Under the pieces are notes generated by a model. It made no database searches. It was not told the DNA's origin and worked only from the letters and a program-made list of their open reading frames with translations. A stretch of 57,587 nt of DNA, from NCBI GenBank assembly GCA_004524565.1, contig SDNZ01000004.1:1-57587 (forward strand). Reading direction: 5' to 3'. This document shows positions 1-57,587 of the stretch, piece by piece (the stretch's first letter is position 1; every line of letters begins with the position of its first letter). The translations under genes were made by a program, and so were the position numbers. Source of the stretch: Candidatus Thorarchaeota archaeon. Lineage in GTDB: Archaea; Asgardarchaeota; Thorarchaeia; Thorarchaeales; Thorarchaeaceae.

Positions 1-583
1 TCATATCATGCTTGTTCAGACTAGAAATGATGTCAAGAATGATTTCAGCACTTCGAGGATCTAGATTGGATGTTGGCTCGTCTGCGACGAGTATCTTGGG
101 CTTAAGGGCCAGAGTGGCAGCCATAGCCACACGTTGTTGCTCGCCGCCGCTCATCTCGTGAGGATGTTTTTCTCTTAGGTGCTCGAGATCAAGTAGTTCT
201 ATAAGCTCCTCAACTCGACGACGTATCTCAGTCGGTTCGACTCCAAGATTTTCAGGCCCAAAAGCAATCTCTTTCTCAACATTGAGTGTTACAAGTTGGT
301 TCTCTGGTTGTTGAAATACTAATCCTGCAATCGAAGAAAGTTCAGCGACGGTGTTTTCTCGGGTATTCTTTCCGTCAATAATCACATTTCCAGCTATATA
401 TCCACGATGAAACTGCGGTACGAGCGCGTTAATAGTCCGACAGAGAGTAGTCTTTCCACAACCGCTCGGTCCGGTGAGTACTACATATTCACCTTCTTGG
501 ATGGAGAGGTCTATCTTTTTGAGCGCCAGAGTTTCAGCTCCATAATACTTGAAACTAAAATCTTTGAGTTCAATAAGCGGCAC
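1..583 (-). CDS. ecfA: ECF transporter ATPase (EcfA-type), 3' end truncated by the window edge
   Basis: Not in the ORF track. Manual translation from GTG at 583: MPLIELKDFSFKYYGAETLALKKIDL...GPSGCGKT (Walker A), FQQPENQ, MSGGEQQRV, DEPTSNLD. GGAGG lies upstream. Confidence 0.88.
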   Translation of the reverse strand, partial: MPLIELKDFSFKYYGAETLALKKIDLSIQEGEYVVLTGPSGCGKTTLCRTINALVPQFHRGYIAGNVIIDGKNTRENTVAELSSIAGLVFQQPENQLVTLNVEKEIAFGPENLGVEPTEIRRRVEELIELLDLEHLREKHPHEMSGGEQQRVAMAATLALKPKILVADEPTSNLDPRSAEIILDIISSLNKHDM

Positions 584-596
584 TCAGTGAATCCTC

Positions 597-1598
597 CTAT
601 GATTCCTTAGTAGACTCCGTTTTTGTTTCAACTGCAGCTCTTATCAGTTCGACTGCTTTGTCAAGTGCGACATTCAGGTTCTTAGTACCGTTTGCGCCTG
701 CTGCATTAGCATGCCCCCCACCCTTTCCATCTATAATCACACCCAGCGGTTCCATCACATCAGTTCCTAGATTGATCTTCGTATTATCGTAGAATTCTCG
801 TGAGCTTCTCGAGCTAAGACGAACTTTGTCTTTTCCTGGTTTTCCACCGATTATTGCAACATCCGCACCCATTTCAAGTAAGCCTCTGCAGGCACTTGCT
901 TCAAAGGCATTGATTATTGATGTGGCAATGACCCAATCACCAAATAGATGCACCTGAGCCTTACTAGCTGCTTTCAACCGAGCAATTCTCTCTGAACGAT
1001 CGGGACGAATCTGTAATGATTTGATACATTGCTCATAATCAGCTCCAAAATTAAGTAATTTAATTCCAATCTGGAGTGTCTGTAAGTCTGTGTAGAAGAA
1101 TCGACGTGTATCAAATAGGATTCCAGTAAGTAGAAGATTGGCAATAATAGGGTCAATCTTGATATTCAACTCTTCGAAAATATCGACTAGAATTTCACAG
1201 GTAGAAAACCTATCACTTCGTACAATTGTATTGTTTGCGATTGCTCCAACTTCAGGATTAGGTTCATGATGATCTATTACAATCGTCCTACTTGGATCAA
1301 TGGGAATATCTTGAAAGTCAGTCCCAAGTTGTAACCTGCTATTTGTATCTAATATAACGAGTAGATCAAATTTGGTTCCAGGTTTTTCAAGGACCTCTTC
1401 TTTTATTTCAAAGAAATCGAGTACTTGTTTTGAGAGACGACTAATATCGTCGACCATTAGAGCAAAGGAACCTTTGGGATTGATACTCGTGTAGAGTCTT
1501 GAAAAAGCAATCATCGAGCAAATTGCATCAGGATCCGCATTTTGATGGCCCATTATCAGAGGATTCATTGAATTCGCGAGAAGAGTTCTCAGATTCAT
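597..1598 (-). CDS. DHH/DHHA1 family phosphoesterase (NrnA-like)
   Basis: Motifs GHQNADPDA, LDTN, IDHH and GGGHANAAG. Confidence 0.9.
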   Translation of the reverse strand: MNLRTLLANSMNPLIMGHQNADPDAICSMIAFSRLYTSINPKGSFALMVDDISRLSKQVLDFFEIKEEVLEKPGTKFDLLVILDTNSRLQLGTDFQDIPIDPSRTIVIDHHEPNPEVGAIANNTIVRSDRFSTCEILVDIFEELNIKIDPIIANLLLTGILFDTRRFFYTDLQTLQIGIKLLNFGADYEQCIKSLQIRPDRSERIARLKAASKAQVHLFGDWVIATSIINAFEASACRGLLEMGADVAIIGGKPGKDKVRLSSRSSREFYDNTKINLGTDVMEPLGVIIDGKGGGHANAAGANGTKNLNVALDKAVELIRAAVETKTESTKES

Positions 1599-1906
1599 TT
1601 TCCCTTCATCTCCATCAGCTTATTCTCAAGCCACTCCACTCCACAATCAATTGCTTCCTGAAGCAGATCATCAAGATTATGACCAGTATCAAAGGCTTGG
1701 CTGATATCGATGTCTAGGTTTACATCAAGTTGACCATCTAATAAGCTGAGAGAACAGGAGACAAATAGAACTTCTATGCTTTTTTCAGGGATTGCACTTT
1801 TTAGAAAGTCGGTAACGTGGACTTCACATTCTTCTGCCAATTGTTCAATAATTTCTTCAGAGATATCAGGAAGCCCGATATCGATAACTACGCTCATTTC
1901 TCTCAC
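1595..1906 (-). CDS. DUF3194-like archaeal protein
   Basis: IGLPDISEE...LAEECE pattern; usual position downstream of prefoldin beta; 4-nt overlaps with both neighbours. Confidence 0.7.
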   Translation of the reverse strand: MREMSVVIDIGLPDISEEIIEQLAEECEVHVTDFLKSAIPEKSIEVLFVSCSLSLLDGQLDVNLDIDISQAFDTGHNLDDLLQEAIDCGVEWLENKLMEMKGK

Positions 1907-2265
1907 TGAAGACGCAAGTTCTGTTTGGAGAGTTCCATTTGGATCTTGTTCTGAAGCTCCTGGAGCTTCTCAGTCAAACTATCAAGTTGTTTCTTTGTGG
2001 ATGCCAATCTCATTTCCAGAGTTTTCTGTCTATCATCAAGATCGGAAGATAATGTGGGTTTATCGACCTTGAACATTACTTGTCCAACAGCCTTGTAGGT
2101 AACAGTATCATCTGGTTGTTTCTTTAGTTCTTCAAGAGTGCCCTTGACCTCGGTCAACTCGGTCTGAAGTGCCTGTGCCATTGTAGTGAGAGTTTCGTGA
2201 TTTCGTCGCATTGTGTCGAACTTCTGTAGTTCTGCTTCCAATGCGGGTGGTATATTTTGAGCCAT
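1903..2265 (-). CDS. pfdB: Prefoldin beta subunit
   Basis: Two coiled coils around a TYKAVGQVMFK hairpin; superoperon context. Confidence 0.92.
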   Translation of the reverse strand: MAQNIPPALEAELQKFDTMRRNHETLTTMAQALQTELTEVKGTLEELKKQPDDTVTYKAVGQVMFKVDKPTLSSDLDDRQKTLEMRLASTKKQLDSLTEKLQELQNKIQMELSKQNLRLQ

Positions 2266-2340
2266 TCTAGTGCATCTCCCAAAATCATTATGTATGCTAT
2301 TTCAGATTGCGCCATCGGACTTGGGACTTAAGGCTTTGCA

Positions 2341-2607
2341 TCAGGACTTGTCGATAGAATCGATTGTTCTGATGCATGCAGCAATCCAAGCTATATAGGA
2401 GTTAAGTGCAGCACGCATTGCTGTAAGATCATTAGCTACGATTTCAATTAAGAGCGAAGCGCCTTTTACACATACACTTGTTGTTGCTCTTTCAGAAGGG
2501 ATAGACTCTGTTTCAGGCAATAATGCAGAATAGAGAATATTCGCTATTTGTTCAGATTCTAGGGGGATTTCAAGTATGGAACTCCCCTTGACGTCACTCT
2601 GACTCAT
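2341..2607 (-). CDS. pcc1: KEOPS complex subunit Pcc1
   Basis: ALLPE...IVANDLTAMRAALNSYIAW motif; ATG at 2607 chosen after a GGTG RBS. Confidence 0.88.
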   Translation of the reverse strand: MSQSDVKGSSILEIPLESEQIANILYSALLPETESIPSERATTSVCVKGASLLIEIVANDLTAMRAALNSYIAWIAACIRTIDSIDKS

Positions 2608-3166
2608 TTTCACCTAATCTCCTGACCGAACTCACTCGAATTCTTGGACCAATTTCACTCAAGTCTTTCGTATTGTAGTGAGTCCAAAGGATTTTCTCGG
2701 AAGGAGCATCCTCAAGCCAAATTAGTGCTCTATTTTTCTCTGTGCGTCTTTCTGCAGGATCGGATAATTCTTCGATAGTCAAACTCATTATCTCTGCTAA
2801 ACCTCTAGCAAGTTCCAACACGTGACTACTACTCCCAATCTTGACTCCAACTCCTTCGATAGAACCAACACGCCCCTTATTCGAGGAATCAATCTCACGA
2901 CGAAGCAGTGCACTTTCAAGTCGTAACTTGAAAAGTTCGTCACCCTGTGATGAGAGTATAATCATCTCACCAGGATTTCCTTTCCAAATAGAAATAATGA
3001 GTGCAGCTTGTGCACCAGATTGACGGATTCGAGAAGTTAGCTCAGTTAGACCCATTCCTCCACGATTGAAACGCTCTGTTCCAGGGAGAACTGAGGAGAG
3101 ATCACGCGCAAATGAACGGACTCTGTTTGAAGTCCGTCGCGAAGTTGTGATAAGTAAACTCGGCAA
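2594..3166 (-). CDS. Brix-domain (Imp4-like) ribosome biogenesis protein
   Basis: LITTSRRTS.RVRSF, NRG, GNPG and C-terminal IGPRI motifs; TTG start. Confidence 0.88.
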   Translation of the reverse strand: MPSLLITTSRRTSNRVRSFARDLSSVLPGTERFNRGGMGLTELTSRIRQSGAQAALIISIWKGNPGEMIILSSQGDELFKLRLESALLRREIDSSNKGRVGSIEGVGVKIGSSSHVLELARGLAEIMSLTIEELSDPAERRTEKNRALIWLEDAPSEKILWTHYNTKDLSEIGPRIRVSSVRRLGENESE

Positions 3167-3183
3167 GTCAATTCGGCTCGAGA

Positions 3184-3597
3184 TTATTCTTCATCATCAA
3201 GAGGGATATCGTCATCCTCAGATGCTACAATTGTTTCTGCATCGAGTACTACCTCTTCTTCCTCTGTTTCAATATTAGGAAGGAAATCAAGAACATCTTC
3301 AACATCCTCATCATCACGAAGAGCTAAGAAATCTCCAGCAATCCTTTGAGAAATTGCTCGTTTTGCAGCCTTGCCAGCATCAGTGAATGGAACATAGGCA
3401 CCACCTGCGAATAGTAGGTCACACTTGCTACATTTCCAGAGACCAACAGCTTGTCTCTTGAGTGCTCTTGTAGCACATGATGGACAACGAGTTGGCTCGT
3501 TCCTTTTCTTTTCTATATCAAGGACTCGACGACGAAGTTTAGCGCCGTACCTTGGGCCAAATCTACCAGTGCTACCAACCTTCTTGGTTCGTGCCAA
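3184..3597 (-). CDS. rpl37ae: 50S ribosomal protein L37Ae (eL43) with an acidic C-terminal extension
   Basis: GRFGPRYG, CPSC...WKCSKC, FAGGAY; TTG start. Confidence 0.95.
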   Translation of the reverse strand: MARTKKVGSTGRFGPRYGAKLRRRVLDIEKKRNEPTRCPSCATRALKRQAVGLWKCSKCDLLFAGGAYVPFTDAGKAAKRAISQRIAGDFLALRDDEDVEDVLDFLPNIETEEEEVVLDAETIVASEDDDIPLDDEE

Positions 3598-3618
3598 TTT
3601 AATTATCTCCTTGTAATT

Positions 3619-3738
3619 GTGTTGTTTCGTATACGAAACAAGACCGGGCTCTGGAGCCTACCAGTCGCCCGTCTGTTTCTCTTATTAGCCTTACGTTGTG
3701 AAGCAAAGACGGGATGCCCCCGAAAGTGTGGTGCATCC
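3619..3738 (-). ncRNA. Candidate structured RNA element (four adjacent stem-loops) between rrp42 and rpl37ae
   Basis: GGATGC/GCATCC (3712-3717/3733-3738); CCCGTCT/AGACGGG (3668-3674/3707-3713); nested GACYG and GGCT/AGCC stems (3642-3666); perfect 20-bp palindrome TTGTTTCGTATACGAAACAA (3622-3641). Strand assumed from the operon. Confidence 0.5.
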
Positions 3739-3746
3739 TTCAAAGC

Positions 3747-4574
3747 TTATTCAACGTCTTTTACTGCCGCGTTAATCAGGTCCTTGATTTCTTTTGCATT
3801 GTCTAGAGCCATTCCCATGGCTTGGTCAACAAGCTCCAGTGATATAGGACCAGAACCGCCACCCTTCTGAAGAGCTGTAAAATTGTCGTTCTGATCTACA
3901 GCCATTGTTAGCCTGCAGTCCTGAACGAATTCCTCCCTTAGATTTGCATCGATTATCAATCTATTACCAATCTTTGAAACTGTGTGTTCTATTGCGATGT
4001 TTTTGATTGGAAGCTTTACAATGTTTCCAGTTGCAACGACCTTCTTGTCTTCTACCTTCATCTCAGGATATTTGGTTGTCAAGAGTGCTGCATTAACTGC
4101 AATTGATGATGCATCAATAAGATTTCCATCATACTCCAATGGGTAGACATCCGCAAAGACCATGTAGACTTTCTTACCTTCTTCTATGCATAGACTTTTT
4201 GTGTCCACGGTTTCAGATTCACGTACACCACGATCAACTATTCGTGCTAACTCAATCGCATCTTCCTTTGGAGGACCGAGCTCGAATAAAGGAGAAGCAA
4301 TTGGTGACATCTCTGCAGTTACCATTGTAACCCCTTCATCAGGAGAATCTGGATATGGTTCTCCGACCAAGACCTTCACACCTGCTACAACGCTGGTATC
4401 GCCCAATCGTACAAGTGCAGAACCTTCTGCTTTAGCTGGTACGACATTAGCTTCAATCTCAATGTTGCGATATTCATCAAAGGCACGTCCATCAAGTCTT
4501 TCACCCTTTCGGATAAGGTCTTCAATGAACTTACGATCAATGTGACTGAGTGTTTCTGAACTATAGTCACCCAT
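3747..4574 (-). CDS. rrp42: Exosome complex component Rrp42
   Basis: RLDGR..DEYR, AEGSALVRLGDT, ELARIVDRG, DGNLIDA; start placed at ATG 4574 after GGAGG. Confidence 0.95.
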   Translation of the reverse strand: MGDYSSETLSHIDRKFIEDLIRKGERLDGRAFDEYRNIEIEANVVPAKAEGSALVRLGDTSVVAGVKVLVGEPYPDSPDEGVTMVTAEMSPIASPLFELGPPKEDAIELARIVDRGVRESETVDTKSLCIEEGKKVYMVFADVYPLEYDGNLIDASSIAVNAALLTTKYPEMKVEDKKVVATGNIVKLPIKNIAIEHTVSKIGNRLIIDANLREEFVQDCRLTMAVDQNDNFTALQKGGGSGPISLELVDQAMGMALDNAKEIKDLINAAVKDVE

Positions 4575-4575
4575 T

Positions 4576-5376
4576 TTATTCATCCTCCATTATTTCAGAT
4601 TCTCCGAGATCTGCCTCGAGATCATCGTCGAAATCATCTTCACCATCTTCAGGATTTCTGACATAGACGCGTTTTAGGGCGTCTTTCTGAAGCTCATGTA
4701 GATATTTACAGGAATTAATTCCCATCTGCATAGCTTCGATAAGTTCCTCTCTTGTGAAGAAACCATCTTGCTGAAGTAGTGTGATTTCACCAGTTTGTGG
4801 CAAGATAGCCATTGGGACATCACCCTGACCGTATTTGTCTTCTTCATCACCAAGATCTACAAGCAACTGACCATCTGCTTTGCCAACAGCTACAGCAGGT
4901 ACCAGACTCTTCATTGGAATGCCTGCGTCAGCTAGAGCTAGAGAAGCTGCATTGATTGCTGCACAACGAGTTCCACCATCAGCTTGAATGACTTGAATGA
5001 AGACATCAACTACAGCTTTTGGATATTCTTCTAGGAATAATGCAGGTTTCAGCGCGTTTGCAATTACCATTGAGATTTCTTTTTCCCTTCTTGAGGGAGC
5101 AGGTCTCTTTCTATCAGGTACTGAAAACGTAGCCATCCTGTACTCTACTCGTAGATATGCTCTATCATTGAGTGTTAAGTGACGTGGATGTAACTCTCTG
5201 GGTCCATAGACCGCTGCAAGTATGTATGTTTTTCCTTGTCGGATTGATGCTGAACCATCAGCCTGCTTCAACACTCCAACTTTTAGCTCAATTGGTCGTA
5301 ATTCATCGGGTCTTCGACCGTCAACCCTCAAGCCCTCTGGACTAATTAGAAAATCAGGCTTTATTTCTGGACTCAT
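4576..5376 (-). CDS. rrp41: Exosome catalytic subunit Rrp41
   Basis: RVDGRRPDELR, YGPRE, QADGGTR, EEDKYG; acidic tail. Confidence 0.95.
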   Translation of the reverse strand: MSPEIKPDFLISPEGLRVDGRRPDELRPIELKVGVLKQADGSASIRQGKTYILAAVYGPRELHPRHLTLNDRAYLRVEYRMATFSVPDRKRPAPSRREKEISMVIANALKPALFLEEYPKAVVDVFIQVIQADGGTRCAAINAASLALADAGIPMKSLVPAVAVGKADGQLLVDLGDEEDKYGQGDVPMAILPQTGEITLLQQDGFFTREELIEAMQMGINSCKYLHELQKDALKRVYVRNPEDGEDDFDDDLEADLGESEIMEDE

Positions 5377-6296
5377 TATTCGTTCACTTCCTCTGTTTCT
5401 GGTTTATCATCTTCATCAGTTGAAGCCTCAGGTTCAGATTCTTCTTCAACTGGTGCTTCTTCTACTATTTCAGCTTCAGACTCTGCTTCAGCTTCTGGTT
5501 CAGGAGCCTCAATAATTTCAGGTTCGGGCTCGATAACCGTTTCATCTTCAATTGGTTCTTCTTCGTCTACAGTCTCAACTTCTGCACTTGGCTCTTCAGA
5601 GGAATCAGAACCACCCAGTTTTGCAACCTCTTCAGCAAGCATTCTGTTGATCCTATCAGTAAGATTGGATGTGTGTGCTTGATCTTCAATCATTTTGAAA
5701 GCTTTGATTGCTAACCTTAGTCTTTTAACATCTGGAGATTTTATCCAAATTCTACCATTTTGACCTATGACTGTATCAATTCTCAAGTGATCATTAATCA
5801 TGTTGATCATTGATCCTCTTCTACCTATGATACGGGGTATCTTTGCAGGACTGACTTCAAGAACCATCCCGCCCTCTAAGACTTCTAGACCTCGTCCTTT
5901 CATTGAAAGGAATGGACCACTCTGTCTATCAAAAGCAGACACCTCTGCAGAGATAACATCTCCCATATCCATGTATTCTGAAATGTCATCGGAGTAGGGT
6001 CTTCTTAGTGCATTATTTGCATGTAGTGATGCACCATAAGGACCTCCGATGTCAACTTTCCAATTATTTCCAGCCACTAGTGTGATTACACCGATGACCA
6101 AATCACCTTCCTTTGGGATGTAAGCACCTTCAAGCGCAACTACTTTTACTGTGTTACCCCTGAGTTCAGCTAGTCCCATAAGAGAGGAGTATATTTTTCC
6201 GCCCTCATCGTAAGTCCCAAATGATGAGCGATACCTGCCTTCTGCAAGTAACTGCCCTGGGACTACGACTTCACGTTTTTGAAAGTATACTGCCAA
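5376..6296 (-). CDS. rrp4: Exosome RNA-binding cap subunit Rrp4 with a long acidic tail
   Basis: VVPGQ, YIPKEGDLVIG (S1), KIPRIIGRRGSM (KH), GQNGRIW. Confidence 0.93.
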   Translation of the reverse strand: MAVYFQKREVVVPGQLLAEGRYRSSFGTYDEGGKIYSSLMGLAELRGNTVKVVALEGAYIPKEGDLVIGVITLVAGNNWKVDIGGPYGASLHANNALRRPYSDDISEYMDMGDVISAEVSAFDRQSGPFLSMKGRGLEVLEGGMVLEVSPAKIPRIIGRRGSMINMINDHLRIDTVIGQNGRIWIKSPDVKRLRLAIKAFKMIEDQAHTSNLTDRINRMLAEEVAKLGGSDSSEEPSAEVETVDEEEPIEDETVIEPEPEIIEAPEPEAEAESEAEIVEEAPVEEESEPEASTDEDDKPETEEVNE

Positions 6297-6353
6297 TTAT
6301 TGTTCCCTTCTATGATATATTATCAATCTTCAATTTTTTTTATAGGGTCTCAA

Positions 6354-7088
6354 TTATCTAATGACCTCTATTCTGATCTGCCCTTTCGTGAGTTTGTTTA
6401 GCTCGTCATAAAGCTCCTGTCTTTTTTGTGCAGGGAGTTCGAGCAAACCGCTCCAAGACCCATCCAGATTCCAAGACTCTGATTTGATAACTCCAGCATT
6501 TGAAACAAGATTGTACCCTTTCCCAGCATAGGTTGCAGGGATTGTTATTTGGAGCTTCACACTCTCAAAGGAAATTGGAATGATGACTCTGAGAGATTTT
6601 ACAACGATTGGAATTTGTTCATCTACACTGATGAATGGATCAATACGAACCTTTGCCTCTTCTATTGCTTGTCGAATGCGGTCTGGAGGATGGGGATGAC
6701 CTGTTTGAGGATTCATTGCACGTTTTGAAATATGTTCTATGATCGTTTCGGTCTTTTCTTCTACAAGTTGTAGACGCTGTTCATGTGTTAGCCGAAACTC
6801 TCCTTGTTTGATTATTTCCGGAGCAATGTCAAATATCTCATCTGACCCGAAAGCATCCTTAACAAGACTATCGGTAGCGCGTTCTCCTCTTTTTGCATCC
6901 TCATAAACTTCGTAAGATTTGAGAATGTCTTGGATTGGAACATCTTCACCGCGCCTATAATCGAATGCCAAGTTTGGATCAACAAGGATTTCAAATCGAA
7001 GATGACCTTTCTTTATGCCGATGACAACTGCGTCTAGTTCAACCCACTTATCACCAGATTTCTTACCTGAACCTCCACCACCCATCAT
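6354..7088 (-). CDS. Ribosome maturation protein SBDS/Sdo1
   Basis: RFEILVDP, NPQTGHPHPPDRI, IPISFE motifs. Confidence 0.93.
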   Translation of the reverse strand: MMGGGGSGKKSGDKWVELDAVVIGIKKGHLRFEILVDPNLAFDYRRGEDVPIQDILKSYEVYEDAKRGERATDSLVKDAFGSDEIFDIAPEIIKQGEFRLTHEQRLQLVEEKTETIIEHISKRAMNPQTGHPHPPDRIRQAIEEAKVRIDPFISVDEQIPIVVKSLRVIIPISFESVKLQITIPATYAGKGYNLVSNAGVIKSESWNLDGSWSGLLELPAQKRQELYDELNKLTKGQIRIEVIR

Positions 7089-7101
7089 TTGATGTTAACT
7101 C

Positions 7102-7836
7102 CTACTCCTTTTTGCTGGTCTTCGGGGGATTAAGATATCCCTCAATCTCTTTACTCGTCAATTTCTGGAATTTCCTAGTCTTGACTGGAATTATCGCGAT
7201 TTCAACATTATCAGCACTAAGGTCCTTTTCGCTAGTTTCACGAAGTGCTCCTAGGGCAATTTTAATGGCTTCAGAGAGAGACTTGTTTCTCGCATAATGT
7301 GCTTCAAGATATTCTCCAGCCCTTGCTGTGCCTTTACCAATTACTGCAGCGAGGAATCCCCAATATGTTCCAACAGGATCTGTAACAAAGAGCCGAGGTT
7401 TGTTGTCATGATCGACGGATCCAATAATCATCGCAACTCCATACGGTCGTGCGCCTCCACCCTGTGTAAACTCTGCCTTTTTATCACAAATATGTTCAGC
7501 AACAGCTTCTGCTGGGACAAGTTCTTCATAAGTCAACCAGTAGGATTGTGCCTTGATACGAGCCTCATAGATGAGTTTTCTGGCATCAGCCATCAAGCCT
7601 GCAGTAGCTACACCAACATGTTCGTCAATTTTTGAAATCTTTTCAACACTATCAGGTTCTTGGAGGGGTTGTACCCTCTTTTCTGTAAGTAGGATAACAC
7701 CTTCATCAACAAGAACTCCAATGGATGTTTCCCCAAGTTCAACAGCTTTCTTTGCATATTCTGCGGCGAATATTCTTCCATCAGGACTAAAGATACTTGT
7801 ACTCATATCATAGCCCTGTCCAGAGATTCCAAACAT
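7102..7836 (-). CDS. psmA: Proteasome subunit alpha
   Basis: GYD..SIFSPDGR, RPYGV, TDPVG; start moved to ATG 7836 behind GGAGG. Confidence 0.95.
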   Translation of the reverse strand: MFGISGQGYDMSTSIFSPDGRIFAAEYAKKAVELGETSIGVLVDEGVILLTEKRVQPLQEPDSVEKISKIDEHVGVATAGLMADARKLIYEARIKAQSYWLTYEELVPAEAVAEHICDKKAEFTQGGGARPYGVAMIIGSVDHDNKPRLFVTDPVGTYWGFLAAVIGKGTARAGEYLEAHYARNKSLSEAIKIALGALRETSEKDLSADNVEIAIIPVKTRKFQKLTSKEIEGYLNPPKTSKKE

Positions 7837-7862
7837 AATGTATTCCTCCAGGAAATCCAATG

Positions 7863-7927
7863 AACTCGTTGGAAGTCAGAACCTCACAATGTGGGTATTA
7901 GATATCTCCTGACAGTTCCAAAGAGTT
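7863..7927 (-). promoter_or_regulatory. Long stem-loop in the putative psmA 5' leader
   Basis: AACTC/GAGTT, TTGGAA/TTCCAA and GTCAG/CTGAC stack into a 16-bp interrupted stem with an inner CAC/GTG hairpin. Confidence 0.5.
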
Positions 7928-8057
7928 GTGAAGACTCCTAAATTACCGCCTTAGGCACTTTTACCTCTAGGCTTAATCGAAATCTCGGACCTAGCCACAT
8001 AAAGCTTCTGGTGTGCATCAGAAATTTCTTCAGCAGTGTTAGAGTAATCCGAACCAA

Positions 8058-8456
8058 TTATTCTTGTAGTAAGTAGAGATATACTACAAATCCAAGGCAA
8101 AATATTGCACTGACTCCGCCAACCGCGACCCCAAACATGGCCCAGGCAATAGCTACAACAAGAATGAATATTGAAACAACTTCCAACCATCCAGCTCGAA
8201 CTTCCGAGAGGAACAATCTAAGATTGATCACAGTAACGGATAAGAAAATGAACATGCCAAGGATTGTAAGAGCTTCAATAACGACTGTCAAAAAGGGATT
8301 GAAACCATTAAGCGCACCAACAGGACTTGTGGAGATGATGTCATCAGCAGACCATACCCAAAGTGTAAGTCCAATGATTAGAAAAATCACTGAAAATATG
8401 ACTGTAATCACTGTAGATCGTATAATTTCGCTTCTATCTGAGACATCTTCACTCAC
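8058..8456 (-). CDS. Small four-helix membrane protein, unknown function
   Basis: Four hydrophobic segments; GTG start after GGTG. Confidence 0.7.
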   Translation of the reverse strand: MSEDVSDRSEIIRSTVITVIFSVIFLIIGLTLWVWSADDIISTSPVGALNGFNPFLTVVIEALTILGMFIFLSVTVINLRLFLSEVRAGWLEVVSIFILVVAIAWAMFGVAVGGVSAIFCLGFVVYLYLLQE

Positions 8457-8549
8457 TGTTGTTCACACCGACCTTGGAAATCGAGAATTTCTGTTTCACT
8501 CTTAAACATACCGACGGAATCAATGTTGTTCGAGGGGGTAGATTTGCTT

Positions 8550-9494
8550 TTAGTGTTCATGTTCATCTTCATGCTCGTGGGACAATGATTGAATCCAAGT
8601 TACCTTCAAATCATCAGGATATAATGCAGGGTCATCAATGTCCACGTCAACCTTTTCTTTCAGTCTCTTAATTTGAAGTGCAAGAATGTATGATAGAGCA
8701 GCAAGAATGCCTGCAATTGCACTTGGAGATACGAATACAACAAATGACGTGGCGATACCAGCTAATTCAGCGATAAGTGCGATGAGAAAGACGGAAAATA
8801 TCACACCACGTACAGATTTCACCAACTCATTTGATGCAGCAGCAGGTGCTACCATGATAGCATAGACAAGTATGGCTCCAACTGCCTTCGTTGCTAGTGC
8901 GATAGCTAGTGCAGACACTATAAGCATGAGATAATGATACGCTCTAGCATTCATCCCGTGTGCAGTTGAACCTTCCATGTCGACACTGACATAGACAAAT
9001 TCTTTGTTAAACATCAATGTAATGACTGCCAGCAAAAGCGTTGTACTACCCAGCATGATGATATCCAAATCATTGAGGAGAAGTATGTCCCCAATCAAGT
9101 AACCCCAGATCTGAGGAACTCTGTATGGAGGTATATAGTACATCAAAAAGACTGCAAAACTCATGGATAGAGCAAAGGAAACCCCCACAGCCACCTCCAT
9201 TTTTTGAGTAATTCCAGACTCACCAGCATACCCAGTAAATGCAGCCACTAGCACACTAAATAGAAGCGCACCTAGAATCGGGTCAAACCATGGAACTAAA
9301 CCTGAATCTTGAAGAAAGATACCTAATGCTGTGCCTCCTAAAGCAGCATGAGCTACTCCAGAAGCCATGAAGGAGAGACCTCTGAACACTAGGAATGTTC
9401 CACTAGCAGCAGCAACAATTGCAATCAGCAGGGCTCCGAGAATCGCGCGTTGCAGGAACGGACTCTCAATGATTATCTGTATGATATCAATCAT
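8550..9494 (-). CDS. znuB: Metal (Zn/Mn-type) ABC transporter permease
   Basis: FLVFRGLSF..GVAHAALGG, YLIGDIL, VGAILV; His-rich C-terminal tail. Confidence 0.9.
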   Translation of the reverse strand: MIDIIQIIIESPFLQRAILGALLIAIVAAASGTFLVFRGLSFMASGVAHAALGGTALGIFLQDSGLVPWFDPILGALLFSVLVAAFTGYAGESGITQKMEVAVGVSFALSMSFAVFLMYYIPPYRVPQIWGYLIGDILLLNDLDIIMLGSTTLLLAVITLMFNKEFVYVSVDMEGSTAHGMNARAYHYLMLIVSALAIALATKAVGAILVYAIMVAPAAASNELVKSVRGVIFSVFLIALIAELAGIATSFVVFVSPSAIAGILAALSYILALQIKRLKEKVDVDIDDPALYPDDLKVTWIQSLSHEHEDEHEH

Positions 9495-10293
9495 GGCGAT
9501 CAATTCCTGAGTCATGGGTCATGCAATATCTATGGCCCGAGTGTTCCACAATCCTCGCTGTAGGTCCATATACCTTCTTGATCAATTCAGGGTCCATTAT
9601 ACTACACGGTTCACCTAACCCGATTACTGTGTTCTTCAGTAGTAACACATCTTCAACAAGGGTATGAATCGGATTCAAGTCATGAGTTACCATTATTATG
9701 CTAACATCATTCTCTTTGTGATATCTACCCAATGCCTCAACAATGAGATTCTGACTCTCAACATCAGTTCCTGCTAATGGTTCGTCCAGTACGAGAATAG
9801 ACCCCTCACTTGCTAACGCCCGAGCGACCAAGACGCGCTGTCGTTGTCCTCCTGACAGTTCAGGAAATGGACGTTCCCATAGCTCTTCCATATTCACTTG
9901 CTGTAATGCATCCTTTGCGATTGCAATGTCCTTAGAAGTAGCAAATCTAGGAGGTAGTTTCTTGAGCAATCTACCCATCAGAACGATGTCTTTCACCTTC
10001 ATCGGTATTGCAAGGTCGATACGGTCTCGCTGTGGAACATATCTTACCAATTTTCGAATCTTCCCTGATTTCTTCTGTGAATCATAGCCCATCACCTTGA
10101 TGGTTCCTCGTGATGGTTTGATAAGACCAAGGGAAGTCTTGACGAGAGTCGATTTTCCTGAACCATTTGGACCGATTATAGCCATGAAACTAGGTGACTT
10201 GATCTCAAAGGATACATGATGAAGTGCAAGATCACCATTAGAGTACCGAACTGCCAGGTCGCGTACTTGAAGCAAGGGTGTTGTTGCAGCCAT
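9487..10293 (-). CDS. znuC: Metal ABC transporter ATPase
   Basis: GPNGSGKST, YVPQ, LSGGQRQR, LDEP, VTHD. Confidence 0.92.
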   Translation of the reverse strand: MAATTPLLQVRDLAVRYSNGDLALHHVSFEIKSPSFMAIIGPNGSGKSTLVKTSLGLIKPSRGTIKVMGYDSQKKSGKIRKLVRYVPQRDRIDLAIPMKVKDIVLMGRLLKKLPPRFATSKDIAIAKDALQQVNMEELWERPFPELSGGQRQRVLVARALASEGSILVLDEPLAGTDVESQNLIVEALGRYHKENDVSIIMVTHDLNPIHTLVEDVLLLKNTVIGLGEPCSIMDPELIKKVYGPTARIVEHSGHRYCMTHDSGIDRHD

Positions 10294-10691
10294 TACTTTC
10301 CACCACCAACAAGACTGATGTCAACTTTCATTACTTTCTTCTGAGAACGCAGTTCTTTGAAAAAACTACGGACCGTTTCAGCGCCAGTTGTCAGAATCAT
10401 AACTTCTGTACAATGTCCATCTGTTGTATGTGCATGAATCGTTGCTATAATGAATTCTCGATATTTGTGCTGTACTGAGCTTATGTTGTGGCCTTGACCC
10501 TTTTTATAATAGACTGCAGTGATTACTGCGGTAATTTCCCCTTGAGCAATCTCAACATTTAGATGCTCAATCATTAGTGATTGAACTGCATGACGTACGA
10601 CCTCGGACCTGTTTGAGAACTTCCCTTGAGCTTGTAGAAATTCTAACTCCTCAAGATCTTGATCGGTCATTGATACGGCTACGATTGGTAT
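10293..10691 (-). CDS. nikR: NikR-family (RHH + ACT) metal-responsive regulator
   Basis: NRSEVVR, VQH, HAHTTDGHC metal ligands. The RHH beta-strand (PIVAVS) lies upstream of ATG 10670, implying an ATA start at 10691. Confidence 0.8.
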   Translation of the reverse strand: MPIVAVSMTDQDLEELEFLQAQGKFSNRSEVVRHAVQSLMIEHLNVEIAQGEITAVITAVYYKKGQGHNISSVQHKYREFIIATIHAHTTDGHCTEVMILTTGAETVRSFFKELRSQKKVMKVDISLVGGGK

Positions 10692-10807
10692 TCACAGCAC
10701 CTCACATATTTCTGAGTTAGTAACTATTTCACAATCCTTAATAATTTACTTTTGCAGGATTTTACTTGGTTGAGTGATTAGACCATTCGAGGTTCTGGTG
10801 AGAATTA

Positions 10808-11875
10808 GTGAATAGGAAGATATCTGTTCTGGTTCCAATTGCATTGCTGTTAGTTCCCCTCATTATGAGCGGTATAACAATAGAAGTTGAAGCACAGGTA
10901 CACCCTGTTCATAATGTCGCGGTTTCTGTTGCCTCGTTAGCAGGAATAGTTGAAGAAGTTGGGGGTTCATTGATTAATACCTCAATCCTGATGGAGCAAG
11001 AAGCTGATCCTCATGCATTTTCAATAGAGCCACAGATACTTGCCATAGCTGATGCAGCAGATCTATTGGTATTTACGGGACATTTTCATTGGGAAGAAGA
11101 GTTAGCTATTCAAACTTCGACACCATTTATCACATTTCACAATGAAAGTGCATGGGAGAGTTACGAGGACTTTGGAGCAGCATTCTCCCCAATGCCCGGT
11201 GGTGTGGAAGTTGCGAGTGAGCAGGAACATGAACACGATGGAAATCCGCATGCATACTGGTTACTACCAAAGAATGCTGTAGCCATAGCTAATGCAACAC
11301 GTGCAGCATTAACCACATTAGATGCAACTTTGACATCCGCTTGGGAAGCAAACTTTGCTACTTTTGTGGAGAAGATGGACAGCCTTCAACTTCTAATCAG
11401 TGATCTCAACGAGGTCCATGAATTCTCACAGTTGCGCGCAATTTGTGTTGCGCCTGCAGAAGCCTATGTTGCAGAGGCTTTTGGAATTCAGTGTGATGCA
11501 GTTCTTCAAATTGAAGACATTACATTGTCGGGGGCGAAACTGCTTGAGGTCCAGTCAGCTATACGAAATGGTTCAGTTCAGTTAATTCTTGGTTCCGATG
11601 TAGCTCAATTTCAGGCAGGAGGGGAGTTTGCATATCAAATACAATCGGATTACGGTGGAACTCTCATCTGGTGGAAGACAGTTTTCTATTCAGAAGCGGA
11701 TTACTTCTCAATGATGACATTCAATCTTGGAGCTCTTGTTTCTGGAATAGAGGGTAGATCTGGGGGTAGCATTAATCAGACACTGAACATAGGTCTTCTC
11801 GCTCTTACAATTGTTATTGGGTTCATTGCCTTGCTTGAAGCAGTCCTCTTAATTCAAAGAGCTAGAGCAGAATAA
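10808..11875 (+). CDS. znuA: Metal ABC substrate-binding protein (ZnuA/TroA cluster), with signal peptide and C-terminal TM anchor
   Basis: ADPHAF, His-rich loop EHEHDG, NPHAYWL. Confidence 0.88.
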   Translation: MNRKISVLVPIALLLVPLIMSGITIEVEAQVHPVHNVAVSVASLAGIVEEVGGSLINTSILMEQEADPHAFSIEPQILAIADAADLLVFTGHFHWEEELAIQTSTPFITFHNESAWESYEDFGAAFSPMPGGVEVASEQEHEHDGNPHAYWLLPKNAVAIANATRAALTTLDATLTSAWEANFATFVEKMDSLQLLISDLNEVHEFSQLRAICVAPAEAYVAEAFGIQCDAVLQIEDITLSGAKLLEVQSAIRNGSVQLILGSDVAQFQAGGEFAYQIQSDYGGTLIWWKTVFYSEADYFSMMTFNLGALVSGIEGRSGGSINQTLNIGLLALTIVIGFIALLEAVLLIQRARAE

Positions 11876-11882
11876 ACAACTT

Positions 11883-12206
11883 CTACTTGATATCAGTGCC
11901 AAGTCGCATGTTGTAGATTGCAGTTTCTAATTCGGTTAGTTCATCCTGGAGTTTTGGATACTTCTCCTCAAATTCACCAGAACCTATTAGACCAGCTTTC
12001 TTATCGGTCACGAGCTGCTTCAGAGCCCGTTGACATTGCTGTATTTTGTTCTTGAGCTGTTCCCATTCCTCTTTATTTTCATTCAATGATTCATTCCAAC
12101 TCGAACTTGATGTCGCACCTTGTTCCAACTTCTGAACAAGGTCATCGAGTGTTTCTTTGATTTCTGCAGGATCACTTGTGGATTCACGGTCGCTCAAGAT
12201 TGACAC
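11883..12206 (-). CDS. Small coiled-coil hypothetical protein
   Basis: Heptad-like helices; fills the gap between convergent genes. Confidence 0.65.
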   Translation of the reverse strand: MSILSDRESTSDPAEIKETLDDLVQKLEQGATSSSSWNESLNENKEEWEQLKNKIQQCQRALKQLVTDKKAGLIGSGEFEEKYPKLQDELTELETAIYNMRLGTDIK

Positions 12207-12260
12207 AACTCAGTGTATTATCATTTTAGAAACGATATATGCCTTCAGATTGAGCGGTTA

Positions 12261-13217
12261 CTATCCGAATAGGAATGGGACAAAGAAGATAACTGGAAGT
12301 AGTAGTAAAGTGCCAACAGTGACTATAGTGGCTGCTTTTTCAGAGTCAAGTTTGAAACTTTTAGCATAGACTACGGTCAGAACTGCTGGTGGCATCAATG
12401 CTTCCAGAACAAGAATAGATGCAGGTAACTGTGAGAGTCCTGAGAATGCTATCACTGGAAAGACCATGAGGGGAATGAGAAATTGTCGAATACCAACAAC
12501 CTCCAGGGCTGCACGTATCTCAACTAATGAAAAGCGTATACCTATACCGAGTCCTACAGCTATCAGAGCTAAGTATGTTGTAATCGGTCCAGAAAATGAG
12601 AGAATATAGGCAATATCTCCGGGAAGTTGAAAATTAACAAGGAAAAGAATCACAGCAATAATTGCAGCGATGAATGGTGGAAAGGTAAGTGCATCTTTTG
12701 TGATCTTACTATATCCTCCATTTTCACCTCCGAACATTGCTCCCATGAATGAGCCAAGGGTGGCTAGGAGAGTCATCTGTGTAAGGGAGAATATGATAAC
12801 GACTGGTAATCCAATGGTTCCTACAAACATCAGCACAAGCGGGAGAGGGATGAATAGTGCATTGTTGAAGGTGACGCAGATGTAAAAGACTCCTTTTGTG
12901 GAATTGTCATAGTCACGTCTTTTGAGATGAAGATACATCAATGCAGGACCAAGCAAATGAATAAGGAGTATTATGGTGATAATGGTTGGAAGCTCGGTTA
13001 GTGTATCAGGAGCGGAAGTGAGCAGGGTGTAAATGAATAAAATCGGTATTAGAAGGTTAATCAATAATAGATTGAGATACTGACTAGTTTCCTTTCCTTT
13101 ACCAGATAGTCTAGCAAGAAGGTAACCAATCAGTATGAATCCGTAAAACAGACCAAACTGTATTGCTGTATCGACAATCGTTTGAATGGAAAACACCCTT
13201 GTTTTACCCGAAACCAC
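12261..13217 (-). CDS. AEC (auxin efflux carrier) family transporter
   Basis: NNALFIPLP, EALMPPAV, about 10 TM segments; start uncertain. Confidence 0.85.
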   Translation of the reverse strand: MVSGKTRVFSIQTIVDTAIQFGLFYGFILIGYLLARLSGKGKETSQYLNLLLINLLIPILFIYTLLTSAPDTLTELPTIITIILLIHLLGPALMYLHLKRRDYDNSTKGVFYICVTFNNALFIPLPLVLMFVGTIGLPVVIIFSLTQMTLLATLGSFMGAMFGGENGGYSKITKDALTFPPFIAAIIAVILFLVNFQLPGDIAYILSFSGPITTYLALIAVGLGIGIRFSLVEIRAALEVVGIRQFLIPLMVFPVIAFSGLSQLPASILVLEALMPPAVLTVVYAKSFKLDSEKAATIVTVGTLLLLPVIFFVPFLFG

Positions 13218-13310
13218 CTGCGGAAATAGGTAACGGAAGAGGATGAATTTTCACAACAACCTTTTCTGTAAATTTGCACTCAATGAGAGTTGGTACTATA
13301 GGAGGTTAGA

Positions 13311-13652
13311 CTGCTGACATCAGAAGATGAGATTCTTAAAGCCATTCAGAACATGGTGAAAAAAGCTGAAGAACCAAAGATGCAGAAGCGGTTTGCCAAC
13401 TATAGCAAAACTCTACTCATGTCATTTGAGGATCTTGAAATTAACCTTTCAATTTCATTCGTAGATGGGAAAGGGACAGTTGAGAGAGGGGGAATTCCAG
13501 AACCGAATATGACAGTCAAAACTGATAGCAGAACAATCCTTGACATCCTAAGTGGTAATCTCTCTGCTATGCGGGCGTTCATGAGTGGGAAAATCAAAGC
13601 CGATGGACCTGCAAAAGACCTGATGAAATTGCAGCATCTATTGAAAGCATGA
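13311..13652 (+). CDS. SCP2 sterol-carrier-domain protein
   Basis: ILSGNLSAMRAFMSGKIKADG motif. GGAGG at 13301 points to a CTG start at 13311; the ORF-track ATG is 13353. Confidence 0.82.
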   Translation: MLTSEDEILKAIQNMVKKAEEPKMQKRFANYSKTLLMSFEDLEINLSISFVDGKGTVERGGIPEPNMTVKTDSRTILDILSGNLSAMRAFMSGKIKADGPAKDLMKLQHLLKA

Positions 13653-13661
13653 TTTTCTTTT

Positions 13662-15440
13662 CTAGAGATTGATGTCTAGTAACTGCAATGCTTCTTCAGA
13701 GGGATAACCTGTGTTTCTATCCCATTTTCGATATTCGTAGTAGTCTTTCAGTTGCATATCCACATCGGGAACAAAATCATCGGTTACGCTTTCAGGATGG
13801 GGTTTCAACAGAGCGAGGGGGAGTTTTTCATCCTCGGTACGCAATCCACATCGCAGATTGAAGAGCCGCTTCATAGTTACAGCTCGTGCACCAATAGTGA
13901 GAATATCCTCAACTTTAAGAGACACCCCAATCGCCATATTCAACAGTGTAATTGTTGTCGAGGGAGGCACAATTGCAAAATGACACATGATTGCAGAATC
14001 AAAGAACGCCCTGAAGTCCTGAGCCTTAGCAGCTGTCAGACCTTTTCCTTCATTCTCTAACCTGTCACCGCCAACAATGCCAAGTTCGCGTACATCAGCC
14101 CCCATGTCAATTGAGTACATGTCACCTTCAAGATGCGTTGCTCCGCGTGAGGCGATTGTATAGACAGCTGTCATCCCCGAGAAGGCACGAGGGTCATGAT
14201 TAGGAATTTCAAGACCTCTGACATGAAGGACTGATTCCTCTGCATTATGCTTCTTACCTAGGGCGAGGGATCCTTCAGCGAGAATATTCCCCATACCGTT
14301 TCTTTGAGCGATATTATGGATAGTATCTATCACCATATCAGGGTCATCCCAGTTGAAACCATAGTCAGCCTTTCCAATATCACATAGATGAGTGGCTAAG
14401 GCAATAGTACTACCACAACTGATCGTATCCATGCCATATTGATTGCAGAGATGATTCATTAGAACTATCTTCTTCAAATCGGAAATTAGTAAGTTAGAAC
14501 CGAAGGCTGTAATTGTCTGGTACTCAGGTCCAGCAATGTTCTCTAAGTCATACTCGACAACGGACACTCTTCTACCACAAGCAATAGGGCAGGAATAACA
14601 TGCTGATCGACCAGTGAGAAGCTCACTTAGCGACTTTCCGTTGATTAATTCGATATCATCAAACTCAATCTCTTGAAAGTACTTGATTGGAATATCGTTA
14701 AACATCATACCTATGTCTAGATACATGTTAGTACCTTGATCACGGAGCATGTACATAGCTTCGCCAAGAATCTTAGATGACGAGAGTGCAAGTTCCTTGA
14801 ATTCATCGGGTGATGCCAAAGGTATATCGTTGGATCCGTTCACTGTTATTGCTTTCAGTTTCTTTGAACCCATCACTGCACCTAATCCACATCTTGCCGC
14901 CACTCGTTCATCATTCACAATACTAGCAAATTTAACTAGATTCTCACCAGCTGGACCAATACAAGAAACCTGCCTTCTTCCATAGTTCTTCTTCAGGGTC
15001 GTCTGAGTGTCCGATGTTGTCATACCCCACAGGTCATCAGCAGGTATGAGTTCAGATTCTCCATCTTCAATCTGAAGCGTAACTGGAGTGTTAGATGCAC
15101 CTTTGATGAGAATCCCATCAAATCCGGATGCTCTCATTCTTTCACCAAAATGGCCGCCAGCATGAGACTCACCCCAGAGGCCTGTGATGGGGGACTTTCC
15201 ACAGATAACATGACGCCCGGTACTTGGCGCAAGGGTTCCTGTTAAGGGACCAGTCATGAATAATAGTGTGTTATTGGGACCAAGAGGATCTGCCTTTGGA
15301 TCAATCATATCATAAAGTAAACGACTGGCATACCCACTTCCTCCGAGGAATTTAGATGTGATTTTCTCATCAGTGAGAAGTATACTTGTTTCCTTCTTAG
15401 TGAGGTCTGCAACCAAGATTTTCCCGCAGTAGCCAAACAT
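13662..15440 (-). CDS. aor: Tungsten-type aldehyde:ferredoxin oxidoreductase family protein
   Basis: GYCGKIL, KSPITG, GLGAVMGSKKLKA, CYSCPIAC, GPEYQT, GMDTIS. Confidence 0.92.
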   Translation of the reverse strand: MFGYCGKILVADLTKKETSILLTDEKITSKFLGGSGYASRLLYDMIDPKADPLGPNNTLLFMTGPLTGTLAPSTGRHVICGKSPITGLWGESHAGGHFGERMRASGFDGILIKGASNTPVTLQIEDGESELIPADDLWGMTTSDTQTTLKKNYGRRQVSCIGPAGENLVKFASIVNDERVAARCGLGAVMGSKKLKAITVNGSNDIPLASPDEFKELALSSSKILGEAMYMLRDQGTNMYLDIGMMFNDIPIKYFQEIEFDDIELINGKSLSELLTGRSACYSCPIACGRRVSVVEYDLENIAGPEYQTITAFGSNLLISDLKKIVLMNHLCNQYGMDTISCGSTIALATHLCDIGKADYGFNWDDPDMVIDTIHNIAQRNGMGNILAEGSLALGKKHNAEESVLHVRGLEIPNHDPRAFSGMTAVYTIASRGATHLEGDMYSIDMGADVRELGIVGGDRLENEGKGLTAAKAQDFRAFFDSAIMCHFAIVPPSTTITLLNMAIGVSLKVEDILTIGARAVTMKRLFNLRCGLRTEDEKLPLALLKPHPESVTDDFVPDVDMQLKDYYEYRKWDRNTGYPSEEALQLLDINL

Positions 15441-16076
15441 CTAGTATCCACTCATCATTTCCCAGAGGTCTTGTTCATCTTCTACAACTTCATCCGGAAG
15501 GTGTTTTGGAGTTCCAATCTGTTTTGAAATCATGTAAATCTTACAGGTTCTTTCAAGAACCATGGCTAAATGAAGAGCCTTCTCGAGAGTTTTTGCTATG
15601 CAGACAGCTCCATGATTAGCAATCAGAGCTGCACTCCTATCCTCGATTGCCTTTCTAACATTGGCTCCAAGTTGTTTCGTACCAGGTATCGCATACTCAG
15701 TGACTCTAATATGAGAACCTAATTTGGGTACAGTTTCATCAATAATTGGAGGTAGTGACTCATTCAAAACAGCCATTGCAGAAGCATAGATGCTATGGGT
15801 ATGAACTACAGCACCTACAACAGAGCGAGTGTTGTAAAGTTCGAGATGCATCTGCCATTCAACACTAGGATTTCTTGTTCCTTCTATGACCTCTCCGTCA
15901 AGATCAATCACAACCATATCATCAGCTTTCATATCAGCATAATGGATAGAACTCGGAGTGATGACGATATAGTCGTCTACTCTCACACTCGCATTTCCTG
16001 AAGATCCTATCACTAGATCTTTCTCAACCATCTTTTGACAGATTTCTAGTAATTCTTTCTTTGTATCTTCGTACAC
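15441..16076 (-). CDS. Class II aldolase (FucA-like)
   Basis: SGNAS, ITPS, PSVEWQMH, HTHS, NHG; start moved to GTG 16076. Confidence 0.9.
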   Translation of the reverse strand: MYEDTKKELLEICQKMVEKDLVIGSSGNASVRVDDYIVITPSSIHYADMKADDMVVIDLDGEVIEGTRNPSVEWQMHLELYNTRSVVGAVVHTHSIYASAMAVLNESLPPIIDETVPKLGSHIRVTEYAIPGTKQLGANVRKAIEDRSAALIANHGAVCIAKTLEKALHLAMVLERTCKIYMISKQIGTPKHLPDEVVEDEQDLWEMMSGY

Positions 16077-16077
16077 T

Positions 16078-17577
16078 TCAATCACCTTCGCACCACATAC
16101 TCTTCCACTTGGTATAGTAAGACTCGTAGAGAGTTGCTCTACCATCAGGTTCAGATACAGGTCTCCATTTCACCATATTCTTTGCGGAATCAGATAATGA
16201 GGAATAGTGACCTACCCCCTTTACAGCACATATTGCAGCCCCAATGAGACTACCCTCAGGCTGTATGGGTGTATGGACTGGTTTTCCAATGACATTCGCC
16301 AGAAGGATAGACCATATTTTCGACTGTGTCATTCCACCGATTGTCTTGATACTACTGAACTCTTGGTGTGCTTCCAGCTGTTCCAAATTCCCACGAGCAG
16401 CATATGCGATATTTTCAAGAACCGCATGAATCATAGTTTTAGCGGTTAATGGGACAATTTGAGGCAAAGCAGGTTGGGGAAATCTCATCCTTGCCTGTTT
16501 TACATCAGTGATTCTTTGACAATCCATAATACTTGGGCCCAATCCTATGAGGGTCTCATTACTTCCGGGAGGAATATCAACAAGTAGTTCATCCAAAGTA
16601 TTCAACGTGGTCTTCACGCAATCCGCAGGATTCTCTGCACGGTCACATAACAATCGAACAACCCATTCTAGATTGGCACCTGTAAGAGTTGCATTACTCT
16701 CTAGCACCCATCTACCTTTTTGTAAATCACAACCGGTCCAAATCTTCTGCTCCGGATCACAATACAAATCATCCAATATCATCATCACAGGTGCAGTACT
16801 TCCTGCAATGATAACAACTTCATTTGGTTGTGCATCGCTTGCCAACAGTGCACAATGAGTGTCAGCAGCACCTTGCACTATAGGTAGTCCTTTCGGAAGT
16901 CCACATTCTTTCGCAGCTTCTGTAGTTATTTCGCCGATAACTGATCCGGGTTCATATATCTCGGGTAGAATGTCTCTGGAAACGCCTACTGCTTCTATGA
17001 CCTCATCACTCCATTCACATTGGCGAATATCTAAGAATCCTGTAGCACTTCCCGATGATGGATCAGTGACAAAGATATTCCCAAGTTTATAGGATATCCA
17101 GTCATTGATTGGTAGCAGATGTGCAATAGACTCAAAGAGGTTAGGTTCTTCTTCTTCAAACCATGATAATCTTGAGGGAGAGAACATGAGAGGTGGCCAA
17201 CATCCAGTAATTTCATGATACCTCGCTCCAAGAGATTCTTCAATGATGTATTGTGTCATTGCTCCTCGAGCATCAATATTGGGTCCTGCATAGACCTCCT
17301 TTCCTTTGGCATCAAGAAAAACAGAGCCATGTCTCTGGCTTGTGGTTGCAACTGACTCCAAAGTGCTTGGGGTAATTCCGGAAGTTTTGACCGCCTCTTT
17401 CACTACTGTACAGATCAGATGCCAAAAGTGGGTGGGATCAAACTCCTTAGCAATCTCCAAATCGGGAGGTGTGATATAATCCCAATTTCTGCGACTAATA
17501 CTGATTGGAACACCATCAGGTCGTACTAACATGCACCGCACTCCTGTAGTGCCTGCATCAATTGCTACTACAACCAA
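16078..17577 (-). CDS. FGGY-family carbohydrate kinase, LsrK/AI-2-kinase-like subfamily
   Basis: IDAGTT, EFDP, TSQR, PNIDARG, ADT, IGG. Confidence 0.85.
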   Translation of the reverse strand: MVVVAIDAGTTGVRCMLVRPDGVPISISRRNWDYITPPDLEIAKEFDPTHFWHLICTVVKEAVKTSGITPSTLESVATTSQRHGSVFLDAKGKEVYAGPNIDARGAMTQYIIEESLGARYHEITGCWPPLMFSPSRLSWFEEEEPNLFESIAHLLPINDWISYKLGNIFVTDPSSGSATGFLDIRQCEWSDEVIEAVGVSRDILPEIYEPGSVIGEITTEAAKECGLPKGLPIVQGAADTHCALLASDAQPNEVVIIAGSTAPVMMILDDLYCDPEQKIWTGCDLQKGRWVLESNATLTGANLEWVVRLLCDRAENPADCVKTTLNTLDELLVDIPPGSNETLIGLGPSIMDCQRITDVKQARMRFPQPALPQIVPLTAKTMIHAVLENIAYAARGNLEQLEAHQEFSSIKTIGGMTQSKIWSILLANVIGKPVHTPIQPEGSLIGAAICAVKGVGHYSSLSDSAKNMVKWRPVSEPDGRATLYESYYTKWKSMWCEGD

Positions 17578-18576
17578 TTAGCCATACACCTCCGGATTCA
17601 GGATGTTCTTTGGCATATCACCCCTAGCAAATGCGAGGATATTGTCAACAATAATTCGAGTTTGGCGTTCAAGGGTGTCAATTGTATTCCCACCCATATG
17701 AGGCATTACAGTGACATTATCTAATTCTAAGAATTCATTGTCGGAGTCTACAGGTTCCGTTGAAAAGACATCTAGACCAGCACCTGCGATAGTTCCCTTT
17801 TTCAGAGCATCAAGAAGTGCGTGTTCATCTACCACTGATGCTCGTGCTGTGTTTATCAAAATCGTAGTCTTCTTCATCTTTTGAAACTCTTTTGCACCTA
17901 GCATCCCTCTTGTTTCATCCGTTGAAGGGCAGTGTAATGTGATGATGTCAGAGTTCTTCAGAAGCTCGTCGAGTTCTACACGTCTTCCGTTGACTTCCTG
18001 AACCTTATTCGAATCAGCATAAGGATCTAACACTAGAATCTCTACATCGAAAGCAAGCAACCGTTTAGCCACTTCATAGCCGATCTGGCCTAACCCGATG
18101 AAGCCAACAGTTCGACCAGAGAGCTCGAAACCCATGAGGCGCTTGTACATAGTTCCAAAGTCCTTGAAATCATCTACAAAGAATTCACTCTTGAGTAGAC
18201 GTTCTGCCGCAACTATGTTCCTTGCTTGAGCGAGCATGAGTGCAATAGTAAGTTCAGCAACTGCAATTGTATTTCTCCCAGGCACTGCGATAACAGGTAT
18301 ATTCTTGGCAGTAGCAGCTTGCAGGGAGATATTATTAGGAGACCCTCGAACGGAACCAATCAGTTTCAATTCAGTCTGTTCGATTATTTCTTCTCTGATC
18401 TCATCACCCTCTACAATGACAATGTCATAGTTACCATTTCGGATAGTTTCAAACAAAGACCCGCCCAGATGTAACCTACCAGTGTCAAGCCAACTGTGAT
18501 AGTTGACCTCAAATCCACTAGCTCGCAATTCCTCTAGCCCTGACTCGGTGAAGGGAGCTGTGATGAGCACTCGCAA
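17578..18576 (-). CDS. D-isomer-specific 2-hydroxyacid dehydrogenase
   Basis: GLGQIG, INTARA, LDVF, PHMGG. Confidence 0.9.
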   Translation of the reverse strand: MRVLITAPFTESGLEELRASGFEVNYHSWLDTGRLHLGGSLFETIRNGNYDIVIVEGDEIREEIIEQTELKLIGSVRGSPNNISLQAATAKNIPVIAVPGRNTIAVAELTIALMLAQARNIVAAERLLKSEFFVDDFKDFGTMYKRLMGFELSGRTVGFIGLGQIGYEVAKRLLAFDVEILVLDPYADSNKVQEVNGRRVELDELLKNSDIITLHCPSTDETRGMLGAKEFQKMKKTTILINTARASVVDEHALLDALKKGTIAGAGLDVFSTEPVDSDNEFLELDNVTVMPHMGGNTIDTLERQTRIIVDNILAFARGDMPKNILNPEVYG

Positions 18577-18639
18577 TAAGTAGGACCTCCACTTTCAGAA
18601 GAAGCTAGTATTGAATCGTCCCTTTAAACATTCATCGAA

Positions 18640-18690
18640 ACATTGTACTTCACACTAGTTTGCATCACAAACCTCGATGTAGTTCAAAGA
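18640..18690. promoter_or_regulatory. Three abutting 17-bp TG-N5-CA sites (candidate operator array)
   Basis: ACATTGTACTTCACACT, AGTTTGCATCACAAACC, TCGATGTAGTTCAAAGA, followed by TTTATAT at 18701. Confidence 0.5.
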
Positions 18691-18741
18691 TTGTCCATTC
18701 TTTATATTCATTCTATTCTCACTATATGCTAGTGAATTATA

Positions 18742-19488
18742 ATGTCTGAATCTGCAATTGAGATAACTAATCTGACAAAACGGTTCGATGACATCACAGC
18801 ATTAGATAATCTCAGCCTTGAGATTGGTTGGGGTGAGCTATTCGGGATTCTCGGACCTAATGGAGCAGGAAAAAGTACTGCTGTAAATATACTCAGTACT
18901 CTGCTAGAACCCACAGAGGGAACAGCAACAATTGATGGATGCGATGTGGTCTTTGATCCGGATTGTATTCGTAAAATAGTTGGTGTCTGCCCTCAAGAAC
19001 CTGCATTCTATCCTCATCTTACTGGTGAAGAGAATATCACATTGATGGGAGATATGCATCTTGTGCCAAAAGATATCCTCAAAGAACGTATCAAGACTAT
19101 GGTCGAGAAAATCGGTATGGAGGATCATATCAAGAGACGAGCTAAGGACTACAGTGGTGGAATGATTCGAAGGGTCAGTATGCTAATGGCATTAATCAAT
19201 GACCCAAAGATAGCACTCCTTGATGAACCAACCGTAGCTATGGATCCAAAATCTCGTCATGCGGTCTGGGATTTCATTCGAGAACTAAAGACCCAAGGTA
19301 AAGCAATCATCCTAACAACCCACTATATGGAAGAAGCACAGGAATTGTGTGACAGAGTTGCTATCATTGATGAAGGCAAGCTTATCGAGCTTGGTTCTCC
19401 AACTGAATTGATGGAGAAACATCAAGCAAAGAACTTGGAAGATGTCTTTCTGAAATTGACAGGCAAGAAACTCAGGGAGGCGTTCTAG
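18742..19488 (+). CDS. ABC-2 type exporter ATPase
   Basis: GPNGAGKST, YSGGM, LDEPT, TTHYMEEA. Confidence 0.92.
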   Translation: MSESAIEITNLTKRFDDITALDNLSLEIGWGELFGILGPNGAGKSTAVNILSTLLEPTEGTATIDGCDVVFDPDCIRKIVGVCPQEPAFYPHLTGEENITLMGDMHLVPKDILKERIKTMVEKIGMEDHIKRRAKDYSGGMIRRVSMLMALINDPKIALLDEPTVAMDPKSRHAVWDFIRELKTQGKAIILTTHYMEEAQELCDRVAIIDEGKLIELGSPTELMEKHQAKNLEDVFLKLTGKKLREAF

Positions 19489-19489
19489 A

Positions 19490-20650
19490 ATGAATCTACG
19501 AAGAATACTTGCTTTAATAAATAAGGACCTCAAGAAGACAACACGTGAACCTGCGGTTCTTTTCCTACTGCTTGTTTTCCCAATTGTGTTAACTTTCGTT
19601 TTTGGATTAGCCTTTGGTGGAATTGGCGGAGGTGCAACAACTAGTTTCGATGTAGGCCTTCTCAACCTTGATGTTACGGGGCCCAACACCGAGTGGAGTG
19701 ATTCTTTTGTTAACAATCTAACATCTTCAGAAGTTTTTGTCATTCAGGAGTTTACCGACAATATAACTGGGCAAGCAGCACTTCAACAGGGAAACCTAGA
19801 TGCATTCATTATTATTCCTGAAGGATTCGGAGATAGTATCGAATCGTATTATGGATCTCCATTTGATCCAAGCGTATGGACCAATACTACAATTAATCTT
19901 TACGTTGATAGCGGGTCAATGATGGCGGTGTCAGCAGTTCCATCTCTAGTTCAAAAGGCTTTGATGGAAACTATATTCGGTAGTGAATCTATGTTGATTG
20001 GCCTACCAGTTGAGATTGATAGTCCAGCTCTAGTGGAGTCAAGTACTCTATCTCAATGGGATTTCATGGCGCCCGGGATTTTTGCATTCGCTGCAATCTT
20101 TCTAACAATGATAGTAGCTCAATCGATGACATACGAAAGAGACGAAGGTCTCTTGAAGAGATTGCGAACAACTCCAGTATCATCCGCGGAGTATATGGTC
20201 AGTCAGACCCTTTCCAATATGGTAATTGCAGTTGTACAAGTAGCATTAGTTCTAGCATCAGCCTTTGCCATTGGGTATAGGCCAGCAACAGGTCCTGCAG
20301 GCATTGGATTTGCCTTTCTAATCGCTCTTGCTTACTCTCTTGTAGCGGTGGGATTTGGTCTAATTGCTGCAACTATTTCAAAGTCAGCAGATGTTGCTAC
20401 TGGTATCAGTTTCGTCTTCATCATGCCACAGATGTTCTTTGGAACGTTCATGCCTCTTGGCGGAGCTACCGAAGTGATAGCGAAGTTTATGCCTAGTAAA
20501 TACATCACAGATGCTTTGACTACTCTCTTCTTGAGAGGTGCACCTGTTACATCGACCATCATATGGTTTGATTTCGCAGTTGTATCGATACTTGGAATTG
20601 CTCTCATACTCGTGGGAATCGCACTATTCGAAAGGTTCGGTACGAAATAG
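19490..20650 (+). CDS. ABC-2 type exporter permease
   Basis: N-terminal TM, extracellular domain, ERDEGLLKRL.TTP, then five TM segments. Confidence 0.9.
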   Translation: MNLRRILALINKDLKKTTREPAVLFLLLVFPIVLTFVFGLAFGGIGGGATTSFDVGLLNLDVTGPNTEWSDSFVNNLTSSEVFVIQEFTDNITGQAALQQGNLDAFIIIPEGFGDSIESYYGSPFDPSVWTNTTINLYVDSGSMMAVSAVPSLVQKALMETIFGSESMLIGLPVEIDSPALVESSTLSQWDFMAPGIFAFAAIFLTMIVAQSMTYERDEGLLKRLRTTPVSSAEYMVSQTLSNMVIAVVQVALVLASAFAIGYRPATGPAGIGFAFLIALAYSLVAVGFGLIAATISKSADVATGISFVFIMPQMFFGTFMPLGGATEVIAKFMPSKYITDALTTLFLRGAPVTSTIIWFDFAVVSILGIALILVGIALFERFGTK

Positions 20651-20678
20651 GAGTCCCTTTGGGGACTCCATCTTTTTA
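20650..20678 (+). terminator. Hairpin plus T-tract terminator candidate
   Basis: GGAGTCCC-TTTG-GGGACTCC followed by ATCTTTTT. Confidence 0.6.
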
Positions 20679-20729
20679 TTAAGGAGGTTTATCAGAATTG
20701 AATTTGCTAATTGAAATAGAGGTGGTCTA

Positions 20730-21407
20730 ATGAATCCAGAAAAGAATGGTAATGATGATGAAATGATTGAGAAAGCGAAGCAGCTGCTTCTACTCACAGA
20801 CCTTGTTGACAAATATCCAATGGTTGTTGCTCGAAGAGTCTCTGGATTGGTCTATCTCATCATTGCTGGAGGAATATCCTTTGCAACACTGATTTACATG
20901 TCATTGCAAGACATCCTTGGACCCGGAGATCCACTCTTGGTAAATCTGGCATTTGTTGGAATCAGTCTGTTCTTTTCATGGTTGGTAGCATTTAAACTAG
21001 TATTGCCACTCACTCAATCATATCCTCAAGATACCAGCTCAAAAGAGGGTGAAAGAGCCCCTTTTGTAATTTGGGGTATTCTTGCAACAGCTATCGTGAT
21101 TCTTTCATTTGTAACATTCTCAACTGGAAGTGGTGTTTTATTCGTACCATCATTGCAATTGATTATGGGTACTGGTTTTCTTAGCAATTATATATTAGGA
21201 AGAAGAGAAGAAGGAGTGGAATTTTTCACGCGCGAGCATCTTTACTTTGCATTAATTGTCTTCCTGAGTTTCATTCCAATGATATTGTTTCTGGAGTTTG
21301 CATATGTTATCCTGATAATTGCAGATATGGGTGGAATCTACATCGTAGGAATCTATCAGCTCGTAACAGCAGAACGACTTCTTCTTGAGAGTAAGGGGCA
21401 GGGATAG
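20730..21407 (+). CDS. Six-TM membrane protein (partner of the downstream wHTH regulator)
   Basis: About six hydrophobic helices; 2-nt gap to the regulator. Confidence 0.75.
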   Translation: MNPEKNGNDDEMIEKAKQLLLLTDLVDKYPMVVARRVSGLVYLIIAGGISFATLIYMSLQDILGPGDPLLVNLAFVGISLFFSWLVAFKLVLPLTQSYPQDTSSKEGERAPFVIWGILATAIVILSFVTFSTGSGVLFVPSLQLIMGTGFLSNYILGRREEGVEFFTREHLYFALIVFLSFIPMILFLEFAYVILIIADMGGIYIVGIYQLVTAERLLLESKGQG

Positions 21408-21409
21408 TT

Positions 21410-21760
21410 TTGAAGATTGATGGGGACCTCCTTTCAGCATTAGTAGGTCTCATGGAAGAAGACCGTGAAACAATGGTCCCCACAAGACTCTCTATACTTG
21501 TTTATCTCTATTTCACTCAACATGCAACATTTCCAGTTCTTCAGAAGAAACTAGGTCTAACATCAGGTAATCTCTCAAGTCATCTCAGAAAATTGGAAGA
21601 ACTAGGTCTCATACGAATATCAAAGAGATTTGTTGACCTTAAACCAACAACGTTTGCGGTTTTGACCTCTGAAGGTGCTGAACGTGTAAGAAGTCAGATG
21701 GTGAGAATGCGTGAACTTGTTTCAATGGTTATTGATACAGGGTCCAAATCAGACCAGTAG
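21410..21760 (+). CDS. Winged-HTH transcriptional regulator (HTH_34 / MarR-ArsR-like)
   Basis: RLSIL..L, LTSGNLSSHLRKLEE.G, K.F...KP.T, LT.EG. Confidence 0.88.
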   Translation: MKIDGDLLSALVGLMEEDRETMVPTRLSILVYLYFTQHATFPVLQKKLGLTSGNLSSHLRKLEELGLIRISKRFVDLKPTTFAVLTSEGAERVRSQMVRMRELVSMVIDTGSKSDQ

Positions 21761-22081
21761 TTTCTGTAATTTTAGAAGGTCTGGAACTTCACCTTTGGTC
21801 TTCAACCTACCAGAGGAATATGCAGCCATGGGGCTCTCAGTTTTGTCAATAATCCCAAAGAATACTGCTGAATCCATTGTAACTTGAAGCTCTGCTTCAG
21901 TTTCTCCCTCACCAACTTCAAGGAGTTCAGCATCTCCGATTCTCATGTACATCTTTGTATCAATATCAGGGAAGATGAACTGAAGTGTCTTGTTATATTC
22001 CTTGAACCTTCGTTGGATTTTCGGGTCATCAAATCGAGATGAGAGAGATTGAAGTTGAGCTGCTATCTTATCCTTTGTCAT
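21749..22081 (-). CDS. SCP2 sterol-carrier-domain protein
   Basis: ESPMAAYSSGRLKTKG..DLLKLQKL; start moved to ATG 22081. Confidence 0.82.
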   Translation of the reverse strand: MTKDKIAAQLQSLSSRFDDPKIQRRFKEYNKTLQFIFPDIDTKMYMRIGDAELLEVGEGETEAELQVTMDSAVFFGIIDKTESPMAAYSSGRLKTKGEVPDLLKLQKLLV

Positions 22082-22177
22082 GTTGGCACGACAATACGAT
22101 TTACGCAAACTGAGTTATATCTTTCCAGACCGAGATATTAATACGATAGTTAGAAAATATACTGAGAGGTTATTACT

Positions 22178-23266
22178 ATGACTGCAGAAGAAACTGATTC
22201 CATTGAAGTAGAGAACCGCGATGTGAATTCCAAGAAAGCATATTATGCATGGGCCGGAGCCCTGATCTTTTCTATTGCATTCACATTCATTATCTGGGCG
22301 GTAGGACCTTTTTTAGAACCATTCATTGCAATACTTGGACCTGATCTCGGAGCTGAGTGGTATTATTGGAAGCTGCCGGCTCGAGAGTTCATGACTATGT
22401 TGATTGTATGGAGTTTCTATCTTGCACATCAATTTTCTATCTGGGGATCAATCTACTGGGCACAGAAGAACCTCGTAGAATACAAGACAAGACCGACCTC
22501 CGGGTTAACTACCTACAATTGGGCAACACTTCTCATAAATGCGGTATTCATTATTCTTCATCTGTTCCAGACGCATATTTGGTTCGATGGCTTAGCCCAA
22601 GATGTCCCAATCATAACAAGTCAGGGTTCTGTAATTATAATGCTCGTACTGATTCTAGTTATGGAGAATCCAAGACGTGGATTATTCATGGGTCGAAAAG
22701 CCGGAAAACCAATTACCGCGCAGGTTTCAGGTTTCTTCAGACGCAATCACCAGTATATCATAGCCTGGGCATTGGTCTATACGTTCTGGTTCCATCCCAT
22801 GGCATATGATCCACAGCTTGTGACCGGATTCTTCTATATGTTCCTTCTTTTCACGCAGGTTTCACTGGCCTACACAGTAGTCCATGTGAATCGAGGATGG
22901 GTTGTGCTTCTTGAGAGCTTTGTAGGAGTTCATGCATTCATTGTTGCTGTTTACAATACAATTCAACATGCAAGTACTGACATGTGGGCGATGTTTGCAT
23001 CTGGTTTTGCATTCATGTTCGTCTTCACGTATATCTACGCATTCAAGGTAAGAAAGGAGATCAGATGGATTGCTGTAATAGCATATATCGGTGCATTAGT
23101 ATGGATATACCTTCCAGCTTCATTTGGAGGATACGGAAGACCGCTGACCTATCTAATGCGACTCGAATTTCTGTGGATTCCTATGATTCTCTACTTACTA
23201 GCATTTGTCTTTGCTGGGATAGTATACCTATTTCTGAAACGTAGAACTACGACAGAGACTTGGTAA
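22178..23266 (+). CDS. Trp/His-rich polytopic membrane protein, unknown function
   Basis: About 10 TM segments; GAGG RBS; downstream hairpin. Confidence 0.8.
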   Translation: MTAEETDSIEVENRDVNSKKAYYAWAGALIFSIAFTFIIWAVGPFLEPFIAILGPDLGAEWYYWKLPAREFMTMLIVWSFYLAHQFSIWGSIYWAQKNLVEYKTRPTSGLTTYNWATLLINAVFIILHLFQTHIWFDGLAQDVPIITSQGSVIIMLVLILVMENPRRGLFMGRKAGKPITAQVSGFFRRNHQYIIAWALVYTFWFHPMAYDPQLVTGFFYMFLLFTQVSLAYTVVHVNRGWVVLLESFVGVHAFIVAVYNTIQHASTDMWAMFASGFAFMFVFTYIYAFKVRKEIRWIAVIAYIGALVWIYLPASFGGYGRPLTYLMRLEFLWIPMILYLLAFVFAGIVYLFLKRRTTTETW

Positions 23267-23271
23267 AAACC

Positions 23272-23300
23272 ACAATGAGGGGCGGAATCCCCCTCATTGT
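23272..23300. terminator. Hairpin between convergent genes (bidirectional terminator candidate)
   Basis: 11-bp perfect stem ACAATGAGGGG/CCCCTCATTGT with a 7-nt loop. Confidence 0.65.
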
Positions 23301-23303
23301 AAT

Positions 23304-24638
23304 TTATTTTATTTCAGAAACATGAACACTACAGGAAACACAGGGATCATATGAACGGACAACTGTTTCTAATTTGGGTCCTATGATCTTAGCATCCTTA
23401 ATGCCTTGTTGAAGTAGTCCTTCAGACATTCTTTTCAAATCATCTTCGAGGATGGGGAGGAACATAGCTGTAGGTGTGACAATATCAGCACCCTTCACTT
23501 TTCCATTCTTGTCAACACTGATTGTGTACGCAAGCATTCCTCGTGGTGCTTCCGTCATTGATACTCCAGTTCCCGCTTTTGTGATATGAGGTTTGATTCG
23601 CTTCTCGTTCGGTTTGTACGAGCTGAGAAGATTGTGTATGATATTCTCCGCACGTTGGATATAGTATACGACCTCAATCGCTTGAGCAAAATTATTGGAC
23701 ATAGGATTACTTGCATCAAGATACTCCACGTACATATCAGCTAGTTCCTTTGCTCTTTCAATAAGCCTATCACCGAATAGCACGTTTCGTGAAAGCGCTC
23801 CAGTCATGAAGGGCTGTTCATTGTAATGGCCATGTTTTGCAAACGAATGCTCTACAACACTCTCACAGATTCGCATCTTGTAGGCCTCAACTTTAAATTT
23901 GGTCCCATCAGATACATGCACTATATCACCCATCATTGTGTATGTTCCATCAAATGGTTCTATAGCTAAATGCAATCGCTTTGCATCAACCTCCGGCCAG
24001 TTTCTATTGCCTACCAGAGTTTCGAGAGCCTGTTCGCCTTCATTTCGCAATCCTCTAAGGCGAGTTTCCAAAATCTCTAGGTTCTTCTTGGTTGGGAGTT
24101 TGCCAAATCCACCCATCATTGCATTTTCTTGGTGGATGTATCGAGAACCAATAATGGTCTGAATATCTGCCCCGATATCCTTCAGAGCCAACCCAGCAGA
24201 AAGAACCTCAGGATAGTCCTTTGCCATTGAGAAGGCATCAGGATAACCCAAGAAATCTGGAAGAGCTAGTAGAAATAGGTGTAGCGCATGACTCTCGATA
24301 TAATCCCCAATATAGAGTAATTCACGCAGCTTGATAGTTTGCTTTGTAGGATGAAGACCAATAGCCTTCTCTGCTGCTTGTATACCGGTTATTTTATGAG
24401 CCGCGGCACAGAATGAACAGACTCGTGGAAATACAGCAGTTGCTTCTTCTACTGATTTACCCAATGTGATAGCTTCAAAATATCTGGGACCTTCAAAGAT
24501 TTTGACTTGTGAAACCTCTACATTCTTTCCATCATGACGGATCTCAATACCCGCCTTTCCTTCGATACGCGCAATGTGATCAACACTGATTTGTCGACTG
24601 ATCTTCTTTGTAGATTTCTTCTTTGTAGTTCCAGACAT
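23304..24638 (-). CDS. hydA: Group 3b [NiFe] hydrogenase large (alpha) subunit
   Basis: HIARIEG, RVCSFC (L1), EAPRG, DPCVSCSVH (L2). Confidence 0.93.
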   Translation of the reverse strand: MSGTTKKKSTKKISRQISVDHIARIEGKAGIEIRHDGKNVEVSQVKIFEGPRYFEAITLGKSVEEATAVFPRVCSFCAAAHKITGIQAAEKAIGLHPTKQTIKLRELLYIGDYIESHALHLFLLALPDFLGYPDAFSMAKDYPEVLSAGLALKDIGADIQTIIGSRYIHQENAMMGGFGKLPTKKNLEILETRLRGLRNEGEQALETLVGNRNWPEVDAKRLHLAIEPFDGTYTMMGDIVHVSDGTKFKVEAYKMRICESVVEHSFAKHGHYNEQPFMTGALSRNVLFGDRLIERAKELADMYVEYLDASNPMSNNFAQAIEVVYYIQRAENIIHNLLSSYKPNEKRIKPHITKAGTGVSMTEAPRGMLAYTISVDKNGKVKGADIVTPTAMFLPILEDDLKRMSEGLLQQGIKDAKIIGPKLETVVRSYDPCVSCSVHVSEIK

Positions 24639-25453
24639 TAGTCAGTACCTCCGTAGATTTTCTTCAACATTGGCTCAAGGTTGGGATTATGGGCTCCGAA
24701 GATTCTGAATCGTTCTCGAACTTGGTCCTTCGAGATTCCTTTATTCTTGAAAGTCATAGCCAATGAATCAAACCAAGCAGTATCGTGTGGTACTGGTCCT
24801 CTACACCCGATACATGGTACATTGAATGTAATGCATCGAGCTTTGCAGCCAGCTGTTGTAACAGGGCCAAGGCATGGTTCACCACGTTCTATCAAAATAC
24901 ATGGATTCCCAGCAAGTCGACATTCCGAACAAACTGGATAGTCTTTGGGCTCTGGAAATGTTCCGAAGAGAAAGGCGGAGATGAAGTACATTATCTCATC
25001 TTCTTCGGGAGGACAACCGGGAAGATAGTAATCTACCTCCACATGTTTTGAGATGGGAGTGGCCTGAAGACCTTTCATCCCAATCTTCCCTGTACCATAT
25101 ACCTTAGCATGGAGCTCTTCGTGAGTCATCTCACCTTCAGCCCAGCTCTGGACACCACCATTAACGGAGCAAGCACCAAGAGCAACAAGAATCCGTGAGT
25201 GTTTCCGAATCTCATAGAGTTCCTCCAGATCCTTCTCTGTAGAAACTGAACCTTCGACAAACGCAACATCGACATCTGCAGGATGTTTGCTGGCACTGGA
25301 TAGCATGTAGAAACTTTCAAAGCTTACAGCATTTGCAATCTCCATAATTTTCTGCACTGTTGCAAGTTTGAGTTGACAACCATAACAGGAAGTCAGAGCA
25401 TAGACCCCAACTCGCGGTTGGCATTCTCCATCGCAGCCATCTATTATTGCCAT
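24638..25453 (-). CDS. hydD: Group 3b hydrogenase small (delta) subunit
   Basis: LTSCYGCQ, LGAC, PGCPP, VCSEC, CLGP, CIGCRG. Confidence 0.92.
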   Translation of the reverse strand: MAIIDGCDGECQPRVGVYALTSCYGCQLKLATVQKIMEIANAVSFESFYMLSSASKHPADVDVAFVEGSVSTEKDLEELYEIRKHSRILVALGACSVNGGVQSWAEGEMTHEELHAKVYGTGKIGMKGLQATPISKHVEVDYYLPGCPPEEDEIMYFISAFLFGTFPEPKDYPVCSECRLAGNPCILIERGEPCLGPVTTAGCKARCITFNVPCIGCRGPVPHDTAWFDSLAMTFKNKGISKDQVRERFRIFGAHNPNLEPMLKKIYGGTD

Positions 25454-25454
25454 T

Positions 25455-26330
25455 TCATATCAACCCCGGAATGCTTGTGATGGCATAATAATCGAAAACA
25501 GGACCATCCTTGCAGGCGTATTTCCAACTCGTTGCAGTGCCAATATTGCAATGACCGCATTTACCCACGCCACATTTCATTCTCCGTTCGAGAGTGACGA
25601 AGATGTATCGAGGATCATAACCTCTGGCAATGAGTTCCTCGAACATGCCCTTGTACATAGCTGGAGGACCGCACATCGCAACAGCACAGTTCTTTGGATC
25701 AACATTGACTTTCTCGAAGTGAGATGTTGCTCTACCGTGTAATCCTTTGAAATCAGGGTCACGTGTTGCAGTCTGAACAATAGAGATGTCCTCTGCAGTA
25801 GCAATATCCTTCATAGCTTCAAGTTCTCGTTTGAAGAGTAATTCGTTCCCGAATTTTGCACTGTTGATGATGGTTATGTTACCAAACAACCAGCGGTTAT
25901 CAATCGCATAGAGAAATACAGATCTCAATGGAGCCATACCAAGACCAGCAGCGACCAGTAACAAATCACGATTATAGAATTGCTCCATTGGAAAGCCATT
26001 ACCATAAGGACCACGGATTCCAACAAGTGAACCGGGTTGTAGTTTATGAATCTGAGAAGTGACGCGACCAGCATTTCGAATACACAGTTCAAAGAAACCC
26101 ATTCTTCGTGCAGAAGAACAGATTGAGATTGGAACCTCTCCTAGACCAAGTAAGGATACTTCTACAAACTGCCCAGGTTTAAATCTCCAATTCGTTGCAA
26201 TCTCTGGATCCTCAAAACGGAAGAGAAATAGTTTGTCGCTTTCTGATAGTTTGTATTTTCTCAGCAGTCGACACTTAGCAGTATCATAGATATTCTCTTT
26301 CCCTTCATCCTGTGTTTTACTCTGTGACAT
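25455..26330 (-). CDS. hydG: Group 3b hydrogenase gamma subunit (FAD/NAD(P), 2Fe-2S)
   Basis: PGQF, GPYGNGF, CGPP, ERRMKCGVGKCGHC, CKDGPVF; start ATG 26330 overlaps the hydB stop. Confidence 0.92.
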   Translation of the reverse strand: MSQSKTQDEGKENIYDTAKCRLLRKYKLSESDKLFLFRFEDPEIATNWRFKPGQFVEVSLLGLGEVPISICSSARRMGFFELCIRNAGRVTSQIHKLQPGSLVGIRGPYGNGFPMEQFYNRDLLLVAAGLGMAPLRSVFLYAIDNRWLFGNITIINSAKFGNELLFKRELEAMKDIATAEDISIVQTATRDPDFKGLHGRATSHFEKVNVDPKNCAVAMCGPPAMYKGMFEELIARGYDPRYIFVTLERRMKCGVGKCGHCNIGTATSWKYACKDGPVFDYYAITSIPGLI

Positions 26331-27376
26331 TATGAATACCCTCCTTTGTACCCAGCAATTTCCATGAGATTCTTCTTGAATTGAATATCCGCAGGACAAA
26401 AGTATGTACAACGTCCACAACCTACACAAAACGATGTAGTTGTGGCTGAACAATAGGAATTCTTGCACTGGTATCGGTTATGGAATCTATCTTGTTTTGT
26501 TTCTCGGAAATTGTGATCTCCTGCTACTAAGCCGTGAGAACGAAATTGACAGGAATCCCAGAATCGAATCCGCTCACCCGTTCTTCCATCAATACTTGGA
26601 ATATCCTGTACGTCATAGCATTTACATGATGGGCATGTGAGTGTGCAATTCCCGCACCCCAAGCATTTCTCACTCTCCCGTATATACATCGGGTGATTAA
26701 GACGCAATTCCATGAAATATCGCAGATTATCCCAGTTCCCCTGCGTTGTAAACATCGAGGTACGTTTCTCTTCGAATTTTGACATATTTTCAGTATCGTC
26801 AGGACATACTTCTTCGAAAAGTTCGCCCTCATAGGGATCTACAAGTTTATGCCCTACTACTGTACCAACACGAACCAGAAAGCCATCAGGAAGCTCGTGG
26901 AAAAAGAGATCAAATCCAGCATCGACAAACTCCACACGTCTAACGTTACAGAAACAATACTCATCTGGAAGACATGAAAGACCAATTACAATCCCATTCT
27001 CTCGCCGTGATTTGTAGTAAGGGTCAGGTTGGTCATCTATAAATTTTGAGTCCATTGTTCGAAGTGCAACGATATCACACGAATGGACTCCAAAGAGAAT
27101 CTGCTTCTTGTCAGAAGGAAGATTTTCGTATAGTTCAACCTTACGAGTATCAAAAGTAAATAGAACCTCTCTCTCGGGATAAAAGAACCGACGTGGTGGA
27201 CGGATAGTTCTCTGGTACTCAAACATGACATCCTTCACATCGTCAACTTCACAAAAATCAAAGAACTTCTCAGATATCTTATGAGGAGCATAGAGAGTTC
27301 CAATCTTCTTTAATCTCTCAAGAAACTCGTAGGTGTTTTGCTTGGATATCTTTACATACCTCAAGAGTGGGGACAC
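26330..27376 (-). CDS. hydB: Group 3b hydrogenase beta subunit (FeS)
   Basis: GVHSCD, CFC, CLGCGNCTLTCPSCKC, CVGCGRC..FCP. Confidence 0.92.
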   Translation of the reverse strand: MSPLLRYVKISKQNTYEFLERLKKIGTLYAPHKISEKFFDFCEVDDVKDVMFEYQRTIRPPRRFFYPEREVLFTFDTRKVELYENLPSDKKQILFGVHSCDIVALRTMDSKFIDDQPDPYYKSRRENGIVIGLSCLPDEYCFCNVRRVEFVDAGFDLFFHELPDGFLVRVGTVVGHKLVDPYEGELFEEVCPDDTENMSKFEEKRTSMFTTQGNWDNLRYFMELRLNHPMYIRESEKCLGCGNCTLTCPSCKCYDVQDIPSIDGRTGERIRFWDSCQFRSHGLVAGDHNFRETKQDRFHNRYQCKNSYCSATTTSFCVGCGRCTYFCPADIQFKKNLMEIAGYKGGYS

Positions 27377-27557
27377 CTCATTATTACACGTGAAACAATT
27401 CGTTAGTAGAATAGATTGCTAATAAAATGGTAGATGTGGACGTGGCATTTTCGTTAGAATTGATATAGAACTTAACACGCTTAAGGTCAAGACAGAAAGA
27501 TTATATCGGCCCCGCGATTGAAGCCGCCGTTACAACCTGACACTGGAGTCAATTCCT

Positions 27558-30500
27558 ATGGCCAGCAAGGCAGCCAAAAAAACGGACACAAACCCCAAAC
27601 CTACTGATGTACTAGTGATCGGCGGTGGAATGGCTGGTATCAGTGCCTCACTTGGGCTTGGAGATGGTGGACATCACGCTCATATCGTTGAGAAGACAGT
27701 AAATATTGGTGGCAATTATGTTGCCATCTACAAAATATTCCCAGCCCTTGAATGTTCTGCGTGTGTTATGACCCCATTAACCTCCTTCGTGGGCAAACAT
27801 CAGAATATTACAATTCATGCATTGTCTACAATTGAGAAAGTAGAAGGAGAGGAAGGGGACTTCACTGTCACTATCCGACAAAAGGCAAGGTATGTGGATC
27901 CAAACAAGTGCACAGGTTGTGGGCTTTGCGTAGCGGCTTGTCCAGTCGAGGTTCCAAATGAGTATGACTTCGGTCTCTCACTTCGAAAGGCGATTTACTT
28001 TAATTTCGCACAACAAATACCACTAGTATCGACGATTGACCGAGATTCCTGTATTGGCTGTGGAACCTGTGCAGCAATATGTCCACAAGGTTGTATAGAT
28101 TATTCAGATAAGGACAAGGTATTCAAACTGAATGTTGGATCGATTATTGTTGCTACAGGATTTGAAGAGTACAAGCCTATAGACTACGGTGAATATGGTT
28201 ATGGAGTATTTCCCAATGTACTCACTTCTCTTGAGTATGACAGACAAACTCATCCAACTGGACCAACCGATTCACACATGGTACGACCATCGGATGGTCG
28301 AGAACCTGATAAAGTACTCTTTGTTAATTGCGTAGGAAGTAGGGATGTCAGAGAGAATATCACAGGATACAGCAATCACTGCAATAGGGTGTGTTGTTCC
28401 TTTGGTGTAAAACTAGCACAGGTCACCAGAATGCATTACCACGAGTGTGAGATAATCTATACATACATGGATATGCGTACTGCAGGAAAAGCCTTAGAAG
28501 AATTCCTTTGGGATACTGAGAAGAACAAAGGAGTCAATTTTATTCGAGGTAGAGTATCTGAGATTCAGGAAGACCCGGATACACATGACCTGTTTGTAAA
28601 AATGGAAGATACTGTTACCGGAGAGATAATTGAAATCGATAAGGTCTCCATGGTTGTGCTCAATTCAAGTTTCAGACCAAGTAAGGACTTCGAAGAACTT
28701 GCCAAGATACTAGAGATAGATATTGATGAAACTGGATGGGTGAAAGAGAAACATTCCAATGCAGGAGCACTTGAAACCAACAGACCGGGTATCTTTGTTG
28801 CAGGTTGTGCGCATGGTCCAAAAGATGGAACAGATACTGTTAATGAAGGCAAAGGGGCGGCAATGGCTGCACACTCAATACTTCCAATTCCAACACCTGA
28901 AGCGCTTCCTGAAATCCCGCCTGCAGAGATGGGAGATGAGCCAAGAGTTGGAGTCTTTATCTGTCATTGTGGAGGTATCATCTCAAACGAGATAGACACA
29001 GCAGCTCTTGCAGAGTGGGCAAAGGATATTCCCAATGTAGCGTTTTCAACAGATTACATTTTCATGTGTTCGGACCCAGGACAAGAATTTGTCACAAATG
29101 CAATCAAAGAACATAAACTGAATCGTGTTGTCGTTGGATCGTGTTCCCCTCTTCAACATGAGGAAACATTTCGAAGTGCCATGGAAGCTGCAGGTCTGTC
29201 AGGGTACTATCTTGTTGGACCTGTTGGATTGAGAGAACACCTAGCACTGGTTCATACACAAGCACCACCAGAGGTTAGACAGGAAAAGGCACAAGATATG
29301 ATTCGAAGTGGTGTAGCAAAAGCACTGCGAAATGAAGTGGTTCCCAGAAAGAAAGTAGAGGTTACAAGAACCTCAATGGTTGTTGGGGGCGGAGTATCAG
29401 GAATGACTGCAGCATTAGATATCGCTAGGAAAGGTTTCAATGTCATTCTTGTTGAGAAACAGGACAAGCTTGGAGGAAGATTGAATGAACTCCATAACAT
29501 CTTTCCCAAGATGAACTCTGCTCAAGAGATTGTTGATGATCTTATAGCTCGTGTGCGAAAAGAGAAACTAATCGAAGTCATTCTAAATAATAAAGTTGTA
29601 GCTCGAAGTGGGTCATACGGTAACTATGACATTACAATAGAAGATGTAAATACGGGAACTCAGACAGTCCATCGAATTGGAACGATGGTACTCACTGTAG
29701 GGATGGACACCTATGATCCGAAAGAGGGAGAATATGGATGGGGTACCGTTCCTCAAGTGATTTCATCTTTGGAATTGGAGAAGAAGCTTCGTAATGGAGA
29801 ATTGAAGAAAGCACCGAAGAATCCAGTCTTCATTCATTGTGTTGGCTCCAGACAAAATCCAGGTGAAGGAAATAGATACTGCTCCCGAGTCTGTTGCTCT
29901 GCGGTCATCTCTATGCAGCATGAACTCAAAGAGATGTTCCCAGATGTCAAGATATTCTCAGCGTATAAGGAGCATATCCGCCCCTTCGCAAATGGAATGG
30001 AAGAAATGTGGCGTGAGAATAGGCAGAAGGGAGTTGCATACCTTCGCTGGGAACGAGAAAGACCAGTGACTATAGAGCAATCAATAGATGGAAAGGAAGC
30101 AATCGTGACCATCTATGATACCCTATCACAAGAAACCTTCAATATTCACTCGGATATGATAATTCTTGCACTTGGTCTTGAAGCTCCACATGATGTAGAT
30201 GAACTTGCGAAGGCCTTGGGAATTAACAGAGGGCAAGATGGATTCTTATCAGAGATGCATATGAAATTCCGACCAGTCGAGACCACAGTACCTGGTGTAT
30301 TTGTTGGATGTACCTACGCAAAGAACGTCGCTGATTCTGTTAATCAAGCCAGAGGAGCTGCAAGTGAAGCTTGTAACCCACTTAATCTTGGAACTGTAGA
30401 GATAGAGCTTCTTACTGCAGAAGTCGATCAAGAGCTCTGCGTTGGATGTGATCTCTGTCATTATTCAGAGATATGTCCCTATGATGCGATTTCAATGATC

Positions 30501-30656
30501 GAAGTGGAACCAGGAGTAAAGAAGAGTGTCACCGATGAGTTACGATGCGAAGGATGTGGTGCGTGTACAGCAATCTGTCCCACTGGTGCAAGAGATATGA
30601 GATGGTGGCGTGAGGAGAGCTTCCTCGATGAAGTCGAAGAAATGCTCAGGGAGTGA
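27558..30656 (+). CDS. hdrA: Large heterodisulfide reductase subunit A-like flavoprotein with two FAD modules
   Basis: Two GGG.AG/GGG.SG FAD motifs, two CVGSR...C.RVCC motifs, internal GVFICHCG domain, inserted and C-terminal ferredoxins. Confidence 0.9.
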   Translation: MASKAAKKTDTNPKPTDVLVIGGGMAGISASLGLGDGGHHAHIVEKTVNIGGNYVAIYKIFPALECSACVMTPLTSFVGKHQNITIHALSTIEKVEGEEGDFTVTIRQKARYVDPNKCTGCGLCVAACPVEVPNEYDFGLSLRKAIYFNFAQQIPLVSTIDRDSCIGCGTCAAICPQGCIDYSDKDKVFKLNVGSIIVATGFEEYKPIDYGEYGYGVFPNVLTSLEYDRQTHPTGPTDSHMVRPSDGREPDKVLFVNCVGSRDVRENITGYSNHCNRVCCSFGVKLAQVTRMHYHECEIIYTYMDMRTAGKALEEFLWDTEKNKGVNFIRGRVSEIQEDPDTHDLFVKMEDTVTGEIIEIDKVSMVVLNSSFRPSKDFEELAKILEIDIDETGWVKEKHSNAGALETNRPGIFVAGCAHGPKDGTDTVNEGKGAAMAAHSILPIPTPEALPEIPPAEMGDEPRVGVFICHCGGIISNEIDTAALAEWAKDIPNVAFSTDYIFMCSDPGQEFVTNAIKEHKLNRVVVGSCSPLQHEETFRSAMEAAGLSGYYLVGPVGLREHLALVHTQAPPEVRQEKAQDMIRSGVAKALRNEVVPRKKVEVTRTSMVVGGGVSGMTAALDIARKGFNVILVEKQDKLGGRLNELHNIFPKMNSAQEIVDDLIARVRKEKLIEVILNNKVVARSGSYGNYDITIEDVNTGTQTVHRIGTMVLTVGMDTYDPKEGEYGWGTVPQVISSLELEKKLRNGELKKAPKNPVFIHCVGSRQNPGEGNRYCSRVCCSAVISMQHELKEMFPDVKIFSAYKEHIRPFANGMEEMWRENRQKGVAYLRWERERPVTIEQSIDGKEAIVTIYDTLSQETFNIHSDMIILALGLEAPHDVDELAKALGINRGQDGFLSEMHMKFRPVETTVPGVFVGCTYAKNVADSVNQARGAASEACNPLNLGTVEIELLTAEVDQELCVGCDLCHYSEICPYDAISMIEVEPGVKKSVTDELRCEGCGACTAICPTGARDMRWWREESFLDEVEEMLRE

Positions 30657-31228
30657 GTCGATTGACCTCTCTATCTAGCCTTCGAGCGGTATGGATGGTT
30701 CTCAATGATCTCATGGGAGACCTAGAGAAGAATGGTGTTCTACTCTCAGATCTCGCCTATGCAGATCTTCGTAACTCTAAGATGGTAATAGAATATCTAA
30801 ATTCCTTTGAAGATGAGATACGAGCAAGTGAGGGTGGAGATACCACACTCAAACTGGAGATAGAACAGAAGGTCCTTGTTCTGAAAGATTCACTCCTCAT
30901 CCGAGCAGGGGACAAAGTTGGAGATGAATATCGCAAAGAATGGGAATCCAAGTTCGAGCAAGCCTTGGAAGGAAAACTAGACAAGGTAGCAGAAGAAACA
31001 AGGACACCCATCTCAGATATTCCGCGGGATAAGGATACAGCATTTTTCAGAATAAAGTTGCCCGATGAAATTCCAGTAGAGATTGTCTCAGAACTTGCGG
31101 AAGACTGCCAAGTCAATGTATCACTAGACGGTGAAAGGCACCTCCAAGTAAGTGGAAAGAAGGAGTGCGTTCGTGATGCCATGAAAAGGCTTGGTGAATT
31201 ATTCTATGGCGAGAGTAAGTTAAAGTGA
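30653..31228 (+). CDS. DUF2096-like protein
   Basis: W.VL.DL..DL..G...DLR..K..I pattern recalled for DUF2096; GTGA overlap with hdrA. Confidence 0.7.
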   Translation: MSRLTSLSSLRAVWMVLNDLMGDLEKNGVLLSDLAYADLRNSKMVIEYLNSFEDEIRASEGGDTTLKLEIEQKVLVLKDSLLIRAGDKVGDEYRKEWESKFEQALEGKLDKVAEETRTPISDIPRDKDTAFFRIKLPDEIPVEIVSELAEDCQVNVSLDGERHLQVSGKKECVRDAMKRLGELFYGESKLK

Positions 31229-31301
31229 TTGGCGCCATTGTTTGGAAATTAACAATTTTTAATGCATGGACTTAATATTACAGGGGTAACGTCCTACAAT
31301 T

Positions 31302-31427
31302 ATGAAAGCCACTAGGCTCTACACTCGAGTCTATCTGGCGCGATCAAAAGACCGCCGGGAGATGGATGCAGTCGAAGATTTGAGTAAGATTAAGATCGAT
31401 CATTTCAGCATTTATAAGCCAAACTAG
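31302..31427 (+). other. Candidate 41-aa sORF or structured ncRNA
   Basis: MKATRLYTRVYLARSKDRREMDAVEDLSKIKIDHFSIYKPN*; TATA-like upstream, terminator downstream, internal hairpins. Confidence 0.35.
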
Positions 31428-31459
31428 AATAGACCTTTGCACCAGATCTTAGTATTATT

Positions 31460-31503
31460 AGCCCTATGAGAATAAGCTCTATGAGGGCTGTTTTTGTTTT
31501 TTT
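31460..31503 (+). terminator. Hairpin plus long T-tract
   Basis: AGCCCT...AGGGCT followed by GTTTTTGTTTTTTT. Confidence 0.6.
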
Positions 31504-31624
31504 GAAGTATTCTGAAGGTTATCCATAGTATACTAAACTAAAGAATGCCTATTCAAGCTCATTCTTTTTGGGGTCCAAAATTGTCATTATAAATAGAAGA
31601 AACAACGAACTATTTGTGAAAATT

Positions 31625-32902
31625 ATGAAGAGACTGCACGTTTCAAAAGTACTTCTTTTTGCGCTGATGTTTCTATTAGTAGCATCACTCTCACCTGCCA
31701 CTGCTTTTACAATAAGTGGGGATGATACTACTACAGAAACTGAAGACAAAACGGAAGAAACTCATACTGATGATGATAAACACGATCTGGATGAATATCG
31801 TGATACAAATGGAACAGTCTGGATAGAAACTGATGTTATGACAGTTACTTTGGACCCCAAACTGCCAATCTATCAATATTGGTATACTGGAGATGAGAAT
31901 GGTAGTCTAGCACGGTTCATGATCAGTTACAAAATGATTGTTGAATTCGAAGATTCCAATGGGGATGGTATCTATCAACCTAATGAAACCCTAGCTTTTG
32001 TACCCCTCGATGCATTCGAATGGAGTCTACAGACTGGTGAAATTACAAATGATCTAAATGAAGTTACAGAAGTATATGCATCATACACGAAAGGCGGACT
32101 AAGCTACAAGTTTGAGGATGATTGGTACGAAGAATGGATGCCTGAGATAGAAGAGGAGGAAGAAGAACCCGTAATACTTGCTAGTGAAGATCCAGAAGAC
32201 CATGCTTTCGCAGATTTCGCTGGAATGACCCTTCGTTTCTATGGTCATGTATATACAACGGACTATTTTGGAAACGTTAGTGATGACTTTGGGGTAGAAA
32301 GTAATTATACAGTTGCTGGCGGAATGGAACTCAAAGTAGACATTGAAATTGGTAATTTCCCATTCATATCAGAAACATCAAAGGTTGCTGTTCTAAATTA
32401 TCTTATTGAGGATGTTGCATCTAGTGGTGAATATGAACACAGTTACGAACTTCACGAAAAGGATGGAGATAATGAAGTTGACTCAGAAGATGTTTCTGAT
32501 ATCTATGGAATAGGGTTTGAAGATCGCGATGAAAATCACGATGGACAGGATGATGATATCCAACAAATCTCCGTCGTTGATGGAACCAATAACCTGACAA
32601 GAGGTCTATATTCCTGGCTTGATAAAGCGATAATCACAGACCTGAATGGAACTGAAACAGCTGTTGATGTAGATACATCATACTGGACCGATGGTGAGGG
32701 TCTCTTGCTATTCTTTGCATATCCCAACTTCGATGGAGGATCGCTACTTCATGATCCAGCATTAAGACTGCTTGATACTGGATCACCCATAATTCAACCA
32801 ACAGGAATTTTGAATCTGCCAATGGAAACTATTACCTTGATTGGTGTCGCTTCTGCAGTAGTTATAGTTGCAATTGCAGGTTTTGCCATTAAGCGTCGAT
32901 AG
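31625..32902 (+). CDS. Acidic secreted protein with C-terminal TM anchor (GLMP/NCU-G1-like motifs)
   Basis: Signal peptide, DSNGDG Ca-type loop, many N-x-S/T sequons, YPNF...LLHDP, TM then KRR; start moved to ATG 31625. Confidence 0.8.
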   Translation: MKRLHVSKVLLFALMFLLVASLSPATAFTISGDDTTTETEDKTEETHTDDDKHDLDEYRDTNGTVWIETDVMTVTLDPKLPIYQYWYTGDENGSLARFMISYKMIVEFEDSNGDGIYQPNETLAFVPLDAFEWSLQTGEITNDLNEVTEVYASYTKGGLSYKFEDDWYEEWMPEIEEEEEEPVILASEDPEDHAFADFAGMTLRFYGHVYTTDYFGNVSDDFGVESNYTVAGGMELKVDIEIGNFPFISETSKVAVLNYLIEDVASSGEYEHSYELHEKDGDNEVDSEDVSDIYGIGFEDRDENHDGQDDDIQQISVVDGTNNLTRGLYSWLDKAIITDLNGTETAVDVDTSYWTDGEGLLLFFAYPNFDGGSLLHDPALRLLDTGSPIIQPTGILNLPMETITLIGVASAVVIVAIAGFAIKRR

Positions 32903-32905
32903 AAA

Positions 32906-32932
32906 GAGGAAGCTCGCTTCCTCCCTTTTTTA
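32906..32932 (+). terminator. Hairpin plus T-tract
   Basis: GAGGAAG-CTCG-CTTCCTC followed by CCTTTTTT. Confidence 0.6.
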
Positions 32933-32973
32933 TCAAAACAGATGAATTATTAGCAATAGAAGGAAACTACGAG

Positions 32974-33993
32974 TTGGTCTACATGTCTGTTACAGCTAAG
33001 AGCACGCTATTCGTTGCAGCAATCCTCATTCTTGGTTTGATTGCTTCAGCTTCGCCTATTGATGCACAAGCAGATTCACAAAACATACTTATGACAAACA
33101 TGAGGATTCATGCAGAATTGGTACCAGATTGCAACACAACTATTGTGCTAGAAACAGAATTTACAAATGAGGCTAGTACAGAAATTAGCTCTTTTGGTAT
33201 ACGTGTAGATGTAAGAGGTCTTTATGTAAATGAGGCGACCATTGACGGATTATTTACTGAAACAACAGTTCAAACGGTAGATAACTATGTGGTTGTTTCA
33301 ATTATACCAAATACTTCAATTCCAATAGGTGCTCAAGGGAATCTCTTTCTGAATTTCACAACCAGATGCCTTCAAGAAATGATTGGATTGAATAGTGATG
33401 GCTCGATGTATGATAGTCATCTCATCTACTACATTCGATCTTTAAATCAGATTCAAAATCTAACATTCTCTGCAGCGCTTCCACAACATGCAGTGATTGA
33501 TTTGGATGCAGCAGCACCACTATATCCAAGCCCTACAAGAAACCATACTGATGGTAGCAGGTCAGTCTACTTATGGTACACAGACGTTCTTCTTCCTGGG
33601 CAGGAAATTGTGTATATCATAAAATACCAGATGCCTGCAGCCCTCATCGATACTAGTGATATAATTCCTGTCACTTCGAGTCCGCTCTTTGTTGCCTTTG
33701 TATCAGCAGTACTAGCAGGTTTCGCTGTGCTTTTTATAGAGAGACTACCAGGCTGGATTAGAGGCCTGAATTCAAGAGAGTTGATTGTTAGTGGAAAGAT
33801 TTCCAGTCAGGAACAGGAAATTCTTGATCTGCTCAATGTTCGTGGCGGCTCATGTCCGCAGAGGGAAATCTATGAGCATCTGGATATGTCCCAATCAATG
33901 GCAAGTATGATGCTTACTTCTTTGGAAGGGCGAGGTCTAATTAAGAGGCTTCGAAGTGGTAGAGAGAATATAGTCCACATAATGGAGGATTAG
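32974..33993 (+). CDS. Membrane-anchored regulator: signal peptide, extracellular beta domain, TM, C-terminal wHTH (COG2512-like)
   Basis: EQEILDLL..RGG..PQREI...LDMSQS.AS..L..LE.RGLI.R...GREN.V. Confidence 0.82.
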   Translation: MVYMSVTAKSTLFVAAILILGLIASASPIDAQADSQNILMTNMRIHAELVPDCNTTIVLETEFTNEASTEISSFGIRVDVRGLYVNEATIDGLFTETTVQTVDNYVVVSIIPNTSIPIGAQGNLFLNFTTRCLQEMIGLNSDGSMYDSHLIYYIRSLNQIQNLTFSAALPQHAVIDLDAAAPLYPSPTRNHTDGSRSVYLWYTDVLLPGQEIVYIIKYQMPAALIDTSDIIPVTSSPLFVAFVSAVLAGFAVLFIERLPGWIRGLNSRELIVSGKISSQEQEILDLLNVRGGSCPQREIYEHLDMSQSMASMMLTSLEGRGLIKRLRSGRENIVHIMED

Positions 33994-34913
33994 GATTCCT
34001 CCATCTTGATACCTAGCTTCTCCCATGCTGGTGCAGTCTTCCGCTGCATATATTGCAGGTGGGTTGCTAGGCCAAATTCATCAGGCTCATGTCCAAAAGC
34101 AAGAGCGAGCAATTCCACAACATGGAGAATGTCGAGAGTATATTCCTTCTCAAAGTATTTTTGTATCTCGACTTGACCCATGTCTAGCTGCAGTTCACAG
34201 AATGGACATGGTGTAATCATCATGTCTGCTCCACCAGCTGCGTTGAGACTATCGAACTTTTGCATAGTGAATTCTAATGCAATCTTTACATCTGCAGTCC
34301 TAACAGCACCACCAGCACCACAACATATGAGCTCATCTTTGTAGGGTACATAGGTCGCACCAGATGTCTCACAAAGTTCTCTGAAGATGTGGGGCCGTTC
34401 GGAATCATCTTTTTGTTTGATATTCTTAGGGCGCATCCAGTGGCATCCTGGATGAAGTGCCATTCGTACTCCAGTGAAAGGTCGAATCACCTTCTCTCTA
34501 ATCTTAGAGAGACCTGCAATTTCTACTAGAGCATCAACATAATGCCAAACTTCTATTGTTCCCTTGAACTCACGGTCGACCACAGCTAAATTCTCGTTGA
34601 CTGCATCTCTGAGTTCATCATCATGTTTCAATTCATGATTAGCATCCCATAGGCTGGCAAAACAACCATTACATCCAGTGGTTATCGGATGACCACCAGC
34701 TTCAGCAATAGTAAGATTACGAGCAGCAATAGTTGCCCAAGTGACACGATCGAAGGAACCAAAGACACCAGGTGCAGGACAGCATGTTGCACCATCCATA
34801 TCCAGAAGGCCCATTCCGAGGTCGTTGAATACTAACTTGACTGCTTTCTCAACACTAGGATATCTGTGCGGTATAATACAACCCAGAAAGTGATAGAACG
34901 ATTTGTTTGCCAT
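33990..34913 (-). CDS. hdrB: Heterodisulfide reductase subunit B (copy 1)
   Basis: FLGC, CCPAPG, CNGC, HPGCH, CCGAGG, CPFC. Confidence 0.93.
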   Translation of the reverse strand: MANKSFYHFLGCIIPHRYPSVEKAVKLVFNDLGMGLLDMDGATCCPAPGVFGSFDRVTWATIAARNLTIAEAGGHPITTGCNGCFASLWDANHELKHDDELRDAVNENLAVVDREFKGTIEVWHYVDALVEIAGLSKIREKVIRPFTGVRMALHPGCHWMRPKNIKQKDDSERPHIFRELCETSGATYVPYKDELICCGAGGAVRTADVKIALEFTMQKFDSLNAAGGADMMITPCPFCELQLDMGQVEIQKYFEKEYTLDILHVVELLALAFGHEPDEFGLATHLQYMQRKTAPAWEKLGIKMEES

Positions 34914-34916
34914 ATC

Positions 34917-35468
34917 TTATTCCTCCTTCTGCTTCTTCTCTTCAATCAGTTTGTCAAAACCAGTTTTCTTGGCGATTTTCTTGATTTCCTCTATAGCTTC
35001 AGAGTATCTACTTGCATTAGGAGGTACTCGTTCAAGACCAACCTTCTCGCGTAGATTTTCCCAAGACTCTTTATCCAATGGTACAGCATGACCTGCTTCG
35101 AGAACCTTCAATGCTGTCTTTTGGTGAGGTTCGAGCATATACCCTTCAGCTACTGCAATATTTCGGATAGCTTTGATTACATCTGTTGGCTTTACATCTT
35201 GAGGACAGCGATCTGTACAAGTGTAACAGGTTGTACAATACCATAACTCTGGTGCAGAGATACACTGTTCTTTCAACCCGAGGAGTGCCTTTCTGATAAT
35301 CCCTCGAACTAGATAGTTTGTGCGGGCTCCAGCAGGACAGCTACCTGAACAGGTCCCACACTGGTAGCAATTTTGGATATTAGGACCTCCTGTCTTCTTT
35401 ATCATTTGCACAAAAGAGTCATCTGGAGTGTCGATATCAATTGCGGTTTTGTCTTCAGCACTTGTCAA
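34917..35468 (-). CDS. hdrC: Heterodisulfide reductase subunit C (copy 1)
   Basis: CYQCGTCSGSCP, LWYCTTCYTCTDRCPQ, GHAVP; start moved to TTG 35468. Confidence 0.92.
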   Translation of the reverse strand: MTSAEDKTAIDIDTPDDSFVQMIKKTGGPNIQNCYQCGTCSGSCPAGARTNYLVRGIIRKALLGLKEQCISAPELWYCTTCYTCTDRCPQDVKPTDVIKAIRNIAVAEGYMLEPHQKTALKVLEAGHAVPLDKESWENLREKVGLERVPPNASRYSEAIEEIKKIAKKTGFDKLIEEKKQKEE

Positions 35469-35555
35469 GATAATACACCGACTACGGAGGTGGGCTTGAA
35501 TCTCATCCTTAAATCCATTACCGAAAGGTCGTAAAATTCGATTGCGTGAATAGGT

Positions 35556-35610
35556 GATATAAGCAAATTCAATAGAGCTCTTTGTAATAAGGCAACTCAA
35601 TGCTTATATC
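35556..35610. promoter_or_regulatory. Symmetric divergent promoter: perfect 10-bp inverted repeat containing TATA-like boxes
   Basis: GATATAAGCA (35556-35565) and TGCTTATATC (35601-35610). Confidence 0.6.
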
Positions 35611-35654
35611 CCACTAAACAAGGGACCCGACCACCGAAATGCAGAGGAACTTTG

Positions 35655-36200
35655 ATGACTGATAATATCTCTCGCGAAACAATCCATAACGAAGCAATCG
35701 ATCCAGACTTTATCGATGCGATTGTAGATGCTGGTGCAGATAGGATTAGAACCTGTATCCAATGTGGAACCTGTTCTAGTGTCTGTCCTAGTGGCCGACG
35801 GACTGCATTTAGAACTCGCGAACTTATGAGGAAGGCTCTTTTAGGTCTCAAAGACGAAGTTCTATCGAGCCCAGATCTCTGGCTATGTGCAACGTGTCTT
35901 ACTTGCTTAGAACGTTGCCCCAGACAGATCAAAGTAACTGATGCAATTATCATCATGAGAAATATGGCTGTAGCGGAAGGGTACATGCTCCCGCAACACA
36001 GAAAATCTTCAAAGAAACTTCTGGAAACTGGTCATGCAGTACCCATAGATGATGCAAATCGTGAAATAAGAAAAAACCTAGGTCTCAAGGAGATTCCTCC
36101 AACTGTTCATTCAAGTGATGAAGCACTTGCGGATGTACAGAAAATAATGGAAAGAACAGGATTCAAGAAACTCATTGAAGAGGAAAAGGAGGAGAAATAG
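35655..36200 (+). CDS. hdrC: Heterodisulfide reductase subunit C (copy 2)
   Basis: CIQCGTCSSVCP, LWLCATCLTCLERCPR, GHAVP. Confidence 0.92.
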   Translation: MTDNISRETIHNEAIDPDFIDAIVDAGADRIRTCIQCGTCSSVCPSGRRTAFRTRELMRKALLGLKDEVLSSPDLWLCATCLTCLERCPRQIKVTDAIIIMRNMAVAEGYMLPQHRKSSKKLLETGHAVPIDDANREIRKNLGLKEIPPTVHSSDEALADVQKIMERTGFKKLIEEEKEEK

Positions 36201-37100
36201 ATGACTGAATCCCAAACATACTCTTTCTTTCTAGGGTGTGTAATGCCAAATAGATTCCCTAATGTTGAGGCTAGCATACGACTTGTGTTGCCAAAATTGG
36301 GTATCGAACTAGAGGATCTTGAAGGCGCAAGTTGTTGTCCAGCACCTGGAGTGATACGATCCTTCAGTGAGCCTACGTGGTTAGCACTTGCGTCAAGAAA
36401 TTTAGCTCTTGCTGAGATGGCTGGACATGACCTTCTCACAGGATGCAATGGTTGTTACGGAACTTTCAAGGAAACTCTGTCGGAGATTCGGGAGCATCCT
36501 GAGCGATTGAAAGAAGTTCAAAGTGTGTTCAAAGGAATGGGACTCAAGTTCAAAGGTGAAGTTGAGGCAAAACATCTGATAGAGATCATCTATGAGCTTG
36601 ATCCGGAGAATATTAAAAAACGTCTAACTAAATCTCTTGAAGGTATCAAGGTAGGAGTGCACTATGGTTGTCATCTACTAAAACCGAGTAAGAATAGACC
36701 TTGGGGGCAGACACAACGTCATACATTCCTCGATGAACTTGTTGAATTGACAGGTGCAACTAGTACTAAGTACAAAGACAAATTCCTATGTTGTGGAGCA
36801 GGTGGTGGAGTACGCGGTAGTCAAGTTGCAGTAAGTGTAGATATTGCAAAAGAAAAGCTAGACAATTTGTTAGAAGTTGGTGTCGACTGCATTGTCAATG
36901 TTTGTTCATTCTGCCATCTCCAGTACGAAGCGTCCCAGGTGCAACTCAACAAGGAACTAGGAGAGAAGAAGTACCAAATCCCAGTAATATACTATACACA
37001 ACTACTAGGTTTAGCGATGGGTCTCGATCCAATGGAGCTTGGATTAGGTGTTCATATGATTAGCACGCAGCCATTGCTGGATAAGATACTAGGCAAGTAA
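36201..37100 (+). CDS. hdrB: Heterodisulfide reductase subunit B (copy 2)
   Basis: FLGC, CCPAPG, CNGC, HYGCH, CCGAGG, CSFC. Confidence 0.93.
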   Translation: MTESQTYSFFLGCVMPNRFPNVEASIRLVLPKLGIELEDLEGASCCPAPGVIRSFSEPTWLALASRNLALAEMAGHDLLTGCNGCYGTFKETLSEIREHPERLKEVQSVFKGMGLKFKGEVEAKHLIEIIYELDPENIKKRLTKSLEGIKVGVHYGCHLLKPSKNRPWGQTQRHTFLDELVELTGATSTKYKDKFLCCGAGGGVRGSQVAVSVDIAKEKLDNLLEVGVDCIVNVCSFCHLQYEASQVQLNKELGEKKYQIPVIYYTQLLGLAMGLDPMELGLGVHMISTQPLLDKILGK

Positions 37101-37101
37101 T

Positions 37102-38028
37102 CTAGAACCATTTTCTGGCTGCATAGTAGACAACTATAGCCATTATCGAACTAGATACTACAAGAATGGCAATGAATGCTGTCAGTCTAGCATCAAGAGT
37201 GGATGTGGTATTTGTTTCCGTTGTTGTGCTTGTAGTTGTTGTGCTTGTAGTCGAAGTGACTATATCTCCTGCAGTGAAGGTTGAATCTGAACAATCTGAG
37301 GAGAAATAAATACCATCAGTAACCCTCACTTCTACAAGATAAGTATCCAGCTTGTCTAGTCCTGTGCAATCCCATTCTAACCATTGTGCTGTTATGGAAG
37401 AAGCAAGTGTGTCAAAGGAAGTTCCACCATTGGCGGATATGAGTACATCATATCGTAACACTTCTGCAACATTGACATCTGATGCGGACCAAGTGATGTT
37501 GTTTCTACCAGACCATATTTCATTTCCGTTTGGAGCTATTACAGTAATACTGGGAACAAAGAAATTGCAGATTAATACGTTTGAGAATATTTGATAGAAT
37601 ACGGATCCATTAGAGAACCATGCTGTAGCATTGATAATACATGTTAAATTGTTACCAAGACCTCTTGTATCAATCTCGGTAATGTGGGAATTGAGGTCCT
37701 TTACCAATGTTGTAGGAATTACTGGAGCGTGTACTTCAAGTCGTGATCGTTCCACTAGTGATCCGTTCCATTCCGCAGTGAGTATAACGTGATCTCCAGC
37801 CAAAATCGAGTTCGAAGTAACTGGCTGTGCTGTTGGATCTGCAAACGTATGATAGGTTAGATTGAGACTTGGTACTGCTGCAAGTGATACTACTTCAAAA
37901 GGAGCTTGGCTTGAATATTGACTCTGCAGTGGATTCATCTGCAGTGAAACTGGCAATACTAGGGATATCATAAGAGCTAAGATTACTGCGAATCGTAGAT
38001 ATTTATGCGAATTTGTTAGATGGCGCAT
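37102..38028 (-). CDS. Secreted surface protein with Ig/FN3-like domain, Thr-rich linker and C-terminal TM anchor
   Basis: Signal peptide, P.ITVIAPNG.E...NITW.ASD, TSTTSTTTTSTTT linker, TM then RKWF. Confidence 0.8.
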   Translation of the reverse strand: MRHLTNSHKYLRFAVILALMISLVLPVSLQMNPLQSQYSSQAPFEVVSLAAVPSLNLTYHTFADPTAQPVTSNSILAGDHVILTAEWNGSLVERSRLEVHAPVIPTTLVKDLNSHITEIDTRGLGNNLTCIINATAWFSNGSVFYQIFSNVLICNFFVPSITVIAPNGNEIWSGRNNITWSASDVNVAEVLRYDVLISANGGTSFDTLASSITAQWLEWDCTGLDKLDTYLVEVRVTDGIYFSSDCSDSTFTAGDIVTSTTSTTTTSTTTETNTTSTLDARLTAFIAILVVSSSIMAIVVYYAARKWF

Positions 38029-38495
38029 TAGTCATCATCACCTTCTGGAAATGGTTGTTCTCTCCACACTTTGAGCGCTTCGTACCATAGTACGGCACAG
38101 GATGTTATCAAGAGTGCAAGAAGTATAGCTGAATACCAATCAGCAAACCAAAATGCGAGTGTTGTTAGAGCTGCGGTAATAGAAGAGAAGAAAGTTGCAT
38201 AAAACAAGAATCTAGGTACCATGAGACGACCTTTCCCCATGAATTGATTCAAGATTCCAACCCGTACATCACGTGTCACACTATATTGCCCATGAACATC
38301 TTTCTCGACTAGGCCAAACTGACGTAATCGTTCTAGATGGTGCATTGAAAGGGAAGGACTGGATAATTTAGCACCACGTTGAATTTCTCTTGCTGTTAAT
38401 GGTTCAGTATGGCGTAGCATATACCAGTATACACTGAGAGTCTTTCCTTTGATTAGTTCAGCCAATTCTTCATCATCAGGCTCATCTTTAGTCAA
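38028..38495 (-). CDS. wHTH regulator with two C-terminal TM helices
   Basis: GKTL.VYWY.L, AREIQR...LSSPSL..HHLE.L...GLV.K, then two TMs; TTG start at 38495. Confidence 0.82.
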   Translation of the reverse strand: MTKDEPDDEELAELIKGKTLSVYWYMLRHTEPLTAREIQRGAKLSSPSLSMHHLERLRQFGLVEKDVHGQYSVTRDVRVGILNQFMGKGRLMVPRFLFYATFFSSITAALTTLAFWFADWYSAILLALLITSCAVLWYEALKVWREQPFPEGDDD

Positions 38496-38716
38496 GACCA
38501 CTACTCCAACACTACCCAATCTTATATTTGCATGATATTAGAAAGGACACTTAAAGACTGCTAAATTGGTTCTCGATTTAAGGTCCGGCAAGGCAAGGCT
38601 AAAAAGGGGTTATAGTCCGCCATGGGTCACACCTGAATGCAATGTTCGGTACTTCCTCCAACTAGCTCCAGAGTGGAGTTGGTTCTCACACAAATGTGAT
38701 TCCGGAGAGAACATAG

Positions 38717-39058
38717 ATGTCAACGGTAAGGAAACCAATCACACCAAGACCTCCCAGAAGCCGAGAAAAGGTCTTAGTAATTCTTCAGGAGCAGTGCAAG
38801 CAATGCGGGCTCTGTATAGAATTTTGTCCTAAGAATGTCCTCTGCCTTACAGATATTTACAATCGGAAGGGATACCATCCTGTCACAGCGTGTGATATTG
38901 ATGCCTGTGTGAATTGTGAGTTCTGTGAACGCATATGTCCAGACATGGCAATCTTTCTCGTTGGTAGAGAAGAAGCCGAGAAAGCATACAAAGCTGGAGC
39001 AATACAGGAAGGTACAGTGATTCCTGAGTTCGAGGTGGCAAAGGAGGAGTCAAAGTAA
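38717..39058 (+). CDS. korD: 2-oxoacid:ferredoxin oxidoreductase delta (ferredoxin) subunit
   Basis: CKQCGLCIEFCP, CVNCEFCERICPD. Confidence 0.88.
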   Translation: MSTVRKPITPRPPRSREKVLVILQEQCKQCGLCIEFCPKNVLCLTDIYNRKGYHPVTACDIDACVNCEFCERICPDMAIFLVGREEAEKAYKAGAIQEGTVIPEFEVAKEESK

Positions 39059-40194
39059 TGCCAGAACGTGTAATGTTCACAATGGGCGATATTGCCTGTG
39101 CCGAAGGAGCTCTCAGTGCTGGTTGCCGATATTTTGGAGGGTATCCAATCACACCAGCTACAGAAATTGCAGAATGGATGGCACAGAGAATGCCTGAGCT
39201 TGGTGGAGCCTATGTTCAATACGAGGATGAGATTGCATCAATTACGAGTGTAATCGGAGCCTCATGGACTGGAGTCAAATCGATGACTGCTACATCCGGA
39301 CCTGGTGTTAGTCTAATGCTGGAAGCGATTGGTCTTGCTGTGATGACTGAAACCCCCTTGGTTTTGGTTAACATCATGCGTGGGGGACCAAGTACAGGTC
39401 AACCAACTAGAGGCCAGCAAGGGGATATCATGCAGGCGAAATGGGGTAGTCACGGGGACTATCAAATTATTGCATTAACCCCAGCCTCAGTACAAGAGAT
39501 GTTTGATCAGACAGTTCAAGCATTCAATCTCTCTGAAAAATATCGAACACCTGTCTTTGTTCTAGCTGATGAAACAGTTGGACATATGAGAGAACGACTT
39601 GTCATTCCTGATGAAAAGGACCTGAAATTAGAATACAGGAAGACTCCTACTGTCGATCCAGAAGAGTATCTTCCCTTCAAAGCAGATGATGATCTTGTTC
39701 CACCAATGGCATTGTTTGGATCAAAATACCAATTCTATGCTACAGGACTCACTCATGACGAACGTGGTTATCCCAGTGACAAGGAAGATGTTCAGATTGA
39801 TCTTATCACTCGGCTAAATGACAAGATAGTACGTAATGCTGACAAGATTATCGATGTAGAGCGAGTGGATCTTGAAGACGCAAGGATTGGAGTAATTGCC
39901 TATGGCACCCCCTCAAGAAGTGCAAAGAGAGCCATCAAAGATGCTCGTAAAGAGGGGATTAAAGCTGGGCTTCTAAGGTTAAAGACGGTGTGGCCATTCC
40001 CTGAAGAGCAGGTTGCACAACTCGCATCTGAGGTAGACCATATTATTGTTGCAGAACAAAATCTTGGTCAGGTCTATTATATGGTTAAAGCAGCAGCTGC
40101 ACCAACTCCTGTTCATCTAATGTCAAAACCTGCCGGAATGCCTCAACTACCACATGAAATTCTTGCAAAGCTCAGAGATATCAACTCCCTCTAG
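39058..40194 (+). CDS. korA: 2-oxoacid:ferredoxin oxidoreductase alpha subunit
   Basis: YPITPATE, EDE, TATSGPG, RGGPSTG.PT. Confidence 0.92.
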   Translation: MPERVMFTMGDIACAEGALSAGCRYFGGYPITPATEIAEWMAQRMPELGGAYVQYEDEIASITSVIGASWTGVKSMTATSGPGVSLMLEAIGLAVMTETPLVLVNIMRGGPSTGQPTRGQQGDIMQAKWGSHGDYQIIALTPASVQEMFDQTVQAFNLSEKYRTPVFVLADETVGHMRERLVIPDEKDLKLEYRKTPTVDPEEYLPFKADDDLVPPMALFGSKYQFYATGLTHDERGYPSDKEDVQIDLITRLNDKIVRNADKIIDVERVDLEDARIGVIAYGTPSRSAKRAIKDARKEGIKAGLLRLKTVWPFPEEQVAQLASEVDHIIVAEQNLGQVYYMVKAAAAPTPVHLMSKPAGMPQLPHEILAKLRDINSL

Positions 40195-40234
40195 TATTAG
40201 GAAAAGTTAAGGCAGAAATATACAATTTCAACGG

Positions 40235-41203
40235 ATGAGAGTTTTACTAACTGGAGCCTTTGGCAACATCGGAGAGAGCACATTACTTGCATTACTCGAG
40301 AAGAATTACGATGTCATATGTTTTGATATCCCTAATGAAAAGAACGCAAAGATAGCTAAGAAATTAGAGAAGCAAGGTAAGTTTGAAACAATCTGGGGAA
40401 ATATTCTTGATTTACCGTTAGTCAAATCAATAATCGAAGATGTAGATTGTATCATCCACCTAGCAGGTATAATCCCTCCGTTGTCTGAAACAAAACCAGA
40501 CTTGGCAAAATCAGTAAACCTTCAAGGAACAAAGAATGTCATTCAATCTGCAGAAAACAAAGAAACAAAAACAAAATTGATCTTTGCAAGTTCTGTTTCA
40601 ACTTATGGTCCGACAATGCACCTACAACCTCCACGAACAGTTGATGATCCACTAAACCCAACCGATGTATACACTGGAACAAAGGTAGAATGTGAGAAGA
40701 TAGTTGGGGAATCAAGCCTTCCATGGACAATCCTTCGGTTCGCCGCAGCTCCTCCCATGGAACTTGGTTCAGATATAGATTCTATTATCTTTGAGATTCC
40801 ATTAGACCAACGAATAGAATTCGTACATTCACGGGACGTTGGAATAGCCTGTGCAAATGCAGTAGAAGCAGAAACAATTGGAAAAACTCTGTTAATAGGT
40901 GGAGGAAAATTAAGTCAGATGATTCAACGCGAATTTGTATCAAGAATATTCGAAGGCATGGGAATAGGAATGCTACCGGATTCAGCTTTCAGAGTAGCTA
41001 CAAAGCCAGAAGAGTACTATTATACTGACTGGCTTGATACAGAAGAATCTCAACGGCTTCTACAATATCAGAAGAGGACCTTTGATGATTATTTAGAAGA
41101 GATGAAGTCTCAACTTGGTATGATGAAGTATGTTGCAAAGTTATTCAAGGGTCAGGCACAAAAGAGAATACTCAAGGTATCACCATATTACAAAGAGGAA
41201 TGA
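40235..41203 (+). CDS. Extended SDR, NAD-dependent epimerase/dehydratase (3-beta-HSD-like)
   Basis: TGAFGNIG, HLAG, ASS, YTGTK (YxxxK). Confidence 0.88.
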   Translation: MRVLLTGAFGNIGESTLLALLEKNYDVICFDIPNEKNAKIAKKLEKQGKFETIWGNILDLPLVKSIIEDVDCIIHLAGIIPPLSETKPDLAKSVNLQGTKNVIQSAENKETKTKLIFASSVSTYGPTMHLQPPRTVDDPLNPTDVYTGTKVECEKIVGESSLPWTILRFAAAPPMELGSDIDSIIFEIPLDQRIEFVHSRDVGIACANAVEAETIGKTLLIGGGKLSQMIQREFVSRIFEGMGIGMLPDSAFRVATKPEEYYYTDWLDTEESQRLLQYQKRTFDDYLEEMKSQLGMMKYVAKLFKGQAQKRILKVSPYYKEE

Positions 41204-41308
41204 TCATCTCGATTAATTAAAAATGGAGTAATAACAAAGAACGTAAAAGGAAATTCCTGAATCACTATGTGGAAGAACAATATAATATGACCAATATCTG
41301 GTGATATT

Positions 41309-41812
41309 TTGAATGAACTTGAGAACTTGGTGAAAAGAGCAGAAGAACTACGAGAGAATGACCGCATCGCTGATGCTGAAGACCATGTCAGATATGCGTT
41401 AGAGAGATATGAAGACTCTTGGGAATTGTGGTCCCAACTAGGACATATTCTTTCACGAAAACAGGAATCTGCTGAAGCTGCTGAAGCATTCATGACTGCT
41501 ACCACTCTTAATCCGGGAGAATTCTGGCTGTGGCTGTATCTAGGCTATGCTCAAAGAGATCTAGAGGATTACGAATCTGCGATTGAATCGACTGAAAATG
41601 CGCTGAGAGTTGAAAGTGGGCAGAATGAACTCGACCAGGCAAACTATAATCTAGCTTGTTATTATGCACTCTTAGGTCGCAATAAAGAAGCAATGGATTA
41701 TCTCAAGGAAGCGCTAGAAAATAATGATTCTATGAAGGAATGGGCACGCGAAGATTCCGACCTGAATTCCCTTAGAAGTGAGCCGGGATTTGAGTTCCTT
41801 GTTGAAAGATAG
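41309..41812 (+). CDS. TPR-repeat protein
   Basis: W..LG repeats; YNLACYYA...A..D.DL.SLR end motif. Confidence 0.88.
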   Translation: MNELENLVKRAEELRENDRIADAEDHVRYALERYEDSWELWSQLGHILSRKQESAEAAEAFMTATTLNPGEFWLWLYLGYAQRDLEDYESAIESTENALRVESGQNELDQANYNLACYYALLGRNKEAMDYLKEALENNDSMKEWAREDSDLNSLRSEPGFEFLVER

Positions 41813-41932
41813 AAGCTCAACGGGTTGCAACTGAGAATCTTTTCGATGAAGCATTACCATATTATAAAAAACAAGACTAGGGAGAAGCAATAGATGGATT
41901 AATAATTTTATTTACAATTTGACTGGTTTGTA

Positions 41933-42013
41933 ATGCAGTTCGGTGTAAAGATAGTTAGCTATTCTCGTGAAGATCGACAGCCATTCATTTACTACTCATT
42001 CATCATTATTTGA
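41933..42013 (+). pseudogene. Remnant of a korB 5' end
   Basis: Encodes SYSREDRQPFIYY versus KYIREDRQPWIYC in korB; 21/25 nt identity between 41969-41993 and 42191-42215. Confidence 0.55.
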
Positions 42014-42139
42014 GTGAACTACTTTTTAGAATCAGATAATTTCTAATTTACAGTGTTAAGATTGTTCTAAGAAAATCCTGACCACATCAACAACCCTTTT
42101 ATCATGTTTAGTTAGAGCTCGTGATAGGGAGAACCTCCT

Positions 42140-42985
42140 ATGACTGAAAGCGTACCCGTCTTGAAGCATCCAATGGCGAAGTACATCAGAGAAGATCGCC
42201 AACCATGGATTTACTGCCCAGGCTGTTCTGTTGGAATAGTTACAGGAATGCTTGCGCGTGCAATCGACAATCTAGGTCTGGACTTCAACAAGACCGTCAT
42301 CATATCGGGAATTGGTTGTACAGGTCGAACTTCAGGATATTTCAAGACCGGAACATTTCATACAACTCACGGAAGATCAATCGCTTTTGCTGAAGGGGTG
42401 AAGATAGCCAATCCGGAATTGGAGGTCATTGTTGTGAGTGGAGATGGAGACCTAGCTGCAATAGGTGGCAACCACTTGATTCATGCATGCCGAAGGAACA
42501 TCGATATGACTGTCATTTGTATTAACAATTTTAACTACGGGATGACAGGGGGACAATTCGGTCCAACTACAGAACATGAAAAATACTCCCAAACCAGTCC
42601 CGCTCCAATAGGGAATATGGAACACCCATTCAATTTAGTAAAACTTGCAGCATCATCAGGTGCAACCTTTGTCGCAAGATGGACTGCAGTACAGGCTCGC
42701 AGAGCGACTAAATCAATTGAGAAGGGAATCACAAAGAAAGGCTTCTCTTTCGTTGAGATCATCGGAGCGTGTCCAACAGCCTATGGTAGAATGAACCGTT
42801 TAGGTGATGGTAATACCATGCACAAACATCTACTTGAGGTTGCAGAGATTCAAAATGGACTACCTCCACATGAAGCAGAACTCAGCTATGCAGACAAAAT
42901 CATCTGTGGAGAATTTCTGGACATTGAGAAACCTGAGTACACTGAAGTGCTTGCAGGAATGCAACGTAGAACCAAGGGTGAATAA
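42140..42985 (+). CDS. korB: 2-oxoacid:ferredoxin oxidoreductase beta subunit
   Basis: CPGC, SGIGC, HGR, GDGD...NN (TPP motif), YGMTGGQ. Confidence 0.92.
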   Translation: MTESVPVLKHPMAKYIREDRQPWIYCPGCSVGIVTGMLARAIDNLGLDFNKTVIISGIGCTGRTSGYFKTGTFHTTHGRSIAFAEGVKIANPELEVIVVSGDGDLAAIGGNHLIHACRRNIDMTVICINNFNYGMTGGQFGPTTEHEKYSQTSPAPIGNMEHPFNLVKLAASSGATFVARWTAVQARRATKSIEKGITKKGFSFVEIIGACPTAYGRMNRLGDGNTMHKHLLEVAEIQNGLPPHEAELSYADKIICGEFLDIEKPEYTEVLAGMQRRTKGE

Positions 42986-42986
42986 G

Positions 42987-43544
42987 ATGACTAGATACGA
43001 AGTCAGAATCGGAGGATTCGGCGGTCAGGGTGTAGTTACTATGGCAGTTGTCGCTGGAGAAACTGCATCACTCTATGACAAAAAGTATGTCGTACAGACT
43101 CAGTCATATGGTCCAGAAGCTCGTGGTGGAGCAAGCAAGAGTGAGATTGTTATCTCTGATGAAGAGGTAGATTATCCCAAAGTACAGGCTCCCGATGTTT
43201 TTGTTGTTCTTAGTAGAGCTGCATATCTAGAATATATCAAAGGTCTCAAGGATGATGGAATTCTAATTATCGATGAAGATCTTGTTGAGATTGAAGGAGA
43301 TCTTCCAAAAACAGTGAAGGTCTATAAGATACCTGCAACAAGAATTGCTGACAAAGAAGTAGGGAATAAACAATCCACAAACATTGTGATGCTTGGAGCT
43401 TTAACAGTGATAACAAAGATTCTGTCTGTTGAAGGGTTAAAAGCACGTATTGAAGAGAGATGGCCCAGATTCCTGAAGTCAAATATGCTTGCACTTGAGT
43501 TGGGTATGAAAGCTGGTGAAGAAGCACTTGCTAAGGCAGCATAA
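42987..43544 (+). CDS. korC: 2-oxoacid:ferredoxin oxidoreductase gamma subunit
   Basis: GFGGQG, SYGPEARGG, NIVMLGA; start moved to ATG 42987. Confidence 0.92.
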   Translation: MTRYEVRIGGFGGQGVVTMAVVAGETASLYDKKYVVQTQSYGPEARGGASKSEIVISDEEVDYPKVQAPDVFVVLSRAAYLEYIKGLKDDGILIIDEDLVEIEGDLPKTVKVYKIPATRIADKEVGNKQSTNIVMLGALTVITKILSVEGLKARIEERWPRFLKSNMLALELGMKAGEEALAKAA

Positions 43545-43573
43545 TTGAATCTCGTTCAATCAAAATAATTCTG

Positions 43574-43927
43574 TCATTTCTTTTTTTTCGGTTCTTTATG
43601 AGGAAGACTTGATACATACGAAACTGACTTTTGAATCAGATCTCTCAATTTAGACTTCTTGTCAAGTACACAATCTAACAAAACAACATACTCCCCCATA
43701 ACCATACCTTTGCGCGGTTCAAAGAGAGTGATACCATCGTGTAACAAGGCTTCATCGCGGTCTTCAGAAGATAGTCTTAGAAAGAGATATGATTGATGAA
43801 CTCCAGCGAACATGTTCCTATTGATGAAAAATGCATATTTCCCAAACATCTTCTTCTCAACAAAATCAACCTCTGGTATATGTTGTTTGAGCAATTCTCT
43901 TAGTTCATCTTCAGACCTTTTTGTCAT
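43574..43927 (-). CDS. TfoX/Sxy N-terminal domain protein
   Basis: EKKMFG..AFF.N.NMFAG motif. Confidence 0.82.
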   Translation of the reverse strand: MTKRSEDELRELLKQHIPEVDFVEKKMFGKYAFFINRNMFAGVHQSYLFLRLSSEDRDEALLHDGITLFEPRKGMVMGEYVVLLDCVLDKKSKLRDLIQKSVSYVSSLPHKEPKKKK

Positions 43928-43941
43928 GGTAATTAACCATC

Positions 43942-44712
43942 TTACTCAATTGCTAAAACTGCAGCGCCTAGTGCGCCTGTAAGCTGTGGTTCTTCAGGAA
44001 TCCAGAGGTCTAATCCTAGATGCTTTGAAAGGTAATGTCGAAAAGCAGGATTCAGGGCAACTCCACCAGTAACACAGACAGGAGGTACCACCTTCACTCG
44101 TTTTGCTAGAGATCCAATCTTGGTCGTCATTGATACGTGGATACCTGCTGCAATATTTGCAGGTTTTTCTCCCGCACCTATATGACCAATGACTTCGCTT
44201 TCTGCAAAGACCGTACAAGTACTGCTAATTGATGAGGGAGTTTTAGACTGGAGTGCAAGAGGCCCTAGCTCATCTAGTGTAACACCTAAGACTCTAGCCA
44301 TAACTTCCAGAAATCGTCCCGTTCCAGCAGAACACTTGTCGTTGAGCTCGAAATCTTCTGGTCTTCCATCTTTGCCTATCCGAATAACTTTTGCATCTTG
44401 CCCGCCGACATCGATTAGCATACGGATTTCCGGATTAAGTGAGTGAACACCAATGCTATGACAGGTAATCTCTGTTACGGTCTTCGTGGATTTCTCAATA
44501 CGAGCTCGACCATACCCTGTTCCTATTATTGGAATATTGTCTAGCTGAAGTCCCGATTGCAATTCAAGTTCTCTAAGAATTTCATCAATTGCATGAGCGG
44601 CTGCAGCTCCTGTAAGCATGATGTGTTTAGCTCTAACATTCTTTTCACTGTCAATAAGAAGTCCTTTTGCGGTTGTAGAACCTACATCAATACCAATCCC
44701 AAATTTATCCAC
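43942..44712 (-). CDS. hgdC: 2-hydroxyacyl-CoA dehydratase activator (HgdC/BadF-type ATPase)
   Basis: GIDVGSTT, TGYGR, EITCH, DVGGQD, NDKCSAGTG, CTVFAESE. Confidence 0.9.
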   Translation of the reverse strand: MDKFGIGIDVGSTTAKGLLIDSEKNVRAKHIMLTGAAAAHAIDEILRELELQSGLQLDNIPIIGTGYGRARIEKSTKTVTEITCHSIGVHSLNPEIRMLIDVGGQDAKVIRIGKDGRPEDFELNDKCSAGTGRFLEVMARVLGVTLDELGPLALQSKTPSSISSTCTVFAESEVIGHIGAGEKPANIAAGIHVSMTTKIGSLAKRVKVVPPVCVTGGVALNPAFRHYLSKHLGLDLWIPEEPQLTGALGAAVLAIE

Positions 44713-44721
44713 TATATAACC

Positions 44722-45939
44722 TCACATGAACATCTCTAGTAATGCATCCACTCTTGTCTGAATTTGAGCCTCGTTGTATACTCTGGAATCAACCATGTCT
44801 CCTTCTATCACGACACCGGGTACACCAGTACGCTCAGCAACTATTTCTTTTGAAACTAGTTGACCCAGAGAATACCGTTTGCATGAACGAACAGAGAACA
44901 TAACAAATCCGTCAAGATTGTAGTCTTTAATCATCTTACACATTTTGTCTATCTTAGCATTTAATCCCTTGTTGAGATACACATTGGAATAGATACTAAC
45001 GACACTACCGAATAGATCATCGCCTTCAATCTTTCCAGACCATGCATGAGTATAGGTATCTGCAGGAAAGACTACGCCTCGTTTAGCAAGCCCGTTAAAG
45101 AACTTGAAAATAGAATGCCATGGTGGAATATTATCCCAAAGAAGACGTATCTTCTCATCACGGATTGCCCCAAGACCTTCCTTTACACGCATCTCAACCT
45201 CATCTAAGAGACTTTGATAGAAATCAATGATTAGCTCTGTACCTCTCATTGAAACAACTGGACCCATTGCTAAGAATCGATCAGCACAATTAAGTGGGGA
45301 GGGACTTGTTTTGCATGCAGTCAGTGACTTAGTCCATAGTCCCAGTGCTTTGCTAGATAGGTCTGCAACTTCTTGCATCCGTTCATCTGTTAGAGTCTTA
45401 TTGAAGGTGGTTCCAAGAAATGCCACCAATCGTTCAATACCTCTACGTACATACTCCTTGTGATGGTCAGGTTGTTCATCCTCAATCGGAGGAGTATCAA
45501 ACAAGAAGACTGGCGCGCCAGTCTGCTCTGATATCGCATCATACCACCTTAGAACAGTACCACAGATATTATTCCCTGCTAGAAGTGCCTGTGGTTTAGG
45601 CAGTCCTTCCATTGGACTATTATCAGGATTCTCAACAGAACCAATACTTGCACGTGCGTAGGAGCAGAGCTCTTGGGAATATCCAATATCTTCAGCGTAC
45701 CCACAAACTTCGGGTCCTACTTTTTGAGATCCAACAATTGCTCCGTACTGCTCTGGGTAACTCACACCAACATCCATTGCTACAGGAATCTCAACAGGAA
45801 ATCCTGACGTGACCCATGCAAGACGGTTCTCTTCGCTTGCTTGGTGTCCCATCAACATATTCTGGAACATTATCTGTTGAAGAAGCTTGTTAGATTCAAG
45901 TTGACGATAGACTTTTTCTTCCTTTTTCATTTCAGTCAA
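44722..45939 (-). CDS. 2-hydroxyacyl-CoA dehydratase subunit (HgdA/BcrB-like)
   Basis: YPE, LCSY, NICG, RSCK, EGDMVD.R; TTG start at 45939 after GAGGTG. Confidence 0.85.
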   Translation of the reverse strand: MTEMKKEEKVYRQLESNKLLQQIMFQNMLMGHQASEENRLAWVTSGFPVEIPVAMDVGVSYPEQYGAIVGSQKVGPEVCGYAEDIGYSQELCSYARASIGSVENPDNSPMEGLPKPQALLAGNNICGTVLRWYDAISEQTGAPVFLFDTPPIEDEQPDHHKEYVRRGIERLVAFLGTTFNKTLTDERMQEVADLSSKALGLWTKSLTACKTSPSPLNCADRFLAMGPVVSMRGTELIIDFYQSLLDEVEMRVKEGLGAIRDEKIRLLWDNIPPWHSIFKFFNGLAKRGVVFPADTYTHAWSGKIEGDDLFGSVVSIYSNVYLNKGLNAKIDKMCKMIKDYNLDGFVMFSVRSCKRYSLGQLVSKEIVAERTGVPGVVIEGDMVDSRVYNEAQIQTRVDALLEMFM

Positions 45940-45949
45940 TATGTTCACC

Positions 45950-47158
45950 TCAAGAGATACCAAGCGATTCTAGAAATGTTTGAATTTTCACTTCAATACG
46001 AGCTCGATCGGATAGTTCAGGATCGAGAGGAATTCGAACAGTACGAATTCCTGCAGCAGATGCAGCCTTCTCAATTGAAGGGGCTTCGAACTGGTCCGGG
46101 TCGCAGAATGATTGTTCGCAAATTATCAGGCCATCAATATGAAGTGCTTTAACTAAATCCTTGAGAAAATCCATTCGATACCGTAGTCCCTCTTGGGTCG
46201 GTTCGCCAGGTGCAGCCAAGATTGATTTTGCCATTTCTTCAAAGGGATTGCCACTCCTGTTAATTGGAGGTGCAAAGACGCTCTTGAACCCAAATGAAAG
46301 AAGGTCTAAGATTAGTATAGAATCATCTACACTGTCGATTCCGTTAATGATGGTAGCAATAGCTTGAGGTTCAACCATTCCTCCAACAACAAGAAGCCTA
46401 GGACCAGAAGGAGGTTTGAATGAATTTACCTTGGAGAGGTCTTTCTTTTGAAGACCTGATAGGATCGAATCGATGATACCTAAGAGCCCTTTTGATTTCA
46501 ATTTTTCTTTTACTAATAATGTAACTCTATGGATTTCAGAACCTACAGACGTTACTGGGGCTGATAAGAAAGATCGAACAAGACGTGCGAGTTCAGTATA
46601 TGATAGTACTTCAGGATCGACTACTCTAGCAGCATAGAGAAATTGTGCATCAAGACGAAATTCTCGAATTAGTGAGACCGCTCTTTCGTAATTATCAGTT
46701 GTGAATGGGCGGTCTAGGGTAGATTCAATCGTGCTACTGAGAATCTCAAGTTCCTTCGTCAAGTATATTTCAGCAGAGTCGTCATTTGCATATCTAGTTA
46801 CAGGATATGTCAAACGAAAGACACGGTCTTCAGAAAACCGGACCTTCCAGATGTCAGTAAGGTTCTGGAGAGAATCACATGTGTTTCCTGGAAAAAGAAG
46901 ACCCGAAATTGGGGGTAGTTGCTCATTGGTTCTCTGGTTGTACAGGTTTCTGATATATGAACATGCAAATGTTTGCAGGCTTTCTTCGAACCCACTAGTT
47001 ATCCCAGGAATCGCTCTCATTAACGATGGTGTGAAACCATGAGCAAGTATTAGTTCGAGAGGAGTATGAGGATAGATGTATCCTATAATTTCCTCACCTG
47101 CTTCTACGAGCTCTCTCAGACCCGAATCAGATTGTTCCAGTACTCCTTCGTAGCTCAA
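45950..47158 (-). CDS. 2-hydroxyacyl-CoA dehydratase subunit (HgdB/BcrC-like)
   Basis: PLELI.A.G, FACS, TCD, FCDP. Confidence 0.82.
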   Translation of the reverse strand: MSYEGVLEQSDSGLRELVEAGEEIIGYIYPHTPLELILAHGFTPSLMRAIPGITSGFEESLQTFACSYIRNLYNQRTNEQLPPISGLLFPGNTCDSLQNLTDIWKVRFSEDRVFRLTYPVTRYANDDSAEIYLTKELEILSSTIESTLDRPFTTDNYERAVSLIREFRLDAQFLYAARVVDPEVLSYTELARLVRSFLSAPVTSVGSEIHRVTLLVKEKLKSKGLLGIIDSILSGLQKKDLSKVNSFKPPSGPRLLVVGGMVEPQAIATIINGIDSVDDSILILDLLSFGFKSVFAPPINRSGNPFEEMAKSILAAPGEPTQEGLRYRMDFLKDLVKALHIDGLIICEQSFCDPDQFEAPSIEKAASAAGIRTVRIPLDPELSDRARIEVKIQTFLESLGIS

Positions 47159-47335
47159 TATGGTCCACCTAATGATGAGTATCTAACGACATACATCTTA
47201 TTTGTTGTGCTAGAGAGCCAATTTTTCGAAGGGCGAAGGAATTATGTACTGCAATATCTATGTAGGAGAGCTATACTTAGAATGAATTTGACCTACTATT
47301 TATTGGTCAGGTCATGATAAGGAGAGGAGACAAAG

Positions 47336-49087
47336 ATGGAAGAACAACTATGGCACAAATCGAGGTGGCCATCTGTAGTCAAGAAGACACTAGAATATCC
47401 AGATGAGCCGCTCTATATGTTGCTTGATAATATTGCAAAGAAACATCCAGATTCACCCTCAACCATATGGTCGGGTGTAACGAAGAGTTTCTCTGAAGTG
47501 AAAGACCATGCAGACAGGATTGCGAATTTCCTGATAAGCAGGGGAATAAAGAAAGGAGATAGAGTAGGAATATTCCTTCCAAATCTGCCACAATATCCTC
47601 CAATCTTCTTTGGAATTCTGAAGACGGGAGCAATTGCTGTAACCTGTAATCCATCATATACCGAAGGAGAGCTGAATTTCCAGCTTGAAGATGCAGGCGT
47701 CAAGGCTGTATTCTGTATGGATGACAAGAGATTCACCCCCACGACCTACAAAGCAATCAAAGGAACAGATGTCGATACAGTTGTGGTCTGTAGTGTAAAG
47801 AGCTTCCTACCTAAGGCCAAGGCAGTTATTGGAGGGCTCATAGGTAAGATACCCAAGAGTCCATATTATGAAGATGGTATCACATTCTTTTATGATAATG
47901 TCGTCACAGAGTATCCAGCTGAAGTTCCGGATGTCAAAATCAATGCAAAGGAAGACCTTGCTCTTATTTTGTACACAGGAGGAACCACCGGAACTCCAAA
48001 GGGAGCCATGCTGACGCATCGCAATTTGTACTCAAATGTAATGCAAATTGATGAGTGGGTTCAACTAGTACCTCCTGGTGGTGGAACACCAGAGAAATTG
48101 AAGGGTGGAGAGGACATCTATGTTGGAGCCCTACCGTGGTACCATTCGTATGGCCTGACCCTCACAATGATTGCATCCTACTTAATCGGAAGTTCCGTAA
48201 TCTGTATTCCAGATCCACGAGCAGGAAAACCCCCATTGACGGAGTTATTGGCAGATGTTCAGAAATACAAGGGAACTGTCATGCACTGTGTTCCAGCTCT
48301 CTATGCAGGGATGGTGAATCATCCAAATGTTGCAAAATACGATCTATCATCAATCAAGGCATGTGGATCGGGTGCAGCACCATTGCCACCAGAACTCGCT
48401 AAGAACTTTGAAGCAGCAACAGGAGCTATTGTATTCGAAGGTTACGGATTAACTGAGACTTCACCTATGACTCATGCAAATCCATCATTTACCGACCTTC
48501 GTAAATTCGGTGCAATTGGTGTTCCAATTCCAGATACGCATTCAGTCATCGTCGATATGGAAACTGGCACTAAAGTGTTAGCCCAAGGAGAAACTGGTGA
48601 GATTGCAGTCAATGGCCCCCAGGTGTTCAAAGGTTATTGGAACAAGGAGAAAGAGACCGCTGATGTCTTCCGAAAGATTGGCGGAAAGGATTATTTCTTG
48701 ACTGGTGATATCGGTCACATCGACGAAGATGGCTTCTTCGTAATCTCGGACAGAAAGAAGGACATGGTGAACGTTGGAGGCCTCAAGGCATATCCACGAG
48801 AGATTGAGGATACTCTATACGAGCATCCAGCAATAGCGATGGCTGCGGCCATTGGAGTACCTAGAAACGATGATACTGGTAATGAATTTGTCAAGGCTTT
48901 CGTTGTTCTCAAGGAGGGGCAGTCAGCAACTCCTGATGAGATAGTTGCCTGGGCAAAGGATAAACTCGCAGGGTACAAGAGACCTCGTGAAGTTGAAATC
49001 GTAGACGAACTCCCAGTCAGCACAGCAGGTAAGGTCCTTCGAAGAGAACTCCGCGCAAAGGAGCTCGAGAAGAGAGGTCTATCATAG
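47336..49087 (+). CDS. fadD: Long-chain acyl-CoA ligase (paralog 1)
   Basis: YTGGTTGTPKG, EGYGLTE, TGD, DRKKD, GKVLRR. Confidence 0.92.
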   Translation: MEEQLWHKSRWPSVVKKTLEYPDEPLYMLLDNIAKKHPDSPSTIWSGVTKSFSEVKDHADRIANFLISRGIKKGDRVGIFLPNLPQYPPIFFGILKTGAIAVTCNPSYTEGELNFQLEDAGVKAVFCMDDKRFTPTTYKAIKGTDVDTVVVCSVKSFLPKAKAVIGGLIGKIPKSPYYEDGITFFYDNVVTEYPAEVPDVKINAKEDLALILYTGGTTGTPKGAMLTHRNLYSNVMQIDEWVQLVPPGGGTPEKLKGGEDIYVGALPWYHSYGLTLTMIASYLIGSSVICIPDPRAGKPPLTELLADVQKYKGTVMHCVPALYAGMVNHPNVAKYDLSSIKACGSGAAPLPPELAKNFEAATGAIVFEGYGLTETSPMTHANPSFTDLRKFGAIGVPIPDTHSVIVDMETGTKVLAQGETGEIAVNGPQVFKGYWNKEKETADVFRKIGGKDYFLTGDIGHIDEDGFFVISDRKKDMVNVGGLKAYPREIEDTLYEHPAIAMAAAIGVPRNDDTGNEFVKAFVVLKEGQSATPDEIVAWAKDKLAGYKRPREVEIVDELPVSTAGKVLRRELRAKELEKRGLS

Positions 49088-49097
49088 ACCAAGTATA

Positions 49098-49132
49098 GCG
49101 GGAGTGTAATCTCCCGCAACTCTATTTTTTTC
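49098..49132 (+). terminator. Hairpin plus T-tract between the fadD paralogs
   Basis: GCGGGAG-TGTAAT-CTCCCGC, then a T-run. Confidence 0.55.
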
Positions 49133-49250
49133 ATACAAACGAATTTCCGTTTGGTTCTACGTTTTTCCCAAAACCTCAACAAATATCAGAAGAGGAAGCA
49201 ATACAAAAAAGAATGGAGTTTACATCCAATAATAGAGGAGTTTGAAGAAT

Positions 49251-51002
49251 ATGGATGAAATGTACTGGTTGTCAGGAGCGGCATGGCCACAACATGCTCG
49301 CAAAACAATAGATTATCCAAAAGAACCGTTGTTTACAATGCTAGATAGATCAGCTGACAATAATGGTGACTCGCCCTATACAGTGTTCATGGGTAAATCA
49401 CAGACCTTTGCAGAAGTTCGTGATACCACAAATAGGATTGCTAACTTCCTTGTCAGTAAAGGAATCAAGACCGGGGACAAGGTAGCTATTTTCTTACCTA
49501 ATATGCCTCACTTTCCACCGGTTTTCTTTGGAGCACTCAAGGCAGGAGCTAAGGTAGTTACATGCAATCCAATGTACAAATCAGGAGAATTGAATTACCA
49601 GCTGAGTGACACTGGAGCTAAGATTGTTTTTGTACTCGACCATCCCACCTTCACACCTACTTGTTATGAGGCAATCAAGGAAACAGACGTACATACAGTA
49701 GTTGTTTGCAGCGTGAAATCGTACCTCTCGAAAGCAACTGCTATCATTGGAGGCCTCATTGGAAAAGTTCCGAAGAGTCCATACTATGAAGAAGACAAAA
49801 CCGTATTCTATGAACAAATTCTATCAGACTATGAACCTGAAGCTCCAGAAGTAGATGTAGATCCAATGGATACTGCAGTTCTAATATACACAGGGGGCAC
49901 CACTGGATCGCCTAAGGGGGCAGAACTCACTCACTACAATTTGACTTCCAATATACTCCAAATTGCAGAATGGGTGTATCTTGAGGAAGAAGATACAGAT
50001 AGACCAGGTGGAGTTCGACATGGCGAAGAAGTTTTCGTTGGAGCTATTCCTTGGTATCATAGTTACGGATTAACACTGACTATGTTGATGTCAACTTGGT
50101 TTGCAGGTCAACTTGTATGCATTCCAGACCCGAGGTCAGGCAAACCGCCACTTTCGGATCTACTGAAAGAATTAGAAAAGACAAAAGGAACCGTCTTTAA
50201 TTGTGTACCAGCTCTTTACGCTGGTATAGCAAACCATCCAGATGTTGGAAAATATGATTTATCATCGGTCAATATCTGCAGCTCAGGAGCAGCGCCATTA
50301 CCACCAGAAGTAGCGAAAGCATTCGAGGCGGTAACAGGAACACTTCTTTTCGAAGGATATGGTCTCACAGAAACATCCCCCGTAACGCACATCAATCCGA
50401 CCACTAGCAAACACAGAAAATTTGGTTCTATTGGTCTCCCAATATCGGATACTATCTGTAAGATTCTAGATATGGAAACTGGAACAAAAGAGATGGCAAT
50501 GGGAGAGATTGGAGAAATAGCTGTTCACGGGCCTCAGGTAATGAAACAATACTATAAGAAATCAGAAGAAACCGCCTTAGTAATGCGTGAAATCAATGGT
50601 AAACGATTCTTTCTAACAGGAGATGTTGGGCACATGGACGAAGACGGTTATACCTTCATCAGTGATAGGAAGAAGCAGATGATCAATGTTGGAGGAATGA
50701 AAGCCTATCCCAGAGAGATTGAAGATATTCTCTTCACTCATCCCAAGGTGAAGATTGCAGCAGCAATTGGACTACCTAGATTTGATGATCCGAGTAATGA
50801 GTTTGTTAAGGCATACATTGTTCTAAAAGAAGGAGAGACTGGTACACCAGAGGAATTCATCGAGTGGGCACGAGATAAGATGGCAGGTTACAAACGTCCT
50901 AAGGAAGTCGATATTGTAGATGACCTACCGATGAGTTCAGTAGGAAAGGTGCTACGGAAAGTCCTTCGTGACCTGGAGATGCAAAAGAGAGCAAATGACT
51001 AG
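49251..51002 (+). CDS. fadD: Long-chain acyl-CoA ligase (paralog 2)
   Basis: YTGGTTGSPKG, EGYGLTE, TGD; colinear with paralog 1. Confidence 0.92.
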   Translation: MDEMYWLSGAAWPQHARKTIDYPKEPLFTMLDRSADNNGDSPYTVFMGKSQTFAEVRDTTNRIANFLVSKGIKTGDKVAIFLPNMPHFPPVFFGALKAGAKVVTCNPMYKSGELNYQLSDTGAKIVFVLDHPTFTPTCYEAIKETDVHTVVVCSVKSYLSKATAIIGGLIGKVPKSPYYEEDKTVFYEQILSDYEPEAPEVDVDPMDTAVLIYTGGTTGSPKGAELTHYNLTSNILQIAEWVYLEEEDTDRPGGVRHGEEVFVGAIPWYHSYGLTLTMLMSTWFAGQLVCIPDPRSGKPPLSDLLKELEKTKGTVFNCVPALYAGIANHPDVGKYDLSSVNICSSGAAPLPPEVAKAFEAVTGTLLFEGYGLTETSPVTHINPTTSKHRKFGSIGLPISDTICKILDMETGTKEMAMGEIGEIAVHGPQVMKQYYKKSEETALVMREINGKRFFLTGDVGHMDEDGYTFISDRKKQMINVGGMKAYPREIEDILFTHPKVKIAAAIGLPRFDDPSNEFVKAYIVLKEGETGTPEEFIEWARDKMAGYKRPKEVDIVDDLPMSSVGKVLRKVLRDLEMQKRAND

Positions 51003-51086
51003 TGAATCATCATTTCTCCACGGATTTATTAGATAGTGTTAGCTCTATTTTCGAGACCTACTCTATTCAATGTGGAGTTGTATGAA

Positions 51087-51716
51087 ATGGCCTCATGGAA
51101 GAGAATTAGTGCATACTTGGGAATAATTGGTGGGATGATTTTCATAATTGTGACATTCATTGCAATGTTGACATACCCAGGAGGATATTCGTTCATAGAT
51201 TATCCTTTCAGTGCTCTTGGATTGACTGTTATCAATAGCACACCATCAATGCTGAATTACTTTCTATTCGTAATAGCGTGTACGAGTGCAGCTGTCTGTT
51301 TAGTACCGTTCTCGCTTGCAATTCGAACGGTGTTCACAGATACTACATTGCTAAAATTACTGAGTTGGGTGGGAACTATTCTAATATTAGCATCTGCACC
51401 AAACCTGTCAGCACTTTCTCTATTTGCAGGGAACGTGTTCCCAGCTGAACATGGTCTAACCACATTGTTGTTCTTCATTCTTATCACATTGGGAGTTCTA
51501 TTCTATTCCATTGCAACTCTTCTGAATAGCGAATATAACAATCTCTATGGATTGATTGGATGCATTGTTGTAGTAGTGTGTTTCATGTACATTGGGGCAT
51601 TTTTCAGTCCGCTCTTTGCATCATTTGGAACCGCACTATGGCAGAAAGTTTCAGTCTATGCATTGATTCTTTGGTCAGCGTTTCAGGGATACTACTTGCT
51701 AAAGAGATTCGAATGA
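51087..51716 (+). CDS. DUF998-like membrane protein
   Basis: YPGGYSF...FS.LG, H..., WQK motifs; five TMs; start moved to ATG 51087. Confidence 0.75.
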   Translation: MASWKRISAYLGIIGGMIFIIVTFIAMLTYPGGYSFIDYPFSALGLTVINSTPSMLNYFLFVIACTSAAVCLVPFSLAIRTVFTDTTLLKLLSWVGTILILASAPNLSALSLFAGNVFPAEHGLTTLLFFILITLGVLFYSIATLLNSEYNNLYGLIGCIVVVVCFMYIGAFFSPLFASFGTALWQKVSVYALILWSAFQGYYLLKRFE

Positions 51717-51724
51717 AGAACTAA

Positions 51725-51758
51725 GAAACTGGGTGAGTGCGTTCTCCCCGTAGTTTCA
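51725..51758. terminator. Imperfect hairpin between convergent genes
   Basis: GAAACT-GGG-GAG pairing with CTC-CCC-AGTTTC. Confidence 0.45.
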
Positions 51759-51759
51759 T

Positions 51760-52845
51760 TCATACTCGCTCGAAGGTTGCTCTCATAGTTCCACCACAAT
51801 AACCACACTTGGCTTCAAGCGGTCCAACCCAATCAACACCCTCATGAGAAACTTCAGCTCCGCATGAAGGGCATTTCAAGGGTAGACGGACAGTTGTGGT
51901 CTGACTGCCATGAGATTGGATACTTTTTTGATGTTTGTCTGGAATTACATGTATTGGTGCTTCAACAGCGATACTCTCGTAGACCTCTCTTCCTTTGCGT
52001 CCACTTATGTAACTAGCTAAGCTTCCAATGCAAATTGGAACAAAAGTTACAACAATGATGATTATGAAAATCCAATCATCTTCATCAAGTGATGCTAAGA
52101 ATCCAGGAACGTGACTGTCATCATAAATCCCGATGTCGTAGTAACCGCTGGTGTCGTGGTATACTGAATTTTCGCTGACTGCAATATATACAGTGGAACT
52201 CGAGTTTAGTGTGAAATCAATACGTGGATGATTACCTGTGCCACTTCCACTTACAGCAATTATGTTTGAACCAGAAATATCCCATGAAACAGTAATCTTG
52301 ACTTCAATATCATCCCAATCAGGTTCGATTACTACTGTCCAGTGCCCAGCTTCTAAATCTGTTACATAACTATTGGTTGATCCAGAGTACAGATATTCAT
52401 CAGTTCTTGGAACGTTAGAGACAATAGATGGCAAAATTCCAGGAACATGACTGTCGTCATAGATACCTATGTCATAGTAACCGCTGGTGTCATGGTATAC
52501 TGAATTTTCGCTGACTGCAATATATACAATTGAACTCGAGTTTAGTGTGAAATCGGCATATGGAAAATTACCTGCGTCATTTCCGCTCACAGTAACTATG
52601 TTTGAACCAGAAATATCCCATGAAACAGTAATCTTGACCTCAAGTTCATACCATGGATCTAAATTGGCAACCACTGTCCAGTGTCCTGCTTCTAAATCTG
52701 CTACATAACTGTTGGTTTCCCCAGAATACAGATATTCATCAGTTCTTGGAATGTTAGTGACAATGTCATCTTGAGCAGTAACAGTTCCAATTAGCAAAAA
52801 CATGGATACTAATAGAATTCCGAGAACGAGTCGTTGGTTGTCCAT
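51760..52845 (-). CDS. Single-pass membrane protein with two tandem extracellular repeats and a cytoplasmic zinc ribbon
   Basis: Signal peptide, two ~110-aa repeats, TM, CPSCG...CGYCG. Confidence 0.85.
   Translation of the reverse strand: MDNQRLVLGILLVSMFLLIGTVTAQDDIVTNIPRTDEYLYSGETNSYVADLEAGHWTVVANLDPWYELEVKITVSWDISGSNIVTVSGNDAGNFPYADFTLNSSSIVYIAVSENSVYHDTSGYYDIGIYDDSHVPGILPSIVSNVPRTDEYLYSGSTNSYVTDLEAGHWTVVIEPDWDDIEVKITVSWDISGSNIIAVSGSGTGNHPRIDFTLNSSSTVYIAVSENSVYHDTSGYYDIGIYDDSHVPGFLASLDEDDWIFIIIIVVTFVPICIGSLASYISGRKGREVYESIAVEAPIHVIPDKHQKSIQSHGSQTTTVRLPLKCPSCGAEVSHEGVDWVGPLEAKCGYCGGTMRATFERV
52102..52764. repeat. Intragenic direct repeat, two copies with a 336-339 bp offset
   Basis: About 52102-52425 and 52438-52764; long identical runs such as TGGTATACTGAATTTTCGCTGACTGCAATATATACA. 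Confidence 0.9.
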
Positions 52846-52897
52846 CTTGAGTACCTAAATCATTGCGAATTATTGCAGATTATTATAGTTGCTGGGA

Positions 52898-53425
52898 TTA
52901 TGGATTCATACCAGAGTCGGATGTCTTATGGGTCTTTCCTAGTTCAACATACAACCTTGCACCTACCATGAAAGATTCACGTAAACCTGCGGGTACTTCT
53001 TTTACGACCTTGCCAGGAATTCCCAATACTAGACTTCCATCAGGAATGATTGTTCCATTTGTAACAACAGACCCTGCCCCGATTACGCAGTCCTTTCCAA
53101 CCTTTGCACCATCAAGAACAATTGACCCCATTCCTACGACTGTGCGGTCTCCAATCTCACAAGCGTGTATCACACAATTATGACCTGCAGTCACGTAGTC
53201 ACCAATGGTCGTTGGATTTGTGACCGTTGTATGCACGGTACAATTATCCTGAATTGAGGTCCCCTTTCCAACTCTAATATAGTTCATATCAGCACGAAGC
53301 ACTGCAAACTCCCAGATGCTTGCGTCAGCTGCAATCTCAATATCACCTATCAATGATGCACGGGGGGAAACGTAAGCTTCAGGATCAACTTTAGGTTTCT
53401 TACCATCAAATTCGTAGAGACCCAA
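52898..53425 (-). CDS. Gamma-class carbonic anhydrase family protein (YrdA/PaaY-like)
   Basis: VLRAD, IQDN..H, GH..VIHAC, hexapeptide repeats. Confidence 0.92.
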   Translation of the reverse strand: MGLYEFDGKKPKVDPEAYVSPRASLIGDIEIAADASIWEFAVLRADMNYIRVGKGTSIQDNCTVHTTVTNPTTIGDYVTAGHNCVIHACEIGDRTVVGMGSIVLDGAKVGKDCVIGAGSVVTNGTIIPDGSLVLGIPGKVVKEVPAGLRESFMVGARLYVELGKTHKTSDSGMNP

Positions 53426-53536
53426 TTTTCACACCTGATACGGCAGGAACAGTTCTGTATCTTTAAGACTATCGTAATAGCCAGAACACATTTTACATCC
53501 CTAGTCACATCATTCAATGCATTCGGAGAGAGAAAA

Positions 53537-55255
53537 ATGATACTGCTGGATCCAAACAATCTAACCCGAAAATATCCCGATGAAGAATCCAAAGAGATAA
53601 TGAGGAAGACTGTAGAATTCTTTGAGAACAAAGGAAAAGTTGCTCTCAAGAACGATGATCATGAGAGAGTATGGTATCAAGACTTTCTTGATTTTCTGAA
53701 GAAAGAAAAGATACTCTACAAAATGCTAACTCCCAGTCAATATGGTGAGGAAGGATGCAGATGGGATACCTGGCGGAATATGGAATTCAATGAGATTCTT
53801 GCATTCTATGGATTGCACTATTGGTACACATGGCAAGTCACGATTCTTGGACTGGGACCAATCTGGATGAGCAAGAATGAGAATGCTAAGAAGAAAGCAG
53901 CAGAATATCTGAAACAAGGTGAGGTCTTTGCTTTTGGACTGAGTGAAAAGGATCATGGAGCTGACCTCTATTCGTCAGAAATGGCATTGAAAGTCCTAGA
54001 AGATGGGAAGTACGTTGCAAATGGATCAAAGTACTATATTGGAAATGGAAATGTAGCACGAATGGTTTCCGTCTTTGGAAAAACGGATGTTTTTTCATAC
54101 CCCGAAGACGAGAGATATGGTAACTATGTCTTCTTTGTTGCAGATTCGCAACATCCTAACTACGAATGTGTGAAGAACGTCGTGAATGTTCAATCGTATG
54201 TTGCAGAGTACAAATTAAATGATTATCCCATTAAAGATGAAGATATCCTCTCTAGAGGGCGAGAAGCATGGGATTGCACACTCAATACGGTCAATGTGGG
54301 TAAATTCAATCTAGGTTGGGCATCGATTGGTATATGCACACATGCATTCTACGAAGCAATCAATCATGCATCTAACAGACACCTCTATGGAAGCTGTGTA
54401 ACAGAGTTCTCGCATATCAAACAGTTCTTTGTAGATTCATATGCGCGGTTGGTTGCAATGAAGCTCTTTGCCTTACGGGGTGGGGACTACATGAGATCTT
54501 CATCCCCAGAGGACCGGAGGTATATCCTATACAATTCTCTAGTTAAGATGAAAGTAACCAGTGAAGGAGAGAAAGTGATTGATCTCCTCTGGGATATAAT
54601 AGCAGCCAGGGGATTCGAAGGTGAAACCTATTTCTCAATGGCCACACGAGATATTCGGGCACTACCAAAACTGGAAGGAACTGTACATGTCAATATGGCC
54701 CAGATTATCAAATTCATGCCTTCGTATTTCTTTATGCCCAAAGAATATCCTGAAGTTGGCACCATCACAGAACCAAAGAATGATGATTTCCTCTTTGATC
54801 AAGGTATCACTAAAGGATTGAGTCAAATCCAATTCCATAACTATCGAGATGTCTATGATACCGTGGACCTTCCCAATGTGAACATCTTCAAGAAACAAAT
54901 CGAGGTGTTCAATGAGTTCATGACTGAAGCAACACCTGATGAGAAACAGGGTGCAGATCTAGATTTCACATTGAACGCAGGAGAGCTATTCTCACTTGTT
55001 GTGTATGGACAACTGATAATCGAGAATGCAAGGATCTACAAAATCAGTGACCATCTACTTGACCAGATATTTGATTTCATGGTTCGTGACTGCTCAAGAT
55101 ATGCTCTGCAAATGCATTCGAAACAGGGCTCAACTGAGAAACAGCAAGAAATTCTGCTCAGAATGATAATGAAGCCAAATGTGGATAAAGAACGCTACGA
55201 AGCAATCGTGAAAGAAGTCTATGCGCTGAATGGAAGATATGATATGCAGAAATGA
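53537..55255 (+). CDS. Acyl-CoA dehydrogenase
   Basis: FGLSE..HGAD, NGSKYYIGN, KLEGT..VN. Confidence 0.9.
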   Translation: MILLDPNNLTRKYPDEESKEIMRKTVEFFENKGKVALKNDDHERVWYQDFLDFLKKEKILYKMLTPSQYGEEGCRWDTWRNMEFNEILAFYGLHYWYTWQVTILGLGPIWMSKNENAKKKAAEYLKQGEVFAFGLSEKDHGADLYSSEMALKVLEDGKYVANGSKYYIGNGNVARMVSVFGKTDVFSYPEDERYGNYVFFVADSQHPNYECVKNVVNVQSYVAEYKLNDYPIKDEDILSRGREAWDCTLNTVNVGKFNLGWASIGICTHAFYEAINHASNRHLYGSCVTEFSHIKQFFVDSYARLVAMKLFALRGGDYMRSSSPEDRRYILYNSLVKMKVTSEGEKVIDLLWDIIAARGFEGETYFSMATRDIRALPKLEGTVHVNMAQIIKFMPSYFFMPKEYPEVGTITEPKNDDFLFDQGITKGLSQIQFHNYRDVYDTVDLPNVNIFKKQIEVFNEFMTEATPDEKQGADLDFTLNAGELFSLVVYGQLIIENARIYKISDHLLDQIFDFMVRDCSRYALQMHSKQGSTEKQQEILLRMIMKPNVDKERYEAIVKEVYALNGRYDMQK

Positions 55256-55321
55256 GTACATTTCCCTGTATGTCGATAAGATAATTACCATTGAAAGCGG
55301 AGGAGGCTTTGTTGAGCCACT

Positions 55322-55900
55322 ATGCCAGTTACGCCACTTCATTATCCCTTTGCATTTCTGATATCTAAGAGCGATACACGACTATCACTACCTGCTCTGG
55401 TGGTTGGGTCCGTAATGCCGGATATTGAGGTTCCTCTAATGTGGATATTCTTCAGTAGTCTTCCAGATCATCTCTTCCTTCATAGCTTAATAGGTGCTGC
55501 AACTATAGGTACTCTGCTTACTGTGCTAGTTACCCGTTTCTTGTATACCCCTATCATTTCTACGATCTTTCAGGTTGATAGGATTGAGTTAGGTGAAATC
55601 TGTAGAATCACACCATGGTTGGTTGTTTCATCATTCATTGGTGTGATGTCGCATCTGATCTTGGATTTCCCAATGCATTGGTATAATCCGATTCTGTGGC
55701 CTTGGGTTGATCCATATACTATAGTTGGACCACTGGTACTTCTCTTCATGCCAACATACAGTTTTTGGGAGGCCTATAATATTGCCAGTGCATTAACCCA
55801 TATCGCGATGATAGTTCTTTGGATGGTAATTTTGGTAAAGATATATTCCAAGGGAAATCTATGGTTCAGGCATTGGGTTAGTGACTACTCGAAAAGATGA
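55322..55900 (+). CDS. DUF4184-like membrane metal-dependent hydrolase
   Basis: MP.TP.H, GSVMPD, HS, SHLILD...H. Confidence 0.78.
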   Translation: MPVTPLHYPFAFLISKSDTRLSLPALVVGSVMPDIEVPLMWIFFSSLPDHLFLHSLIGAATIGTLLTVLVTRFLYTPIISTIFQVDRIELGEICRITPWLVVSSFIGVMSHLILDFPMHWYNPILWPWVDPYTIVGPLVLLFMPTYSFWEAYNIASALTHIAMIVLWMVILVKIYSKGNLWFRHWVSDYSKR

Positions 55901-55926
55901 TTTCTTGATAGAGAGATGTTAGCAAG

Positions 55927-56865
55927 CTATCGAAAAGGTACAAACCATTCTTCAAGTGAAATATACGATTGTGAATCTAGCACATTATCATTCTCATAGA
56001 GTTCTCGTAGAAACTTATTGAAACTACTAATTGAATCAGTTCGTACCATCGTAAGAAGGCGATAGTCCTCACTTGTACGATAGAGATCCCAGACATTGTC
56101 ATTCTCAACCAATTTCATTGCAAGATCACTCACGGAGCCAGGTGATACTTTGATTCTGACATAGAATTTGATAGGAAGATCAATAAGACCAAAATCAATA
56201 TCGACTGAATAACCGATGATTGCACGTTTGAGTAACAATTTGTCAATTGCTTTTGATACCGCGGGTTGACTCAATTGAGGATTCATCAGAGTCCCGATTT
56301 TTTCCTGTGTGAGGGGATATGGATTCTCACTAGTGGGTTTTTGTCGATAGAGAATTCTAATGAGCTCCAATTCTTTTTCTGATAGGAGTGTTTCTGGAGT
56401 TTCTTTAGTAATAATTCTGAATCTATTCTTCTTGTAAGCTGTCAGTAACTGAACCAGGTCATACTTACCAGTTCCTGAGCTTGCTACTACTCTATCTACA
56501 CGATCCAATAAATCTTCAAAGATACCTTGCGAATTGTATCTAAAGAATCCGAGAAGTGAAAAGTCTCCAGAAATCCCATCAAGAGATTCAAGTTCTTCCA
56601 TTTCCATGAGTTTTTGACTAACATTGGATTCTCGGGGATTACTCTTCATAAACAAGATTGTTCCTCGTGCACCCTGTACAAGAGAGGGATTCACAATAGT
56701 TGTATACCCTCTAATGGCTCCACTCTTTACTAGCCCCTTGATTGTACGCGATACCCAATTACGACTTTTACCAATCATCTTTCCTATTAGGTCGGGACTG
56801 TATCGAGAATTCTGTACAAGTGCTTTCAAAACCAATCTTTCGACGTCTGATAATATAAGTTGCAT
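55927..56865 (-). CDS. Lrp/AsnC-family regulator with a duplicated HTH-RAM module
   Basis: Two HTH..I.GY segments, each followed by a RAM/ACT-like domain. Confidence 0.85.
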   Translation of the reverse strand: MQLILSDVERLVLKALVQNSRYSPDLIGKMIGKSRNWVSRTIKGLVKSGAIRGYTTIVNPSLVQGARGTILFMKSNPRESNVSQKLMEMEELESLDGISGDFSLLGFFRYNSQGIFEDLLDRVDRVVASSGTGKYDLVQLLTAYKKNRFRIITKETPETLLSEKELELIRILYRQKPTSENPYPLTQEKIGTLMNPQLSQPAVSKAIDKLLLKRAIIGYSVDIDFGLIDLPIKFYVRIKVSPGSVSDLAMKLVENDNVWDLYRTSEDYRLLTMVRTDSISSFNKFLRELYENDNVLDSQSYISLEEWFVPFR

Positions 56866-56876
56866 TATTTATTCCA

Positions 56877-56913
56877 CAATTTAGTGCATATTATTCTAAA
56901 TTGCTATGTAGCA
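56877..56913. promoter_or_regulatory. Inverted repeats in the lrp/ahcY divergent promoter
   Basis: CAATTTAG-N11-CTAAATTG (56877-56903) and TGCTA-TG-TAGCA (56902-56913). Confidence 0.45.
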
Positions 56914-56953
56914 TTCATATACTTTATGTTTTTATCAAATACTGTTGATAACA

Positions 56954-57587
56954 ATGGCTGAGTATAAGGTCAAAGACATTGGTCTTGCCGATGAAGGCAG
57001 GATGCTAATCGATTATGCTGAAAAGAACATGCCAGTTCTCATGCATCTACGAGAAAAATACTCCAAGACGCAACCCTTGAAGGGAATGAGAATTGCTGGA
57101 TGTCTACATGTAACCAAAGAGACTGCAGTACTGGTTGAAACCCTTAGAGCTGCAGGTGCAGAGGTTGCATGGTCAGGTTGTAATCCCCTCTCTACTAATG
57201 ATAAAGTTGCAGCAGCTCTTGCCGCAAATGATGTGTCCGTTTTTGCTTGGCACGGTCTAGATACAGAGGAGTACTACTGGTGTATTGAACAGACTTTGAA
57301 GACCAAACCTACCCTTACTTTGGATGACGGTGCGGATCTCATTTTCACATTGCACAATAAGCATGAAGAACTGATCCCAGGTCTGCTTGGTGGTTCTGAA
57401 GAAACAACAACTGGTGTCATCAGAATAAGAGCTATGGCAGATGATGGCAAGCTTAAGTACCCAATCATGGCAGTCAACGATGCTGACACAAAACACCTGT
57501 TTGATAATGTATATGGAACAGGTCAGAGTGTGATTGATGGTCTCCTAAGAGCTTCAGCCATTCTTATCGCTGGAAAGACATTTGTCA
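56954..57587 (+). CDS. ahcY: S-adenosylhomocysteine hydrolase, truncated by the window edge
   Basis: Not in the ORF track. Manual translation: MAEYKVKDIGLA..G...MPVL, GCLHVTKET, CNPLST, LDDGAD, EETTTG, KHLFDN.YGT. Confidence 0.96.
   Translation, partial: MAEYKVKDIGLADEGRMLIDYAEKNMPVLMHLREKYSKTQPLKGMRIAGCLHVTKETAVLVETLRAAGAEVAWSGCNPLSTNDKVAAALAANDVSVFAWHGLDTEEYYWCIEQTLKTKPTLTLDDGADLIFTLHNKHEELIPGLLGGSEETTTGVIRIRAMADDGKLKYPIMAVNDADTKHLFDNVYGTGQSVIDGLLRASAILIAGKTFV

Follow-up and report, generated by a model that had tools for sequence, protein, structure and literature searches.

A lineage-specific, probably cis-regulatory region between rrp42 and rpl37ae in a Thorarchaeota-titled family

Introduction

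The window analysed in this study is a 57,587-nucleotide stretch of a Candidatus Thorarchaeota genome (assembly GCA_004524565.1, contig SDNZ01000004.1). On its minus strand, the genes psmA, SBDS, rrp4, rrp41 and rrp42 are followed by a 149-nt spacer (3598-3746) and by rpl37ae, which encodes the ribosomal protein eL43. Downstream of rpl37ae are an ORF without a Pfam match, then Pcc1, then prefoldin beta. rrp42 is thus the last gene ahead of the spacer. The bordering genes and the features of the spacer, in the direction of transcription, are as follows:

3747-4583, minus strand: rrp42, RNase PH-type exosome subunit (ORF, translation, Pfam RNase_PH and RNase_PH_C)
3712-3738, minus strand: hairpin P1, GGAUGC...GCAUCC, in the minimum free energy (MFE) fold, beginning 8 nt past the rrp42 stop codon
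3701-3711, minus strand: pyrimidine/U-rich tail after P1, GUCUUUGCUUC, read from the sequence
3681-3688, minus strand: TATA-like box CTAATAAG, likely the TATA box of an internal rpl37ae promoter
3651-3670, minus strand: invariant block GGGCGACUGGUAGGCUCCAG, with the family-wide core GGGCGA, then UAG, then YUCC (invariant alignment columns)
3646-3670 (possible extension 3641-3674), minus strand: hairpin P2, GGGC-GA-CUGG / CCAG-A-GCCC, in the MFE fold
3657-3660, minus strand: predicted transcription start, the A at 3659 in UAGG, placed 22 nt past the 8-mer box and after a pyrimidine
3622-3641, minus strand: P3, a 20-nt perfect palindrome with an 8-bp stem and a UAUA loop; its end is 24 nt from the start codon
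3607-3610, minus strand: Shine-Dalgarno sequence GGAG, beginning 13 nt before the TTG start
3184-3597, minus strand: rpl37ae (eL43), 137 aa, TTG start, Pfam Ribosomal_L37ae with E 3.7e-31

To our knowledge, little is known about the control of ribosomal-protein synthesis in Asgard archaea, and few archaeal ribosomal-protein leaders have so far been put forward. In Methanococcus, L1 is autoregulated. Four archaeal leader candidates, for S15 (two types), eL15 and L4, were described by Eckert and Weinberg (2020; PMC7247131); in that article, the terms 'eL43', 'L43' and 'Asgard' each occur 0 times. L7Ae binds k-turns in its own mRNA (PMC5539422). A review of archaeal and eukaryotic ribosomal proteins treats eL43, in the sections consulted, only for assembly timing and intersubunit bridges (PMC9932298). 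Our search of the literature on an eL43/L37ae leader or autoregulation returned nothing relevant.

An original prediction, made from the letters of the window, described the spacer as a single compact RNA of four consecutive hairpins in an Asgard superoperon of exosome and ribosomal genes. The 149-nt gap that it reported between rrp42 and rpl37ae is borne out by the ORFs, their translations and the Pfam matches, and the Asgard setting also holds: Candidatus Thorarchaeota, Promethearchaeota and 'uncultured archaeon' are the titles given to public relatives whose Rrp42 is 63-91% identical. The tight junctions described for the flanking genes apply to the adjoining ones (overlaps of 8 nt and 1 nt, and a gap of 17 nt); gaps of 57 and 75 nt are found elsewhere in the operon. 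In this study, the spacer was compared across relatives at the levels of distribution, folding and promoter-like signals.

Materials and methods

The source genome measures 3.13 Mb and is 86% complete. In the family of the window, eL43 was located in 84 of 86 genomes, and the upstream DNA was examined for 83; in the 84th the gene stands at a contig end, and this genome was left out. An alignment of 82 family sequences was built from 12 nt upstream of the TATA-like box; its first ~50 columns, up to the motif GAYUCC, are almost free of gaps.

The geometry used for the transcription start was taken from Thermococcus onnurineus (PMC5316973) and from the 22-30 nt distances between boxes and tRNA 5' ends read by eye in the window's own genome. 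A primary transcript would be expected to begin ~23-27 nt past the middle of the box, on a pyrimidine-purine step; the predicted UA is at 3660/3659.

Two long-range pairings were defined for the RNA downstream of the box. In helix A, GGGCG and its 5' neighbours pair with a CGCCC-like strand further downstream. In helix B, the partner of the conserved GAYUCC is a GGAGUC-like strand located downstream, with its end 24-28 nt ahead of the start codon.

Results

The spacer is present throughout one family

Upstream of eL43, and on the same strand, an equivalent spacer conserved with this ribosomal-protein gene and adjoining rrp42 was found in 83/83 examined family genomes, 82 by pattern and one (G009, with a CTATAAG variant) by eye. 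In a BLAST search against 40 relatives, the window's spacer gave matches at E <= 1e-5 in 15/24 same-genus genomes, always between rrp42 and eL43. A 19-nt pattern taken from the invariant block was run against 400 genomes of the phylum and matched in 25/27 genomes of the genus and 45/85 of the family. The pattern also returned 23 other loci, 19 outside the family and 4 inside; since both flanking genes are absent there, these matches were taken as chance. Among the 79 family genomes in which both ends could be placed, spacer length ranges from 111 to 233 nt. Synteny and invariant blocks span 16 genera.

In a genome of the sister family of the same order (G025, locus L128), rrp42 and eL43 overlap by 14 nt and the spacer is absent. 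This overlap suggests a gain of the spacer and its conserved blocks in the common ancestor of the family to which the window belongs. In eight further families of the phylum, the rrp42-eL43 gap runs from -1 to 175 nt and the motif is missing; in a tenth genome, rrp42 does not lie beside eL43. Where these other families have a gap, a T-tract and a TATA box stand ahead of eL43, which suggests that an independent eL43 promoter recurs.

Along the gene strand, the alignment reads (GATAGATAYG) in most genera, CTAATAAG, 10 variable nt, GGGCGA, CUG, N, UAG and (G/A)YUCC. The stretch of ~40 nt from the box to GAYUCC is nearly gapless over the 82 sequences, with one-base length changes in only six. Downstream of the conserved block, lengths vary widely, with 48-145 nt between the box and the start codon.

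Some local changes were recorded in single lineages. Upstream of the box, the window's subclade has ACAACGTAAGS in place of the GATAGATA segment (3689-3700 in the window). Three genomes (G012, G017 and G021; loci L013, L012 and L010) keep remnants of a TAATAAGAGAAAC tandem duplication, of which the intact copy is found only beside GGGCGA. The G012 spacer also carries an insertion of ~520 nt upstream of the box (L013:1560-2085), with the sequence from the box through the Shine-Dalgarno undisturbed. This insertion is a dispersed repeat with 25 matches in G012, 10 in G023, 6 in G017, 4 in G021 and 3 in the window's genome, the last including C64:9198-9582 and C62:10712-11006. The matches are at 70-82% identity; the repeat looks MITE-like and contains a low-complexity ORF of 101 aa.

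The eL43 protein of the window has an acidic C-terminal extension of ~50 residues past the Pfam L37ae domain, which covers residues 3-84 of 137 (extension at 3184-3330, minus strand). Across the family, eL43 open frames are ~104-204 aa, most of them >130, vs 89-109 aa in ten other families of the phylum. Two further minus-strand ORFs of the superoperon, at 2594-3166 (190 aa) and 1595-1906 (103 aa), had no Pfam match at E <= 0.001. Downstream of rpl37ae, a Brix/Imp4-like or RpoP-like gene might be expected.

Folding, strand and the P1 hairpin

On the gene strand, the spacer folds at -44.5 kcal/mol (z -3.0), a value equalled by 1/200 shuffles; the opposite strand has a z of -2.96, equalled by 2/200. 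Because the two strands fold almost equally well, folding alone cannot assign the strand. In P1 of the relatives, 21 cells that are G-U pairs on the gene strand are A-C mismatches on the opposite one, and the gene (minus) strand was therefore taken as the relevant one.

The four proposed stem-loops fared differently. P1, P2 and P3 hold in relatives. The second stem-loop (CGUCU...AGACG, with its 'CGUAAGGCUAAU' loop) is paired in only 46.7% of cells over 15 same-genus sequences, and of its loop only the ...CUAAU part is conserved, as part of the TATA-like box. A lack of conservation, which would have refuted the original prediction, was not observed: the spacer is kept across the family, and helices P1 and P3 covary within the genus. 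The picture of a single compact four-hairpin RNA did not survive; P1 and its tail look like the 3' end of the exosome genes and the second loop coincides with the TATA-like box.

For P1, RNAalifold gave 10 pairs over the 15 same-genus sequences, 8 of them with compensatory changes, and 84.7% of cells paired. A strong hairpin stands at the equivalent site in 61/79 family genomes at z < -2 (median z -2.86), with sequences unrelated between genera. The tails that follow it in relatives are U/C-rich, some with runs of U7-U8; in the window's tail no run of >=5 U was found, the maximum being 3 consecutive U. In a pattern scan, P1 came up as terminator-like (match 3722-3710, tail TCTTTGCTTC), and it forms a stable hairpin with a T-rich tail directly after the upstream gene, as a terminator would. 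Terminator-like patterns as a class are not enriched in the region (10 vs 6.5 +/- 3.0 in shuffles).

The TATA-like box and the predicted start

CTAATAAG is nearly invariant over the 82 aligned sequences, and its few variants are A/T-rich (CTATAAG, TTCATAAG, CTTATTAAG and CTTATAGG). The words of the box are among those enriched 12-75 nt upstream of 1,535 ORFs relative to coding sequence: TAATAA 3.9x, ATAAGC 3.8x and AATAAG 3.2x, next to the other upstream six-mers TTTAAG (9.9x), CTTAAA (7.2x), CATAAG (5.4x) and TATAAG (5.2x). The identical 9-mer CCTAATAAG occurs 39 nt ahead of the tRNA-His 5' end on contig C133 of the window's genome. TATA-like boxes were seen by eye at 11/20 tRNA genes called by ARAGORN, 22-30 nt before the mature 5' end, in the forms CTTAAAT, CTATAAG and TTTATAAA-like. 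The promoter-word match, the tRNA-His 9-mer and the A/T-rich variants lead us to read CTAATAAG as a TATA box; it is an A/T-rich 8-bp box like those of its own genome, and A-rich sequence stands upstream of it.

The 39 nt at tRNA-His exceed the 22-30 nt at the other tRNA genes. Only 20 tRNA genes were called by ARAGORN in this 86%-complete genome, one of them a putative tRNA-SeC (anticodon tca, contig C102).

The stretch from the box to GAYUCC is rigidly spaced, which suits a promoter complex more than it does RNA loops. The insertion in G012, which spares the part from the box to the Shine-Dalgarno, was likewise counted for a promoter. In the genera other than the window's in which helix B was seen, this helix begins 1-2 nt after the predicted start.

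A literature search for Asgard start-site mapping, at the level of titles, found nothing on point. Eleven metatranscriptome runs hold small shares of the stretch, and the four that were examined gave short contigs of low depth that carry no start, end or strand information and whose gaps in cover have no meaning. One RNA-library contig, derived from a related strain, spans 3560-3698, from eL43 coding sequence into the spacer, and resumes in rrp42 after 91 unlike letters. This contig would fit either read-through RNA or carried-over DNA.

An invariant G+C-rich block at the presumed proximal-element position

Within the GGGCGA columns of the 82 sequences, C and G are invariant and the remainder are conserved at >=90%. 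The block lies at a fixed 10 nt past the box; one-base spacing changes occur in four sequences, three in the spacer between box and block (G345, G387 and G388) and one inside the block (G012). It is retained in short-leader genera that lack the helices described below (G343 and G345). Relative to the predicted start, GGGCGA occupies about -12 to -7, and no A/T-rich proximal element was found near -10, the position being filled by GGGCGA. The combination TAATAAG-N(8-12)-GGGCG occurs once in the 3.13-Mb genome.

Three other accounts of the block were tried and rejected. A general G+C-rich promoter element is not indicated by the 426 TATA-like words of the genome, downstream of which G+C is flat at 0.32-0.45. 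A regulon sharing a GGGCGA site finds no counterpart either: GGGCGACTG occurs 8x in the genome, and the other 7 copies never lie 8-12 nt after a TAATAAG box. A small coding ORF was also considered, and a reading frame of ~45 codons does run over the conserved block in the window and its nearest relatives. An ORF of at least 30 codons with a start spans the box in 35/82 sequences in frame a and 17/82 in frame c, and invariant bases fall also at would-be third codon positions.

Helices between the block and the Shine-Dalgarno

P2 is paired in 84.6% of cells within the genus and shows no compensatory (two-sided) change; it is conserved in sequence only. Tested family-wide, its outer helix was not better than cross-genus permutation. 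The predicted perfect palindrome of 20 nt was confirmed at P3, 11 nt from GGAG. P3 is paired in 64% of cells of the same-genus sequences, and 5/8 pairs have compensatory changes. This site is taken in other genera by a helix with a 3' strand ending 24-28 nt ahead of the start codon; in the window's genus, the local P3 hairpin occupies the place of the helix B 3' strand. Genome-wide, GGAG/GAGG peaks 12-13 nt before start codons, in agreement with the GGAG of the spacer.

Helix A reaches 7-11 bp in the genera g22, g24 and g26-g28, with C-to-U changes that retain G-U pairs, and its native duplex energy beats the cross-genus mean in 11/16 genera. As a family-wide RNA helix it was not supported by a strict test: at least 6 bp were formed in 16/82 sequences vs 18.3% of cross-genus permutations, and only 7/16 genera did better than permutation. 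In these genera, the sequence complementary to GGGCG lies 3' of the predicted start; for the helix to form in RNA, transcription would have to begin upstream of that position.

Helix B occurs in matched variants, for example GACUCC/GGAGUC, GAUUCC/GGAAUC, CACUCC/GGAGUG, GGUUCU/AGAACC and GACUUCA/UGAAGUC. Native scores exceed the cross-genus mean in 14/16 genera, with <5% of permutations as good in only three. In the window's own genus the score is worse than permuted and the helix is absent. In 27 sequences hand-picked for a visible helix, and hence a biased set, 8/9 pairs changed on both sides and 0/500 shuffles were as good. Over all 70 sequences of 80-105 nt, in which part of one genus is misaligned by MAFFT, pairing was not above shuffles (58.4% vs 58.6%; 298/500), and it was above slid controls (30.5-43.7%). 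Where the downstream decoy strand is missing, the best partner of CUCC is the true Shine-Dalgarno (G001, G003 and G345).

Comparison with known RNA families, repeats and rRNA

The whole window gave 0 matches at the gathering score against Rfam 15, which agrees with the predicted lack of a known family; a permissive search of 3500-3850 returned only chance-level matches, the best at 13.3 bits against a gathering score of 80 (E = 1). Inspection by eye found no C/D-box, H/ACA RNA, k-turn or bulge-helix-bulge in the spacer. A dispersed MITE, which would have undone the original prediction, is not what was found. The spacer occurs only once in its own genome, as does the motif combination, and a repeat origin was rejected.

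The minus-strand loop had been likened to helix 35a of the large-subunit rRNA. This likeness was not recovered: at the sequence level, to which the comparison was confined, neither the loop motif nor the conserved motifs were matched in the 23S rRNAs of two relatives, one of the same genus and one of the same family (G001 and G339). In these two rRNAs no motif was found within a few mismatches, and local alignments were at chance level on both strands. The window's own genome contains no 23S rRNA.

Discussion

The spacer between rrp42 and rpl37ae is a real, lineage-specific cis-regulatory region. On balance, we favour the view that it joins a terminator-like hairpin, an internal promoter with a predicted start near 3659, and a structured 5' UTR. 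Read on the gene (minus) strand, it would then probably be a composite region of control at a gene boundary, common to one Thorarchaeota-titled family. This reading builds on the observed conservation, spacing and uniqueness, on the covariation of P1 and P3 and on the promoter-word match; the start site, termination and any regulation are put forward below as predictions. P1 and the U/C-rich tail after rrp42 would end or limit transcription of the exosome genes, or shield their 3' end. Transcription would restart for rpl37ae from an internal archaeal promoter with CTAATAAG as its TATA box, at the A around 3659 in the conserved UAG. The resulting 5' UTR of ~60 nt would carry a hairpin, P3 in the window's genus and a GAYUCC/GGAGUC-like helix in most other genera. 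This hairpin would end ~12 nt upstream of the Shine-Dalgarno and would probably stabilise the 5' end of the mRNA or tune translation.

Archaeal termination is thought to rest mainly on the U-tract. Archaeal oligo-U terminators are reported to involve aCPSF1 together with a U-tract (PMC8716108). P1 resembles oligo-U and bacterial intrinsic terminators in being stable, in lying right after the stop codon, in its U/C-rich tail and in its compensatory changes. Unlike archaeal oligo-U terminators, the window has a weak U-tract with no U5.

The promoters described for T. onnurineus consist of a BRE, a TATA box of 8 bp with its centre near -27, a proximal element near -10 that is A/T-rich, and a pyrimidine-purine step at -1/+1 (PMC5316973). 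The spacer resembles this standard in its 8-bp A/T-rich box and in the rigid spacing to a conserved UA/G ~22 nt downstream. It departs from the standard in carrying GGGCGA at the site of the proximal element, and at this one promoter only. A plain promoter leaves a G+C-rich invariant block at -10 unaccounted for. We take GGGCGA to be a dedicated, gene-specific control site, which could act as an operator that overlaps the start or form the first part of an RNA leader.

Some bacterial mRNAs begin with stabilising 5'-terminal stem-loops, and growth-rate-controlled bacterial promoters have a G+C-rich 'discriminator'. The helix that would start 1-2 nt after the predicted start in most genera may be compared with the former, and the G+C-rich block between the box and the putative start of a ribosomal-protein gene may be compared with the latter. 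The bacterial systems differ in their enzymes and factors, and the likeness is one of analogy only.

With archaeal ribosomal-protein leaders, the spacer shares that it is conserved, structured, gene-specific, partly covarying and located upstream of a ribosomal-protein gene. It differs from them in that its best-conserved blocks are invariant in sequence rather than covarying, and one of them is TATA-like. Resemblance to the rRNA binding site, which is frequent but not obligatory in such leaders, is not seen in the spacer at the sequence level.

These comparisons frame the main alternative, which we consider possible but doubtful. The stretch that starts at about the box, takes in GGGCGA, P2 and the downstream helix, and reaches the Shine-Dalgarno might, with a similarly low probability, be an autoregulatory RNA leader of eL43, carried by a read-through transcript or by one started upstream. 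We regard it as rather unlikely that surplus eL43, a zinc-ribbon rRNA-binding protein, binds this leader and lowers its own translation, and as no less tentative that the anti-Shine-Dalgarno-like YUCC switches between the decoy GGAG strand and the true Shine-Dalgarno. As expected of such a leader, the block is unique within the genome and stands immediately ahead of eL43 in every case. In g22, g24 and g26-g28, GGGCG and its flanks pair downstream over 7-11 bp with G-U-keeping C-to-U changes, and the native energy of helix A is above the cross-genus mean in 11/16 genera; the strict test of the same helix was no better than permutation (16/82 vs 18.3%). For helix B, the covariation in the 27 selected sequences (0/500 shuffles) and the 14/16 genera above the cross-genus mean speak for a leader, but on 70 sequences the helix is not above shuffles, and it is absent in the window's genus. 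The RNA-library contig across the spacer and the preference of CUCC for the real Shine-Dalgarno where the decoy strand is absent also point towards such a leader. P2 without compensatory change, the missing likeness to the 23S rRNA of two relatives and the retention of GGGCGA in short-leader genera that lack helices (G343 and G345) point away from it, and the near indel-free spacing with TATA-like variants fits constraint at the DNA level. If transcripts start further upstream or read through from rrp42, GGGCGA could be part of an RNA leader; a possible eL43 leader would comprise the part from GGGCGA to the Shine-Dalgarno. GGGCGA...UAG...YUCC with the helices would then be a Thorarchaeota-specific leader or start-overlapping operator through which eL43 senses its own surplus and controls rpl37ae, a proposal that we hold only tentatively.

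Two other origins have less in their favour. The hairpins, the promoter-like box and the family-wide conservation would also suit a small non-coding RNA, either free-standing or excised, whose function has nothing to do with rpl37ae. Such an RNA is improbable given the strict linkage to eL43 (83/83), the lack of further copies and of an Rfam match, and the fact that no C/D-box or K-turn arrangement was seen by eye; moreover, no terminator-like signal lies between the block and the Shine-Dalgarno, and the structure runs straight into the ribosome binding site. MITEs often contain palindromes and hairpins, and the genus does harbour a repeat family that looks MITE-like; both facts would be in line with a mobile-element remnant or a functionless, chance palindromic spacer. 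We consider this highly improbable, as the spacer is single-copy, syntenic and conserved over 16 genera with invariant blocks, and the dispersed repeat in G012 differs from it in sequence and is inserted into it.

Under the favoured reading of hairpin, internal promoter and structured 5' UTR, the spacer illustrates the way in which rpl37ae became separated from the superoperon's exosome genes in one lineage. The GGGCGA block provides a short, sharply defined target at one gene. If it acts as a promoter element only, the region would amount to a normal internal promoter plus terminator whose -10 region is unusually G+C-rich. If the block responds to eL43, it would represent a new protein-nucleic-acid recognition pair, the first eL43 leader described and the first ribosomal-protein feedback element of the Asgard archaea, one that would have arisen as the spacer split rpl37ae from the exosome genes.
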